From assembly GCA_963833125.1 (NCBI GenBank), contig CAWHWX010000004.1:187249-251248 (forward strand): 64,000 nucleotides of DNA. Reading direction: 5' to 3'. Shown here piece after piece: positions 1-64,000 of the stretch (position 1 is its first letter; the number at the start of each line of letters is the position of its first letter). The position numbers were made by a program, and so were the translations under genes. Source of the stretch: Candidatus Bathyarchaeota archaeon. Lineage in GTDB: Archaea; Thermoproteota; Bathyarchaeia; 40CM-2-53-6. The notes under the pieces are model-generated. The model searched no databases. It was not told where the DNA came from and saw nothing but the letters and a program-made list of their open reading frames with translations.

Positions 1-1
1 G

Positions 2-274
2 ATGGAGAGGACAATTGACCGGCTTGAAGCCGAGTTGACTCCCTTGAAAGCTTTCATATTGCCCGGCGGTGGCGTGACAGGCTCATTGCTCCACAATGCG
101 CGCACAGTCGCTAGACGTGCAGAGAGACGCATCGTGACTCTAAGTAAAGCTGAGAAGGTAAACGAACAAATGCTTCCCTACATTAACCGCCTCTCAGACC
201 TTCTCTTCGTAATGGCACGTGTCGCCAACCACCGGGAGAATAAGGGAGACATCGAATGGCATGCGAAACAATAA
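2..274 (+). CDS. pduO: ATP:cob(I)alamin adenosyltransferase, PduO type (5' part lies outside the window)
   Basis: FILPGG...LHNARTVARRAER...YINRLSDLLFVMAR signature. Confidence 0.9.
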   Translation: MERTIDRLEAELTPLKAFILPGGGVTGSLLHNARTVARRAERRIVTLSKAEKVNEQMLPYINRLSDLLFVMARVANHRENKGDIEWHAKQ

Positions 275-334
275 CCTCAAGAGTTCGATTCATTGCTCCA
301 ACTTCGAGAAGAGTACCCGGGAGGATAATTCGTA

Positions 335-1321
335 ATGCCTGAGGAAGCGATCGTAACCAAGGCTTTGACGAAGGTCTTCGGTCATTTTCCCGCGGTCGAT
401 GGTCTAAGCATAGGGGTAGGTAAAGGAGAGTTGTTTGGTCTGCTTGGACCGAACGGCGCTGGAAAAACTACTACCGTCCGAATGCTTTGCACCCTAATCG
501 AACCTACACGAGGAACGGCGAATGTTGTGGGTTATGATATTCGCGAGCAGGCAGCTGAGGTTAGGCGCCAAATTGGCGTGGTTTCTGAAGGAGTCTCCCT
601 ATACAAGGATCTGACGATCCAAGAGAACTTGAAGCTGTTGAGTACGCTCTACGAAATCCCTCGCCCCAAAGCAGAGGTTAGAATACGAGAGTTGATGGAT
701 ATGTTCGCCTTCAGGGAAAAAGCGACCCGACTAGTAGGTGCCCTTTCGACTGGGTGGGCGAAGAAGGCTATGATCTGTGCCGCTTTGCTTCATAGCCCGC
801 AGGTTCTATTTCTCGACGAAGTAACCTCCGGCCTCGACCCTCAGTCAGCTATCGCACTTCAGGATTTCACGAAAAAACAATGCGAACAGGGTGTGACGGT
901 GATCTGGACTACGCACTACATGGGCGAACCTGAGAAGATCTGCGACCGGGTTGGGATAATGTTCGCGGGAAGGTTAGTACAGGTTGGCACGCCGGACGAA
1001 CTGAAGCATAGCGTGAGTGAACTTTCGATAGTGGAGGTGGAAACGCCTAACCTGACCAAGGCTCAACTCGACAAGGTGAAACTCAAACTCAAAGTAATGA
1101 ATCACGTCTGTAGTGTGAAGTATGTGGATTCGAAACTTCAAGTCAGCTGCGAGCGAACGGAGACGCTCGCCGAAGAGGTCGCAGCTACTCTGCTTGATGT
1201 GGGCGCGAGGATTAGAACGATTAACACCAAGGACCCGACCCTTGAAGAAGCTTTCATCGCATTGACCGGCGGTGAAGAAGAAATCGACAGATTCCTCGAG
1301 AGTGCGGGACAAAAAACATAG
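335..1321 (+). CDS. ABC-2 (DrrA-like) exporter ATP-binding subunit
   Basis: Walker A GPNGAGKTT, degenerate signature LSTGW, Walker B FLDE, H-loop TTHYM, C-terminal PTLEEAF. Confidence 0.93.
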   Translation: MPEEAIVTKALTKVFGHFPAVDGLSIGVGKGELFGLLGPNGAGKTTTVRMLCTLIEPTRGTANVVGYDIREQAAEVRRQIGVVSEGVSLYKDLTIQENLKLLSTLYEIPRPKAEVRIRELMDMFAFREKATRLVGALSTGWAKKAMICAALLHSPQVLFLDEVTSGLDPQSAIALQDFTKKQCEQGVTVIWTTHYMGEPEKICDRVGIMFAGRLVQVGTPDELKHSVSELSIVEVETPNLTKAQLDKVKLKLKVMNHVCSVKYVDSKLQVSCERTETLAEEVAATLLDVGARIRTINTKDPTLEEAFIALTGGEEEIDRFLESAGQKT

Positions 1322-1339
1322 AACGCAGTCGATATTCTA

Positions 1340-2506
1340 ATGTCGGTCGGAACATTTCTCAGCGATTCCCTAGCCATAGCTGAGACTGAATTTCGGCAAT
1401 TTCGAAGGAACCGAAGCGCCATACTCATCTCCCTTGTAGTCTTACCCCTATTCTTCACCGTCTCCCTCGGCGCAGGTCAAGGTGGCGCAGGTTCATCTTT
1501 CTCCCCTACGGCAGATATTCCGATCGGCTTTGTAGACAATGACAATTCAATCGCCTCACTCCGCCTCTGGCAAACGTTAACCAGATCACCGGACTTTCAT
1601 AACTTGATACAATCATATAATGAGCAGGCCGCCATAGCTGAGCTCGGAACTAAACGAGTCTACGCCGTGATCGTTGTCCCCAAAGGTTTCCAAAATGAAT
1701 TGGAAAACGGAAATCAAGCGAGGCTAATACTCTATACCGATGACAGCGAGCCTGGTGTGTCCGACCAAATCCAGAGCACACTAACGGGCTATGCGCAGAA
1801 TTTCGACCCGAACGTAGAAGTTCAGCCGCACCTGAGCCAGTTGCAGAAGCAATCGGTTGCGGGAGTTGGCGTTGTTCAGAAGGGCGCCATATTCCCCAGC
1901 TTCAACGTTGGATTAACCACCATACTAGCGATCGTGCAAATTTTTTCAGCGTTCTATGAGATTGCAGGCGGAATGGCTCGAGAACGGGATGAGGGAACCT
2001 ATGCCCGTCTCCTCGCCTCGCCAATTCCAATTGGCGCAATCATGTTGGGGAAAACACTTTTTGACATTGCCTTGAGCGTTTTGAGAACGTTCATTGTTCT
2101 TGGGATTGGCATTTACGGGTACGGGGCGAGACCGAGTACAGATTTCGGCACGATCCTCGCGTTGTCTCTTATCGTTGCGCTCGTAACGATGGGAATTGGC
2201 TTCGTTGCAGCTGCCTTGAAGATGGGGCAAAGGGCTGTGGTGATCATTACGTTCTTTCTGATCCTATTTCTTTTCGCGTTCAGCGGGTTGATCATTGACA
2301 GCAATTTGCTCGTTGGAATCTCGCAAGCTATCAGTTACTCTCTACCCTTCACCTACGCATTCGACGCGTTGAGACGCACAATACTGCTGGGTAGGCCTTT
2401 GCTCTCACTGACTTTTGATCTTGAATATTTGATTGGATCCATAATCGTCTCGTTCGCATTGGCCTTCGTACTGCTTCGCAGCTTCCGAGAGAGGTTGGTT
2501 ACTTGA
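1340..2506 (+). CDS. ABC-2 type permease
   Basis: N-terminal TM, extracellular domain, ARERDEGT motif, five C-terminal TMs; follows the ATPase. Confidence 0.9.
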   Translation: MSVGTFLSDSLAIAETEFRQFRRNRSAILISLVVLPLFFTVSLGAGQGGAGSSFSPTADIPIGFVDNDNSIASLRLWQTLTRSPDFHNLIQSYNEQAAIAELGTKRVYAVIVVPKGFQNELENGNQARLILYTDDSEPGVSDQIQSTLTGYAQNFDPNVEVQPHLSQLQKQSVAGVGVVQKGAIFPSFNVGLTTILAIVQIFSAFYEIAGGMARERDEGTYARLLASPIPIGAIMLGKTLFDIALSVLRTFIVLGIGIYGYGARPSTDFGTILALSLIVALVTMGIGFVAAALKMGQRAVVIITFFLILFLFAFSGLIIDSNLLVGISQAISYSLPFTYAFDALRRTILLGRPLLSLTFDLEYLIGSIIVSFALAFVLLRSFRERLVT

Positions 2507-3630
2507 GCACTTTCGTTAATGACACAGTTGCCATTACCACGAAAGAACTAAGACAACTACGCCGCGACCCCGTCTCGTTGATCTTGACGGTTATGTTCCC
2601 AATCATCCTCATCAGTATCTTCATAGTAATCGTTGCTGCCTTCAGCGCCACCACCCATAATGTTCCAGTGGTCGTCGCTGATCTAGACGGTACGCCAGCC
2701 TCGAACGCTATGCTTAACGAATTAACTCGATCACGCTTCATCCACGTAAACCAACTCGTGCAAACCGAAGACCAAGCCTACCAAGCGGTTGCCAATGGGC
2801 AAGCAGTGGGAGCCATAATTATACCTCAAGGATTCGGAAGTGCGCTTCAGGCTGGAGACGCTTTCGTTATCGTTTCTACTGATAATTCTAAGTTGACCTC
2901 TTCGCAGTTCGTGATTGGCGCTGTGAACTCGGGCGCTCAGGATCTCGTTAACCAGGTGACCTCAGGTGAAGGCATTAGTTTCGGACTCAAGATTGCCCCA
3001 ATCGACGTAATCACAAGACCTCTGACGGGGCGTCCGCCTAGCGGGGACCCGATCCTGCCCGGCTTCCTGGGCTTAATCGCCATCCTTGGAGGTTTTGATG
3101 ACATCGTGAACGCGATTAACCGGGAACGGGAACGAGGGACATTTCCACGCTTGACTCTAACTCCAGTGAGCCTGTTCGCGGTTTACTCCGGTAAAATGTC
3201 CGCAACAGTAGTTCTTACGATTCTACGGACTGCGTTGATGCTGGTAATCTTCAGTCTTTATGGTTTGGTAATACATGGAAGTCTCATACTCATCTTCCTG
3301 ACAACTATTCTAATCGCGGTCTTCACATTCTCTTTAGGCTTAACGATTTCAACGAGAATCCGAAGTACAACGACTCTGACGGTTTTGGAGATAGCGATGA
3401 CGTTCCCGCTGTTCGCGTTGGCTGGGACCACGAATTCCCCGCTTCTACTTGCGCCTGGTGGTAGGGCGATCTCCGACAGCCTGCCCTGGACTTATGGTAA
3501 TGATGCGCTTAGACGTTTGATCTATCTGGGGGCTGGGTTGAACGCGATTAGTGGCGATCTTCTCGTCCTGTTCATCAGCAGTCTCATACTGATGCCGATC
3601 GCGATTCTTCTATCGAAACGGACGATGTAG
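2503..3630 (+). CDS. ABC-2 type permease
   Basis: KELRQLRRDP start, RERERGT motif, multiple TMs; 4-bp overlap with the previous gene. Confidence 0.9.
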   Translation: MSTFVNDTVAITTKELRQLRRDPVSLILTVMFPIILISIFIVIVAAFSATTHNVPVVVADLDGTPASNAMLNELTRSRFIHVNQLVQTEDQAYQAVANGQAVGAIIIPQGFGSALQAGDAFVIVSTDNSKLTSSQFVIGAVNSGAQDLVNQVTSGEGISFGLKIAPIDVITRPLTGRPPSGDPILPGFLGLIAILGGFDDIVNAINRERERGTFPRLTLTPVSLFAVYSGKMSATVVLTILRTALMLVIFSLYGLVIHGSLILIFLTTILIAVFTFSLGLTISTRIRSTTTLTVLEIAMTFPLFALAGTTNSPLLLAPGGRAISDSLPWTYGNDALRRLIYLGAGLNAISGDLLVLFISSLILMPIAILLSKRTM

Positions 3631-3632
3631 TG

Positions 3633-6600
3633 TTATCGGCGTCTTCTTCGATCCAACATGAACGCTGCGGCTGCACATACGGTTATTGTGGTTAGGGGAA
3701 TAGTTGCGAGCTCAGGTATCGGGATTTGGCTTTCTTCCAGAATGTAGTTGAGTGCATCATTCTGTTCTCCTTGGTTCACGTTAAGCGTGAACATGATTTG
3801 CTGGTGGCCTTCGGTATGGTTCCATTCGGTAATTGTGGTTTGGTAGGTGCCTGGGTTTAGGTATCCGTCAAACCATCCGTCCCACGTGTACCAGTAATAC
3901 TGATACCCAGTACTGTCAACCAGCTCCACCCTTACCCAACTCATCGTTCGGGTTTGATCGTCCCAATTCATTCCAAGTATGATTCCCTGAATGTACCCTC
4001 GTCTGTCTACCTCGAACTCGGCTGAAGCTTCGCCGCTGAGCGGAGCGTTTAGGATTAGAGTGAATCCATTTTGCGCGTATGGTCCGAGGTGGTTGTACGG
4101 GAAGAAGTATGGTGATTCGCCTTGAAGGAGGGCTGGGGCGGGAGGGTACGCAGCGGTTGGCCTGTACCAGTTCACGAAATCAACCATCACCGTCCACGAC
4201 CCGAAGTAACTGCCTGCGTAAGCGCCGCTGCCCCATATTCCATGGTCTGGGGAGAATAGGGTGGCGCTTCGGATGCGGGAAGTTGCGCTGCTGGGTTCCA
4301 CGTAGCTGAACTCCCCTGCGAGGTCCTTGTAGGTCAATAATGTGGTTCCTGCCGGAAGCGCTTGGTTGGTGATTTTGTTTCCGTTTGCGAAGAAGCCGAC
4401 ATTTGATGAGCGGAGGAGTATCCCTGCGTCTGAGGTGAATGAGGTTGTCGCGGCAACTAGCCTGTCTTGGTCATCGAATATGCGGAACCTAACCGACATA
4501 TTGTAAGGTGTTCCCGAAATTATTTTCTCACTCTTGAAGAGAACACTTACTGTCAGGTTTACACCAACTATGAGGTTGACGTGTGTGTCAGCCATTTGGG
4601 CGAGCCATGGGACGGCCACGTAAACGTTTCCAAGGTCACCGAGCGTGACCACGTTCTCTTGCACATACCCATACGTCCACGCATTCAGGGCGTAGGTCCC
4701 CGGGTAAATGGCGAGGTTCGATCTGAATGATGGTAGTCGGTATGAGGTGAAATTGAATAAGAAACCTTCATGGAAGTTTTCTTGTAGGAAATCAAAGGTG
4801 GTCATACTGTTTGCTGGGTCCGTGGAGGGTACATTGGGGAAGTCAGGCCCGATGCTATCTACGCGGACACTCCCGTTTGTCACGAGGTAGCTAGATCCTG
4901 ATCCGTAACCTGTTAACCATCCCGACCATGGGAGGTCCGTGAACCCTGAGTTCTGTTTAGGTATCATCCATTGCAACTGTTTGGCGTTCCAGAAGTTGAT
5001 TACGTCAATGAAGTTCTGTGACGAGATGTCGTACACTAGAACATTCACAGATGTGTCGTTCCACACCCAGTTCCGTTCGACCCTGGGTCTCTCCCAGTCG
5101 GTAGATACTAGAGTGACGTTGATGCTGCCGCCTCTGTACATGTGAGTGCTTGCTGCCACGAGACAGGTCCCGACCGAGACCGTTACTGATAGTGGTTGGT
5201 CTAATTCGTCGAATGACTCTGCTGGCGGAAGGGCCTGGATATAGCCCCGCATGAATAAGCGGACCGTGTACGTATCGGTTGGCAGTCCATAGTCGTATGC
5301 GCCCCTGTATCTGGCGAGTGAATATTTGATTGGTGCTCGCGGGTCGAAGGTGGATATGTGAAGCGGGTCACCAGCCATCCCCAAACCGTTCAGGAGTATA
5401 GACATCTCAGACTTCGACGATGAGACTTGAGTAAAGTTGAATCCTGCCAAGGAGTTGTCTCTCGCGAACGCTTCCGCGATCAGATAGCGTGCTGGGTCAG
5501 GGCCTCCTATCGGAGCTTCCACTAGCGTGGCTGGGTCGTTATGGAAGTGGACTGTGATGTTGACGCCGCATGTTTGTACAATGTCTATTGGTATGTTGGT
5601 GTTATAGGGGCCTATGTCTGGGACGGTGAAGGAGTAATCCACGAAAGTTGTCCCATCAAGAGTAGTCTGAACGTATCCATTCAGGAAGACTCGGATGTAG
5701 TAGGTTCCGGGACTCAGGCTGTTCGTCCATGTCGCGAAGACCTCCGGGACCATTCCTGAGAACTTCGTTGGCACGCCGTAGACGCCCTCCGACCCAAATT
5801 GGAACGTGAACTCCGAGGCTGATGATCCCAGACCGGTGTTTGGGTCGAGATTGCCGCGTGGGTCGACCCACCAGACCTGCGCCGGTCCCACGCCGTTATA
5901 CAACCCGAAAGGATCTCTGATGCCCGGGTTCGTGTACGTGTAGTAGCTTGTGGGACCCTCCCAAGGGAATGCTACCTTTTTCGGGCCCGTTACTCCTGAA
6001 ATTAACCCGCTAAACCCTGTAGCTGAGAAGAATGTATTTCCGTTAACGAACGATGTGTAGGGGGCATTGGTGAGGTTGATGGGGGATTCGGTTTCGATGC
6101 TTGGAACGTCGTAGGATTTACTATTGTAAATGATTACTGAGATTGGCCGTTGGGCTGGCCACGGGATTTCCCCAAACCCTTGTTTGGAGAAAATTGTAGC
6201 TCGCAGTTGAAAGCCAACGTCAAGGTATCCATCAACCTTAAGCGACTGCCCCCGAGTGACCCTTACATTGCTAGCTATCTTCTGTTCGGGAAGCCCAGCC
6301 GCTGATGCGTAGATATCATACACTCCTGGGGCGACACCTTCTATCTCATAGTGGCCCTTAGCGGTTGCGTTGAAGTACCCTCTTGCCTCAACCGCTCGAC
6401 CCGTCGGCTCGTTTGTCAGCGGATCGTTTGCAATCCCGACCGCTCTAACCATTCCTGGTAAGTTGATGGGTTGTCCATAGAGAGTGCTGTTCAGATCTCC
6501 ATACCTGAGGGTGCCCGAGATTATGGCGGGGTCCACTTCGCCCTTTACGAGGAGCACTGGCCAATTCTCCATTGGCATTGTGCCCGCGATCAAATTAGAG

Positions 6601-7388
6601 GACCCGGTCGTGCATATGCTCGTGCACCCGTGCACGGGGTATGAGTCGTTGAGGAACATTTTGAAAAAGTATCGTCCAGCGGTGAAAGGTGCTTTCATCT
6701 GGTTGATTCGAATGTAATACCAGTTATCAAATTTCTTGTTGAAGTTGAACGTGATCCCTGAGGGTGGCGCTCGGATGTATATGATCCATGAACCGGGTTC
6801 GAATGGATCGTTCATGTCCGCTCGGGTCACGAATATGCTTCCGTAATCGTTCGTGATTGTGGTGACGATGTTGGTGTTATCACCTTGATCCCAGTTGATT
6901 CCGGCGGCGGGTTCGAACCCATCTTGAATTAGTTTGCCTGTTGCATCGAAGACAGGTGCGGGGATGTAGATTGCTAAGCTTGTGTAGTTGAATCGGCTTG
7001 GGCTAGGGAAAACGTTGGGGTTTGAGAAATTTAGGGCGAAGATCATGTCTCCTACGCTGTCGTGGTCGGCGGTTGATGTGAGTATTGCGCCCTCAGGGCT
7101 GTATGAGTCTCCCGCGGCTTGGAGCGGTTGCTGATCAGTAAAGGGCGACTGATAGCCGGGCGGGTTGGTGGCTACCCCCGAGTATGTATTTAGTCCACTA
7201 CCGGGCCAGACGTATCCTAGGGGGCCAGGGACGTGGTTACCTGGTGGTGATGTGGTTAGCTCAGTATCGTTTGTTCGGTAGGGGGATGTTCCAGTCAAAT
7301 CTCCTAGAGTTGTGTGAGCCCATACGGGAGCGACGTATGAGAGTGCGAGGGCCATCAATAGTAGGACAATGGCCCACCTTCGAGCCAA
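3633..7388 (-). CDS. Large secreted cell-surface protein (1251 aa) with carboxypeptidase-regulatory-like beta-sandwich repeats and a PEF-CTERM-like tail
   Basis: Signal peptide MARRWAIVLLLMALALSYVAPVWA; repeated 'PG(V/T)Y' beta-sandwich motifs; C-terminal IPIPEL + TM + RRRRR. Confidence 0.8.
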   Translation of the reverse strand: MARRWAIVLLLMALALSYVAPVWAHTTLGDLTGTSPYRTNDTELTTSPPGNHVPGPLGYVWPGSGLNTYSGVATNPPGYQSPFTDQQPLQAAGDSYSPEGAILTSTADHDSVGDMIFALNFSNPNVFPSPSRFNYTSLAIYIPAPVFDATGKLIQDGFEPAAGINWDQGDNTNIVTTITNDYGSIFVTRADMNDPFEPGSWIIYIRAPPSGITFNFNKKFDNWYYIRINQMKAPFTAGRYFFKMFLNDSYPVHGCTSICTTGSSNLIAGTMPMENWPVLLVKGEVDPAIISGTLRYGDLNSTLYGQPINLPGMVRAVGIANDPLTNEPTGRAVEARGYFNATAKGHYEIEGVAPGVYDIYASAAGLPEQKIASNVRVTRGQSLKVDGYLDVGFQLRATIFSKQGFGEIPWPAQRPISVIIYNSKSYDVPSIETESPINLTNAPYTSFVNGNTFFSATGFSGLISGVTGPKKVAFPWEGPTSYYTYTNPGIRDPFGLYNGVGPAQVWWVDPRGNLDPNTGLGSSASEFTFQFGSEGVYGVPTKFSGMVPEVFATWTNSLSPGTYYIRVFLNGYVQTTLDGTTFVDYSFTVPDIGPYNTNIPIDIVQTCGVNITVHFHNDPATLVEAPIGGPDPARYLIAEAFARDNSLAGFNFTQVSSSKSEMSILLNGLGMAGDPLHISTFDPRAPIKYSLARYRGAYDYGLPTDTYTVRLFMRGYIQALPPAESFDELDQPLSVTVSVGTCLVAASTHMYRGGSINVTLVSTDWERPRVERNWVWNDTSVNVLVYDISSQNFIDVINFWNAKQLQWMIPKQNSGFTDLPWSGWLTGYGSGSSYLVTNGSVRVDSIGPDFPNVPSTDPANSMTTFDFLQENFHEGFLFNFTSYRLPSFRSNLAIYPGTYALNAWTYGYVQENVVTLGDLGNVYVAVPWLAQMADTHVNLIVGVNLTVSVLFKSEKIISGTPYNMSVRFRIFDDQDRLVAATTSFTSDAGILLRSSNVGFFANGNKITNQALPAGTTLLTYKDLAGEFSYVEPSSATSRIRSATLFSPDHGIWGSGAYAGSYFGSWTVMVDFVNWYRPTAAYPPAPALLQGESPYFFPYNHLGPYAQNGFTLILNAPLSGEASAEFEVDRRGYIQGIILGMNWDDQTRTMSWVRVELVDSTGYQYYWYTWDGWFDGYLNPGTYQTTITEWNHTEGHQQIMFTLNVNQGEQNDALNYILEESQIPIPELATIPLTTITVCAAAAFMLDRRRRR

Positions 7389-7436
7389 GCAATATTCTGC
7401 TCCAAGCCAACTAGATCGCTATACGCCCTGCATCGT

Positions 7437-8717
7437 CTACTTTTCGTTCGTGGCGGGTCGCTGTGCGGCCGCCTTTGCCTTTCTTCTTCTCATGTAGAGG
7501 AACCCGCCTCCTCCAACCACTACTACGACTACCAACGCGATAAGTGTGACAGGTGCTGCGGGTGGTTGGACTGTCAAGGATATTGTGTATGTGTCATCTA
7601 GGGCGTTGTTGTCTTGAGTCCAGTCGAATCGGAGGTCGATATTGTACTGTCCCGGTTGAGCTTTACTGTCTATATCAACGGTGAAGAACGCCGACTTCGT
7701 CTCATTTGCATACATTGTTCCTAGGAAGTCGGTTAGGGTTCCTGTGAAGAAGTTGCCTACCATTAACTCCACACGGACCGAGTCTGCTTCTACCGACCCA
7801 GCATTTCTCACGTCTACCCTGATCACGTCTCCCGAATCGCCAACACCAACGACGGAGGGTGTGACGGTGAGAATGTCGTACTTCACCTTCTCGGCAACAT
7901 ATAATGGAATCTGCCCGATTGGTACGAGCGTGCCGTTTGTAAGGTGCCCCAGAATTATCGAGTATTGGCCGAAGGTTGCGTTCTTAGACACGTCTACGAT
8001 GAAATTCGCAACTGTTGTTTGGCCAGGCGGAAGATTCCCTACATAGATCTGATCGGATCCGCTTGAGGAAGGGGTGAAAGGCGGCATCAGGTTAAGCTGA
8101 AGTTGAAGATCTTTAGCTGTCCCCTGCCCTGAGTTTACGATCGTAACCGCAACGGTTACCGCCTTACTATCGGGGTAGACCTTTGTCGGATTCGTCTCAA
8201 CTCCCTGAACGTGCAATTCTCCCTTCCAAATCGGCACATCTACCTCTACAGTTGTGTCAATTGCTTGAAGTTCTCTCGCTGACTTGTATGTTAGTTCAAG
8301 ACTGTTACGATAGATCCCCTCCTTTGCTGAGGGGTCGATGTTCAAGGTGTACTTGAGCGTGTATCCTTGCCCCGCTTGCAGGTCACCTGCAGCTTGGGAA
8401 ACAGAGGTGCCGGAGTATTGAACCCCATTCACATAATATTCGTAAATCAGTGGCGAGCTAATCATGAGGGTTGCGTTGACGCTACGCGCCACATCGTCGC
8501 CAACGTTCGTAATTAGGATCGACAACTGTAAGCTAGTATCGCCTGGGTGGGCGGTATCGGGGCTCGAAGGGTCACCGCCCCAAAATACGTTGGTCACTAC
8601 AACATTCGCAACCCCTATCGCCTGTACAGGTTGCGCTCCTAGGTGCAGCAGCATTCCAAACGAAATAATGAGCAATAGACCAAATGCTCTTCCGCATCGC
8701 ATATCTATAATCTCCAC
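7437..8717 (-). CDS. COG1361-type S-layer-domain/CARDB-like surface protein with C-terminal membrane anchor
   Basis: Signal peptide, three Ig-like repeats (NVGDDVA, NSGQGTA, NAGSVEA), C-terminal TM + RRRK. Confidence 0.8.
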   Translation of the reverse strand: MEIIDMRCGRAFGLLLIISFGMLLHLGAQPVQAIGVANVVVTNVFWGGDPSSPDTAHPGDTSLQLSILITNVGDDVARSVNATLMISSPLIYEYYVNGVQYSGTSVSQAAGDLQAGQGYTLKYTLNIDPSAKEGIYRNSLELTYKSARELQAIDTTVEVDVPIWKGELHVQGVETNPTKVYPDSKAVTVAVTIVNSGQGTAKDLQLQLNLMPPFTPSSSGSDQIYVGNLPPGQTTVANFIVDVSKNATFGQYSIILGHLTNGTLVPIGQIPLYVAEKVKYDILTVTPSVVGVGDSGDVIRVDVRNAGSVEADSVRVELMVGNFFTGTLTDFLGTMYANETKSAFFTVDIDSKAQPGQYNIDLRFDWTQDNNALDDTYTISLTVQPPAAPVTLIALVVVVVVGGGGFLYMRRRKAKAAAQRPATNEK

Positions 8718-8791
8718 CTAACTCGTTTTGCCGTCATTGTACCAGCGGGCTTTAAAGTTGCGCTCGAAGTTCTGCAAGTCAACGCACCGTT

Positions 8792-9193
8792 CTAATCATT
8801 CGCCCTTCCACGTCTCAACAGATCATGAAGGGCTCTCCGTCCGAACACTTCCGCATACATCGCGAGGATTCCAAGCAATTTCTCCTCCCATTCCTTCTGG
8901 GACTCCTTAATCCGTTTCAATTTTTTCACCTGGGCCGTTCGACCTTTCGGTGTAAGGGCATAGTAGACTCTACCCGACTTCTCATCGCGATTCGATTTGA
9001 TAATTCCTCTGCGCTCCATGCGTCGAAGGAAAGGATAGATCGTACCAAAACTGACCTTAATGTGTCCTCCACTCATCTTCCTAAACCGCGAGGCTAGCTC
9101 ATAGCCATACGCTGGTCCATCCTTCATGGCCAGAAAGAACATTACCTCATACGGGCCTGTCTTGAATCCCTTCGCCATTAGCGTTGCCCACAT
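8792..9193 (-). CDS. PadR family transcriptional regulator
   Basis: GPAYGYELA...SFGTIYPFLRRMERRGII...RVYYALTPKG winged-helix motif. Confidence 0.92.
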   Translation of the reverse strand: MWATLMAKGFKTGPYEVMFFLAMKDGPAYGYELASRFRKMSGGHIKVSFGTIYPFLRRMERRGIIKSNRDEKSGRVYYALTPKGRTAQVKKLKRIKESQKEWEEKLLGILAMYAEVFGRRALHDLLRRGRAND

Positions 9194-9196
9194 CCA

Positions 9197-9265
9197 TATC
9201 GTATCGATACATCAGGCGGCGTATTTTAATATTACACACTATCGATAAGACAGTATCGTATCGAT
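9197..9265. promoter_or_regulatory. Putative PadR operator in the divergent padR/ABC promoter
   Basis: TATCGTATCGAT direct repeat at 9197-9208 and 9254-9265; palindromes GTATCGATAC (9201-9210) and TATCGATA (9240-9247). Confidence 0.6.
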
Positions 9266-9351
9266 GTACGAAACCGCACTATAAGGAATGACATGATGGC
9301 ACCGCTCAACGTCCACTCTGGGACGCAATAAGAATCAACTGAGGCACAACA

Positions 9352-10164
9352 ATGACACTCCAGAGAACAGAGTTCGCCCCGCTATCTCAATATGCGATTG
9401 AGACTCATGGTCTTACAAAGAAATTCGGGAACTTCACGGCCGTCGACCACATCGACCTCGCTGTCCGGAAGGGAGAAATCTATGGATTTCTTGGACCGAA
9501 TGGCGCAGGAAAGAGTACCACCATTCGCATGCTTTGCACCTTACTTAAGCCAACTTCAGGCACCGCAACCGTTGCGGGATTCAATATCGATAGCGAAGCA
9601 AATGAGGTTCGCAAACGAATTGGATTAGTTTCAGAGAAGCTAATCATGTACACCCGGTTGACGGCTGAACAGAATCTGATGTTCTTCGGCAAACTCTACG
9701 GAATAGATAATTCGGAATTGAAGTCGAAAGTCGAGGAACTACTGGAGATGGTCAAGCTTACACCCTTCAAAGATCGAAGCGTGGGTGGCTTCTCAAGCGG
9801 CATGAGGCAAAGAATGAACGTAATCCGGGCCCTAATTCACGATCCTGAAATCATCTTTCTGGACGAACCAACCACAGCGCTTGACCCTCAAAGCACGAAG
9901 TTCGTGAGGGATACAATACTCGATCTGAAGAGAGGAGGACACTCGATCATTCTGACCACACACATCATGGAAGAAGCAGACGAATTGTCGGATAGGATTT
10001 CAATTATTGACCATGGAAAAATCATGGCAACGGGAACGGTTGCGGGACTTAAGGAACAGTATGGTACGGAGTCAATGCTTGAAGTTTTCCTGACGGTGAC
10101 GGGCCGAGAGCTACGCGATTCGGCTTCAGACCGCGTTAGCATGAAAGCTGTCGGGAGAATGTAA
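9352..10164 (+). CDS. ABC-2 exporter ATP-binding subunit
   Basis: GPNGAGKST, FSSGMRQR, FLDEPT, TTHIM. Confidence 0.95.
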   Translation: MTLQRTEFAPLSQYAIETHGLTKKFGNFTAVDHIDLAVRKGEIYGFLGPNGAGKSTTIRMLCTLLKPTSGTATVAGFNIDSEANEVRKRIGLVSEKLIMYTRLTAEQNLMFFGKLYGIDNSELKSKVEELLEMVKLTPFKDRSVGGFSSGMRQRMNVIRALIHDPEIIFLDEPTTALDPQSTKFVRDTILDLKRGGHSIILTTHIMEEADELSDRISIIDHGKIMATGTVAGLKEQYGTESMLEVFLTVTGRELRDSASDRVSMKAVGRM

Positions 10165-10166
10165 AC

Positions 10167-11384
10167 GTGCAAACTAAAACAAGGCAGGTGAGCGGATGGA
10201 AAGTTACCGGTGAAATAGCCAAACGCGACCTGCTCGATTTATGGCGAGCAAAGATGCTCCTCATCTTCTTCATCATGATGCCCCTGCTCTTCATGACAAT
10301 GTTTGGTTTCATTTACCCACCCTCAGTTCAAGTAAATCCATACAGTGGGCAAATACCTTCACCATACCCAAACTTGGAGATAGCCATAATTCAACAAGAC
10401 AACGGACAGACAGCGCGTAACATTGCAGCTCAATTTATTCAAATCGCTGAATCTCAAGGAATATTCAAAGTGGATGAAATAACGGATTATTCAACAGCCA
10501 GAAATGGAATTGTCAAGGGCCAACTGTCGGGAATAGTGGTCATACCCCAAGGATTCAGCGCTGCAATTCAGGCTGACGCGCAGGCCACGGTACAAGTAAC
10601 TGTTGACCAAACAAACCCATCGGTAGCCGCTGCTGTTCAAACTGAGGTCACAGAAATTTTTGGGGCGATTGAAAGCAAAATATCAACACAATACCTTCAA
10701 AACTTTGACCCAAAAGTTGACCCAACATTCGTTCTTCAACCAATCACTGTAACCAACATTCCATTGATTCCAGGCGTCCCAACGTCCTTCGAATATCTAG
10801 CCCCTTCATTCATGGCCTTAACCGTCATTACGGGAGCATTAAACGGAGTCAGCACCGCCATCTCCAGAGAAAAAGAACAAGGAACAATGGACGGATTACT
10901 CGTCGCACCCATCCCCAGGCAATCCGTCATCTTAGGAAAAATCGTAGCGCAAACAGTACGCGGATTGATTCAAGGATTTCTAATACTTGGATTATCAATG
11001 CTATTGTTCGGAGTAGTGATTTACGGCAGCCCTATCACGATGCTTCTTGTCATGGTGCTTGGCGTTGCGAGCTTCATCGGCGTCGGCATAATCATGACCT
11101 CTCTTGCTCCTGAACAGGAAACAGCACAGATGATGACAACGCTCCTACAGTTCCCAATGATGTTTCTTAGCGGGATACTCTTCCCAATTAACCAGCTCCC
11201 TGTAGCCGTACAATACATCGGAAAGACCTTCCCTCTCTACTACGCGGCGGACGCGCTCAGAAAAGTAGTCATACTGAATGCGAGCGTGAACATCATCATG
11301 CCAGATCTGCTCGTGCTCCTAGCATACTCAGTGGTGACTATGGCAATCGCTGTACCAATCTTCAACCGAGCAATGGCAAGATGA
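10167..11384 (+). CDS. ABC-2 type permease
   Basis: SREKEQGTMDGLLVAP motif, multi-TM topology. Confidence 0.92.
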   Translation: MQTKTRQVSGWKVTGEIAKRDLLDLWRAKMLLIFFIMMPLLFMTMFGFIYPPSVQVNPYSGQIPSPYPNLEIAIIQQDNGQTARNIAAQFIQIAESQGIFKVDEITDYSTARNGIVKGQLSGIVVIPQGFSAAIQADAQATVQVTVDQTNPSVAAAVQTEVTEIFGAIESKISTQYLQNFDPKVDPTFVLQPITVTNIPLIPGVPTSFEYLAPSFMALTVITGALNGVSTAISREKEQGTMDGLLVAPIPRQSVILGKIVAQTVRGLIQGFLILGLSMLLFGVVIYGSPITMLLVMVLGVASFIGVGIIMTSLAPEQETAQMMTTLLQFPMMFLSGILFPINQLPVAVQYIGKTFPLYYAADALRKVVILNASVNIIMPDLLVLLAYSVVTMAIAVPIFNRAMAR

Positions 11385-11691
11385 CTACCCAAGGCAAGAC
11401 CTAGATATGATGGAGCCGATGGGATCGAATTTCCTTCATTCTCCCTCTTGATGCGACTCAAGTTTTCAGGCAATAAGCGAAACGATACCTACAATGAAAG
11501 TTAGGCGCCTGCTATTCCCAAAGATTGCAAACCACTCATACTGCTAGGAAGGATGCGGCGCTTATCGCGTTCGGTAAATCTGCCGTTCCATATTCAAATT
11601 TACACGTTCCTTCGCAAGTGCGTGTCTGAAAAGCTGAAGTCGCAAGTCCAACCATTAGTGGGCGACCCATTGGTCGGCTATCGAGATTTGA

Positions 11692-12828
11692 TTACAATCC
11701 GCGCCTAAACGCAAGTAACGACAATATCACCATCAAGCCAGTGAACGCCGCCAAGAAGGCAAAGTCGCCTACGACTGCCCCAAATCCCGCCCCATTGTAC
11801 ATCAATAGCCGTAGGGCATGAACCGCGTAGGTTTCAGGGTTGATTATCGATATTTCCCTCATCCAAGTGGGAGCACCATCCAGTGGGTATATCGCGCCGC
11901 TTGTATAATACAGAGTCAAGTTGATAGGGAATGATGAAAACCTGTAAACGTCGGCTGTCGAAAACCTCACCGCGTAAGCGGTCATCATAGCGATAAGTCC
12001 TAGTGAGGTGAGCCCCAGTGTGAACAATACCAGTGTCATTCCTATCAGGTCTAGTGTGGGCCGAACGCCTACCAATAAGATGGCTAAGAAGAATAATGCG
12101 AACGCTGAGATGAGCGATTTAACGACTCCTGCAAGCAGGACGCCGATGATGATCTCATATTTTTTCAGAGGAGTGACTAAGTATCCTTCGATTATTCCTC
12201 TTTCTTTATCGTTTACGAGTTGAACGCCGCCCGCGATAATTGAAACGAACATGATTGATTGAACAAATGTTCCGGGCGCCATGAATTCAATGTACAAGAA
12301 GGTTCTGTAAGAATTCTCCAAATCAACATCTATCATTGAGCCGGCCGGGGTTGATGTTTGGATTAGAGATGAGAGCTGTTGACCTGCCTTGGCAATTCCA
12401 GGACCAACGGCAGCGGAACTTAATGGATCAGTATTATCTAATGTTACTGTAATGATGACGTTCGATTTCTCACTCAATGCCGTGTCAAAACCTTCGGGAA
12501 TTAGAACTATCGCTTTGACGAGACCCGCTTGGAGCATTTGCCGTGCCGTATCCATATCGGGAACGTTTGTTAGATGAAAAGAATTCTGGCAATTTATTAC
12601 GCCCAGTTCACAACTTTGTTGATTCTGCAAAATTTGTACGAAGTTTGCTGAAAATGGGCCATAGCTTTCTTGTACGATTGCGATTGGTGCATGCGTTATT
12701 GTTCCACCAAAAGCGCTCCCGAGCAAGACCAAAGTCAGAAATGGTAAAAAAATCGTGGAGACGACGAGGAATGGTTGTCTAAGGAATTTTCGAATATCCC
12801 GCTCGCATACGGCTAAGCTGCCTTTCAA
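11692..12828 (-). CDS. ABC-2 type permease
   Basis: DKERGIIEGYLVTP motif; NPETYAVHALR; multi-TM. Confidence 0.9.
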   Translation of the reverse strand: MKGSLAVCERDIRKFLRQPFLVVSTIFLPFLTLVLLGSAFGGTITHAPIAIVQESYGPFSANFVQILQNQQSCELGVINCQNSFHLTNVPDMDTARQMLQAGLVKAIVLIPEGFDTALSEKSNVIITVTLDNTDPLSSAAVGPGIAKAGQQLSSLIQTSTPAGSMIDVDLENSYRTFLYIEFMAPGTFVQSIMFVSIIAGGVQLVNDKERGIIEGYLVTPLKKYEIIIGVLLAGVVKSLISAFALFFLAILLVGVRPTLDLIGMTLVLFTLGLTSLGLIAMMTAYAVRFSTADVYRFSSFPINLTLYYTSGAIYPLDGAPTWMREISIINPETYAVHALRLLMYNGAGFGAVVGDFAFLAAFTGLMVILSLLAFRRGL

Positions 12829-13765
12829 TCTCCCAGACTCCGACCTGTAAAGTTCAGGAAAACGTCATCTAAGGTAAGCTCGCGCAGAGTTATTGTCCGA
12901 AGTTTTCCTCCATTCGAGTCAATTAGTCCAACTATCTTCGGAACTGCTTCCGCACCATTCTTCACTAGAAATCGTTAGGTTGCTGTCCCGCCTTTTGACT
13001 TCCAAAACGAATTCTGCCCTTTCTAAGGCCTTGAGAGCAGCATCAGGGCAGGTTTGAGAAGTTGGCTTCGACTACGTCGCCTCCTGAAACTTGCCGCTTT
13101 AGTTCCGTTGGGGTTCCCAAGGCGACTACTTTGCCGTGATCGACAATAGCGAGCCTATTGCAAAGTTTCTCCGCTTCATCTAGGTAATGGGTTGTAATCA
13201 CAAGTGTGATTCCGTGCTCTTCATGGATTCGTTCAACGTATTCCAAAACTGCGGCACGGGCCTGAGGATCGAGACCTGTGGTCGGTTCATCAAGCAATAG
13301 GACTTCAGGTTCATGGACAAGGGCCCTCACAATTTCTAGACGACGTTTCATGCCTCCCGAATAACTTCCGACGGGATTTCTGGCTCGATCCTGTAACTCT
13401 ACCACTTTGAGAAGTTCCGGTATTCTTTCTTGGCGTTGCTTGCGAGACATGCCGTAATATTTCCCGTACAGATTCATGTTTTCAAGCGCCGATAACTCAT
13501 TGTCTAACGTTGACGCCTGTGTAACAACTCCTATGCGCTCACGTACTTTGTTTGCTTCATGTATAATATCCGCACCTGCGACCGTGGCCGTGCCCTCGGT
13601 GGGCACGAGAATTGTTGTTAGCATGCGGGTTAAGGTTGTTTTTCCTGCGCCGTTAGGGCCTAAGAGACCAAAAACTTCGTGTTTAATTTCGAGATTAATA
13701 TGATCAACCGCTGTGAAGTCGCCGAATTTTTTCGTAATGTCAAACGTCTGCACTGCTAGATCCAT
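12825..13765 (-). CDS. ABC-2 exporter ATP-binding subunit (frameshifted near 13045 and 12975)
   Basis: GPNGAGKTT, YSGGMKRR, LLDEPT; the C-terminal LTLDDVFLNFTGRSLGD* continues in another frame to 12825, overlapping the permease start. Confidence 0.85.
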
Positions 13766-13845
13766 TGTTGGGAACCGTCTGAAATAATTGCCTTAAGAAT
13801 CGCGCACGCACCGATCCATGCGATAATTAAGACTATCCTGTAATC

Positions 13846-14127
13846 TCAATCTTTGATGGCTTCGAGTATGCTAACCGCATTCCAAATCTTGACTCGAGTG
13901 TATGGTGGCATGTTCGGGTCTTGGCTTATGTCATCTAGAGTGGAGATTGCGTTTGCCGCCCTGACGCCTAGACTTACGTCGCCGACTTGCAGCATATCCA
14001 TGGCGCTTTTCGCTGCGCGGCGGATGTTGCGGGGCGTAGTGTTGTCGTTAGAAACGTCGTTCAGAACAACTAGGGCCTGCTTGATTCGGGCCTCGTATTC
14101 TTCCTTGCGTTTGACTTTTGTTGACAT
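13846..14127 (-). CDS. UPF0147 family archaeal protein
   Basis: DNTTPRNIRRAA...AISTLDDISQDPNMPPYTRVKIWNAVSILE. Confidence 0.9.
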   Translation of the reverse strand: MSTKVKRKEEYEARIKQALVVLNDVSNDNTTPRNIRRAAKSAMDMLQVGDVSLGVRAANAISTLDDISQDPNMPPYTRVKIWNAVSILEAIKD

Positions 14128-14285
14128 GGCGGAACACCCGCATGACAGGCGACCTTTCAACCAAACCATCCATAGGGCAATATCTAAACTCTTTCTCCAA
14201 CCGGAGGCCTCAGCTTATACCCGGGCTTTCCCTAACTTAACAAAACGTAATAGTGGTTGAGCGCATTATTCCACGGTTAACGGCC

Positions 14286-14651
14286 TTGAGCTTAGAAGTC
14301 AAGAAGATGGCTGAACTACTAAAATCCGGGGCAGCTATGCTATCTGAGACTTGCCCCGAATGTGGGACACCACTCTTTCGCAAGGGCAATGAAACCTTCT
14401 GCCCCAAATGTAACAAACCCGTCGTAATCATACAGTCCGCTGACCAAGAAAGCCGCCTAATTACGGATAGGGTGCTGGAAGATTCTGAGCAAATCTTGCT
14501 ATCGAAGATTAAAGAGCTGAATTTGGCGATGAAGAACGAAAGGGACCCCGAGAAATTAATTGCGTATGGAAACGCATTGGCGAGTTGGCTGGGGTCAATG
14601 GAGAAACTTCGCCGACTAAGAACTCAAAGCCGGAAGCATAGCACCGAGTGA
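14286..14651 (+). CDS. UPF0148 / Sjogren's syndrome autoantigen-1 family zinc-ribbon protein
   Basis: KKMAELLKSGAAMLSETCPECGTPLF...FCPKC; TTG start inferred at 14286. Confidence 0.88.
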   Translation: MSLEVKKMAELLKSGAAMLSETCPECGTPLFRKGNETFCPKCNKPVVIIQSADQESRLITDRVLEDSEQILLSKIKELNLAMKNERDPEKLIAYGNALASWLGSMEKLRRLRTQSRKHSTE

Positions 14652-14656
14652 TTTCG

Positions 14657-14893
14657 ATGAAATGCAATGATTGTGAGGGCAAGGGCACAACGGACTGTGC
14701 AGACTGTGAAGGAATGGGCACGATAGACCTTGATTGCGATAAGTGCGGCGGCGAAGGAACCATCCGCGAGACGGGAATGACCCTTCGTTGCCCCGAATGC
14801 AATGGTGAGGGGAGGATAAGCGAAGATTGCCCAGAATGTGACGGTGAAGGGCAAAAGGATTGCGAAGCTTGTGGCGGAACCGGTGAAGAATGA
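14657..14893 (+). CDS. Stand-alone DnaJ-type cysteine-rich zinc-finger protein
   Basis: Six CxxCxGxG motifs in 78 aa. Confidence 0.8.
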   Translation: MKCNDCEGKGTTDCADCEGMGTIDLDCDKCGGEGTIRETGMTLRCPECNGEGRISEDCPECDGEGQKDCEACGGTGEE

Positions 14894-14960
14894 GCCGCAG
14901 CATGAATCTCTTGAAGCAGTTTATATTCCCTAACCCATCTCTGCTGCTTGCAAGTGGTCC

Positions 14961-15853
14961 ATGATGAATCTGGGCGACAATCTTAGCGACAGTTTCGAAT
15001 ATACGAAGAAATTATTCAGTGGCTTTGGCCGTCTAATCATACTCATCGTTCTCAGTGTTATCCCCATCGTCGACTTCATAGTAATCGGCTACCAAGCCAG
15101 AGTGCTGAGGGAGTCACCTGGCACAGGAACCCCTCCGAAGCTGGAAAAGTACGGCGAGTTGTTCGTTGAGGGAGCCAAGGTCTTCTTTGCGGCCCTAATC
15201 TACATGCTAATTCCAATAATCCTCATAATAGTCGGCGGCGTCTCTATGTCTGCCGGCCTAACGTCGACGTCAGGCCTGGCGCTTGCAGGTGGACTTATGC
15301 TGGGAGGGGCGGGCGCCGTGATTCTCCTTGTCGGCATCATCCTCGTCGTACTTCTGCTGATCATTCTAGGAGTAGGCATGGCACACATGATTAAGACAGG
15401 AAAGTTCGGAAAGGCTTTCGCGTTCGGCGAGATACTGGCCATCATACGCGGGATTGGTTGGATGAAGTACATCGGTTGGATAGTTGTTGTGGTGATAATC
15501 GGCGTTGTTATTAGCGCAATTTCGGGGCTTATACCCCGTGTTGGATGGGTGATCTCCGCAATCCTCCAACCGATCTTAGGCGTCTTCGTTTTCAGGTCCA
15601 TGGGACTATTGTACAATGACGGCGCTCCACCTGAACTGAAAGCGGTTGCACCTGTCGTTAGTGGTTTGGCCTGTCCTTCTTGCGGCACGCCGCTACAGCC
15701 GCAGCATAAGTTCTGCCCGAGCTGCGGCGCCGCAGTACCCGCTCCTCTCCACCTCCAACGGCGCAGAGTGGTACGAAGTTCTGCATCAGTTGCGGCGCAA
15801 AGATTCCGACGACGGCAACTTTCTGCGGAGTATGTGGCGCGAAACAAACATAA
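14961..15853 (+). CDS. DUF4013-like membrane protein with C-terminal zinc ribbons (frameshift near 15750)
   Basis: Multi-TM N-terminal part; CPSCG...FCPSCG, then FCISCG...FCGVCG in the shifted frame ending TAA at 15853. Confidence 0.75.
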
Positions 15854-16009
15854 GCAGCACACATCTCTCGACGCTACTTGGCTCATCCTGCCTTAGAGAG
15901 AACTCTAGGGGAATTTCATTCGGGCTACGGGGGCGTGTTATACCCCGTGACTTATACCCACGTTATGTGCTGTTTTTGATTGTCAATTAGGTAAGAGGGC
16001 GCTCCATAG

Positions 16010-18268
16010 GTGTCGTTCGACCTCAGTTCCAACTCGTTACTGAGGTTAGATTCCATCGAACGCCGCTCTTATCAAGAGTCCATCGCCAAGAACGCCGTGC
16101 GCGTCAACACCTTGGTCTGCCTTCCCACGGGGTTAGGGAAGTCAATAGTCGCTGCCTACGTGGCTGCGGAAAGGCTGCAACGAATTCCAAACAAGGGCGT
16201 AGTCATGCTAGCCCCCACAAAGCCCTTGGTCCTTCAACATTTCAAAACTTTTCAGAAATTACTCAACCTTGATCCCTCATCTATGGTTTGGTTGACCGGA
16301 GAGGTTGGTCCTGACGAACGTATCGACTTGTGGCAGAAACGACTCATCTTTTCCACGCCTCAAGTTTTCATGAATGACTTGCTAACAGGCAAACTCAACC
16401 TAGACGCAATTTCGTTGATGATTTTTGATGAGGCCCACAGGGCGGTGGGCGATTATCCTTACGTTTTCATAGCCGATCGCTACTCTGCAACCGACGGCCT
16501 CATCCTAGGGTTAACCGCCTCACCTGGCTCAAGCGAACAGGATGTTCGAGAGATCTGCGACAACCTCCATCTCAAATGGGTCGAGGCACGCTCAATTCAG
16601 AGCGAGGACGTAAAACCATACGTTGGCGGAATAGAGATCAGCTGGGTTAACGTCAACCTTCCGCAAATATTCTATGACGTAAAAAGAGAACTGGAATCCT
16701 TCCTACGGGACAAACTGCGGACAATAAGGGATCACGGATACCTTGAGAGCGCGGCTATGGATAGAGTTCGACTGCGGGACGTGCTAGATGCCCGGCAACG
16801 AATACTAAGCGACGCCGCTGGCGGGAACAGGGACGCTAAGATATACTTGGCTTACGTCTACGCGGCCATTCACGCAATTCGCGCGACAGAGTTCCTGGAA
16901 ACCCAGGGCTTTCCCGCCCTGAAAGAACACCTAGACGGGTTAAGGGAGAAGGGACAGACACGGATGACGCCGGGACTGAAAATGCTTCTCGAAGACGACC
17001 GAATGAAGCAAGTAGTAACAGTGGTGAATAGCCTCGTGGCGAAAGAGGTTGACCATCCCAAAGTTACTGAACTAATCAGATCTGTACGATTGGGGTTGGG
17101 TAAGGGCGCACGCCGCATCATGGTTTTCACAAATTACCGCGCGACCGCGGCGAGGCTTGTGGAGGTCCTCAACAAGGTCGAAGGAGTTTCAGCCGTTCGA
17201 CTAGTCGGCCAAGCTTCCCGCGCCAACGACCGTGGCCTGACTCAGAAAAAACAATCCATGGTACTGGATGACTTCAAGGCGGGTACGTTCAATGTGCTCG
17301 TTGCGACGCAGATAGGGGAGGAAGGGCTTGACATCGTCGAATGCGATCAAGTCGTCTTCTACGATACCGTCCCAAGCGCGGTTCGGTACATTCAACGTCG
17401 CGGGCGAACCGGCCGAAAAGGTCCTGGGGCAGCGGTCATATTGATCGCGAAAGGAACGAGGGACGAGGCGTATTATTGGATCTCACAGCGCAGGGAGCGC
17501 GAGATGAACAGCGCTATCAAACAGTTCGTCGCGGCTCGGAGGGAGTACGCCCCCGACCAGTCAAGAATAGAGAAATTCATGTCATCAAGTTTGAAGGAAA
17601 AGAAATTGGTAGAACAAATTGTCGTAGTCGCCGATTCAAGGGAACTCGGCGCTTTGGTTACGAGGGAACTCGCCAAACTCGGCGCCCTCGTCAAATCCGA
17701 AACATTGCAAGTTGGAGATTTCGTTCTCTCCGACAGGGTTGTCGTAGAGCGAAAGGAGGTTGACGACTTCGCGTCCTCAATAATTGACGGCCGCCTATTC
17801 CAGCAAGCCGCGAAACTCAAGGACGCTTACATGAAGCCGGTGATAATTGTGGAAGGGGAATCATTGACTGGATCGGGACGCGTTCGGCCTGAAGCTATGA
17901 TGGGCGCCTACGCTAGCATTCTAATGGATTATGGGATTCCGATAATCTTAACGCAGAAACCCTCAGAGACAGCACAGTTAATGTTCGCCATCTGTCGCCG
18001 CGAACAGATCCAAGACAAACGAACCCCAAGAATAATGACAGTCGCCAAACCCAAAACACTCCAGGAAGAGCAGGAATTTGTGATCTCCAGCCTACCCAAC
18101 ATAGATAGAACCCGAGCCAAGAGGCTACTAACCTCATTTCACACACCCCAACGCGTCTTTCAAGCGTCCGAAGAAGAACTCATGTCAGTATCCGGAATAG
18201 GTGAGAAGATCTCCGAAGAGATCAGGCGGGTTCTGACAACGAATTACAAGGCTGAACCACTAGTCTAA
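16010..18268 (+). CDS. hef: Hef helicase/nuclease (SF2 DEAH helicase fused to ERCC4/XPF nuclease and HhH domain)
   Basis: PTGLGKS, DEAH, TASP, QRRGRTGR; ERCC4 GDFV...ERKEVDD; HhH GIGEK. Confidence 0.95.
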   Translation: MSFDLSSNSLLRLDSIERRSYQESIAKNAVRVNTLVCLPTGLGKSIVAAYVAAERLQRIPNKGVVMLAPTKPLVLQHFKTFQKLLNLDPSSMVWLTGEVGPDERIDLWQKRLIFSTPQVFMNDLLTGKLNLDAISLMIFDEAHRAVGDYPYVFIADRYSATDGLILGLTASPGSSEQDVREICDNLHLKWVEARSIQSEDVKPYVGGIEISWVNVNLPQIFYDVKRELESFLRDKLRTIRDHGYLESAAMDRVRLRDVLDARQRILSDAAGGNRDAKIYLAYVYAAIHAIRATEFLETQGFPALKEHLDGLREKGQTRMTPGLKMLLEDDRMKQVVTVVNSLVAKEVDHPKVTELIRSVRLGLGKGARRIMVFTNYRATAARLVEVLNKVEGVSAVRLVGQASRANDRGLTQKKQSMVLDDFKAGTFNVLVATQIGEEGLDIVECDQVVFYDTVPSAVRYIQRRGRTGRKGPGAAVILIAKGTRDEAYYWISQRREREMNSAIKQFVAARREYAPDQSRIEKFMSSSLKEKKLVEQIVVVADSRELGALVTRELAKLGALVKSETLQVGDFVLSDRVVVERKEVDDFASSIIDGRLFQQAAKLKDAYMKPVIIVEGESLTGSGRVRPEAMMGAYASILMDYGIPIILTQKPSETAQLMFAICRREQIQDKRTPRIMTVAKPKTLQEEQEFVISSLPNIDRTRAKRLLTSFHTPQRVFQASEEELMSVSGIGEKISEEIRRVLTTNYKAEPLV

Positions 18269-18285
18269 GCATTCGAGCGAAGTGG

Positions 18286-19045
18286 TTGGGTTCATTGATG
18301 AATCGGTATGACATCGAGGCTGCGTTCTACGATATCCTCTATGACCCAACTGATGACATCCCACTTTACCTTGAATACGCGTCGAAGGCAGGAGGGACTG
18401 TCCTCGAATGTGCCTGCGGAACGGGTAGGGTCCTTCTGCCCTTGGCTCGCGCCGGTCACGAGGTCACAGGTCTAGATGCCAGTTACAAAATGCTCGAAGT
18501 CCTCAAAACCAAACTGAAAAGAGAAAAGCCCGAGGTCAGGAAACGAGTTCATCTAGTCAAGGGGGATATGCGAAACTTCAAGTTACCCAAGACCTTCGCT
18601 ATGGGATACATCGCGTTTCGCGTCCTTCCTTCACAACCTGACCGTCCAAGACGAGTAGGCTTGCGTCAGACGCATGTTCGAGCATCTTCGGCCCGATGGT
18701 TGGTTCGTTATGGACGTTTTCAATCCAGACCTTTCAAGGCCTCAACATCTGGCAAGACTCGACAAAGTGAAGCAGCATGGTAAGGAGACAGTCCTCCGCT
18801 TTAACGCACAGGAAATGAACTTCAAGAATCAGACAATCAACGCCACAAATCTCTATGATTTCGTTAGCTCATCAGGTTCCGTCAAGAGGAAAGTGGTCAA
18901 CTTCCAGTTACGGTACATCTTCAAAGACGAACTCGTTAGACTATTGGAAAGAACCGGTTTCCGCGTTCAAACGATCTACGGTGGGCTAAATCATGAATCG
19001 TTCAATGAGAATAGTCCTAGGATAGTTTGCGTTGCACGAAAGTAA
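18286..19045 (+). pseudogene. Class I SAM-dependent methyltransferase, disrupted (frameshift near 18619 plus in-frame TAG at 18656-18658)
   Basis: VLECACGTGR motif I, GLDAS, GDMR; the continuation SFLHNLTVQDE*ACVRRMFEHLRPDG lies in the shifted frame. Confidence 0.7.
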
Positions 19046-19068
19046 ATCAGTCAAGCAATTATTCTGAA

Positions 19069-19939
19069 TCAAGCGCCGCCAAGCGTGACAATTAGGTCGG
19101 TTAAGAAACCTGCCGTTATTCCAATAAAGAATCCTAGCATTAGAATATCATTCGTAACTTGACGTCTTCCAGAATTGTACATTAGCATTGTCACGTAAAC
19201 TAAGGCCCCTCCTGCGAGGGCGAGGAAGAATATGTAGGCGATTGGCGATGCCCAGAGGCTCCCTAATAGGGTTCCAATGAATGTGGGCCCACCACCAACT
19301 AAACCCGCCGTTAAGAGAAAACGGTTACTCGGCCTCTTAGCTAGGCCGCTAAGAGGTGCTGCGATTCCGAAACCTTCAGTGGTGTTGTGGGCCGCGAATC
19401 CGATAATCAGCATGACAGCCAACCCTATAGCACCTGAAGCATAGGACTGCCCGATCGCCAAACCTTCACTGAAGTTGTGCGCACCGATTCCTATTGCGAT
19501 CATCATTGATAGTCTGTACGCATCCACTTGCTGTATCAGTTGTAATTCTTGACGAGCCCGACCTCCGGTTCCGCTCTCCAATTTCGTAACTTGTACGCGT
19601 CACTGCCGAGGGCGAACTGCCGGCCCTCATGTATCTTCTTCCGTACCACGTGAGACCTAGGAGACCTATTCCGATTCCTCCAAGCATCGCACCCAGGTCA
19701 ACGACGGCAACCCAAAGAGGTGCAGTGCCTGCAAAAGCACCGGTCGCTGCGTCCGCTGTAGTGGTCCAGGCGTGACTAAGGACGTCGACTATGAGGAATA
19801 TCAAAATGCCAGTCGCGAATGCGTTCAGGAACCCTTTCTTTTTCAAGCTGACTTTCTGAATAATTGCAAGCGGCATTCCTAGAAGAATCGTGAGGCCCGC
19901 GAACGCACCAAGAATTAGGACTTGAACATACGCTACCAA
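19069..19939 (-). CDS. ZIP family divalent metal transporter (frameshift near 19580)
   Basis: GIGAHNFSEGLAIG and AAHNTTEGFGIAAP ZIP motifs; split over two ORFs. Confidence 0.88.
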
Positions 19940-20205
19940 GAATGAGCACTTCCAATGTGAACGGACCGTAGGTTACGGGTTGGGCACTCAATTACTCCGT
20001 TGCAGTTTGCTGTGAGGCCCGGCAATCTTGACACCGTTTGAGTTTGTAGTTTCGTCTTAGAGCGAACGTGCGATTATTCCATACGTCATATATAACGCTC
20101 TCTCCTGACTCAACTTCGAAGTGAAAATAAATTGAATCACCTACACTCAAACTAGTCGTTAGCCTGAGGAGGGTTGAAGAACAACAAACGACATTCAACG
20201 GCAAC

Positions 20206-21196
20206 ATGAAATCTGCTCTGGAAATTCTAGGCGAATACAAAGGCGTCGTTGAAGCTGAAATTGAACGTCATATACCCAGAACCGGGGAACCACAGGAATT
20301 CTACGCTCCGGTCTGGGACCTGCTCGATCGTGGAGGAAAACGGCTCAGACCCGCCATAACTTTCTTGGCGAGCGAGTGCGTAGGCGGTCGGAAGGAAGAT
20401 GCGCTCGGCGGGGCAGCTGCAGTTGAACTTCTACACAATATGACACTGGTCCACGACGACATCGAGGACAGGAGCGAGCTTCGCCGTGGTAAACCATGCA
20501 TCCACATAATCTACGGCATACCCACTGCCATCAATGTTGGCGACTCCATGCTCATCAAGGTATTCGAGATCGCTAACTCAAGCCATATACCCCAAGACAG
20601 GTGTCACCGGCTAGTATCACAAGTCGCAAAACGCGCATATGACATAACATGGGGTCAACAATTCGAATTCAGCATGTGGAAACGCAAACACTTCACCGAA
20701 GATGAAGTAATCCGCTTATTGAAGAATAAGACCGGCGCGCTAACGGCATTATCATCAGAGGCAGGAGGAATTGCTGGAGGAGGTAGTGAAGAGCAAATCA
20801 AGTTGCTTGGTGATTTTGGTGAGACAATCGGAGTCGGTTTCCAAATAATAGATGATACGTTAAATGTTTCGGGCGACGTGAAGGAGTATGGCAAGGAAAT
20901 TGGTGGAGACATTCGAGAAGGAAAGAAAACTCTACTCACAGCCCACCTCCTAAGAACCGCCAACCCACTGGATAGAAAGACATTCGCACGCCTTCTTGGC
21001 AAGAGCAGCATCACGAAAAAGGAAACTCAAAAAGCAATTCTACCTACTAGAGAAATACGGATCGATTGATTACGCGAAAAAAGAAGCCGACTCATACCTC
21101 CGCACCGCTCTGAACCTGCTAAACAAGCTCCCGGCATCCGACGCCCGAAATAACCTAGTGTCGGTGGCGAAATTTCTGGTATCACGATCATTCTGA
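20206..21196 (+). CDS. Polyprenyl (geranylgeranyl) diphosphate synthase (frameshift near 21040)
   Basis: GGKRLRP, HDDIED...RRG, KTGAL, FQIIDD, DIREGKKT. Confidence 0.92.
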
Positions 21197-21367
21197 GAGC
21201 TGAAACGTGAATTAGATTGACGATTCTGGTTCTGTATTGAGAGCCGATGTATTGGTGCCGTGGAGTCGTGGGTGCACCAATGGTGAACATAAAGTCGTTA
21301 GATTGGTGTCCGAAACAACCATTAAATTGAACTACAAACCGTAGCTGGCCTAAATGAGGCTCCATGT

Positions 21368-22504
21368 TTGAAGTCTAGATCAAGATCCAAGAAATCAGTC
21401 TGGCCCCGAACAACCATCGCGGTTCTTCTAGTGGTAATTGTAGTCTTAGGATTTGTGGCATTATACTATAGTCCCGTGCTTAATGGACTCCAGCCGAGAA
21501 CTCTCACTCCTGACCAAATCTACGCAACTGCAAGCCAAAGCGTAGTGACCATACAAGGTGTGGTGAAAGATATGACACTAAGCACCTACCCCAACGGAAC
21601 TCTAAGCGCAGTTTTAGGGACCGGGTTTGTGATAACCTACGGTGGCTCTTACTATATCATCACGAACTATCATGTAATCGACGGCCTACTAGACTCGACT
21701 GTGACGTTTTCGAATGGCGACTCCTACCCAGCCAAAGTCTTGGGTTCAGACGCTTACAGCGACATAGCAGTAGTATCAGTCAACGCTACACCCAGCGAGT
21801 ACCACCCGCTTCAACTAGGTTCTTCTGCTGAACTCAAAGTTGGCGAAACAGTTGTGGCCATTGGCAACCCCTACGGCCTATCCAACACCGTAACCGTGGG
21901 CGTCGTAAGTCAGGTCGGAAGAGCGTTGCAGACCGATACATTAGGCGGTTTCGCGATCCCAGACACGGTCCAATTCAGCGCCGCAGTTAACCCAGGCAAT
22001 TCCGGAGGCCCCGTAATCGCACCCGACGACACAGTAGTGGGAATTACTTCTGCCTCTGTAACTAATTCGGAAGGACTTGGCTTCGCCATCGCATCAGACA
22101 CAATCACTCGAGAATTACCATCTCTCATTACGCAAGGTAAGTACACCAAACATCCGTACCTAGGTCTCGGCCTTATCGATATGACCTATCAACTGTCGCA
22201 ATCGATGGGAACGAACGTCACCTATGGGGTCCTGGTAGAGAGCATAGTTCCAGGCGGCCCCGCAAGCACCTCCGGACTTAGGGCAGGAACCCAAAATGCC
22301 ACAATCGATCAACAAGAATACATCGTGGGGGGCGACATTATAGTTTCAATTAACGGAAATAAAATCACTAATTACGACTCGTTCTCCGCATACCTAGAGC
22401 AACATGCTGTAGCAGGACAAACCATTCAACTAGGAATAATTCGAAATGGACAGTACATGGTAGTCTCAGTGCTGCTCGGTTCGAGACCCCCTCTATCAGC
22501 GTAA
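21368..22504 (+). CDS. Membrane-anchored HtrA/DegP-type serine protease with PDZ domain
   Basis: N-terminal TM; TNYHV, SDIAV, NPGNSGGP catalytic triad; C-terminal PDZ. Confidence 0.93.
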   Translation: MKSRSRSKKSVWPRTTIAVLLVVIVVLGFVALYYSPVLNGLQPRTLTPDQIYATASQSVVTIQGVVKDMTLSTYPNGTLSAVLGTGFVITYGGSYYIITNYHVIDGLLDSTVTFSNGDSYPAKVLGSDAYSDIAVVSVNATPSEYHPLQLGSSAELKVGETVVAIGNPYGLSNTVTVGVVSQVGRALQTDTLGGFAIPDTVQFSAAVNPGNSGGPVIAPDDTVVGITSASVTNSEGLGFAIASDTITRELPSLITQGKYTKHPYLGLGLIDMTYQLSQSMGTNVTYGVLVESIVPGGPASTSGLRAGTQNATIDQQEYIVGGDIIVSINGNKITNYDSFSAYLEQHAVAGQTIQLGIIRNGQYMVVSVLLGSRPPLSA

Positions 22505-22597
22505 GACCAACTACCCAACTACGGGCAATGAACAATAGTTCCACTTACATTATTAACAACTACAGCCTGTAGTTTCCACTCAACTCAGGGAGCACTC

Positions 22598-22792
22598 ATG
22601 AACCAAGCATACCAAGCCTATGGAGCCAATGACCCAAACGGCGGTTTACCCGTCATCGGGTTGTTCCCCTGCCTTTATTGTACTCGACGATTCAGTATCA
22701 AGCGACAGCTGAAACTCCACTACCGTCAACGTCACTCGAGAAGTATTCCAAGCTATGAAGGTAGGAAGATCTCACAACTTGACCACCCTTAA
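22598..22792 (+). CDS. Small C2H2 zinc-finger protein
   Basis: FPCLYCTRRFSIKRQLKLHYRQRH matches F-x-C-x2-C-x3-F-x5-L-x2-H-x4-H; GGAG upstream of the ATG. Confidence 0.7.
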   Translation: MNQAYQAYGANDPNGGLPVIGLFPCLYCTRRFSIKRQLKLHYRQRHSRSIPSYEGRKISQLDHP

Positions 22793-22891
22793 CTATTCCT
22801 GACGCCGTGAACGTGCGATGCTAACAATACGAACAGTCATTGTTTTTAGAAAGCAAGTTCGATTCTCCCGTAACACAGGAGTCTAATCAAA

Positions 22892-23077
22892 ATGGCCACG
22901 GCCCCCGCGGATTCTGGAAAGGGAAAATGGAGGTTTTCACACGTAAGCCTCTATTCGGAGAACGTTTGCGAAACCTTCAGCGACGAAAAAGGGCAAATGC
23001 ATTACAGATGGATTTATCCGGACGGCAAAATGGAATACATTTGTGCCTGCCACCGTTTCCTGAACAAGCTACAGTGA
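22892..23077 (+). CDS. Small hypothetical protein
   Basis: 61-aa ORF with GGAG upstream; Cys/His residues (C...H...CACH). Confidence 0.45.
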   Translation: MATAPADSGKGKWRFSHVSLYSENVCETFSDEKGQMHYRWIYPDGKMEYICACHRFLNKLQ

Positions 23078-23111
23078 AATTGGAACTCCTCTACCACGTG
23101 AGGAACTCGTT

Positions 23112-23213
23112 CTAGCTTGGTTTTCTGCTAGAACCAGTTCGTTTCCGCATTCTTTGTTTTCTTTTCTGACGTCTGCGAATCCTGAAATCGGTCCTGCTAA
23201 GTTTATGGGGCAT
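23112..23213 (-). CDS. Very small basic protein (33 aa)
   Basis: MPHKLSRTDFRIRRRQKRKQRMRKRTGSSRKPS; AGGAG 5' of the ATG. Confidence 0.5.
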   Translation of the reverse strand: MPHKLSRTDFRIRRRQKRKQRMRKRTGSSRKPS

Positions 23214-23378
23214 CCCGCCAATACTCCTATGATTAACTGACTCCGAAGGGTAATTGCTATATCTCTTTCTACCGATCAAGCTCCCTCGTTTAGGAGTCGT
23301 TGTCTTCTGTCGATCGAAGAACTTTCCAGCAAAGGCAGCCCTGCTTGCCAAGATGCGTTCACCTATCTCAGGGACCAG

Positions 23379-23690
23379 TTGAAATCGGAGCAGGATGTGG
23401 TTGAGAGTGTAGAGTATGAACCACTCAAGGAGATTGAGGCACCCAGCTACAACGTGCGAGAAACTCCGAGGGTCAGGGTCTTCTTCGGCGAAAAACTTGA
23501 ACTATTTCTTTTCATACCCGAAAAATCAGTTTCGAAGATTAAGGCGGACGCGAGTGTCCCTGAGGCGTTGAGGGCTTGGGTTGACAAGGCGCAGCTCGGT
23601 GGAATGAGCCGCTTGCTCAGGGTTCAACTGGGTTCAAGGAATGATGTGGAAGTCTTGATGCCCCTCATCAAATCCGTGATCCGGCAATAA
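23379..23690 (+). CDS. Hypothetical protein
   Basis: 103-aa ORF with globular composition, converging exactly on the next gene. Confidence 0.55.
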   Translation: MKSEQDVVESVEYEPLKEIEAPSYNVRETPRVRVFFGEKLELFLFIPEKSVSKIKADASVPEALRAWVDKAQLGGMSRLLRVQLGSRNDVEVLMPLIKSVIRQ

Positions 23691-24077
23691 TCAGACTACC
23701 TCGTTGTATTTCTGGATCAGTTCTTGATCAACGACCCCTGAAACGACTCTCTCAGAACCATCGGGCAGGACTACACTCATCCCGGCGGCGTGGTAGGGTA
23801 GTTCGAACCTCTCGAGTTTTTCGAGAGCATCAGTTTCGTACACCTTCATCCAATTCCCATCCGCCTGCCTGAAACAATAAGCCTTCGCTATTCTTCTCTC
23901 CCCTAACCCACCAATCCGTCCACCGGCCGCACCAGGTGCTGAACCAGGTAATTCGAGTACGAAGACGCAGTTACGCCCGATGTTCGCTCTGAGGTCGATT
24001 GGCATTTCGGCAACGAACAGCCGTCGGCTCTTCTCCCGTGCGAGTTGGGCGAGTTCCTCTAAGGGGTTAACAGACAT
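23691..24077 (-). CDS. Hypothetical protein
   Basis: 128-aa ORF, co-oriented with 24112-24492. Confidence 0.65.
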   Translation of the reverse strand: MSVNPLEELAQLAREKSRRLFVAEMPIDLRANIGRNCVFVLELPGSAPGAAGGRIGGLGERRIAKAYCFRQADGNWMKVYETDALEKLERFELPYHAAGMSVVLPDGSERVVSGVVDQELIQKYNEVV

Positions 24078-24111
24078 AGCAGATCGATCCGTGAGCGGTT
24101 TCTTACTTTGC

Positions 24112-24492
24112 CTACTTGGTGAAGTCTCTCTTGTCGACGTTTACATTGAGGGCTTTGAGATAGGCTGGGGCTTGCTCTGAACCTGTAAGATTGAATTGGG
24201 CGTCGACTCGGAACTTGAAATGGGCATCCTTTGATGCTCCAGCAAATGTCATTAGGATTTCGCCAGGTCTACCTTTGTCGCTCTTTTCATGCTTTACACT
24301 GATGTTTTTGTCCCTCCCCGCGAACCAAGCTTCAACCTCCTTCCGCATAGTAGGTTCAACAGATTCGAATGGGACACCTTTGTGCTCTTGTTCGAACTTG
24401 CTCGTGAGAGCTTTACGGCATTCCCTGCTCAGGTTCGTCATGTAAACGAAAGTCTTCTCGACGAGTTGTCGACCAGATGGTGAATCTGTCAA
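24112..24492 (-). CDS. Hypothetical protein
   Basis: 126-aa ORF, soluble, natural amino-acid composition. Confidence 0.65.
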   Translation of the reverse strand: MTDSPSGRQLVEKTFVYMTNLSRECRKALTSKFEQEHKGVPFESVEPTMRKEVEAWFAGRDKNISVKHEKSDKGRPGEILMTFAGASKDAHFKFRVDAQFNLTGSEQAPAYLKALNVNVDKRDFTK

Positions 24493-24613
24493 ATCCGTTC
24501 CCTATCAATTAACCAGGTGCGACCTTCTAAAGTATTGTTCGAAGAGAATGTGTGAGGCGCGGAGAGACGTAGTTGGTAGAAATTATCGAGATAGTTCGTT
24601 TCCGAGTGACATT

Positions 24614-25705
24614 TCAGGTCTGCTTTTGCGGCCGGTGGTAGTATACCAAACAGATTGCGGCACAAGCTATTAGCCCAAGGAACATGTCGAAAGCTGGTGC
24701 GGGAAACTCCGCGACAGAGAACCCTTGCGGGCTTAACGCAAGACCAATCCTTTGCCCTTCCAAGTTGCTGTACCCATCATAGAACATCATGAAATTGTTC
24801 CCGGCCTGAACTACGCTTGGTTGTTCCACTCCGGCGGAATCCCAACTACCGGGAGGCCCAGGAGTTAGAATAGGGTTGCTTGACGATCGTGTCCAGGTAG
24901 CGCCATCAGGAGCCGTTGCAAATCCGATACGTGGGACGACGGCGGTTTGGTTTATTCCGGAATACCAAAGGCCGAAAATTGTTCCGTTATAGAACACTGC
25001 TGGAGAGTAAACCCCATTTGCGTCCCATGCTTTGGGGTCGGATGCCGGTGCTAATACTGGGGACGGCCACTTCGTCCACTTGATCCCATCAGTCGATGTC
25101 GCGTAGAGGATTCTGTTAATGTTTGGCGTGGCAGCGCTTTTCCCGCTGTACCACATGTTGTAAGTGAGGTTCAACCTGAGAACATAGGGCGCGGCAACGT
25201 ACCTCTGATCGTTTCCCAACTCGGAGGGGACCAAGACTGGATTGCCCGCGTATTTGACCCAATTGAGTCCGTCATTGGATACTGCGAACCCGACTGCCCC
25301 TCCCGGGTAAGTAGTAGCGTTGCTGCCGGTATACCACATCAGGTATGCGGTGCCATTCCAAGTTACGGATCCTAATGCGACGGAGGAACTATCCCACTCA
25401 CCGGGTTGGCCAGGCGACAGAACTGCGCCGTGTTTTAACCAATTTATTCCATTAGTTGAGGTAGCGTATCCGATTTTGCTGACACCGGAGAGACCGCCCT
25501 GGTACCACATCCTAAAGGTAGTGCCATCGTAAAGCACTCTTGGGGTAGTTACGTAGTCTCCATCCCAACTACCCGCGGTAGGGAAGAATACAGGATTGCC
25601 GGCGTACTTTACCCACTGCCCAGACGTGGCGTATGCCGAAGGAAACAGGGAGAGAGCGGGGATGAGAATAATCAGGATAAGGATTGATGTTGTTCTGGAA
25701 GCCAA
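24614..25705 (-). CDS. Secreted five-bladed beta-propeller glycosidase-like protein (GH43/32/130-like fold) with a PEF-CTERM-like tail
   Basis: Signal peptide; five repeats of W-x-K...NPVL...WD...P-x-V...MWY-x-G...IG-x-A-x-S-x-DG-x-x-W; C-terminal VAEFP + TM + basic residues. Confidence 0.8.
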   Translation of the reverse strand: MASRTTSILILIILIPALSLFPSAYATSGQWVKYAGNPVFFPTAGSWDGDYVTTPRVLYDGTTFRMWYQGGLSGVSKIGYATSTNGINWLKHGAVLSPGQPGEWDSSSVALGSVTWNGTAYLMWYTGSNATTYPGGAVGFAVSNDGLNWVKYAGNPVLVPSELGNDQRYVAAPYVLRLNLTYNMWYSGKSAATPNINRILYATSTDGIKWTKWPSPVLAPASDPKAWDANGVYSPAVFYNGTIFGLWYSGINQTAVVPRIGFATAPDGATWTRSSSNPILTPGPPGSWDSAGVEQPSVVQAGNNFMMFYDGYSNLEGQRIGLALSPQGFSVAEFPAPAFDMFLGLIACAAICLVYYHRPQKQT

Positions 25706-25739
25706 GATCGAAACGTGCCCTGATCGAAGAAAACAGGGT

Positions 25740-26265
25740 TTAGAAAAGAAAAAGGTTTGGTTGTGCGCGTCTTTGTTCTAGGGTTGATACACGGGTTGAG
25801 CGAGGGCGTGTTGGCGTGCAATCGGGGATGCGGATACTGCTGTATGCCGTAGAGAGAAGCAGCACGATTCCTGCGACCAGTATCAGAATTGCACTTAAGG
25901 CGGTAAGCAGAGTAGCCGTACCGGACGCTAGACCACTCGTACCGGACCCGCTCGCACTCCCAGCAAAGCCAAAACTGAAGATCAATAGTAGGGCGCCGAA
26001 GACCAATCCTCTTACGCCTGCCTCGGAGAGCATACGTTTGCTTGCTAGCGAGAAACAGTGGATAGCTCCCAAGGAGCAGATTAGGCTTACACCCAAGACT
26101 ACAATCGAAGTGATTGTCAAGCTGGTCAGGGTAGTACTGATGAGGGCTGCTGATGTTGATGGGTAAGGCTAGAATTGTCATTGCGAGGCTAACTACGCCG
26201 CCTACGACAAACAGTATGGCTGCTAGGTCAACAAAGCCGTGCTTCAGTGGTGAAGCTCCATTCAT
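25740..26265 (-). CDS. Membrane protein (about four TMs), frameshifted
   Basis: Hydrophobic segments split between ORFs 25672-26298 and 25740-26120; the C-terminal end is uncertain. Confidence 0.5.
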
Positions 26266-26330
26266 TTTTCCATGACCTCCATATGAATGTACAACCAATG
26301 CAGGTTAAGACTAGGTGGACCGGGTAGAAA

Positions 26331-27144
26331 TCAGAGGGGCCCGGTAGAAAACTCGACGAAGTCTTCGTTATTCGGCCTAGGTTTCTTGGTAGCCATGTTC
26401 TCTTGGAAATCGTAATCCGAATCTATTAGCTTCGTCAGTAGGTTTTCAAGTTCAAAGAATTCAATTCTATATTTGCATTGCAGTTTGGGCATGATTCTTC
26501 GGTGCTTGACTCCTATTGAAACTTCAGCAAGTTGAAATGCGGGGTCATCTGCTTCCGAGTCACCCAGAGTACATTACTGCGCCGGTGACTCCTAGCTCTC
26601 GTTTCAGTTTGTTGAACGCCTCCCCCTTATCGACCTTCGTGGGAAAGACGTTTGCGAAGGGGCTTGCGTCGGCTTCGACGACATACAAACCTTGTTCTTT
26701 ACAGTAGGTTAGCAGAGGAGCAGCCATCCGCTTGGCCTCGTCCCAGTTACGCGACATCCTCCAATCGATGCAGAACGCGATCAGGTTCTCGTCGTCGGAT
26801 TCCTTTCTCTCAATAACCAGATTGTCCTTAGCTTGTAGAATTTTCTTGAGAACCTCTTGGTATGTCTTCTCAAAGGGTTCATTCCGCTGCCGGACCCTTT
26901 CATCGAGAAATGTTTTCTCGCCCACTTGCATCTCCAAACCGCAACTTGCAGAGATACCGTGTGCGAATGGAACCCTTTCTCGAATGAAAGCGAGATCTTT
27001 GGTGGTAACGATTCCAAATGTGACATGTTTGCTTACCTTGGTAAGCATTCGACGTAGCATCGGAGAGAGGACTGCATCTTCACGTCGAGCCTCTAATGGG
27101 GACAGCGTCCCATCGTAATCCGAGAAAAGCGCAGCTATCTTCAC
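26331..27144 (-). CDS. HAD-IIB phosphatase, trehalose-6-phosphate phosphatase-like (frameshift near 26570)
   Basis: FSDYDGTLSP motif I, VDKGEA motif III, YLGDSEADD motif IV in the shifted frame ending TGA at 26331. Confidence 0.8.
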
Positions 27145-27334
27145 TTTAACTCCTCCATTTACTCGGTGTCGACAGACTTGCTGTTATAACAATGGTGCTA
27201 ATTTGCCTTGTTGGAAACAGTCTACCCGACCCCGCCACCAAAAAGCCCCATATCGGTCTTCGTGGAAAACGGCGTAGACTTTAGCAATACCCCAATACTA
27301 TCTATCGCTAATCACGGTTGAGGCGACTTCCTGT

Positions 27335-29152
27335 ATGAAGAAGCGTATCGGTGTAATAATGTACCAGACGAGTAGGACAAAGGGGCAGGAACTCGTCGCC
27401 CAACGAATGGTCAGATACTTCAGAGACCTCGGAAACGAGTCATACCTGATCACCAGCGTATACCACGACGGGAAGGAAACCGTTAGCGAACAACAGATGG
27501 GAGAAAAAGGCTACTTTCTAGTTAATGACCTTGAACTCAACATCCCAGTTATCCGCATCGCCAGCCTAGTAACAAAATGGCCGCCCCGCCGAGTCGGGTT
27601 CAAAGACATAGTCCACACCTTAGAGAGAATAGTCAACGACTTTCAACTCAACGTATTGATCACACATAGCACACTTTGGAATGGCCCAGAGGAAGTAGCC
27701 AAATTCGTCGAGTGGAGGCGCAACATCAAGGCCTTGGGCGGATACCAAGCCCCACTCATATTTTGTCACATGTCCCATTTCCAAGAACCTTCTCCCAGAC
27801 GATATTCTATCGCCGAACGCTCTTTCAGAATGGCCTGGAACCGTCTCTCTCTAAGAACAATACTCCGGGTAGCCAACCTCATCCTAGTGGTGACGCCGTA
27901 CGAGGAACAAGCCAAGGTAAAAATGGGCGCACCCAAGAATAGAATTTTGTTGTTTCCTGGCGGGATCGATGACGTATCCTTCAGTCAATTTTCGTCATCA
28001 GACCCACAGGAGTTCCTCAAACAACTAGGGATCCCAATAGACTCTAAGATTGTTGCTTTCCTGGGAACGATCGAGAATAGAAAGAATCCGGCCGCGATTG
28101 CTGCAGTCGCGGAGAGGTTGACTAACAGAAACGATATTCAGTTCGTCATTTGTGGCAGGGGCGATTCAGAATATGCGGATACGGTGAGGAAGAAGACTGA
28201 GGGACTGACTAACGTCAAGTATACCGGCGAGCTTAGCGAGAAAGCAAAGGTGCAATTAATCAAAAACTCCTACCTGAATATCATACTCAGCAGAATGGAA
28301 GCACTGGGCCTAACCCAGCTTGAGTTTATGTTTGAAGGAGTCCCAGTGATTACTTCAGGTGTCGGGGGACAATCTTGGATTGTTAGAGACGGAGAGGAAG
28401 GTATCCAAGTCAAAGGGCCCGACGATATCGACGGTGCGGTTAACGCCGTCATCCAGCTCGTCGACGACAAGTCAAAGTGGCAAAAACTCTCGTCCAACGC
28501 AAAGGAGAGAGCAAGCAAATACACACTGACGAATCTCATGCAGCAACTTGACTCCGCAATTACGAAGGAAATCGAGAATGAGTGCGGATTATCGACGCTA
28601 CCCTCGGAAGTTAGGTCCACCATTTCTGAACCCGAGTATGTGGTTCGCACATGGTCGCATGGGACTCTCAAGGTCGCGGCAACCAAGAGGAGGATGTTTA
28701 TTCAGCGAGGCCGCTTCTCGAGGAGCACCCTGGAATTACCCTACTCCAGTATTCATTCGATAGAACACGTCAGGCAGTATCGCTGGAAGGCGCTTATCAC
28801 AGGCGGAATCCTTTCCACGCTATTGTTGATTCAACACTACGTTTCTCCCATCATATCCCGCACACTAACTTCAAGAATTGTACTTCTTGCCTCGAGCTTA
28901 GTTCCGAACGCTGGAACGAGAATGGAAGCAGCCATCGGCAATCTATGGGTGGTCCCTATCTCTATTGCAGCGGTCCTGTTTTTGATTGGAGCTCGCAAAG
29001 GCTACGCTTTGCACGGTGCAACTCTAGAGCCAATCTACCTACCAGCCTCATTCAGCGAAGCGATTCAATATGTCCGGGAGCAGCAGAGTCGACCATGGGA
29101 CAATCGCGGAAACCCGCCGAACTACCCAGAAGAATCTGAGGAGCAGAGATGA
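27335..29152 (+). CDS. GT4 (GT-B) glycosyltransferase with C-terminal membrane domain
   Basis: FLGTIENRKN, SRMEALGLTQLEFMFEGVPVITS (E-x7-E), two C-terminal TMs. Confidence 0.88.
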   Translation: MKKRIGVIMYQTSRTKGQELVAQRMVRYFRDLGNESYLITSVYHDGKETVSEQQMGEKGYFLVNDLELNIPVIRIASLVTKWPPRRVGFKDIVHTLERIVNDFQLNVLITHSTLWNGPEEVAKFVEWRRNIKALGGYQAPLIFCHMSHFQEPSPRRYSIAERSFRMAWNRLSLRTILRVANLILVVTPYEEQAKVKMGAPKNRILLFPGGIDDVSFSQFSSSDPQEFLKQLGIPIDSKIVAFLGTIENRKNPAAIAAVAERLTNRNDIQFVICGRGDSEYADTVRKKTEGLTNVKYTGELSEKAKVQLIKNSYLNIILSRMEALGLTQLEFMFEGVPVITSGVGGQSWIVRDGEEGIQVKGPDDIDGAVNAVIQLVDDKSKWQKLSSNAKERASKYTLTNLMQQLDSAITKEIENECGLSTLPSEVRSTISEPEYVVRTWSHGTLKVAATKRRMFIQRGRFSRSTLELPYSSIHSIEHVRQYRWKALITGGILSTLLLIQHYVSPIISRTLTSRIVLLASSLVPNAGTRMEAAIGNLWVVPISIAAVLFLIGARKGYALHGATLEPIYLPASFSEAIQYVREQQSRPWDNRGNPPNYPEESEEQR

Positions 29153-29435
29153 CCAGGGCGAAACAAACGTAGGAAATTTGGCAGGAAATCCTAGCAGACC
29201 CTAGCGAACCTAGTATTCTACATCAAACTCCTGCCATGTCATGTAGGGGTACATACCGTACCAAGGGTTGTATGCGTAAGCATAGGCAGGAAGCAAGATT
29301 CTTTGTTTCAACTATCAATTCACCTCCCCATACAACCATTACATCGCACGACTAGCTACCGCTTACGGACGGTTAGGGTTGAGTGGAAGATTCTACCCCG
29401 CTGTTCTGCGTTCTACCATGTGTACGGGGACGGGA

Positions 29436-29822
29436 CTACGCACCCCACTGCATCAGGACTAGCTCCTTTATTTCTGAAAATATTAGAGCCATGACAATAC
29501 CTACCAACACCGGACCAAACCAAAGACGCCAGTACAAGGCAATGAATGTGATCGGCATCAGAAGCATTCCGAAGACGAAGTGATGGATGTGGCTTGTAGG
29601 GGCGGTTTCCTTTCCTCCGAACATTTTCGCGTTCAATTTTTGAACCTTATTCGTGGCCGCAGTCGTGGGCGGCAGCCGTGTAATCTTGAATTTTCGGTCT
29701 TTGAAATCGATGAAGATCCTTAGTCTCACAGAGTCTGCTAACAGTCTGATTAGAATGTAAGCTACCCATCCCGTCATGAGGAAGAGTTCCAAGTCTGTAA
29801 ACGTAGGAATTTGCATCGACAA
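29436..29822 (-). CDS. Small membrane protein
   Basis: Three hydrophobic segments; HIHHFVFG motif. Confidence 0.65.
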   Translation of the reverse strand: MSMQIPTFTDLELFLMTGWVAYILIRLLADSVRLRIFIDFKDRKFKITRLPPTTAATNKVQKLNAKMFGGKETAPTSHIHHFVFGMLLMPITFIALYWRLWFGPVLVGIVMALIFSEIKELVLMQWGA

Positions 29823-30035
29823 GCACCTGCCCCTTACGTCAGCAACTATCTCCTTACTAAAAGTTGCAGTATCGCGACCGCCAAGAAGGCGGTTCCTGCG
29901 TAGCGCAAGATTCCCGTATGAAGTGGATTACGGCGGATAGAACGAGAATGATGGAATCAGTAATTCGAGCAACTCAACTCACAAGTCACAAACATTTCAT
30001 GGAAAAAAGGAGAGGGAGGTTTTTGGTGTTTTCCC

Positions 30036-30936
30036 TCACTTGGTCTTTGCCTGTTGAGTCTGAGTATTTGATGGCGGGGTTTGTGATTTGCTCTTTCCTC
30101 TGTAGTGTACTGCGAAAGCGCCGAAGATTATGGCGAGTATTCCAAGGCCGCCTGCAGCTGCTTCTAGCGTTGTATTCGTGTTTTGGTTTGTGCTGAGTTG
30201 CTGGTTCAGGTTGGCGATTGTTGCGTTCCTTTGTGCGATTGTGTTTTGGGCGTTCTGGAGCTGTTGTTGAAGTTGTTGGTTCTGTGCTTGGGTTTGGTTC
30301 AATTGCTGTTCGGCTGTTTGGTACTGTGATTGAAGGGCTACGTATTCAGGGGTTTGGGCTTTGATGTATGATAGCGGGTGCTACTCCGCTGTCTGTCGCG
30401 GTGGAGTAGGAGTTTGATGGGTAGGCGTAGTAGCTGGACGAGTATGGGTAGTAATTGTAACCGTAACCGCAGTATACGTCGTAATAGCAGTAGGCGCTAG
30501 AGGAATTGTAGTTGGCCGGGTAATAGTAGTAGTTCGCGTAGGCTGTCTGGACATTCTCAGTTATGGATGCGAAAAGTGAGGTTCTCGGAGCATTTTGTGG
30601 GACCGTGAACGTAATCTGCTTGTTGAGAGCACTCCCACTGTTCACGTATCCGTTATTGTTTAACGTCGCCGATGTCAGCTGATGAAGGGTGTTGCCATCT
30701 ACGTAGAAAATCTGCGCCGTTAAACTGGCGCTACTGAAACTGTTTTTCGCATTGGCTTGCATGTTGACCGTCACAACGTCACCTGGATTAACCTGCGAAG
30801 GGAAGGTCATTTGAACGGTGAAATAACTCAAATTCACTGTATAGCTAGTTTGAGCTGCTTGGGCATGCGCAACAACTACAACTGATAGAGCCACCATCAG
30901 AATCGGAAAAGCAAGTATTAGCCGCGATGATTTCAT
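30036..30936 (-). CDS. Secreted, membrane-anchored protein with a Tyr-rich segment and a Gln-rich coiled coil (frameshift near 30375)
   Basis: Signal peptide, Ig-like domain, Tyr-rich tract, QQLQQQLQNAQ coil, C-terminal TM; two ORFs joined. Confidence 0.7.
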
Positions 30937-30997
30937 TCTCTTACTTCTCCTGATTGTCTAGTTTGTTACCTCCAGTAACAGTAGGATATAAATATTG

Positions 30998-31005
30998 TTA
31001 CGTAA
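30998..31005. repeat. Target site duplication, left copy (TTACGTAA)
   Basis: Identical 8-mer at 34073-34080, directly outside each terminal inverted repeat. Confidence 0.85.
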
Positions 31006-31066
31006 GGTAACGTTACGTTGTCGGTTGATGAACGAAATTCTTGTGGGTGTTACCGTTCGGTTGATG
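31006..31066 (+). repeat. Left terminal inverted repeat (bipartite)
   Basis: GGTAACGTTACGTTGTCGGTTGAT (31006-31029), 18-bp spacer, TGTTACCGTTCGGTTGATG (31048-31066). Confidence 0.88.
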
Positions 31067-31076
31067 TGGTGTGGTA

Positions 31077-31594
31077 TTAGGGTAGGAAATATTGGACTTG
31101 AAACGTAATCGGGTAAAAGTATGAGGCACCGAAATCCTTGGTACAGGGAACGGTGTGACCTATGACCCAACCTACAGCCCCCGCAAAGCTACTGCTCGGA
31201 AAAGCCGTGACATCAATCAGCCGATAGATGTTGCCATCAGACGCATGCAAGAGTACGCAGCCTCCACTCGTCTGTTCATAAGGCTGAGCCCCAAAATCTA
31301 ACGTGCCTGAGATGCACCTCTCCCCAGTTGACACTGTTACATTAGCGCATGAAGGCGCTAGAGTCTGGATCCAGATTCAGACGGAAGCAGATAACAGTTT
31401 TCTCCGTAGCTCGCTGTCTGCATGGTTTGGGTTACTGTAACAAAACCCGTAACATAGTTTTGTCGAGTTTGCGTCTGGGTCGAAAAAATAGACTGAGTAA
31501 CAAAGACTGGATGAGTTGAAGAATATCCGGCGTATCCGAGACTGGCTAATGCAACCACAAGAAGAGTTATCGTAACGAGAATGCTGGACTTCAA
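31077..31594 (-). CDS. Passenger gene: exported hypothetical protein (frameshift near 31370)
   Basis: Signal/anchor plus Thr-rich linker in ORF 31358-31594, continuing into the Cys-containing ORF 31077-31334. Confidence 0.55.
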
Positions 31595-31623
31595 GGTACG
31601 CTAAGAGTTAACCTTGTTTCTTC

Positions 31624-32773
31624 TTAAGATTTCTTGATATCCTGTTTCGCATTCTGAATTATGGTAAGCCATTTGTCTTTGCCCTTGACTTCTATTCCTG
31701 CTCTCTCAGCAGGGGTTTGACCTTTCAACGCCATGTGTGGGCGTATGTAGTTGTGGTAAATCCGCATACCTATCAAGATTGGTGTGTCGGGTGTTTCTAG
31801 GGTTCGCATAACCTTCTCTCTATCGCGAATTTCTCCGTTGAAGCGTTCCATTTTGTTGTTGTGAACTTGACCGTTCATGCGGATTTCTCTGATGTGTTCG
31901 GTTCCGTTGCCGTCGTGTCCAGAACTCTTTCGTGTACGCTTCGTGAAAGTTCGGTGCACCATCGGTTATTAGGGTCTTAGGCTGTTTGTCTGCAATCGCT
32001 TTTCCTAACTTGAATAGTGGGCGTAGGTCGGCAGTGAATTTAGTGTCAGCTACTTCCTGAGCTATCCAGAATCTTGTTTGGTCGTCCATGAGAGCGTAGA
32101 GGTACTTGAGGTTACCTTTCACTTTCAGAAACACTTCATCCGCACGCCAAGTGTCACTAACATTCGGTGTGATCTTGTCGAGATACTTCTCCATAAGTGC
32201 GGAGTATTTCTTTATCCACATGAACACGGTCTTGTAGCTAACTTGAACTCCAAGCAGCTGCAACGATCTAGCAGTATTCCGTAGGCTCTCACCTGAGAAG
32301 TAGAGTTGCATAGCCGTCGTAATTCCCTGTGGACTATGCTTCATACGCTCGAATCCAATGTTCACGCTGAAAGTCCGGTTACAATCAGCGCATAGGAATC
32401 GCTGTATGTCACCGTATTTGTTGTGTCTGATTCCGAACCTTTTCAATTCCTTATCGGAGTGACAGTAGATACAAGCAGTGATCTCGACAGGTTGAATGAC
32501 TACGTTTTCTCTTACCTTTTCTCGTAACTGTTCTCGTATCTGGCAAGCTATGATATGCTTGCACCGATGGACTTGATGTTGCTCTAAGACTCGGTAGTGG
32601 AAGTCTAAGCAGTTACACAGCCAATAGCCGCTTTCTCTCTTGACCACATCATAACAACCATCCCTACTTTGTGAAGCAACTTTGTAGTGTTGCTCATCCA
32701 TCTGTTGAATTTGGCTCGGATTCTCAGCGATCAATCGCCCCTTTTCTTCACGGGAGAGAACGGCTTGCATCAC
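31624..32773 (-). CDS. DDE transposase, archaeal IS6-like, with N-terminal SWIM zinc finger, C4 zinc ribbon and HTH (frameshift near 31910)
   Basis: CNCLDF...CKH (SWIM); CIYC...CADC; ESLRNTAR HTH; WRADE...ITDG...NNKMERFNG catalytic triad; YHNYIRPH...TPAE. Confidence 0.92.
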
Positions 32774-32784
32774 TCTTTTCCTCT

Positions 32785-32836
32785 GTTACGATATAGTAAC
32801 GCAACATAAATATAAGGCTTGTTACCATATGGTAAT
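32785..32836. promoter_or_regulatory. Divergent promoter with twin palindromic operators
   Basis: GTTACGATATAGTAAC (32785-32800) and GTTACCATATGGTAAT (32821-32836) flank the AT-rich ATAAATATAA (32806-32815). Confidence 0.7.
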
Positions 32837-32846
32837 ATGAAGCATC

Positions 32847-33035
32847 TTGGTACGAAAAGAGATTCTCGGAACCAGCGAAAGGAAAACTCTGGAAGCGTAC
32901 TTGAAAGGGGAACGATTGAAGGGCTACAATGTCCTACTATGGCGCATCCGTCAATTAGGTCTTAAAGCAATCATTGAGGGTTGCGAGAAAGACCTAACTC
33001 TACTCAAGAAGCTCCTGCATAATGGTAAGTCGTGA
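32847..33035 (+). CDS. Small basic helical protein divergent from the transposase (putative element regulator)
   Basis: 62-aa ORF starting 10 bp after the second palindrome. Confidence 0.65.
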   Translation: MVRKEILGTSERKTLEAYLKGERLKGYNVLLWRIRQLGLKAIIEGCEKDLTLLKKLLHNGKS

Positions 33036-33044
33036 AATCTCACT

Positions 33045-33806
33045 ATGGATAGCGTGACCCAGAAGAACAACAATCAACAAGTCAAGGGCAGTCGTCTTGT
33101 TCTCGCAATCGACCTTGCGATTCTTGGCATCTTCTTATTTTCGCTTCTCGCAGCAGGATACAGCTATACCGCATCCAGCACTTATGTTCAAAGTCTGGCT
33201 CAAGGTGAGGCTAATGCCGCGAACATTCCAACTTGGGTTATTGCTTACAATTTCACGACCCAAGATGTGTTCAGTGCATTGAACCCGATAACTGTGGACG
33301 TAATTGTACATGTTTATCCCACTTATTTCAAATCCTACCCAAATGAAACATTTGCAAACTTCCCTCGTATTGTGTACGTCTACTTTCCAGCAGCCATACC
33401 AATTACTGTAACTTACCCTCTAACCGGCCCTGTAACCGTCACTCAAGCACGATATTCTCAGTACGGCGAAATTCTTGGGGCTCCAATGGAGTTAGTGAAA
33501 AGACCCGACAACACTTGGAGAAACAGCACAAAAATAATGTACGCTCAAGAAGGCCAAACTTGTGCATTCCTAAACGTGGAGCAATTGTACTCTGTTAGTT
33601 GCGTAGGTTCTGCCCCTCTTTTGACAATTTCCAGCGTTGCCGCACTCTACCAATTTCAAGCGAACAGGCTAACACTCAGTTTGACATGGTTAGTTTTCGC
33701 ATTCACTGTGATTCTCTGCCGCGACTTCTACCCTGAGTTCGCACGGAACTTTCAGCGGGTCTTGCGAGATCGGCGCGAAAAGACACTACAAGTACTCCCA
33801 ACATGA
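33045..33806 (+). CDS. Passenger gene: hypothetical membrane protein (TM, extracellular domain, TM)
   Basis: 253-aa ORF with N- and C-terminal hydrophobic helices, inside the TIRs. Confidence 0.7.
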   Translation: MDSVTQKNNNQQVKGSRLVLAIDLAILGIFLFSLLAAGYSYTASSTYVQSLAQGEANAANIPTWVIAYNFTTQDVFSALNPITVDVIVHVYPTYFKSYPNETFANFPRIVYVYFPAAIPITVTYPLTGPVTVTQARYSQYGEILGAPMELVKRPDNTWRNSTKIMYAQEGQTCAFLNVEQLYSVSCVGSAPLLTISSVAALYQFQANRLTLSLTWLVFAFTVILCRDFYPEFARNFQRVLRDRREKTLQVLPT

Positions 33807-34011
33807 TTATCAAACCAAAACTGAAAGTTCCTAGACCCAAGCACAGCACAACGGTCGAATAGGCTGCAAGCCAAGGAGTAATTACGAAACCGACCCACAA
33901 CACCATTACGAGCGTACCTAGACATATAGTAAACGGCGCAATTTCACCAAGATTTCGCTCAAACAGCGACCGAGTATTTTTCGTTCACTTTTACGCTTCT
34001 CGCGGACGTTC

Positions 34012-34072
34012 CATCAACCGAACGGTAACAGTCGGATTCTATCCCGCTATCAACCGTGAACGTAACGTTACC
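34012..34072 (-). repeat. Right terminal inverted repeat (bipartite)
   Basis: Inner 19-mer (34012-34030) is the exact reverse complement of 31048-31066; outer 24-mer (34049-34072) matches 31006-31029 at 22/24; same 18-bp spacer. Confidence 0.88.
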
Positions 34073-34080
34073 TTACGTAA
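34073..34080. repeat. Target site duplication, right copy (TTACGTAA)
   Basis: Identical to 30998-31005. Confidence 0.85.
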
Positions 34081-34315
34081 GGTAACGTGAAGTTGTCGGT
34101 TGACCGTTTCCTTTGTGAAAAATCGGTTGATTTGCTACTTCACGGATGAAATCAATCCAGAACCCTTTAGGCATCGGATCAGGATCAGACGACAAACAAG
34201 CTCATGAATTCCACATGGCGATAACATCCTTTTGAACGCTTAGGCAAGAGAAGTCAGCGGACGGTTTGTTACAGCCCCAAGAAATGAGCATAACAGACGA
34301 GGACGTTAAGTTACC
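34081..34315. mobile_element. Putative non-autonomous (MITE-like) or relic element of the same family
   Basis: Begins GGTAACGTGAAGTTGTCGGTTGAC (21/24 to the outer TIR); degenerate inverted end at 34292-34315 (17/24); no ORF. Confidence 0.5.
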
Positions 34316-34367
34316 TTATACTTTCCGGTCCTAATCCAATCGTTTCAGTAGCTCTTGAGGAACGGCC

Positions 34368-35243
34368 TCATCTCAAGAGCGACCGAGTTTCGACGGAGGA
34401 GTTCGGCCTAGTTCTCCGTCTAAGGACTCCGTACGCGAGCACGGTGAGGACTGCGATTAGCGGTAATCCTAACGGGTATTCAGGGATCGGCGCAACGGGT
34501 GCGCTGAAGGCGGCTCCTACCTCCACCCAAAAGTCGGAGCCTGTTGACCCGCTAATAGTAATTGTTCCCGGGAAAGTGGTTGGAGATGAGAGGGGGTCCG
34601 CAATCTCCACGGCAGAACACGTGTTCGATGGATTGGGGGCGGTGACGTAGGAGAATCCAGAACCCGGGTTAATTGCTTCCATCCCACACAATCCGAGTCC
34701 TACAACCGCGATTAGGAAAGCAGGAGGCGTGAAAGAGGTTGATGAGGTTGCAATCGACGACGATGGGGGCGGACCCGAAGTTCCAGTCCCGGTCGATACG
34801 CTTGGGGGAGTTACTCCGGAGACCTCGAAGAGGTAGACATCAAGAACATTTGCAGCTGGGCCTATGCTCACCGTTACAGTGTCAGAACAAGGACAACCTC
34901 CAGAAGAGATAGTGGCGTAATAGATGGCGGAAGTGAACAACGTCAAAGTACTATCGACAAGCTCAACAGCCTTATTGTAGGAAGAACCGAGGCTGTCCGT
35001 AACAGAAGAGACGGTTTCTAAACTATTTTGAATAAGGATCCCCACGACAACTACATCCCCGCTGGTTACAGGCATCACGAACGCCTTAGAGGCGGTGGTA
35101 ACGAAGGTGGGAATACCACTTTCTTGAGTTGTCTGCTGAACGACCGAAACGCTGGCATGAACTTGGGTAGCCAACAGTACGGGGCCGAACCCAGCTATCA
35201 ACAATGCTGCGAAAATTAACCGAATTATTTGCGGATAGGCCAA
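34368..35243 (-). CDS. Secreted Ser/Thr-rich surface protein with a PEF-CTERM-like tail
   Basis: Signal peptide; C-terminal APIPEYP + TM + RRRTR. Confidence 0.78.
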   Translation of the reverse strand: MAYPQIIRLIFAALLIAGFGPVLLATQVHASVSVVQQTTQESGIPTFVTTASKAFVMPVTSGDVVVVGILIQNSLETVSSVTDSLGSSYNKAVELVDSTLTLFTSAIYYATISSGGCPCSDTVTVSIGPAANVLDVYLFEVSGVTPPSVSTGTGTSGPPPSSSIATSSTSFTPPAFLIAVVGLGLCGMEAINPGSGFSYVTAPNPSNTCSAVEIADPLSSPTTFPGTITISGSTGSDFWVEVGAAFSAPVAPIPEYPLGLPLIAVLTVLAYGVLRRRTRPNSSVETRSLLR

Positions 35244-35314
35244 ACCCAGCTGACTAATGAATCTAGGTTACGCGTTGCGTATATAAGCCCATGTCTCCGC
35301 TGCCGAAGAATCAA

Positions 35315-35841
35315 GGTAACGGTACTGTTGCATTCTAGTCAGTTCTTACGCTTACTGGCGTTCTGAATCAGAGTCAACCACTTGTTTTCACCTTCAATCT
35401 TGATTCCCGCAACCTCAGCAGGAGTTTTTCCTTTCAACGCTTCGTGCGGTCTAATGTAATTGTGAAAGATTTGCATACCTGAAAGAATGGCCGTATCAGG
35501 CTTTTCTAAAGTTCGCATGACCTTCTCTCTTTGACGTAATTCTCCATTCATTCTGTCCATCTTGTTGTTGTGGCGAACTCCGTTGAATGCAATCTCTCGG
35601 ATGTGCTCTGTTCTGTTTGCGATCTTGTTTGTTCGAAATTCTTGTTCGTAGGCTTCGTGAAAGTTCGGCGCTCCATCGGTTATGAGAGTCTTAGGATTCT
35701 TCTCAGCAACTCGTTTACCTTGTTGAATAGAGACCGTTAGGTCGGCTGTGAATTTGGTGTCAGCTACTTGCACTATCCAGAAACGTGTTCGTTCATCTAT
35801 CATGGCATAAAGATACCGAGTCCCGTTTGACCTTGAGGAAT
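35315..35841 (-). mobile_element. Truncated second IS6-like element
   Basis: End-like GGTAACGGTACTGTTG at 35315, just past the stop codon of a transposase C-terminal fragment. Confidence 0.7.
35339..35841 (-). pseudogene. IS6-like transposase C-terminal fragment
   Basis: FLKVK...YLYAM...VADTKFTADL...KTLITDGAPNFHEAY...HNYIRPH, clearly paralogous to 31624-32773; N-terminal half and first catalytic Asp missing. Confidence 0.88.
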
Positions 35842-35882
35842 AGCAAGAGAAACTGGATACTCGGCTAAGTCAATTTAAATAA

Positions 35883-36356
35883 TTGACTGAGTCAAGCATT
35901 TTTGAACGAATAATGTCTAGACAGTCAAATCGAGTTCTCTCCGGAGTGAGGCGGAGTTTTCGCTCTCAAGGAATCATGAAACGTCTGGGCGCTCATATTA
36001 CGCGGCTCAACAAGGGTCTTGTTGAGATTTCAGCGCAGAATCGTCCAGACCTTAGGCAACAAGATGGTTTTGTGCATGCCGGCGTTCTAGCGACGTTACT
36101 CGACAGCGCTGGCGGTTATGCAGTCCTATCTTTGCTGCCGCGCGGCTCTAGAGTGCTTGCCGTTGAGTTCAAGATCAATTTCACGAGACCCGCCGTAGGA
36201 GAGAGAATGCGTGTTGTTGGAAGAGTCCGGAGGCTAGGAAGAAGGATAGCGGTTTGCGAGCTCGAGGCATTCATGAACGAGAAGAGAAAATGGGTGTCTT
36301 GCGCGTGGGGATCCCAAACGGTCTACTGCATTAGGCCAGATGGCACCCATGATTGA
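35883..36356 (+). CDS. PaaI family hotdog-fold thioesterase
   Basis: QQDGFVHAGVLATLLDSAGGYA...VEFKINFTRPA. Confidence 0.9.
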   Translation: MTESSIFERIMSRQSNRVLSGVRRSFRSQGIMKRLGAHITRLNKGLVEISAQNRPDLRQQDGFVHAGVLATLLDSAGGYAVLSLLPRGSRVLAVEFKINFTRPAVGERMRVVGRVRRLGRRIAVCELEAFMNEKRKWVSCAWGSQTVYCIRPDGTHD

Positions 36357-37278
36357 CACCGAGTTTAACCAGGACGCTTCGGCGTTTCGTCACTTCAACC
36401 GATTCTACACCCAAAAGGTCGGTGTGCTAGAGGAGGATTACCTATGTAGTCCACTCTCTCTCAGCAAAGTACGAGTGTTATACGAGCTTGCTCATCGACG
36501 AAAGGCCACTTCGACCGAGATTGGGAAAGTGTTGGGGCTAGATGCGGGCTACTTGAGCCGTATCGTCAATAATTTTGCTCAAGAGGGGCTTATCGATAGC
36601 AAACCTTCCAAAACGGACGGTCGGCAAACCATTTTGCGGCTCACGAAGCAAGGCCTCAAGATATTCGCAACTCTCAACGCACGGGCAGAAGAAAAGGCCT
36701 CGACAATCCTAAATCCGTTAGCGACGAACGACCGAAACCGCCTCTTCAACGCAATGCGAACCGTGGAATCAGTTCTCGGCGGTCAACATGATAATGAATC
36801 ATCGTACGTATTGCGAACTCCCCACGCAGGCGATCTGGGTTGGATAGTACATCGGCATGGCGCCCTGTATTTCGAAGAATACGGGTGGGATGAACGTTTC
36901 GAGGCACTGGTCGCCGGCATCATAGCCGGCTTCGTTCAACACCATGATGACAAGCGCGAACGATGCTGGATCGCCGAGAAAGACGGTGAAATCGTGGGTT
37001 GCGTGTTTCTCGTAAAGAAATCTGCCACAGTGGCCCAACTGCGACTCTTGCTGGTAGAGCCAAAAGAGCGAGGTTTGGGAATAGGTACTCGACTTGTTGA
37101 TGAATGCACAGCCTTCGCTAGGTCGACCGGGTATCGGAGCATCGTACTCTGGACTAATAGCGTTCTTCATGCTGCACGACACACTTACGAAAAGGCGGGC
37201 TATCGACTCGTTCGCAAGAAACACCATCACAGCTTCGGGCATGACTTGATAGGAGAAACATGGGAGCTCAAACTGTGA
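36340..37278 (+). CDS. MarR HTH / GNAT acetyltransferase fusion
   Basis: FNRFYT...LDAGYLSRI...DGRQ (MarR); LRLLLVEPKERGLGIG...LWTNSVL (GNAT). Confidence 0.92.
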   Translation: MAPMIDTEFNQDASAFRHFNRFYTQKVGVLEEDYLCSPLSLSKVRVLYELAHRRKATSTEIGKVLGLDAGYLSRIVNNFAQEGLIDSKPSKTDGRQTILRLTKQGLKIFATLNARAEEKASTILNPLATNDRNRLFNAMRTVESVLGGQHDNESSYVLRTPHAGDLGWIVHRHGALYFEEYGWDERFEALVAGIIAGFVQHHDDKRERCWIAEKDGEIVGCVFLVKKSATVAQLRLLLVEPKERGLGIGTRLVDECTAFARSTGYRSIVLWTNSVLHAARHTYEKAGYRLVRKKHHHSFGHDLIGETWELKL

Positions 37279-37623
37279 GTGAATGGTATGGAAGGAATTT
37301 GTATTAGAAATCCCCCTCGTCCCGATGACACTATGAATGATTTTCTTACCGGTAACATCAAGTTAACGGTTCTTAAGAGATTCCTCTTGTTTTCTGTTCG
37401 GAATCAAGAGGGTGGATCCCCCTCGAGGGGTGGTGCCAAACAGTGCCAAACGAAGGTAACCCTCGCCTCATTTTACCCCCGATCCCCAACGAAGCGATTT
37501 GACAGCAACCGACGAATGATGTATCTTACAACATCCCCCGTAACCTTTCCACCTGGTAGAATGTGCCCCATACTCCAAGAAGATGTATAGGCCACGGAAC
37601 GCATGTGGTTTCATGTCTGTTAG

Positions 37624-37914
37624 GTGTTGCAGATGGGTCGCCTCGTCAAGGTCGCGCAAAACGTGGAGGATAGGGTTGGTGCAATCAGGCAACAATCCGA
37701 ACCTAAGCTTAAACTCAAAATGAGAGAGGCCAAGGCCGAATGGTTGGAGCTCAAGAGTCGAAGTAAAAGTTCTTCTTGGGTGAGGGCGGAGCTTCACACG
37801 AGAGCTACTATCGCCAGAGCGGATGCGAAACTAAGACACGGTGCCGACCAAAGTATTGGAAGAATCATCATGGAACTCGAAAGAGCAAGGCGAAAACTCG
37901 TACAGGCCTCGTAA
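37624..37914 (+). CDS. Hypothetical basic helical protein
   Basis: 96-aa ORF; no recognisable motif. Confidence 0.4.
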   Translation: MLQMGRLVKVAQNVEDRVGAIRQQSEPKLKLKMREAKAEWLELKSRSKSSSWVRAELHTRATIARADAKLRHGADQSIGRIIMELERARRKLVQAS

Positions 37915-38090
37915 TGCACGAACTCACATACTTCAATCAATTTTGGGGTCAGAAATTCAGTTTAAGCTTGAACGTTCACCGACTTCGTGGCATAAGTCCG
38001 TTCATTTGCTATATATTCTACTTTTGACACAAGGTCGAGGTGTACATAAATCGACCTGTGGGAAGATCATAGCGCGGAGAGAGTTGAAGT

Positions 38091-38252
38091 TTGGATGAAA
38101 TTGGTGGCGATCTATGCCCACGTTGCGGGCTCCGAACGCTCACCGTCTACTATGAAGACGAGACAGATCTTCAGCTCGGTGCCCACTGCGAAGAATGTGG
38201 TTTGAAAGGGTATTTCACGAATGGCAAGCTTGTTCAGGTAGCCACGGCCTAA
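38091..38252 (+). CDS. Small zinc-ribbon protein (53 aa; not in the ORF track)
   Basis: TTG start; MDEIGGDLCPRCGLRTLTVYYEDETDLQLGAHCEECGLKGYFTNGKLVQVATA*. Confidence 0.7.
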   Translation: MDEIGGDLCPRCGLRTLTVYYEDETDLQLGAHCEECGLKGYFTNGKLVQVATA

Positions 38253-38300
38253 CCGCAATCAATTAGCCGTTGGAGCTCTCTTTACTGAAAGTGAGCTTTC

Positions 38301-38774
38301 ATGAAGGTAGGACGTTTTCAGGTCATGGCGGTCCTTCAAGCGGCGAGGGCCAAGGAACTTGGATTCTCCGATACTCGTGCCAAGAGCTGGGGCCTCAATA
38401 GGGCAATCTTTTACGCCGCAGCCAAGCGGGGCTTCAAACACACGGCCCAACGCCCTAGAACAGCTGAACCTGGGAAGAAAATTGTTGCAAGAAGAGGCAA
38501 GGCCTACTTCCTAGGAAACGAAATGGGTTACACCACGAGAAAGGGCAACAGAATATACTTCACAATTGGAGATAGGTTGCAGACCGAGGCTGACTTCAAG
38601 CGTCAGATCGAGGCCAGGTTCGGAAAAGAGTTCGCTCACGCATGGAAGGAAGCGCTAACAATCATACGTCAATATCCAAAAGATGTCCTGCTATCTCAGA
38701 GCAGATTTTTCAGTGAAATTTATCGTCCGCGAAGGGACGAATTGGCTTCGAAATGGACTAAAGCAAGCGAGTAA
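38301..38774 (+). CDS. Hypothetical protein
   Basis: 157-aa basic ORF with GRFQVMAVLQAARA...SWGLNRAIFYAAAKRG. Confidence 0.75.
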   Translation: MKVGRFQVMAVLQAARAKELGFSDTRAKSWGLNRAIFYAAAKRGFKHTAQRPRTAEPGKKIVARRGKAYFLGNEMGYTTRKGNRIYFTIGDRLQTEADFKRQIEARFGKEFAHAWKEALTIIRQYPKDVLLSQSRFFSEIYRPRRDELASKWTKASE

Positions 38775-38808
38775 GAAACGAAGAAAAACCGGTAGGCAGT
38801 TTCGCTGG

Positions 38809-39195
38809 CTAGCCTACCATTTGGGTAATTTTCTTTGCGATATTGTTTTCCACATGTGTCGTCCAGAGCATTTCGGGCACGTCAACGGCTAAGAACAGTA
38901 CAGACAATACAAGCGCTTCGACTGCTGCGACTGCAATGTTCTGGATCCACTTTCCTATTCCGATAGTGATTGTGAAATCGTTGGGTTGGCCTGTAAGTGC
39001 GATGGTGAAGCACCTATCGGCGGTGATTATATCGCGTAGTATTCCCGCTTTTTGTGCTTGGATGACTGGTCCTGAAGTTCCCGTTGCTGACTGCACCTTG
39101 TATCCGTCACTCTTCAAGAAATCAGAAATCTGTTGAGCGAGTTGGGTTAGATCTTTGTTCTTTCCTTGAAATCGCATCTCTTTCTTGCCGATCAA
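38809..39195 (-). CDS. Hypothetical protein with a hydrophobic C-terminal segment
   Basis: 128-aa ORF. Confidence 0.7.
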   Translation of the reverse strand: MIGKKEMRFQGKNKDLTQLAQQISDFLKSDGYKVQSATGTSGPVIQAQKAGILRDIITADRCFTIALTGQPNDFTITIGIGKWIQNIAVAAVEALVLSVLFLAVDVPEMLWTTHVENNIAKKITQMVG

Positions 39196-39534
39196 AACAG
39201 ATTCACCTAATGGCCTACTTCAGGTAGTTGTCCTTTAAGTAGTTGTGGTCTGCGTGTGCGGTACGTGCGGCTGAAGGGTGCCGTTTCCTGTTCCAAGTTT
39301 CCAATAGGATAAGACGCCTTGCTGTGCTCGTGGCGCCCTCCAACGGGGCGGCCTGGTTGATTGGCCTCATTACCGCAAAAAAGCTGGACCTTTGCGGCTT
39401 TTATTAATTGGTAGAAAGAGTGGAGACCAGGAGAATCGCGATAACTCGTCCTACGGATATGGATGTTGAAAGGTGTATTCATAAATTGACCAGTTCATGA
39501 GGGAGTGGGTTAAATCGGTGGACCGACAAAACGA

Positions 39535-40348
39535 ATGCGATCTCGATTGTTGAGTCTAAAGCGAAAGTCGCTACTTGTTAGTCTGGTTGTTGCGACAATT
39601 GTCTTGGGCCTGAGTCCCCAGTTATCTTTCGCTCAATTCATACCGTGCAGAATTGTTAACCTCAAGCTGACCCTTCCAGACCTAGTTCAAGCGGGTCAGC
39701 CCTTTCAGATAACAACGACCCTAACCGTTTCATGCGACCCGAGCGTTGTGCCGGTCGTTAGAGTCGATCTGGTGGACGCAACTACCTCCAAAATCCTGAC
39801 AACCACATCGATTCCTTACTACCCGTCGTCTTCGAGCTTCATTGTTCCAGTAGATAGCCAATCGACGGCACGTAGCTCCCCTGGTAGCTGGGCGTTGCAG
39901 GTTCAAGCCTACGTTGTGAATGGAATTAACGGCGCGACGGCCGGCGTCGACTTCACAATTGTTCCAACTCAACGTTACACCTTACACCCCTCCAGTGACT
40001 ACAATGCAGACAAATCAGACGACTACACAGGTGTCAAGTGTCTCGTCAGCAGCGTCTTACTCATTCCCAACATTAACGACCGCTCAAGAAAATCAGACTC
40101 AAGCACTTCAAACGAGTCAGCCCATATCAAGCACATCTACGGCTCCAGACCTTACCGGTCAACTCTTGCCCGCCGTAGCGCTTGTTCTCGTAGCGCTAGC
40201 AATTTTTGCACTTCTATTCTATGCAGGAGGTAAGCGTGGCCGGAAGAGCAATGTGGGCGACAAACTTTGTGGGCAATGCGGTTCAAAAATCGAAGGAAAC
40301 ACCAGCTTCTGCACAAACTGCGGCACAAAGGTAACTAAGCGAAAATAA
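39535..40348 (+). CDS. Secreted Ig-like/Ser-Thr-stalk membrane protein with a cytoplasmic zinc ribbon (frameshift near 39945)
   Basis: Signal peptide; S/T/Q linker; TM; CGQCG...FCTNCG. Confidence 0.7.
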
Positions 40349-40553
40349 GCTATGTGTTTCGCACGTTTCGATTGCTGCGTAGATCCTTCTCATAATTCTT
40401 GAAGTAGACGTGGGAGCAATCCGCCGGCGTTGTCGGACGGCTTCACCGGAAACACTCAAGTCAAAGAAAAACTGTCACCTAGGAAGACATTTCGGACAAG
40501 GCTTAGTCTCCGTTCAGATAAGCCTAAAAGCTCTGTTAGGTTAGCGCGGTTAC

Positions 40554-41462
40554 ATGAAATCAATGGGTCAAATTAGTTTCCCATCTACGCAGATGATTGG
40601 AGACTACCTCAGCATCACCAAACCCGGCATAGCTTCGTTGAACGTTTTCGTCGGCGTAGCCACGATGCTCCTCGCAGTAGGGCTTTACTACTTGAACACT
40701 TACTCGGTACTCGTCTTGGTTATCGCAGGTTTTCTTGCCGCCGGTGGTGCCGGCGCGCTGAATTGCTTTCTGGAGAGACGCATTGATTCTCATATGAATC
40801 GTACCCGAAACCGGGCAATACCTTCAGGTCGCATATCAGCCAACGGCGCACTGGCAGTCGGCTTGGGGTTCTCGATTATGGGCGTAGCCCTAGCTACACT
40901 CTTGAATATGCTAACTGCAGCGTTCATTGGAGTGGGTGTATTCTGGTACGTCCTTGTCTACACTTTATGGTTGAAGCCTAGGACAAAATGGAACATCGTA
41001 ATTGGAGGAGCGGCTGGTTCGTTCTCCGCCTTGGCTGGATGGGCGGCAGTGACTGGGTCAATAAGCCTCACATCGTTCCTCGTCGCTTTACTAATCCTCC
41101 TGTGGACACCAGGTCATTTCTGGGGTCTAGCCATTGCCAAGTCCGAGGAATACGCGTCAGTTCAGGTTCCAATGTTGCCCGTTGTCGAAGGAGCGCGTAC
41201 GAGCGCGATATATACTGCAGTATCAAACATTGCTCTCTTCCCTTTCACGCTCGGCCTTCTTGCTCTTACCGCTTCCAGAGCAAACTTCTTGACCCTACTC
41301 ATCCTCGGAGGTGCTCTAATCGCTTTCAACACAAGGTTTCTGATTGCAAATCTAAGAATGATTAAGAACCCCGTTCCTACGAATGCGTGGCGTGTGTTCA
41401 AAATGTCCATCTCATATCTATTCATAGTTCTCCTGATAGTAGTGGCAGCACACCTAGTTTGA
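40554..41462 (+). CDS. cyoE: Protoheme IX farnesyltransferase (heme o synthase)
   Basis: TKP...ALNCFLERRIDSHMNRTRNRAIPSG...YTLWLKPRT...WTPGHFW...VPMLPV. Confidence 0.93.
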   Translation: MKSMGQISFPSTQMIGDYLSITKPGIASLNVFVGVATMLLAVGLYYLNTYSVLVLVIAGFLAAGGAGALNCFLERRIDSHMNRTRNRAIPSGRISANGALAVGLGFSIMGVALATLLNMLTAAFIGVGVFWYVLVYTLWLKPRTKWNIVIGGAAGSFSALAGWAAVTGSISLTSFLVALLILLWTPGHFWGLAIAKSEEYASVQVPMLPVVEGARTSAIYTAVSNIALFPFTLGLLALTASRANFLTLLILGGALIAFNTRFLIANLRMIKNPVPTNAWRVFKMSISYLFIVLLIVVAAHLV

Positions 41463-41468
41463 AACCCC

Positions 41469-42908
41469 TTACTGTGAAACGGATAGTCTCAAGTAAATTC
41501 CTTGACTGACCAGTCCGTCTGTGGCGCTCACTAGCAACGTGTAGTTTCCAGGAATCGTAGCTGTGTTGGTGGCTACGTTGAGGGTTATCATTGCTGCGCC
41601 GTTCAGATTACTTAGTTCGGTTTCGCTCAAATTCAGAGAAATCCATTGCGACCTCGATGTCGGCGTTTCAGAATCGCTTGAGACAATTGTCAGATTCTTC
41701 CCGGAGTTTCCATCGAGACGTAGGACTATGCTTGTATTACTGCCCCTTTGGAGCCGGAGATTCGCATTAGCAATGGGTTGGAAGGAAAACGACGGCTGAT
41801 AGGATGCGTCAAGGTATCCTACGTAGCTGGCAGTCAGTTCAGTAAACCATACTTTGTCCTTACCTAAAGCGAATGTTAACGCGTTGCCGATTTCGGTTAT
41901 ATTGTTGGCTGGGGGGTTTGACAGGCTGTACTCTGTTAACAACCCTCGATCGGCGTCGACGGCACCAATTCGGTTCGCGTAATGCTCGTTAAACCAGATC
42001 ATCGACCCGTTTGCGGCCACAAAATACGGCAAGGTTGACTCGATATAGCTGACGGGTGTGGTAGGAAATTGATACCAGGCTTGGTTCCTGAAATCGTAGT
42101 ATGCAAGGTTCGAAGACTCGTGTTGAGCCACCCACAAACCGTTGGGAACCAAAGCGAGGCTGGTTGCCGCCTGGGGCCTGAAGGTTCCGTCGATGGGTTG
42201 AGGCGCGAACTGAGTGGTTCCAAACGATAGAACCTCGCCGAGGCCGCTGGTGGCATTCCCCGCGTCGACATAGTACCCGTGAGTGCTATTCTCAAATTCG
42301 ACCTGAGTGGGCGTTCCCCCGAACCTGGTTGGTACGGGGTATTCAGTCAGGTTGCATTGTTTGTCGATTCGACCAAGCCTTGATCCGTAGAGTTCTGTAA
42401 ACCACAGTGCGCCGTCCGGGCCAACGGTGATGGTATATGGGAATGCTCCAGCCGTACTGAGTTTGAGCGCGTATACTATCGCGGTAGCAGGGTCGATGTT
42501 TACGATTTGGTTTCCAGCGGAGTCGGTTGCCCATATTCTTCCGTTCCATTGGGCTACACCCCAGATGCTGGTTGTTGAGGGAGAATAATTGATGGGCCAC
42601 GTGAAATCAATCATCGTTCCATTCTCGAACAAATGACCCACTCCAGGGTTGATTTGTTCTCCAAACCAGACTGAGCCATCTGAGGCCACGGCTATGCCGT
42701 TCGGAAACCTCTCCTCAGGTAGACGAAATTTAGTTACCCCGTCGAAGTGCGTGCTCGGTAGCTGGAATCGTGAAACTCGAGCAAGCCCTACCTTTACGCC
42801 ACAAGAATTTACGTTAGAGAAGAAGAACGCGAGGTAGAGAGAAGACGCAAAGAGTAAAGCGGTAAATCCTAATGCATACGCGCTTTTCTTCCCAAACACT
42901 TCTCTCAC
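41469..42908 (-). CDS. Membrane-anchored Vgb (virginiamycin B lyase)-like beta-propeller protein with C-terminal Ig-like domain
   Basis: Repeats PNGIAVASDGSVWFGE, PYTITVGPDGALWFTE, IWFNEH, VWFTE; N-terminal TM. Confidence 0.8.
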   Translation of the reverse strand: MREVFGKKSAYALGFTALLFASSLYLAFFFSNVNSCGVKVGLARVSRFQLPSTHFDGVTKFRLPEERFPNGIAVASDGSVWFGEQINPGVGHLFENGTMIDFTWPINYSPSTTSIWGVAQWNGRIWATDSAGNQIVNIDPATAIVYALKLSTAGAFPYTITVGPDGALWFTELYGSRLGRIDKQCNLTEYPVPTRFGGTPTQVEFENSTHGYYVDAGNATSGLGEVLSFGTTQFAPQPIDGTFRPQAATSLALVPNGLWVAQHESSNLAYYDFRNQAWYQFPTTPVSYIESTLPYFVAANGSMIWFNEHYANRIGAVDADRGLLTEYSLSNPPANNITEIGNALTFALGKDKVWFTELTASYVGYLDASYQPSFSFQPIANANLRLQRGSNTSIVLRLDGNSGKNLTIVSSDSETPTSRSQWISLNLSETELSNLNGAAMITLNVATNTATIPGNYTLLVSATDGLVSQGIYLRLSVSQ

Positions 42909-42982
42909 CTCTCGAACTTCTTTTGGTTACCCCAATAAGGAAATAATGGGCGACATCGAGGAGTAGCTGAGCTTGAGCAGAG

Positions 42983-43438
42983 ATGAATAAATTAGTCGTG
43001 GTCGGCATTTTGGCTGTGATTGTTGTAGGATTGGTGGTTAGTTACGATTTGCCTTCCTTGAACACGAATGTGAACCAGCCTCTTACAACCCAAAAAACAG
43101 TCTGCATTACTCCGTCAGGCTATTTTCTAATTGTCGCTGACCTAAGCGGATTCAACGACAGCGTCGACCATATTCAGAATTCACCCAACGAACCGTGGCC
43201 CGTTATCAGAGTGAGTAAGGGCGATCGAGTTAACGTACTTGTTTGCAACATGGACGATTACTCTCCGCATGGATTTGCAATTCAACATTACTTCGATGTG
43301 GGCGTTGCACTAATGCCGCATGACTCATACCGAATTTCCTTTGTCGCAGATGAGGATGGTACATTCACAATGTACTGCAACATATTCTGCCCCGTGCATC
43401 CATACATGCAATCTGGGGAACTAGTCGTAACTGGGTAG
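42983..43438 (+). CDS. Membrane-anchored cupredoxin-domain protein
   Basis: N-terminal TM; V-x-KGDRV, HGF, GTFTMYCNIFCPVHPYM...GELVV. Confidence 0.85.
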   Translation: MNKLVVVGILAVIVVGLVVSYDLPSLNTNVNQPLTTQKTVCITPSGYFLIVADLSGFNDSVDHIQNSPNEPWPVIRVSKGDRVNVLVCNMDDYSPHGFAIQHYFDVGVALMPHDSYRISFVADEDGTFTMYCNIFCPVHPYMQSGELVVTG

Positions 43439-43490
43439 AGTATACCCACGCGGGTTCAGTGGATAGGCAAAATCCAAAGACGAACGGGTC

Positions 43491-45123
43491 CTATCTCGGG
43501 CAGACCAGTTCTCCTAGGTGTTTGGTCAGTATGAGGTTCTCGGCGTAGTCGACAGGTACTTCGATTACTGAAGGTCCGTCAGCTTTCTTTGCGTTTTCCA
43601 GCATCGGAATGAGATCTTGGGCTGATTCTAACGCGAAATCCGTTGGCACCAAAGGATCTGGCGAAAGTAACGAAGTCCGGGTTACCGAAATCTACTCCTG
43701 AAGCGTGGCCGTAGCGTTCCATTTGTTTCCATTTGATGGCACCATAGCTATTGTCCCGGAAAATCACTATTACGATATTCAGGCCGAGGCGTTTCGCTGT
43801 TTCCAACTCTTGACAGCTCATCAAGAAACCTCCATCGCCGCATACCGCGAATATGTTCCGTGACGGGTAGACTAGTTTCGCGGCAAGGGCGCCGGGTAGC
43901 GCGAAGCCCATCGAGGATAATCCATTCGAGATGATTACAGTATTGGGAATGTTAGTTGGGAACATGCGAGCGACCCATAGTTTGTGTGCTCCAACGTCAC
44001 ATACCATGACATCGTCTTCGTTCATGACCTGACGCAACGCATGAACCAGCCTTTGCGGTTTCACGGGGAACGAGGGATCATTGATATTCGCGTTGGTCTC
44101 GGAAATTATGAGATCTCTGAGCGTACTTGCGGAGGTTCTAGCTTTCGGTGTTGCGAGTTCCGCAAGACCATTGAGGCTGTTGCTTATGTTCCCGATAACC
44201 TCGACCTTTGGAATGTAAGATTCGTCGGTTTCTGAGGCTGAGAAGTCTATGTGGATTATCTGCTTGTCACCATTCGGGTTCCAATTTACTGGAGAGTATT
44301 CGATGAAATCATACCCCACCGCAATGACAAGATCCGCGCGGTCGAAACCGCAAGCGACGTAGTCCCGAGCCTGCAACCCGATTGTGAGCAGTGAGAGATC
44401 GCTATCCATCGGGATTGCCCCTTTTGCCATGAATGTTTCGGCGACGGGGATCCTTAGCTTGGTGGCAAACATTTTCAGGGCAGCGGTTCCTCGTCCCCGA
44501 ATAACCCCGTTACCAGCGAGAACGATTGGATAATGAGCTTCATCAATCAACTGTGCAGCCTTTCTCAAGGCGTCTGGAGCTGGTTCTGGATACGAGAGTA
44601 TGGACCGGTCTAGGGGATGACCCGTTGCATCCTCATTTACGACGTCTTGTGGAAGTTCAAGATGGCACGCGCCCGGCTTTTCTGACTCGGCGAGCTTGAA
44701 TGATTTTCGGACCGCTTCAGGTATTGTGGAGGCACGAGTGATTCTAGCCGTCCACTTTGTAATGGGTTCAAGCATGTGGACAATGTCAACGAATTGATGA
44801 AACTCCTTATGGAATCTCCTCTGGTCCACCTGACCAGTTAAGGCGACTAATGGTGCGCGATCAACGTTTGCGTTCGCAATCCCCGTTACCAGGTTCGTAG
44901 CTCCGGGACCGAGAGTGGCCAAGCATACGCCGGGACGGCCGGTGAGACGCCCGTAAACGCTCGCCATAAACGCTGCCGCTTGCTCATGGCGAACAGTTAC
45001 GAATTGGATCTTGGATGAGCCTAGGGCTTCGTTGATTTCTATTGTTTCTTCTCCGGGTAGGCCGAAGACATACCTTGTATCCTCGTTTTCCAAACACTGG
45101 ACAAGTTGTTCCGCTCCGTTCAA
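43491..45123 (-). CDS. Acetolactate synthase large subunit-like ThDP enzyme (frameshift near 43630)
   Basis: FGLPGEE, RHEQAAAFMA, TLGPGATN, GDGGFLMS...DNSYG; the C-terminus continues in the shifted frame to TAG at 43491. Confidence 0.9.
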
Positions 45124-45350
45124 GCAAGAATTCTCCGGCAGACGAACATAACCTATTGACTCCTCGTCTAATCAAGCATTCCTAGGTTCTGTTCTACCTT
45201 TTCCAAGTCTCGATTCAATTGAGAACAACCCAACATAGGGATCGTTAGGATAGTTTCCCAAGATCCTTCGAAACTAGAGCAGTACCATTCTACTTTGTAG
45301 AAGTATGAATAAATGGACCATCCGAGGAAGAGGTTGATCGTGAGGAATCG

Positions 45351-45539
45351 ATGACGCTGCCAGTTGCCGAACCTACGACGGAGATCGCACAACCTTCTGC
45401 GCCTCCGTCGCCAGTCCCAGAGACGTTCAAATGTGAAAAGTGCGGGGCTGCATTCGAGGACGAGGGCTCGGCAGCCGCACACATTCAAACTTGCAAAGGT
45501 ACCGAACCGATTCCAGAAAATGAACCGCAAGAGGCTTAA
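45351..45539 (+). CDS. Small acidic C2HC zinc-finger protein
   Basis: FKCEKCGAAFEDEGSAAAHIQTC. Confidence 0.65.
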   Translation: MTLPVAEPTTEIAQPSAPPSPVPETFKCEKCGAAFEDEGSAAAHIQTCKGTEPIPENEPQEA

Positions 45540-45548
45540 TTGCTTCGG

Positions 45549-46100
45549 TTAATCGGTGCCTTCCTTTTCACTTTGGATAATTTTTTCGTATAGTTTTTGG
45601 AATGAGGCGTAGTTTTCTTCTTCTCCGTATCTTTCCCGGGCCCCTGATACAAATGGTTTCATGGATTCCCATGCAAGTCGCGTCAGGAACATATCCGAGA
45701 CTGTGCTCACCTTAACAAAACCCCTCTCAACCAATACGCCTAGCGACTCAAAGAGTGCACCGATTTGAAAGAACGCCACCTGGTCAGGTTTCGAAAGTTT
45801 CTCGAAGTCTTCGTAGCTGGAAATGTTCGAGTTGAGTACGGTTAACCAGGCGGCTTGAACTTCGGCCGTGTTTGCAAATTCGTAGAGCCGCATTATCAAA
45901 TCCATAATTGCAAAGTCGTGATCCTGCTTCAATTGATCCGTCGTCAATTTAGCTTGAACCGCAGCAGCTTCCGCCTGCTGGCCAGCGACGCGAATCATCC
46001 GGTTGGTCTGTCTTATCTGAACTACAACAAATAGTGATCCTAGAATAATGGCTATAGAGCTAACAAGTGAAACGTCATTGCTTAACCCGCCCAAGTCCAA
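45549..46100 (-). CDS. Hypothetical membrane-anchored protein (DUF4760-like)
   Basis: N-terminal TM; FESLGVLVERG motif. Confidence 0.65.
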   Translation of the reverse strand: MDLGGLSNDVSLVSSIAIILGSLFVVVQIRQTNRMIRVAGQQAEAAAVQAKLTTDQLKQDHDFAIMDLIMRLYEFANTAEVQAAWLTVLNSNISSYEDFEKLSKPDQVAFFQIGALFESLGVLVERGFVKVSTVSDMFLTRLAWESMKPFVSGARERYGEEENYASFQKLYEKIIQSEKEGTD

Positions 46101-46116
46101 GCTAGATCTTGACCCT

Positions 46117-46881
46117 CTAGGTCCATCCGGCTAGGATGCCACCATCAACCGGAATCACAGCACCCGTAACGAATGACGAGGCGTCGGTTGCAAGGAACAG
46201 AGCCGCCTGCGCTATTTCGTCAGGTGTCCCAGTGCGCCGCAGTGGGTGTTTTCCTGTTAGTGATTGTCTCGCCGCCTTTGGATCCGGCGCTGTATCAAGA
46301 GATGCTTTCAGCATGGGTGTTTCGATCGCGCCAGGGCAGATGCAGTTGACCCTTATCCCCGACTTTGCGAAATCTAGAGCCATCGCCCTGGTAAGCATCA
46401 GGACGCCTCCCTTGGATGCGTCGTACGCGGCTTCGTTCTCCATAGCCATTAAGGAGTTGATTGAGCCTATGTTCACTATTGCGCCGCCTCCATTTTTCTG
46501 CATGTGGGGAATTACGTACTTACTGCAGAGAAATACTCCCTTCAAATTCACATCGATGACTTGATCCCAAGTTTCCTCCGAAGTTGTCAAAACATCTCCA
46601 GGCGGACAAACGGCGGCATTGTTAACTAAAATATTGACCTGCCCATATCGTTGAATTGTTTCTTCTACCAGTCTCTTAACCTGCGAAGCATTCGAGACGT
46701 CCCCCTTGAAGTAAGCTGCGTCTCCGAATCTCCTAACCTCTTCTAGCGCGGTTTGACCTTTCCTCTCATCCCGAGCGACCATCATGATTTTTGCTCCTTC
46801 TTTCGCGAATGTAACCGCGATAGCTTTTCCTATTCCGTCAGTTCCGCCCGTGATCACCGCTACTTTACCTTCAAGCTTCAT
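46117..46881 (-). CDS. Short-chain dehydrogenase/reductase
   Basis: TGGTDGIG, NNAA, YDASK, VDGG. Confidence 0.95.
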   Translation of the reverse strand: MKLEGKVAVITGGTDGIGKAIAVTFAKEGAKIMMVARDERKGQTALEEVRRFGDAAYFKGDVSNASQVKRLVEETIQRYGQVNILVNNAAVCPPGDVLTTSEETWDQVIDVNLKGVFLCSKYVIPHMQKNGGGAIVNIGSINSLMAMENEAAYDASKGGVLMLTRAMALDFAKSGIRVNCICPGAIETPMLKASLDTAPDPKAARQSLTGKHPLRRTGTPDEIAQAALFLATDASSFVTGAVIPVDGGILAGWT

Positions 46882-46909
46882 TCAAATTCACCTAAACTCA
46901 TCAGGAACC

Positions 46910-48091
46910 TCAGTTCAATGTTGAGCTTGCCTTGTACTTCTCTATTGCTGCTTCATTCAGTTCTATTCCTAACCCGGGGCGCTTCGGCAGAACTATCTCA
47001 CCGCGTTCCATCTTCAACTCGTTTTTCACTAATTCGCACCTTAAGGCGGAGTCAGATAATTCAGCTGGCAAATATTCAATGAAAGGACAGTTGGATGTCG
47101 TGGCTGCGAGATGAAGAGAGGCGGCGATGCCGATTCCTGTCTTCCAACAATGTGGCACAATCAGCCTACCTCTGTCGACAGATAACTCAACGACTCGCTT
47201 TGCCTCCGTTAAACCACCCACCCTTCCAACGTCAGGTTGAGCGACATGAACGTGCCCTCGGTCAATTAGGTCCTGGAACTCGAAACGAGTTTGAAGCCAT
47301 TCACCAGCCGCAATCCTGATCGGGCTGCGATCTGCAAGGGACGCGTATCCTTCCAAATCGTCGGATCTTAGAGGTGTCTCCATAAAATAAAGGTCGTATT
47401 GTTCAAGCTCTTTGATTATCTGCAAAGCTGTCCTCCAATCGTTCCAGCAATATGCAACATCTACCATCAGAGTCATATCGGGACCAACGGCTTCGCGGCA
47501 CGAGGCGACTATATTGATAATTTCAGAATCCTTCTCCTGCAAACCTGCATGAGAATACGGACCGTTAACGCAGACTTCAAGCTTAGCTGCGTTGAAACCT
47601 TGATTCTTCGCTTCAACGAGTTTCTCTTTCAAATTTGATGCATATGTCTCTAGAGTGTTTCCATTTGGAAGAAGACTGGCGTATGGGATGATGTGGGACT
47701 GTTTAGCGCCGCCCAATAATTCCCATACAGGTTTACCGAGAGCTTTTCCCTTTATGTCCCAGAGCGCCATGTCGATTGCACCAATCGCACAGATGCCCAA
47801 TCCTCTCCTACCTGGCATCGCTGTGGACACGTACATTTTGTCCCACAGCGTCTCGGTCCGCATTGGATCCTCTCCCACCAACATTTCTTTGAAACCTAAT
47901 GCCATACAATGAGTCCCCGGCGCTTCGATGTAGGCCTTCGTTGCCCACGGGTTCGTGTCTGTCTCGCCGATCCCCACGATCCCCTCGTCTGTGTAAACCT
48001 TAACCACGATATCATCTTGGGCGGAACTGCAGGCCTTGCTGTCGTAATCTGGCACCACGAGAACAAAGGACTCTATCTTAGTTATCTTCAG
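46910..48091 (-). CDS. Mandelate racemase/enolase-superfamily enzyme (acid-sugar dehydratase-like); CTG start inferred
   Basis: (M)KITKIE..., AIDMALWDIKGKA, metal ligands in MVD...ETP...AGE, QPD, PHC. Confidence 0.9.
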   Translation of the reverse strand: MKITKIESFVLVVPDYDSKACSSAQDDIVVKVYTDEGIVGIGETDTNPWATKAYIEAPGTHCMALGFKEMLVGEDPMRTETLWDKMYVSTAMPGRRGLGICAIGAIDMALWDIKGKALGKPVWELLGGAKQSHIIPYASLLPNGNTLETYASNLKEKLVEAKNQGFNAAKLEVCVNGPYSHAGLQEKDSEIINIVASCREAVGPDMTLMVDVAYCWNDWRTALQIIKELEQYDLYFMETPLRSDDLEGYASLADRSPIRIAAGEWLQTRFEFQDLIDRGHVHVAQPDVGRVGGLTEAKRVVELSVDRGRLIVPHCWKTGIGIAASLHLAATTSNCPFIEYLPAELSDSALRCELVKNELKMERGEIVLPKRPGLGIELNEAAIEKYKASSTLN

Positions 48092-48233
48092 CTCAACCAG
48101 GCCACAGTAGAAGTCCTATTCATCACAGAAAAAAGTAATGCTCCCTCATCAACCAAAGGATGAACAACACCGCAGTTCGGTGATAGTCTACCTCACGCTT
48201 TCAACCAAGTTAAGAAAACGCCACTCGGTCCAA

Positions 48234-49089
48234 TTAACTCCTTGACAGCTTGGGATAGTTGAGTGGTGCGCCTGATTCACCGACATCAAACGCTCCAACA
48301 TGCGCTCCCCCCAAGTTTGCAAAGAAGAGGCGTGTTCCTTTCGGTTCGAATGCCAAGTTGGTTGGCTGATTGAGAACTTCGCCAGTAACATCCTCGATGA
48401 GCAATTCCACATTCTGATCCGGGTAGATGAGGTACATTCGGTTGGGGTAGTAGCAGGAACAATACAGGTTCCCGTTTCTTGCAAACGCTAATCCGTCCAA
48501 GATGTTACCCTGGAGCTGCGCGTAAATTTCAGCCGCACCTACGACCCCGTCCTTGTTGATCGGAACCCGGATTATGTCCCCGGCAGTGCTCTCTATCATA
48601 AACACAGCTCCATCTTTGGGCGAGATTGCAAGCCCGTTTGAAAAATGCCAGTTCCCGCCAATCAGTGATTCGGCTTGTCGGTCAGGTTTGACACGTATTA
48701 GACGCCCACTGGGTTTCCAATAGTCACCGGAGTCAGAAAGATAGTAGTTTCCCTTTTCATCGAACGACCCATAATTGGGGAAAGACAGCGGGCCATCCTG
48801 TGCGCTATCACAATAAGCTGTGAAGTCGCCCTTTCTGATCGACCCGCTGTACAACGTGCTTGGTTGCGTTGCATGCGTAGACATTGTGGTCGCCATCGAC
48901 CACGACGCCGCCAATGAATCCTTCGTCGCGCCCAAGTAACTGCAATTCGAATTTTGGTGGAACCATAACATAGACATGTCCTGCATACCCTCCCGCGTAG
49001 AGACGGCCGTCGGGTCCGAAGTTGATGCACTCCGGATGGTCCAGGCCAGCCCGAATTATTTCGACCTGATGAATATTATATCGCACCAT
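48234..49089 (-). CDS. SMP-30/gluconolactonase family lactonase (frameshift near 48815)
   Basis: LDHPECI, FPNY, FSNGLAISP, LDGLAF, PTNLAF propeller motifs across two ORFs. Confidence 0.85.
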
Positions 49090-49230
49090 ACCGCTCCGGC
49101 TCTTGCTTGACGAATTCACTACCTAATCAACGGTCCCCAAGCGTTCAGGAGATTTGTAGGTCGTGCAGCACAGCACGATACCCAATAGTGTTATAAGCGT
49201 ACTGAGCGGCGAATTACTTGTGCTTGTTGA

Positions 49231-50850
49231 TTGGCTTCGAAAACTTTCGTTAGAGATGCAACGGGCTTAGTGCGTGAGATTAGCTTTTTCGACCATTTGA
49301 TGACCAACATGAATGGGGTCGTTCCCCTTGCGGCTCTCGCTCTGACTCCTTGGTGGATTTGGTTTGCTGTCCCGGGTGGAGACCCACTCTTAGCGACCGG
49401 GTTAGGGTTCATTTTCAGCGTCTTAGGATCCATTGTTTCCTATGCTATGCTTTCTGCAACTTTTCCGCGGTCCGCTGCACCATACGTTGCAACTAGCCAC
49501 GTCCTGCATCCTGCAATTGGGTGGCCTTCTGAGGCTTTGATGTGGTTAGGCTGGATTTTGGCTCTCGCTCTGTACCCAAGTTTCATGATTACATGGGGAT
49601 TGGTTCCAGGGTTATACACCATGGGTATTTCGAGTGGGAACGCAGGGCTAGTTGCTGCTTCGCTCGCCCTCACTCAACCATTCTGGGTGATTGTGGTAGG
49701 AGCGATTTTCCTTCTCATCTGCTTAGCGGTTACTGTGCTTGGTACAAGGAAGTTGGTCAGGACCTTCCAGCTCCCAATGACCATCGTCATGTTCATCGGC
49801 ATTTTTCTGATAATCGCACTATGGATTGGTGCCAGTAGTGCACAACTCTCAAATGTGCTGCCTACCTACCTCGGTTCGAATTCGACCGCAATCATATCCT
49901 ACGCTAAGACTAACTATGCTCCTGCCTTCACGCCCCTGACTCTGGCGCCGATACCCATACTCTTCTCGTTGGGCTTTACAGCAGGCTCGTTCAACACTTA
50001 CTGGAACGCATATGCTTCCGGGGAGGTAAGGAGAGCCAACGAAGTGAAGACGCATCTCTTAGCTATGGTTTTGCCGAGTGCACTAATCGCCATAATAGTT
50101 ACAGTATCTCTTCTCGCTGCCCGGCAAACGGTCGGCAACGACATCTTGGTCTCGATCAACCAAATCCTGTCGTACAACTCTAGTTACTTTAGCATACCCG
50201 CGATAACCGGCTTTTCCGGATCAATCGTCATGATTTTGGTTCCTATGATGTTGGCGAACAATCCGGTATTACAGTTCATTATTATGGCAAGTATGGTGGC
50301 TGCGACATTTTGTTATGTGCCCGCGACAATGCTCGTCCTTAGCAGGGAATCGTTTGCCTGGTCATTCGACCGACTTCTGCCCTCGAAATTTTCTGACGTG
50401 AGCGACAGGTTCCACACTCCTGTCTTCAGCATATCCGTCAATTGGATCATCGGTTTGTTCGTTTTTGTCGTGTTCACTTTCTATGCCTCCTATCTAGGGT
50501 TCTTTACAGCAGCCGCTTGGGATACGACGCTAGTCACAGTATCAGTCCTCTGCTTAGCCGCAGCACTACTTCCTCTTAGGAAGAGCCTCTGGGAAACTTC
50601 GCCAGTAAGAAAGTACCAGATAGCTGGAATTCCCATCATCAGCATTGGGGGGATACTTGGCCTGTTCTACAACGGTCTCGCAGTTTACGCATTTACTTTC
50701 ACGCCAGCCCTAGGGTTCGGTCTTCCCTCCACTCTCCTTCTCGTGGCAACTTTTGTGATTCCATTTGTGCTATACTGGGTCATAGTCGCCATAAGAAGGA
50801 AGCAGGGGATAGATATCGGAATGATATTCCGAAACATCCCCCCTGAATAG
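49231..50850 (+). CDS. APC family permease (archaeal type)
   Basis: FVRDATGLVRE start, FAWSFDRLLP, about 12 TMs, IPPE end. Confidence 0.9.
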   Translation: MASKTFVRDATGLVREISFFDHLMTNMNGVVPLAALALTPWWIWFAVPGGDPLLATGLGFIFSVLGSIVSYAMLSATFPRSAAPYVATSHVLHPAIGWPSEALMWLGWILALALYPSFMITWGLVPGLYTMGISSGNAGLVAASLALTQPFWVIVVGAIFLLICLAVTVLGTRKLVRTFQLPMTIVMFIGIFLIIALWIGASSAQLSNVLPTYLGSNSTAIISYAKTNYAPAFTPLTLAPIPILFSLGFTAGSFNTYWNAYASGEVRRANEVKTHLLAMVLPSALIAIIVTVSLLAARQTVGNDILVSINQILSYNSSYFSIPAITGFSGSIVMILVPMMLANNPVLQFIIMASMVAATFCYVPATMLVLSRESFAWSFDRLLPSKFSDVSDRFHTPVFSISVNWIIGLFVFVVFTFYASYLGFFTAAAWDTTLVTVSVLCLAAALLPLRKSLWETSPVRKYQIAGIPIISIGGILGLFYNGLAVYAFTFTPALGFGLPSTLLLVATFVIPFVLYWVIVAIRRKQGIDIGMIFRNIPPE

Positions 50851-50915
50851 ACACACTAAACGAAGTCGGGAATGGATGGTTTCCCTACAGCGTACTATCG
50901 AAGAGATTCTCGGCT

Positions 50916-51941
50916 TTACTGAGTCGATTTTGCATATGTGGATTTGATATATGGCAGGATCTGTTTTGCGTAGAGTTCAATAGTTTTGAGTTCTTCAGGG
51001 CTTGAACTCGTAACGTGAATGTTTGTGAAACCGAGACGAATGTACTTTTCAATGCACTTAATGTGTTGCTCGGGAGTTGTACCGATAAGCCAGGATTGAA
51101 CTAGTTGTTCGTTTCCGACCAGTCGGCCATATGATTCGATCTCCCTTGGATCAGAGACGGGGTACTTGAAGACGAAGGGAAGGGCAGTGCCCGCCCAGCA
51201 TCGAACCGATGCTAACGCCTTATCGTAATCTTGGTCGTAGGAAACGTATACTTCAACGGCCTTGTCAATGCTCTCGGGATCTCTTCCCATTTCACGGGCA
51301 GCTTTGTTTAAGGTGGGAAAGAGGACGTTTGTGTAATGGCTCTCAGGAAAAGGCAGAGTCAACAACCCGTCAGCGTACTTGCCAGCAAGTTCGGTTGCTG
51401 CTACACCACTAGCGGCAACGTATATTGGGACAGGCGATTTCGGTTTCGTGTACAAGTTTGCTTTTTTCAGTCGGTAATATCGCCCCTTGAAGGTCACCCA
51501 ACTTTCACTCCAAAGGAGCTTGATGACTTTGATTGCCTCTTCTAGGCGTTGGATTCTCTCCTTGAACGATGGCCATTCATAGCCTAGGGGAACCTCGTTC
51601 ATTGCTTCTCCCGTACCCAAACCGAGGAAGATCCTCTCAGGGTACATGAAGCCAAGAGTCGCAAAGGCTTGTGCAACTATTGCCGGGTGATAGCGGAACA
51701 TTGGGCATGTTACTGCTGAACCGATCTGCACCTTCCTTGTCTTCTCAGCCGCAGACCCCATCCAAGCCCACGCGAAACCTCCGGAAGCATCCGAATGAAA
51801 CCAAGGATGGAAATGGTCACTGCACCAAATCCCATCAAAACCTGCCTTCTCCGCTGCGACCGTAAAGTCGAGAAGCAGATTTGGATTATACTGTTCATGA
51901 GCAACCGAGTAACCGAGTTTCAGAGAAGGCTTCATGGGCAA
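50916..51941 (-). CDS. F420-dependent LLM-class oxidoreductase, glucose-6-phosphate dehydrogenase-like
   Basis: HEQY, SDHFHPW, RYHPAIVAQAFATL, LGLGTGEAMNE. Confidence 0.9.
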   Translation of the reverse strand: MPMKPSLKLGYSVAHEQYNPNLLLDFTVAAEKAGFDGIWCSDHFHPWFHSDASGGFAWAWMGSAAEKTRKVQIGSAVTCPMFRYHPAIVAQAFATLGFMYPERIFLGLGTGEAMNEVPLGYEWPSFKERIQRLEEAIKVIKLLWSESWVTFKGRYYRLKKANLYTKPKSPVPIYVAASGVAATELAGKYADGLLTLPFPESHYTNVLFPTLNKAAREMGRDPESIDKAVEVYVSYDQDYDKALASVRCWAGTALPFVFKYPVSDPREIESYGRLVGNEQLVQSWLIGTTPEQHIKCIEKYIRLGFTNIHVTSSSPEELKTIELYAKQILPYIKSTYAKSTQ

Positions 51942-52103
51942 CTAAACTCTCGAACCATTTGCTAAACTGAGATTTGCTAATTTACTTCACGGTTCCTTAC
52001 TAAATCCTTGGTTAACTTTGACTTCGTAGGAATTCATTCCAAGCATTTTAGTTCCACTCCATCTTTATGTTTGGGATGCCCAACATCGGAGAGCTGGTTT
52101 GGA

Positions 52104-53243
52104 ATGAAGATTACTGATGTTACTGTCACTCCATTGAAGACCTCTGAGAAGTCAATCTCAGGCGGACCGGACGCAGCGCTTGTGACTATTGAAACTGACG
52201 ATGGAATCACCGGTATTGGAGAAACATGTGCACATAGCGAAAGAAGCGAAGCCGCGCTTGCTGTCAAAGACATAGTTGAGATTGGCTTTAAGCCTCAGCT
52301 TCTCGGCGAGAACCCGTTTGAGATAGGCAGAATTTGGGAAAAATTGTACACGTACTCTGAATGGTACGGGAGACGAGGAATCGCTATGTACGGCATGAGC
52401 GGGATAGACGTGGCACTCTGGGACATCATGGGCAAGGCTCTCCATCTGCCAGCATCAACTTTGCTCGGAGGAGCGTACCGTAAGAAAATCCGAGTATATG
52501 CGAGCATGCTTTTCGACATGCAAGACTTCGAAGCGACTGCTGACGAAGCAAAAAGCTACGTTAAGGAAGGTTACACGGCCGTAAAATTCGGCTGGGGCCA
52601 AACCCGTGAAACCTCCTATGGATTGGACGCTGAGAAGGATGAGGCTATAGTGCGAACTCTTCGAGAACGGTTAGGCGACAAGATAGACATCATGGTTGAT
52701 GTGGGGAGGTTCGTCAACTGGTCTCTTCCCCACGCCATCAAGATGGCCAACCGCCTGGCCAAGTATAACATCTTCTGGCTCGAGGAGGCTCTGCCCCAAG
52801 AGGACCTTGAAGCTTACTCGGAACTCAGGAACTCCACCGACGTTTACATCGCAGCCGGTGAAGGTGAGTACACTCGCTACGGTTTCCGAGACTGGATCGT
52901 TAAACGGGCGGTAGATATCCTCCAGCCTGACGTAACTAAGGCAGGCGGGCTAACAGAAGCGCGAAGGATAGCGGAAGCTTGCGACCTTTGGAACATCATG
53001 CTTGTTCCTCATGGTTTTAGCAGCGCCATCAACGTTGCCGCTAACCTCCAACTCGTAGCCGCAATGCCTCGAGCATTCTTGCTTGAATTCAGGAGGACCG
53101 CAAGCCCGCTCATCAACCGGCTCGTCAAGAAGCCGTTGAAAGCTGAGAATGGATATCTAACAATACCCGACGGTCCCGGGCTTGGAATAGAGTTAGACCA
53201 GTCCGTAGTCGAAGAGTGCACGCTCAAAGTACGAAGCCGATAA
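52104..53243 (+). CDS. Mandelate racemase/enolase-superfamily enzyme (acid-sugar dehydratase-like)
   Basis: MKITDV, GIDVALWDIMGKA, KFG, MVD...WLEE...AGE, QPD, PHG. Confidence 0.92.
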   Translation: MKITDVTVTPLKTSEKSISGGPDAALVTIETDDGITGIGETCAHSERSEAALAVKDIVEIGFKPQLLGENPFEIGRIWEKLYTYSEWYGRRGIAMYGMSGIDVALWDIMGKALHLPASTLLGGAYRKKIRVYASMLFDMQDFEATADEAKSYVKEGYTAVKFGWGQTRETSYGLDAEKDEAIVRTLRERLGDKIDIMVDVGRFVNWSLPHAIKMANRLAKYNIFWLEEALPQEDLEAYSELRNSTDVYIAAGEGEYTRYGFRDWIVKRAVDILQPDVTKAGGLTEARRIAEACDLWNIMLVPHGFSSAINVAANLQLVAAMPRAFLLEFRRTASPLINRLVKKPLKAENGYLTIPDGPGLGIELDQSVVEECTLKVRSR

Positions 53244-53278
53244 GTAATTTCTTCCGTTTACTGCAGCTGCCTGATTCT

Positions 53279-54218
53279 CTAGGCTAATTGAGCCAGAAAA
53301 CCATGGTACGTCTTTTCGATCCCCTTCTCCATTGTATATTGAGGTTCGAACCCAATCTCTCCTTTCAGCCGCGTGGTATCGTATCTCCAAGCGATCCCGA
53401 ACTTACCTTTCTCAACATCTAGTTTTGCGTTTTTCGCGATTTCTCGAAGGTAATTGACGCTCTCAACAACCGAGCGTACATCGCCCTGCGTGTTGAACAC
53501 ACGCGTTTTCGTTTTCCGAGGCAATTTTGTTGTCTTGACGACGAGGTTTGATACGTCTTCGATATATTGCCAATCCACCAGGTCATCCCCATAGGGAACT
53601 GTGTAAGGTTCGCCCTTCGCCGCCATTTCGATCATTTTGGTGGTGAATGAACTCTTTCCACGAATTCTACCTATACCGTAAACATCCGTGAACCTCAGGC
53701 CGATACTGTCTACCCCATACTTCTCAAAATAGTGCGTGACCATGTATTCGTTGAGGGATTTGCATGCGCCGTACACACTCACTGGGTGATGGGGCGCATC
53801 GTTTGCAACGGGTTTTTCGTCGTAAAGTTCGGGAGGACCGAAGACAGCTATCGAACTTGCCCATACAAGCCGGTTAACATCAAGTACTCTGCAAGCCTCT
53901 AAAATATTCAGTGTGCCTTCGCAGTTTATTTTCAACGCGGGATGGTGGGTTGGCGTCGGACGCGGGTATTTGAAGCGAGGCCATATGCACAATCTTGTCG
54001 ACGTCGTGGTCGCTTATCGTGTTCAGGAGCAGTGGAAGGTCGAGAACGTCACCTGAGACTCGAATGATCTTGTCCATACTCCTACGGTCAATAGCATATT
54101 GCATTATAGTAAGATCGGGCGAGGCGTCGAAACTTACGACCCTTTCACCCTTTTCCAACAAATCTCGAATTACGTACGCACCAATGAATCCTGTGCCTCC
54201 CGTGACGAGATAGGTCAT
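53279..54218 (-). CDS. NAD-dependent epimerase/dehydratase (frameshift near 53945)
   Basis: TGGTGFIG, ASS, YGACK across two ORFs. Confidence 0.88.
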
Positions 54219-54342
54219 AACTTCTCGACCGATTCAAGGTGCACTAGTTCCTGAAATCACTTACTACCCGCTCTTACCTGCGCAACAATGCAAATACGCA
54301 ACTATACCATCCCTCCGTCAGGAAGAAGAGAGGTATAGAAGT

Positions 54343-55375
54343 GTGAAAGCGGTCGTGAAGGACAAGCCCGTTCCAGGAATCTCAGTCAAGGAAATGCCTA
54401 AGCCCCGACCGGCGCCAGATGAAGCCCTGCTCAAGGTTCACCGCGCGTCCATCTGCGGAAGCGATATTGGGCTTTACAATTACACTGCCGCGTACGCAGG
54501 TTTTGCAAAACTTCCGGTAATACCAGGCCACGAATTCGCTGGTGAGATCAGTGAAGTGGGTTCCGCAGTGTCAGATTTCAAAACGGGGGAGCGCGTCATG
54601 GCGGAATCTATTCTATCTTGCGGCTCCTGTAAGTTTTGCCGAGAGGGGCAAACGAACCTTTGCTTGAACTTCAAAATCTTTGGAATGCACACAAATGGTG
54701 GATTTTCGGAATACCTGAATGTTCCTGAGAGACATCTTCACAAGTTGAAGGGCGAATTGACGTTTCAGGAAGCGGCCTTAGTTGAGCCTTTGGCTGTGAC
54801 GGTTCATGCGCTTTTCGACGTTGCGAGTGTTGAACCAACAGATTTCGTTACCGTTCTTGGACCGGGCCCCATAGGATTAATGGCGGCCCAAGTTGCACGC
54901 GCATCAGGCGCCCGAGACATACTGATCACCGGAATCGACATTGATTTGGCAAGGCTTCAGATCGCACGAACGATGGGTTTCACGACACTCAATTCAACGG
55001 AACAGAACCCTGTAGAACGGACAAAAGAGCTGACAGGAGGGATAGGAGCTGACGTGGGCGTAGTCGCGGCGGGTGCAGGCGAAGCCTTGATTCAAGCGTG
55101 CCAACTCGTTAGGAAAGGCGGCAAAATAATCAACATCGGTATATTCGCAAAGACAGTCGAACTACCCGTGACCGACCTAGTTCGAAGACAGGTCTCATTA
55201 TACGGCACTTTCGCGCTCAACCTGGAAGAACTACGAGGAAGCGATGAACTTGGTCGTCAAACAGAAAGTCATGCTCAAACCGTTGGTTACCCATGAATAT
55301 CCTCTCGACGAAGCTCCGTCAGCATTCAAGGTTGCGACCGCCCGCGAGGGTTGCAAGGTCCAGTTTGCAATGTGA
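54343..55375 (+). CDS. Zinc-dependent medium-chain dehydrogenase, threonine/sorbitol dehydrogenase-like (frameshift near 55215)
   Basis: ICGSD, GHEFAG, CGSCKFC...C, GPGPIG; the shifted C-terminus ends TGA at 55375. Confidence 0.9.
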
Positions 55376-55389
55376 ATTCCAGTTAATTG

Positions 55390-56518
55390 TTAGTCTACTC
55401 GGTATTTCTGAACGGTTTTTTCGTTCAGTTCAATGCCTAACCCCGGTCCTTTGGGAACATCAACGTAACCGTCCCTGACTCTGAAATCTCGTTTCAACAA
55501 ATCATAGCGCAAGGGTGAGTCCGGAGGCAAAGCGAATTCCAAGTACGGGGCATTGTCGATTGCGGCAAGAAAATGCAAGTTTGCCGCGATCGATATCCCC
55601 GTCTTCCAGCAATGCGGTATCAGCTGGACGCCCCGGGCTTTTGAGAGTTTGGCAATCCTTCTTAGCTCTGTGATTCCTCCAGCCCTACTTATGTCAGGCT
55701 GAATGACATCGACTCGGCCCTTCTCCATCAGGTCGTTAAACTCGTGGCGAGTCGTGTACTGCTCACCGTAGGCGATTCGTAGATTCACAGCTTCGCTCAG
55801 CATTCGATATTTCTCCAATTCGTCGGGTCCAAATGGAGCTTCGAGAAAGTAAACACCGTATTCTGCATACATGCGCGCTTGCGATATTGCTTGTCTTACA
55901 TCCCACCCTGGTTCGGTAACGTCGGTCATTAGGTCAACCTTATCCCCGACCGCCTTGCGACTTGCTTGTAGTATATCTCTGTCAAATGCTGCATCTCGGC
56001 CAAGGGGTGCGCCGTCGAGCTTCACTGCTCGAAATCCCTTGCTAACTGCGTTGCGCGCATTCCTCCCAATTTCGCGCACCGTTTCTTCCTATGGGGTAGA
56101 GGCTCGCGTACACTTTGATTCTGTTGCGGGTTTTTCTGTGAAATAGTTCGCTTACGGGCTTGGACTTGGCTTTTCCGACAATGTCCCAGAGCGCGATATC
56201 TACTCCGCTAATAGCGGCAATAGCTACCCCCCGTCTTCCGTAGTAGATCGACCCTCTGTACATCTTCTCCCATAGCCTTTCAACATCGAGAGGATCCTCG
56301 CCGAGCAAAAGTTCTCGAAGGCCTTTGCTCCAGCTGTGCGAGGTTGGAGCCTCTACAACTGCCTTCACAATTTCCGGAGACGCATCAACTTCACCCACCC
56401 CTTCGATATTTTTATCGGTGTGAATTCTAACTAGAAGGTCGTCCTGTGAGCCGTCAAGAAACTTTTCGTCAACTCCAGGAGTGCGAAGAGGAATAGATTC
56501 CACGTCAGTGATTTTCAT
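55390..56518 (-). CDS. Mandelate racemase/enolase-superfamily enzyme (frameshift near 56085)
   Basis: MKITDV, GVDIALWDIVGKA, KLD, MTD...FLE...YGE, QPD, PHC. Confidence 0.88.
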
Positions 56519-56815
56519 TGGATCTCGCTGAAAACTGTTGCATGAGGCTTTAACGTTTCCATCGAGAGCACTGCACTGTTAGTAATTCGGGCTGACGCTG
56601 CAACGAAATAATGGGAAGGAGAAACGCTGTCGCGAAAGCAGCAGAGATCAAATCATTGTTTTCGGTAGATGCCAGGTTGGGGCAAGGCCGGGAATCACCT
56701 GTGAGGCAGAAAGAGGCCTCTGAACCACGTTCAGAAACAGACGATGTGCGGAAACGAGGCTACGGGATCCCTAACTCGGGATGAGCTGACTGACCAGGGG
56801 TTCCTCTATAGATAA

Positions 56816-58154
56816 CTAAATGACCACGGATCTGATTCCAGTCATATTGCAAAACTCAACAAGTTCAGTAGATACGTCTCCTAATCCAAGAATCCAGTGA
56901 TGGCTCATTCCTCTCGCCTTTTCAAGAACCGCTCTGCAAGGAAGCCGGAATCTCACGTTAGCCACGATTCCCCCGTGAAAGACCTGCTTTGCCTCAATGT
57001 TTTCGCCGGCTGCGATGAGCATCCGATAGGTCCCTCGTCTTCCTGTCAAACTGGCTATCGTAACGGGTCCAGGTTTGATCTTGTACACCACACTTACCCC
57101 TCTACCCGTTGGAGAGCGGTCGGGTTCCAAGCTTATTTGGTCCCGTGAAGTCGTCGAGGCTCGGAGCTCCAGCTCCGTAGTGAGCCACCAACAATGCGTC
57201 TTCCTCTTCAAGGATTCCGAGTAGTTCTCCATGGAAGGATGGTTTGCCTGTGAGCAGAGCTAGAAGGAAGAGGGTTAGTGTCGAATGAACATCTGCTTCG
57301 CAACCCGCGGGAGTTCCCCTCTCATTCAGCATGGAGAAGCCCAGATTTGGAATCCCAATAATATCGAACCAATCCTCGATCGCTATGGCATTCAACTTCT
57401 TCTCTCGAACAATACTATCCAACGCCATGTACGCCTTCACGCCATCCAATATCTGCTGGTCATTCACTGAGATTCTCCCCACCCCTTTCGATATCTCTTG
57501 CCACAGGCGACGGGCTTCCGTTTCATTCGCCTGCTGCATCAACGTGTGAAAGAGATGAAGGCTGACTCCAACAACTCGGCCCCCTATCCTCTGATGCAAT
57601 TCAATTTCATCGAAGGCCGCCTGCGTTTGTCCACCAATCCTTTGGTATCCCAACACGCCAACACGGCATTGATGAAGCCTCATCCTAGCAGCACTCACTT
57701 TTGCGAACCTACCAATCTCACGTATCACGCGTTTGTCATCGACATTGCCGAACACTAGCTTGTAGTACCGATCAGTCTCGGAGAGAACTGCCGACAATTG
57801 TTGCGCCCCTGCCATTGAGCCAGTATCAAACTCATTCGTCCCCCACAAGATCGCCGGTAAATTCGATTGTTCTATTACAGAAGTTGCGAAGGTGTTGTTT
57901 GCGTAAGTAGCGTACAGGACGCAAATCGCATCGAGTTCTCGGCGCGAAAATTGATGCGCAACCTCAATTCCGACCTGATCGTTGTCGATAAGTGTCTGGG
58001 CGGAGACTACTCCCAGACCGGCATTAGCCAATGCTTCGCCTGCCCTTCTATGCAGAGTCCGTGCATTTTCTGCGCTACCCATCTCGTAAGGGCTGAAGAT
58101 AGTGGCGAGACCAACATTTGGTTTGACCGAGAACGTCGAGGTTTGTCCTAGCAT
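56816..58154 (-). CDS. L-fucose/L-arabinose isomerase family protein (frameshift near 57140)
   Basis: AGCEAD metal motif, AHYG, KPGPVTIASL, HHW at the C-terminus; start approximate. Confidence 0.82.
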
Positions 58155-58239
58155 TGTTTCCGCATCCCCAATGATCTTTAGCCGATGAGGTGCTGACAAG
58201 AATTAAATACTGCCGTCTTCGTTTACTTAACTGGATTTC

Positions 58240-59844
58240 TTGGGCTCCAAAGTATTCGTTAGAGATGCGACTGGTCTAGTCAGAGCTCTCTCTCCATTCG
58301 ACAATTTCATGCTAGGGATTGTTGGCATTACTCCAGGTGTAGCCTTAGTTCTGTACAACGTGTACCTTCCTTATCTCTACCCAGGCGTTGATATGACCCT
58401 CGGGACACTTGGGTCAATCCCGGTAAGCCTAATCTTCGGAGCAACTTACTATCTGCTATCTATCTCAATGCCTAGAAGCGGCGGAGACTATGTGTACGGC
58501 AGCAGAATCATCCATCCACTCTGGGGTTTTCTGCCTAACTGGATGTACACATTCGTAAACGTAAGTGCTCTCGGATTCTATGCTTCGACCGTCGGCGGAA
58601 GTTACCTGGGTGTCTTCTTCGCAATGTTGGGGAGCTTTTACAAAAATAGCCAGTTACTATCATGGGCCGCGGCGGTTTCTAGTATCAATGGCGCGTTTGT
58701 CGTGGCTATAGTCGTAATCTGGATTAGTGCGGTGATAAACGTCTTTGGGATGCGCGCCTACGCGAGGGCGCAGTTGGTGATGTTCGTTATCGCGATGTTA
58801 GGAATCATAGTGATGCTGGGCATCTTAGCCTCAAATAGCAATCAAAGTTTCCAAGCTGCCTTCAACCAATATGGAACAGGGTATAACACTACTTACACTG
58901 GGATTATTAATCAAGCAAAGGGTGCGGGTTGGTCTCCCCAAGGATTTAGCGTAACACAGACCATGCTAGCTTTACCGTACATTGCAGGTTTCAGTTTGGC
59001 AACAGTGTGGCCTGTTATTCCTGCAGGCGAAGCTAAGAGGCCACAGAAATCCATGCTCTATGGCACCATCTATGCTATCATGGTCGCAGGTATCATTTAC
59101 CTGATTACAACGATTCTCTATTACAACGTTGTAGGCGACCAATTCACCAAAGCGATTGGATACGTCAGCAATTGCGGATGTACTACTTACACTCTTCCAG
59201 TCGGACCGTACATACAATTCCTGACAAGCATGATGACTAACAATGCCGGCCTGGTATTCTTCTTGGGGTTCAGCTTCCTTGTATGGAGCGTTATACTTCT
59301 CCCTGCGTTTTACATCATTACAACTAGGTCGATGTTTGCTTGGAGCTTTGACCGTCTTCTCCCATCCTTTATCGCAGATGTCAACCACACTTTCCACGCG
59401 CCTATGAAAGCAATAATTATCGTTGCAGTGCTTTCATCAGTAGCCGCTGCCCTGTCTCTGTACACAACCTACGTCGGCTATGCCTTCAACCTCACGCTGG
59501 CCGTCGTCTCATCATTCGTATTCGCCGAAGTCACGGCGGCAGTGTTTCCCTACAGCAAGAGGGCGCGTCCCATTTACGAGCAGGCGCCAGCGATCGTAAG
59601 AAAGAAGATTGCAGGTATTCCCGCAATTACAATAATTGGTGCCACCGAAGCCATCATCTTTGCCTACTTGACTTATCTTGACGCAACAAGTCCAGCTCTA
59701 AGCGGACCGATCAATCCTGCGTCATTGGGATTGATAGGTATCATGTACATCGTCCCCTTCGCACTTTACTATACTGCCAGAGCATACCACAAGTCACACG
59801 GTGTTAACATAGATCTAGCATTCAAGGAAATTCCTCCAGAATGA
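58240..59844 (+). CDS. APC family permease (archaeal type)
   Basis: FVRDATGLVR, MPRSGGDYVY, FAWSFDRLLP, EIPPE. Confidence 0.92.
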   Translation: MGSKVFVRDATGLVRALSPFDNFMLGIVGITPGVALVLYNVYLPYLYPGVDMTLGTLGSIPVSLIFGATYYLLSISMPRSGGDYVYGSRIIHPLWGFLPNWMYTFVNVSALGFYASTVGGSYLGVFFAMLGSFYKNSQLLSWAAAVSSINGAFVVAIVVIWISAVINVFGMRAYARAQLVMFVIAMLGIIVMLGILASNSNQSFQAAFNQYGTGYNTTYTGIINQAKGAGWSPQGFSVTQTMLALPYIAGFSLATVWPVIPAGEAKRPQKSMLYGTIYAIMVAGIIYLITTILYYNVVGDQFTKAIGYVSNCGCTTYTLPVGPYIQFLTSMMTNNAGLVFFLGFSFLVWSVILLPAFYIITTRSMFAWSFDRLLPSFIADVNHTFHAPMKAIIIVAVLSSVAAALSLYTTYVGYAFNLTLAVVSSFVFAEVTAAVFPYSKRARPIYEQAPAIVRKKIAGIPAITIIGATEAIIFAYLTYLDATSPALSGPINPASLGLIGIMYIVPFALYYTARAYHKSHGVNIDLAFKEIPPE

Positions 59845-60047
59845 GAGTTGCATTAGTTTCGACTTGATCGTTAAGAAGCCTCGAACATCGTTTTGCCTCT
59901 GAACACGTTAGCTGGACATCAATTACGGAACGCTCGATTCCAAAGCCATGTTGTTGGATAGGACTTTAACATCTAGTTGCATTCGTGCGCGCTTGATATC
60001 CACTAGGGCCGTGGATCGCTCCTTCGAGAACCACGATTCGCAACGGC

Positions 60048-60995
60048 TTACGCATTCTCAAGAAAGCTGTTAAGCGCACCCTCGGTGGGGAAACGCGAAG
60101 GATCCGAATTCCCTCTTGTCATCAGAATTGCAGCCGCTGCGTTCCCTTTCCTTGCACAAACCTCAAGCGCATCCTCCTTTAGGGCTCCCGTAAGAAATGC
60201 AGCGTCGAAAACATCTCCCGCTCCCGTTGAATCCAACGCGCTGATCTTGAAGGCTTTCAAGATAATACGTTTGTTTCCTGAAAAGATGACGCTTCCTCTC
60301 TCTCCGCGCTTGACAGCAAGCACGCCGGAAAAGTACCGCCTAATCTTGCCTACCGCCGAAGTAATGGTATTCTCACCTGTCATTGCTAACAGTTCCGTCT
60401 CGTTAGGTTCAAAATAATCCACGTGAGGTAGGATTTGCTTCAGGTTCGCACGTTCGGATCTACTGAAGTTAAAGGGAGGCCAGCCGGGATCAAACGAGAT
60501 CTTAACGTTCTTCGCTCTGAGTTCGTGAAGTAGACGAGGCAATTCCTCTCGCAGACGAGGAAGCATGTAGTAACCTGAAATGTGGACGATGTCCTCGTTT
60601 TCCGTTGATTGAATTATCTCGTCTTCGTCCCTTTTCAAGGAGAAAGTATCCTGATGCCCCAGAAATGTTAGGAAGAGTCGTTCCCCATCCGAACGAACCA
60701 CACTAACGGTAAAGCCCGTTGATCGAGTTGTTTTACGGAGGAATCGGAGGTTAAGTCGCTTTATTGTCCTCAGCTCAGCTTCGATGCGTGCGCCTGCTGG
60801 ATCCGAGCCAATGTTGCTGATTAGGTACGTTGTGTTTCCTAGTGAGCCACTAGCTATTGCGAAGTTCGCTCCTTGTCCTGCCGTTCTCCACCGTGTTTCC
60901 TCAAAGAAAATCTCCGTACCCCATTTAGGAAGTTTGTCTGTGTGGAGTAGGATTATGTCGAGACAGGTATTCCCTATCGAGATTACCTTCGGCAC
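60048..60995 (-). CDS. PfkB/ribokinase family carbohydrate kinase
   Basis: GQGANFA, SFDPG, PNETE, DSTGAGDVF. Confidence 0.93.
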   Translation of the reverse strand: MPKVISIGNTCLDIILLHTDKLPKWGTEIFFEETRWRTAGQGANFAIASGSLGNTTYLISNIGSDPAGARIEAELRTIKRLNLRFLRKTTRSTGFTVSVVRSDGERLFLTFLGHQDTFSLKRDEDEIIQSTENEDIVHISGYYMLPRLREELPRLLHELRAKNVKISFDPGWPPFNFSRSERANLKQILPHVDYFEPNETELLAMTGENTITSAVGKIRRYFSGVLAVKRGERGSVIFSGNKRIILKAFKISALDSTGAGDVFDAAFLTGALKEDALEVCARKGNAAAAILMTRGNSDPSRFPTEGALNSFLENA

Positions 60996-61014
60996 CTGAT
61001 CTTCTCCGCGCCTT

Positions 61015-62070
61015 CTAGGAGGTTAGAGACTTCATGTTTGCGTATGGGATTACTGATCCCATGTACCTACGCGATGACGGAGGTTTACCTCTTAACAAGG
61101 CTAGATGGTAGACGAACCAGTTTGCTGGAATGGAAAGATAGAAGGGTGCCAGATACTCGTCAGTCGCAGGGAAATCTTTCGAATCCCAGACTATTGTCTT
61201 AACGCCCAGTTTTCTGCAGGTTTCCATTTCTCGGCGGATGTCTTTCTGGGATTCATCGGAGCCTATCAGAAAAATGACTGGAAGACCCGCTTCCATTTTC
61301 TCAACAATGCCATGCCTGAACTCCGTTGAGTATTGAACCAACCCATGCAGCCAAACGTTCTCTGTGATCTCTGTCATAGCTAACTTGTATGCTACACCGT
61401 ATGTTGGTCCAGCGCTGATAACGTAGAAGAGACTCTCGTTTTTGAATTGTTCTGCGATTTGTCGGGCTTTAGATTCCTGTTCAGCGATTATGGCTGGAAG
61501 CCGTTTTATCAGATTGTCGAGGCTCGATTTGAGTTCGTCGACTTTCGTTGATTCTTGACGATGCTTAGCGAGGAAACCCAGGAGGAGGTATAGTAATGCG
61601 ACTTGGGTGAGGTGAGCTGCAATCATGGCCTTCGTGTCTTTAGAGATAATTCGCAGCGCCTCATCTGCCTCCTTAGCAAGGGTGTTATCCTCAGGACCAG
61701 AAATCGAAACTGTATATGCCCCATGCATCTTCGCAAATCGTAACGCTGAGACCACATCCTCCGTCTCGCCGCTGAATGAAACCAGAATTACACATGAATG
61801 ATTTGAGAGAGAAACAGGGTTCTGATATTCAAACTCGTATCCTCTGAACACTTCGACGGACAGAGTTGTGATTCGATCGGCCAAGGTCTTACCCATGAGT
61901 GCTGCAGAATAAGATGACCCCATTCCCACTATGAAGATTTTGCGACATTTCTTATCTTCAATGTTCTTCGCTACCCTTTGCAGTTGTTCTAGCTCGCGGT
62001 CAACAGTTTTGCGAAGAGAATCTGGTTGATCCAGGATCTCGAGTCTCGTACGTTCATCTGTCTCGCTCAT
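61015..62070 (-). CDS. Double-SIS sugar-phosphate isomerase/deglycase (FrlB/GlmS-isomerase-like)
   Basis: EILDQP, GMGSSY, SFSGETED, EFRHG, C-terminal RRYMG as in FrlB-type proteins; no glutaminase domain. Confidence 0.88.
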   Translation of the reverse strand: MSETDERTRLEILDQPDSLRKTVDRELEQLQRVAKNIEDKKCRKIFIVGMGSSYSAALMGKTLADRITTLSVEVFRGYEFEYQNPVSLSNHSCVILVSFSGETEDVVSALRFAKMHGAYTVSISGPEDNTLAKEADEALRIISKDTKAMIAAHLTQVALLYLLLGFLAKHRQESTKVDELKSSLDNLIKRLPAIIAEQESKARQIAEQFKNESLFYVISAGPTYGVAYKLAMTEITENVWLHGLVQYSTEFRHGIVEKMEAGLPVIFLIGSDESQKDIRREMETCRKLGVKTIVWDSKDFPATDEYLAPFYLSIPANWFVYHLALLRGKPPSSRRYMGSVIPYANMKSLTS

Positions 62071-62183
62071 GTTTTCTCACTACTTCTGGGAGGATGAAGC
62101 CCAGGTTTTCGATTAAAACGTGGTTATGTGTGGGCATCGGACCGCAATAGGAGTGAAAGATGGTTCTAATGAGGTGGTACTTT

Positions 62184-63808
62184 CTATTCTGGCGGTATCT
62201 CTTTGAATGCGATGTTGAGGTCGATTCCTTCACGTAATCTCCAGGCGCGGGCTGCGTAGTATATTAGAATTGAAATTATGAAAATACCGAAGGTGACCCC
62301 AATCGCTGACCCAATAAGCGGTCCCAAGTACATGTAGGTGATGATGGGAGAGAATTCGGCTCCAATCCAGATGAGCATGCTAACCAACTGAAGGATACCT
62401 CCCCATACGATTACAGGAACACCCAGCGGCTTAGCTCGCATCCACCTGGGCAGCGTGCCAATTGAAGACTCGTAAAGGTCCCGTTTGACATACGGAAATA
62501 TAATTGCAGCAATTGCGGTAATAGCCCATGCAAATGGTGTCGCCAGAGACAAACTGAGCCAAGAGGTAACGAATCCGTAGAAGTACAATACCACGACCCA
62601 GACCTCCGCAATGACCGTCATAACTAGTACTGAGTTTAGTGGCGAATGAAGTCGTTCGTTGACTTGTGCAAAGGATGCAGGAAGAACTCTATCAAACGAT
62701 TGAGCGAAGAAAATTCTGCTTGCGGCAAGCAACGTACTTGGAATCAGAAGGAACCCACCAACTATGGGGATTGAATTCAACAAAATTGCAAGGATGACGT
62801 TACCGTAGATTAAGGAGACAAGGAAGGTGACAAAAGGTGTCGCCGTCAGAGGCAACAGGGAAGGATTCGTTGCCCATAGATAAGATGCGCCTTGCAGGAA
62901 GGAGTCACCGAAGACAACTTCACACTGATACGCAAGCGCTACTAGGTAGATCCAGGTTATACCCATAGATAGTCCAAGCGCTAGTGCTTGGTTCTTCTTT
63001 GGATTCTTTATTTCGCTTCCCACATAGGTGCTGGATTGAAATCCGGTGAATGTCAGAAACCCCAACGGCACGAATGCGAGTAGTGTTTGTGCCATACTGA
63101 ATTGAAAGTTTCCATATTGACCTGCATTCGAAAGAACCTTCTCATAAGCTCCCGAACCAGCGATACTTTCCAGAGTTGCCACGAATGCTTGATGATTAGT
63201 TCCAAAGAGAGCCACCGCCAACGCTGCAGCGCTCACAAAGTAGAAGACGAAAATTATTCTAAACGACCACTGGAAAGCCTTCATGCCGAACAGAACTACG
63301 AGCGCTCCAACAATCATCATGAGTGTTGATAACCCGAACTCTATTGCAACCTGTGATGAGAGATAGGTTGCTGCAGCACCATAACTCGCAACGCCAGTCA
63401 CTGCTCCAAGAGATGTCAGCATGGAGGGAAAGCCCGTAAACACCATGTACCAAGCGTTAAACCCAGTCAAGGCAAAAATGAAGAACCCAAACACGTTCAA
63501 CATACCCGACGCGAAACCTAGTGCAGGATGAAGCGTCCTGGAGACATAGACGTAATCTCCTCCCGTCCTCGGAAAGGCAGAGGAGAAAATCGTATACACA
63601 ACGAAGATCCCGACGGCAGGGATTCCACCGAGAAGGAATACTAAGGTAAGGTTGGCACCTGGAAAGAAGAAGAGTTGGAGGACATCATACAGTCTCCCGC
63701 CATATTGACTACTGCCATGTTAAGTAGGAATGAATCATAGAATCCTAACGATCGCACAAGGCCCGTCGCATCTCTTACGAAAACGTGGGGTTTACTGCTT
63801 TGGCTCAT
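62184..63808 (-). CDS. APC family permease (archaeal type; frameshift near 63700)
   Basis: MSQSSKPHVFVRDATGLVRS start at 63808, FPRTGGDYVY, FAQSFDRVLP, EIPPE. Confidence 0.88.
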
Positions 63809-63942
63809 GGTCAGAATCGAATTAGCTCTAAGACGGTGAGCACATAAGACTATGGGTCAGTTACGATACTTTTTTAATACATGAAAAATTCGTAACACAC
63901 GCGTGCCCCGTTTCTCGAATTCGCCTTGGGGACATTCATTGT

Positions 63943-64000
63943 TTATTTTAAGCGTTTGAAGCTCCATGTTCCGATTCCAATCATGACGACTGCGAAGGCT
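63943..64000 (-). CDS. C-terminal end of a membrane protein, probably an ABC-2 permease (runs off the window)
   Basis: AFAVVMIGIGTWSFKRLK*. Confidence 0.5.
   Translation of the reverse strand, partial: AFAVVMIGIGTWSFKRLK

Follow-up and report, generated by a model that had tools for sequence, protein, structure and literature searches.

A probable cargo-carrying transposon related to the IS6 family in a Bathyarchaeota genome, and an apparent preference of its relatives for core promoters

Results

Organisation of the locus

The window, a stretch of 64,000 nucleotides from a Candidatus Bathyarchaeota archaeon, contains at positions 31006-34072 a 3,067-bp segment bounded by inverted repeats, with a frameshifted transposase gene, a small gene divergent from it and a module of further reading frames on either side (Table 1). 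Each end is made up of an outer and an inner site. The outer 24-mers, one of them read on the reverse strand, differ at two positions, a match that none of 100 shuffles gave, and the inner 19-mers are identical at all 19 positions; the 18-bp spacers of the two ends are dissimilar to one another. The motif CGGTTGAT is present twice in each end, 36 bp apart from start to start (three matches; shuffle mean 0.01). The tips read GGTAACG, with GG at the start and G at position 7, and TTACGTAA lies directly outside both ends. These end repeats and the duplication are far beyond chance, and the bipartite 61-bp ends and flanking 8-bp repeat proposed in the initial annotation are as it described them. 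The element boundary is the GG; the 24-mer was found in the same genome as three exact and four near copies, and those on other contigs have different flanks.

Table 1. Features of the element and its surroundings (window positions)
Feature	Position	Strand	Details
Host promoter of 196-aa gene (30346-30936, -)	30964..30997	-	Fires away from the element
Left target duplication copy, TTACGTAA	30998..31005	.	From sequence; direct duplications of 8 bp are the norm in the family
Left end, transposase-downstream side	31006..31066	+	Outer site 31006-31029, spacer 31030-31047, inner site 31048-31066
Module downstream of transposase gene	31067..31623	-	ORFs 31358-31594 (78 aa) and 31077-31334 (85 aa)
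Transposase gene, frameshifted	31624..32773	-	CxC...CxH (SWIM-like), C4 zinc ribbon, HTH, IS6/IS240-type DDE
Divergent control region	32774..32846	.	Shared TATA-like stretch 32806-32815, two flanking palindromes
Gene of 62-aa protein (three helices predicted)	32847..33035	+	Conserved core gene
Module upstream of core	33036..34011	+	Orphan 253-aa ORF 33045-33806
Right end	34012..34072	-	Inner site 34012-34030, outer site 34049-34072
Right TTACGTAA copy	34073..34080	.	Doubles as 8-bp spacer to the neighbouring element's tip
End of older element, other sub-type, GGTAACGTGAAGTTGTCGGTTGAC ... AAAATCGGTTGAT	34081..34131	+	Tip-to-tip with the right end
Remains beyond the third end	34368..35803	-	291-aa ORF 34368-35243; transposase fragment 35339-35803

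The transposase family

Homologues of the transposase number 5,026 at E <= 1e-3, the 120 listed spanning 337-404 aa, and are distributed over Bathyarchaeia, Nitrososphaeria and other archaea. A pair of GG inverted repeats with an exact 8-bp direct repeat surrounds the transposase gene in 53 of 78 loci, giving elements of 2,031-6,554 bp, and 32 further such elements (2,169-6,488 bp) came from 76 metagenome loci. Tips in the first set read GGTTCTG or GGTAACG, the GG being a requirement of the 78-locus scan and the G at position 7 being read from the printed arms. Ends with two sites are seen across the family, and L059 has three; when the ends were searched without gaps for a further copy of the outer site, scores of at least 11 were reached by 35 of 106 real and 9 of 106 shuffled ends, which is modest support. 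The elements of L021 and L022 are identical over 2,748 of 2,748 bases and have different duplications and unrelated flanks, which is evidence that the family is mobile.

A palindromic duplication had also been suggested as a property of the element. This did not hold up, since only 5 of the 53 and 7 of the 32 family duplications are palindromic. The palindrome in TTACGTAA is incidental; TTACGTAA is the 8-mer that precedes one recurrent promoter type. The possibility that TTACGTAA is part of the inverted repeat was considered and rejected, as the same ends have other flanks elsewhere and most family duplications are non-palindromic. Because TTACGTAA is both a recurrent hot-spot 8-mer and a palindrome, its presence at both ends argues less strongly for a single insertion than that of a random 8-mer.

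Core genes and exchangeable modules

Comparison with the closest relative (L015:2533-6294) was informative in separating the core of the element from its cargo. Alignment between the two is limited to both ends and the core at 31646-32986; the core is 85% identical and is flanked by the same two end types, the right end is 89% identical to its counterpart, and the 8-mer of the L015 element is inverted. Neither the downstream module nor the module at 33036-34011 has similarity to those of L015. Since only ends and core are shared, both side modules are swappable cargo, and the element contains genes without a part in transposition that lie inside its inverted repeats and differ between related copies, in line with the initial proposal of an archaeal IS6-related element with variable genes between its own ends.

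As to what these modules encode, the 253-aa ORF has hydrophobic stretches at its N- and C-terminus. It was present in none of 60 related genomes, had no Pfam or NCBIfam match, and its best Protein Atlas score was 0.77. The passengers had been described as exported or membrane proteins on both sides of the transposase; their description as such comes from hydrophobic stretches picked out by eye. No relatives of the passenger ORFs were detected, and for this reason they could be non-functional. Elsewhere in the family N6-methylase or Eco57I-type restriction-modification genes lie inside four elements.

The core is a divergent pair of genes, encoding a small three-helix protein and a transposase of about 380 aa, and is flanked on each side by a variable module. 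The small divergent ORF is a conserved core gene and not cargo, and the same slot is occupied by a small ORF in 39 of 53 elements. The 62-aa protein has 25 invariant columns among nine homologues and was predicted by AlphaFold2 to form three helices (pLDDT 87.5); a fold search of the PDB with this model returned nothing at E <= 0.001. In other lineages the slot holds RHH-like or AbrB/MazE-like proteins (the Pfam matches are weak). In the light of the PDB result, it is by position and by analogy with these RHH-like and AbrB-like proteins that the 62-aa protein is presumed to be a DNA-binding regulator of the element.

The control region between the two genes has palindromes on either side of the TATA-like stretch, GTTACGATATAGTAAC at 32785-32800 and TTACCATATGGTAA at 32822-32835, and sister elements have a palindrome pair of their own around a central TATA in the same place (read by eye). 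Through the two palindromes of the window element the small protein may act as a repressor of both divergent promoters. A rule by which the internal operators match the operator of the host target was considered and dropped: GTTAC...GTAAC lies upstream of the transposase gene in one of 11 elements, that of the window, and the remaining elements of the GGTAAC lineage have palindromes of their own there.

Position of insertions relative to promoters

Outside the left tip, the 8-mer is separated by 5 bp from a TATA box whose promoter is directed away from the element, and most members of the family sit in this position. In the window the promoter consists of TTTATAT (minus strand, 30986-30992) and an operator-like palindrome, TGTTAC-N5-GTAACA, at 30964-30980. 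The same combination of TATA and palindrome is found before Hsp20-like genes in L016, L017, L021, L026 and L053, and in those loci family ends lie at exactly this place.

Across the family, counting outward from the duplication in 83 flanks, runs of six A/T begin at +5 in 31 and at +6 in 33, the background being 1-7. By element, an A/T run at +3 to +8 is present in 39 of 53 compared with 9-12 at four control offsets, counts that are not of independent events, as the loci are from related genomes and some promoters recur; the metagenome set replicated this (16 of 32 compared with 0-3). The flank consensus is CAAnnTTTATAT. Elements lie at the same position before conserved promoters with different 8-mers and in different genomes. 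Orientation shows no bias: the TATA flanks the transposase-upstream end of 17 elements and the downstream end of 16. Outward ORFs follow 34 of 45 TATA flanks and 27 of 37 other flanks, and do not discriminate between them.

Within the GGTAAC lineage the motif GTTAC-N5-GTAA accompanies the TATA in 7 of 7 such flanks, compared with 1 of 38 in other lineages, and in the metagenome set in 16 of 16 (read by eye). The 3.07-Mb genome from which the window comes has only about 12 GTTAC-N5-GTAAC sites, and a family end occupies that position in three of five such promoters (one of the three by eye).

The elements without a TATA-like run at this position (14 of 53 and 16 of 32; for example L018, L022, L045, L105 and L118), and the fact that L022, the identical twin of L021, is not at a promoter, make the targeting a strong preference and not a rule. 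In the second set, many of the TATA-lacking elements are part of an array and have a neighbouring tip at each end. Among the orthologs of the flanking gene in the related genomes examined, none presented an empty site. The nearest ortholog (93% identical, in L094 of the same genus) has another member of the family at the site, next to the same 8-mer and on a contig that starts inside that element, and the second nearest (79%) is preceded by a different promoter. Taken together, the positional statistics point to a strong preference of the family for insertion at a set distance, about 5 bp, upstream of promoters of the BRE/TATA type.

A third end and tip-to-tip junctions

A third end, overlooked in the initial annotation, lies beyond the right copy of TTACGTAA, which it shares head-to-head with the right end. 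It is of a sub-type with copies elsewhere in the genome and belongs to an older relic. The transposase fragment beyond it has the C-terminal part only, 68% identical to that of an intact family transposase, P0001 (tblastn). A tip-like GGTAACGG is present at 35315, and the remains may be one relic or two. The arrangement could have arisen if an earlier insertion had already used this 8-mer and the present element then came in on its promoter side, leaving the tips of the two face to face.

Over 726,406 bases, 20 tip junctions have a spacing of exactly 8 bp and none has any other spacing from 0 to 44 bp. Repeated use of one promoter site can explain this spacing. Alternatively newcomers might aim at resident tips, with end-bound transposase directing strand transfer into the adjacent 8 bp and the TATA being present only through the chance location of the first resident. 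The 20 junctions are in keeping with this, as are ten or eleven elements with tips on both flanks and the geometry of the junction, in which one of the two strand-transfer sites is the resident's own cleavage site. We nevertheless find it doubtful, if possible, since solitary elements keep the TATA at the same offset ((TATA,-) and (-,TATA) together make up 19 of 53), elements with one neighbour have a TATA-like open flank in 10 of 15 and 12 of 14 cases (the latter by eye), and reuse of a promoter-defined 8-mer predicts the same spacing without recognition of ends. Sampling of loci was by transposase-gene match, for the most part close to full length, so that the sampled copy, presumably the younger, is usually on the promoter side. 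The window copy is itself a defective, ordinary member of the family, and a clear example of a stack: promoter, 8-mer, newer element, 8-mer and older relic.

The transposase gene

The element had been called complete, with one intact transposase. An extra base at 31913 instead divides the gene into two ORFs of 317 aa (31820-32773) and 112 aa (31624-31962), as judged against an intact homologue of 96% identity and from DNA alignment with L015; if intact, the gene would encode about 380 aa. Because the extra base leaves the final third of the catalytic domain in another frame, this copy, as sequenced, is unable to make a full-length transposase. Truncated profile matches agree with the frameshift. 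Pfam DDE_Tnp_IS240 (PF13610) scores 41.1 bits (cut-off 27; 41-51 bits in the transposases tested) and its match ends at profile position 99 of 139. The NCBIfam IS6 profile NF033587 is the best match, over the whole profile (1-201 of 202; E 1.2e-27), at 96.9 bits and so below the equivalog cut-off of 125; it covers 1-169 of 202 here, compared with 1-201 of 202 in intact P0001.

The frameshift is called from a single metagenome-assembled sequence, and public reads added no coverage of the site: from one run, in which 12% of the sampled words were present, only three contigs were obtained, 161-225 bp long, and these span neither the frameshift nor the ends. An error of assembly or consensus in an intact and autonomous element would suit a draft genome of this kind, 87.8% complete with 7% contamination, as well as the well-matched ends and perfect duplication, which are those of a young copy. 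Such an error is unlikely in our judgement, because the extra base is outside any homopolymer run and the other copies in the genome are all fragments, which suggests that the family is decaying there. No intact copy was found among the genome's contigs, and many of the relics keep only the C-terminal part of the transposase. Replicative transposition by way of cointegrates is a trait of IS6, and for the archaeal family these relics and the inverted 8-mer of L015 are at most hints of it.

Discussion

Nature of the element and choice of target

We hold with good confidence that positions 31006-34072 represent a single insertion of a cargo-carrying transposon from a large archaeal group with affinity to the branch of IS6 that has long, zinc-finger transposases. 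In this group the transposase would bind the repeated sites in the ends, cut at the GG tips and join these to the target with an 8-bp stagger. Choice of the target may depend on a factor bound to the BRE/TATA region or on a bend in it, and in the GGTAAC lineage the chosen promoters would also carry the GTTAC-N5-GTAAC operator.

How this choice is made could be explained by docking of the transposase on TBP/TFB-bound BRE/TATA or on a regulator downstream of it, perhaps through the SWIM-like and zinc-ribbon domains, followed by insertion at the 8 bp that end 5 bp upstream of the TATA box; in this lineage of Bathyarchaeia docking would be restricted to a small GTTAC-N5-GTAAC regulon that includes an Hsp20-like chaperone gene. 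We consider the chances of this model to be even. A complex prediction with the N-terminal 200 residues of the transposase and TFB of the same genome gave the verdict "no answer" and is evidence for neither side. If the model is true, stress promoters are safe landing pads at which stacks of elements with defence and orphan genes accumulate.

The preference might also reflect survival, with insertion occurring anywhere and, in genomes as compact as those of archaea, only copies just upstream of promoters doing no harm. Intergenic regions in archaea are short, and 14 of 53 elements do sit elsewhere. This account seems distinctly improbable, however, as selection predicts any distance upstream of the BRE, with a one-sided tail, and the observed A/T peak is 2-3 nt wide; moreover one rare promoter class is used, with only about 12 GTTAC-N5-GTAAC sites in the genome of the window and yet the motif in 7 of 7 and 16 of 16 TATA flanks. 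As for the integrity of the window element, a chimera of the left and right ends of two array neighbours, fused by deletion and with equal 8-mers on account of the hot spot, is very improbable: although TTACGTAA recurs at junctions in L016, L021, L028, L109, L127, L128, L137, L150 and L176, and arrays and deletions are common in the family, L015 has the same two end types and the same distinctive spacers around the same core, and the 1,299 bp from end to transposase start is typical (about 1.0-1.4 kb in most family elements).

Wider significance

IS6 elements are the textbook case of minimal insertion sequences, which move genes only as pseudo-compound transposons, and the archaeal branch carries genes within its own ends. 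Its cargo includes restriction-modification systems and orphan genes, and its regulator slot is filled by unrelated small proteins presumed to bind DNA. With a landing site tied to the archaeal core promoter, it would be the archaeal counterpart of TnGBS in bacteria and Ty3 in yeast. The family offers a route to understanding how a transposase reads a promoter of the TBP/TFB type and may yield a tool for site-directed integration. For annotation, many "hypothetical" promoter-side genes in Bathyarchaeia and Nitrososphaeria may be transposon cargo, and contig breaks may mark stacks of family elements.

Relationship to known transposons

According to published descriptions, IS6 ends start with GG and have G at position 7 (PMC6807381), and the family motif is given as "GG..cTGTt" (PMC7986276), which the tip of most relatives, GGTTCTGTTAA, fits. 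The archaeal elements share with IS26, IS257, IS6100 and IS240, as there described, GG tips with G7 and an 8-bp duplication, and probably a DDE domain of the IS6/IS240 type with an HTH. They differ from canonical IS6, which by these accounts measures 0.7-0.9 kb, with long clades reaching about 1.8 kb, and encodes the transposase alone, in being 2-6.6 kb long with at least two core genes plus cargo, in having ends of about 60 bp with two sites each instead of 15-20 bp, and in insertion apparently aimed at promoters. The archaeal transposase, at about 380 aa, also has two extra N-terminal zinc motifs. Several transposase sites within each end are known in Mu, Tn7, Tn402/Tn5090 and IS21, which have different transposases; the archaeal ends have only two sites, or three in L059.

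The closest annotated bacterial relatives, in a plasmid collection, are ISCpe7-type IS6 transposases, 28% identical over residues 77-368, a region comprising the zinc ribbon, HTH and DDE domain. They have no counterpart of residues 1-76, where the CxC...CxH motif lies. The ISCpe7 group corresponds to clade h of PMC7986276 and clade VII/VIII of PMC6807381, among the long zinc-finger IS6 transposases; PMC7986276 presents it as bacterial (Clostridia) and about 1.2-1.5 kb, the passages on it describing neither cargo nor two-site ends. ISDsp3 of Dehalococcoides, named there as the sole IS6 member with a passenger gene, likewise carries a non-transposition gene between IS6-type ends. As described it is set apart as a single bacterial copy with one hypothetical gene, whereas the archaeal family has a regulator slot and swappable modules on both sides. 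No published description of this archaeal family was found, and this large branch is apparently undescribed; five "IS-like transposons" of Atabeyarchaeia mentioned in PMC11529989 may bear on its novelty, L063 being from the same organism.

With respect to targeting, the yeast retrotransposon Ty3, a eukaryotic element, is directed to Pol III start sites through TFIIIB. Positioning of integration by an initiation complex of the TBP/TFIIB type would be the likeness to Ty3, and for the archaeal element it is a proposed model. Among bacteria, TnGBS integrative elements and the ISLre2 and ISKra4 group have Mutator-like DDE transposases and are reported to insert a fixed short distance upstream of promoters, which for TnGBS is 15-17 bp upstream of sigma-A promoters (PMC3942029). 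By that account these elements belong to an unrelated transposase superfamily and insert at bacterial promoters in a set orientation, whereas the archaeal family has no orientation bias.

Ends and mobility of the element family

Inverted repeats bounded on the outside by TTACGTAA, as described in the initial annotation, are present in the sequence. Repeat finding recovers them as an outer and an inner pair (see table). With up to 3 mismatches allowed, the window contains three matches to the outer 24-mer (0/100 shuffles); the double CGGTTGAT motif is likewise present three times. The element boundary lies at GG. A third end, absent from that annotation, begins directly behind the right TTACGTAA; because it abuts this 8-mer, the latter doubles as the spacer between two facing tips. 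Searching the genome for the 24-mer gives three exact matches and four near ones (reversed control, 0), and the flanks of those on other contigs are unrelated. The 18-bp spacers within the ends, described as unconserved, do differ from one end to the other, but copies of a given end type share theirs (AAATTCTTG..GG versus GGATAGAAT.CGAC in the window, the own-genome copies and L015, the locus of the closest relative element), which suggests that the two ends are functionally distinct. The flanking 196-aa gene contains ACCGTGAACGTAA, which matches 13 nt of the right outer repeat exactly, probably by chance.

Our first sample comprised 77 loci from species genomes of Bathyarchaeia and Nitrososphaeria, plus single Methanoperedens, Methanocellaceae and Asgard records. 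The scan asked for tips starting with GG, arms with at least 10 of 14 bases matching, and an exact 8-bp direct repeat enclosing the transposase gene. A qualifying pair of ends was found in 53 of 78 loci, window counted (2,031-6,554 bp). From the second sample, 76 metagenome loci, a further 32 elements were obtained (2,169-6,488 bp), with 7 repeats of first-set sites and 1 duplicate left out. Two-part ends are found throughout the family. The elements at L021 and L022 are identical across 2,748 bases while their duplications differ and their flanks are unrelated, and thus the family moves.

Insertion preference near putative promoters

With each flank read away from the duplication, stretches of six A/T bases begin at +5 in 31 and at +6 in 33 of 83 flanks, and at any other position in 1-7; the flank consensus, CAAnnTTTATAT, contains a BRE/TATA box pointing away from the element. 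Of 53 elements, 39 have such a stretch at +3 to +8 beside one or both ends (both in 6), compared with 9-12 at four control offsets; in the second sample the figure is 16 of 32, compared with 0-3 at controls. As the loci are related, the independent events are fewer than these figures imply. No TATA was found at this position in 14/53 and 16/32 elements, among them the twin at L022. The orientation of elements to the TATA shows no bias (17 versus 16), and a test for outward ORFs did not discriminate between TATA flanks and others.

The left flank of the window element reads TTACGTAA / CAATA / TTTATAT... TGTTAC-N5-GTAACA, followed by the 196-aa gene. This promoter type also precedes Hsp20-like genes in five other genomes, where other family members occupy the identical position, at TTACGTAA, TTACGTCA, TGTCGTAA or TTACGCCA. 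The Hsp20-like gene of the window's own genome, on contig C16, has this promoter as well (TTACGTAA CAATATTTATAT ... GTTAC-N5-GTAAC), and it too is directly adjoined by a family end, placed as in the window. About 12 such palindromes are present in this genome, and 3 of 5 promoter-type sites are occupied. The palindrome accompanies 7/7 TATA flanks in the lineage with GGTAAC tips versus 1/38 in other lineages and, by eye, 16/16 TATA flanks of the metagenome set. GTTAC-N5-GTAAC resembles an operator serving a small stress regulon. An empty site was not found at orthologs of the flanking gene in related genomes; in a sister genome the ortholog is occupied by a different family member at the same 8-mer. 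Since TTACGTAA is a hot-spot palindrome, its duplication is by itself weak proof of a single insertion event.

Tip-to-tip junctions

Across 726,406 bases of related loci there are 20 junctions, in 17 loci, at which two facing tips are exactly 8 bp apart, and no other tip spacing occurs within 0-44 bp (hits at -12 are a palindromic tip matching itself). At L028, L030, L033, L051 and L066 three or more elements are separated by the same 8-mer. Elements that repeatedly enter one promoter-defined 8-mer would explain this spacing; it could also arise through recognition of resident tips, which we consider unlikely. In the window, promoter, 8-mer, newer element, 8-mer and older relic follow one another, consistent with such repeated use of a promoter-defined 8-mer.

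At L015 one side carries TGTAAGAA and the other its reverse complement TTCTTACA, each between two facing tips, and a third junction with the same 8-mer lies on the same contig. It is possible that the spacer was flipped by recombination between facing inverted ends or, alternatively, that an IS6-type intramolecular event inverted the 8-mer.

To the right of the window element, a truncated transposase gene has the tip-like GGTAACGGTAC at a distance of 24 bp from its stop codon, so that the DNA right of 34081 may be two relics rather than one: an end with the 291-aa gene, then a second element's end with the transposase stump. The 291-aa ORF has no family match in Pfam or NCBIfam. With a signal-like hydrophobic start and, at its end, a hydrophobic segment followed by RRR, its predicted product is like a membrane-anchored surface protein.

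Coordinates of features in the window and in related loci
Feature	Position	Strand	Remarks
Flanking host gene	30346-30936	minus	196 aa
Match to right outer repeat	30602-30614		13 nt
Outer inverted pair	30998-31029 and 34049-34080		32 nt, 94% matched
Spacers	31030-31047 and 34031-34048
Inner inverted pair	31048-31066 and 34012-34030		19 nt, perfect
Extra base	31913		outside any homopolymer
Small divergent ORF	32847-33035	plus	62 aa
Third end	34081-34131		left-type, other sub-type
Surface-protein-like ORF	34368-35243	minus	291 aa
Tip-like sequence	35315-35340
Truncated transposase gene	35339-35803
Hsp20-like gene promoter	C16:135793-135890
Junctions, closest relative	L015:2524-2533 and 6294-6303
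Third junction	L090:2026-2035
Large single-chain RM-type proteins	L059:2880-4775, L060:2779-4605, L063:1458-4445, L077:1904-4318		N6_Mtase, Eco57I, HSDR_N domains

Core genes and cargo

Just upstream of the transposase gene, on the opposite strand, 39 of 53 elements have a small ORF. These ORFs fall into six mutually unrelated BLAST clusters, some RHH-like and some AbrB/MazE-like (weak Pfam matches and inspection by eye). The 62-aa divergent ORF of the window fills this slot, and as the slot is common to family elements the ORF is core and not cargo. A window-type protein is predicted to form three helices (pLDDT 87.5), and a fold search of the model against the PDB gave no match. The region separating this ORF from the transposase gene contains a TATA-like stretch with a palindrome on each side; sister elements have their own palindromes at this position.

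The proposal that the element carries variable genes is borne out by comparison with L015:2533-6294, where the alignment is confined to both ends (89% and 83%) and to 31646-32986 (85%), both side modules being unrelated. The 253-aa ORF was found in 0/60 related genomes and gave no family match and no Atlas match. Four relatives carry restriction-modification cargo of N6-methylase/Eco57I/HSDR_N type, and one of these elements sits in an Asgard chromosome. ORFs of 90-140 aa in the upstream modules of L035, L041, L055, L057, L061 and L076 and of L030, L042, L066 and L071 fall into two unrelated groups. Their reading frames run out across the two-part end as far as the tip, and hence the end sequence encodes the acidic C-terminus that they have in common (...TDEE..).

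The transposase

The transposase is assigned to DDE_Tnp_IS240 by Pfam, and its best NCBIfam model, 'IS6 family transposase', is covered over the full profile at a score below the curated cut-off. The NCBIfam search also placed an IS1/IS1595-type zinc domain at residues 100-135; a CxC...CxH (SWIM-like) motif lies near residues 53-73, and precomputed annotation gives PF04434 in some homologues. Relatives number 5,026 at E <= 1e-3. Among the 120 listed, lengths are 337-404 aa, and the source names, given for few, are Bathyarchaeia metagenome-assembled genomes.

The element had been called complete with one central transposase, but the gene is broken into ORFs of 317 and 112 aa. DNA alignment with the locus of P0001, an intact homologue with 96% identity that reads '...EFWTRGNGTEHIREI', reveals one extra base in the window. 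Profile matches of the window ORF end early (Pfam position 99/139, NCBIfam 169/202) and those of P0001 extend to 120/139 and 201/202. As sequenced, the window copy is predicted to be non-autonomous. Elsewhere in the genome transposase copies are fragments only, mostly of the C-terminal part; on contigs C16, C19, C12, C28, C30, C11 and C1 nearly every relic has been reduced to its C-terminal 50-120 residues. Such one-sided loss could result from adjacent deletions or from repeated insertions at the same sites.

Comparison with known systems

Among annotated bacterial proteins, ISCpe7-type IS6 transposases come closest (28% identity over residues 77-368). Zinc-finger extensions are reported for clostridial IS6 clades h and i, and a passenger gene only for ISDsp3 (PMC7986276), while the membership of archaeal and long bacterial members in the IS6/IS26 family is doubted (PMC6807381). 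The words 'passenger', 'TATA', 'promoter' and 'Bathyarchae' are absent from an archaeal IS survey of 2026 (PMC13343696). Five IS-like transposons of Atabeyarchaeia are itemised only in supplements (PMC11529989); outside those supplements, our search found no published description of the architecture or target of the present family. TnGBS and ISLre2 are described as inserting upstream of sigma-A promoters (PMC3942029).
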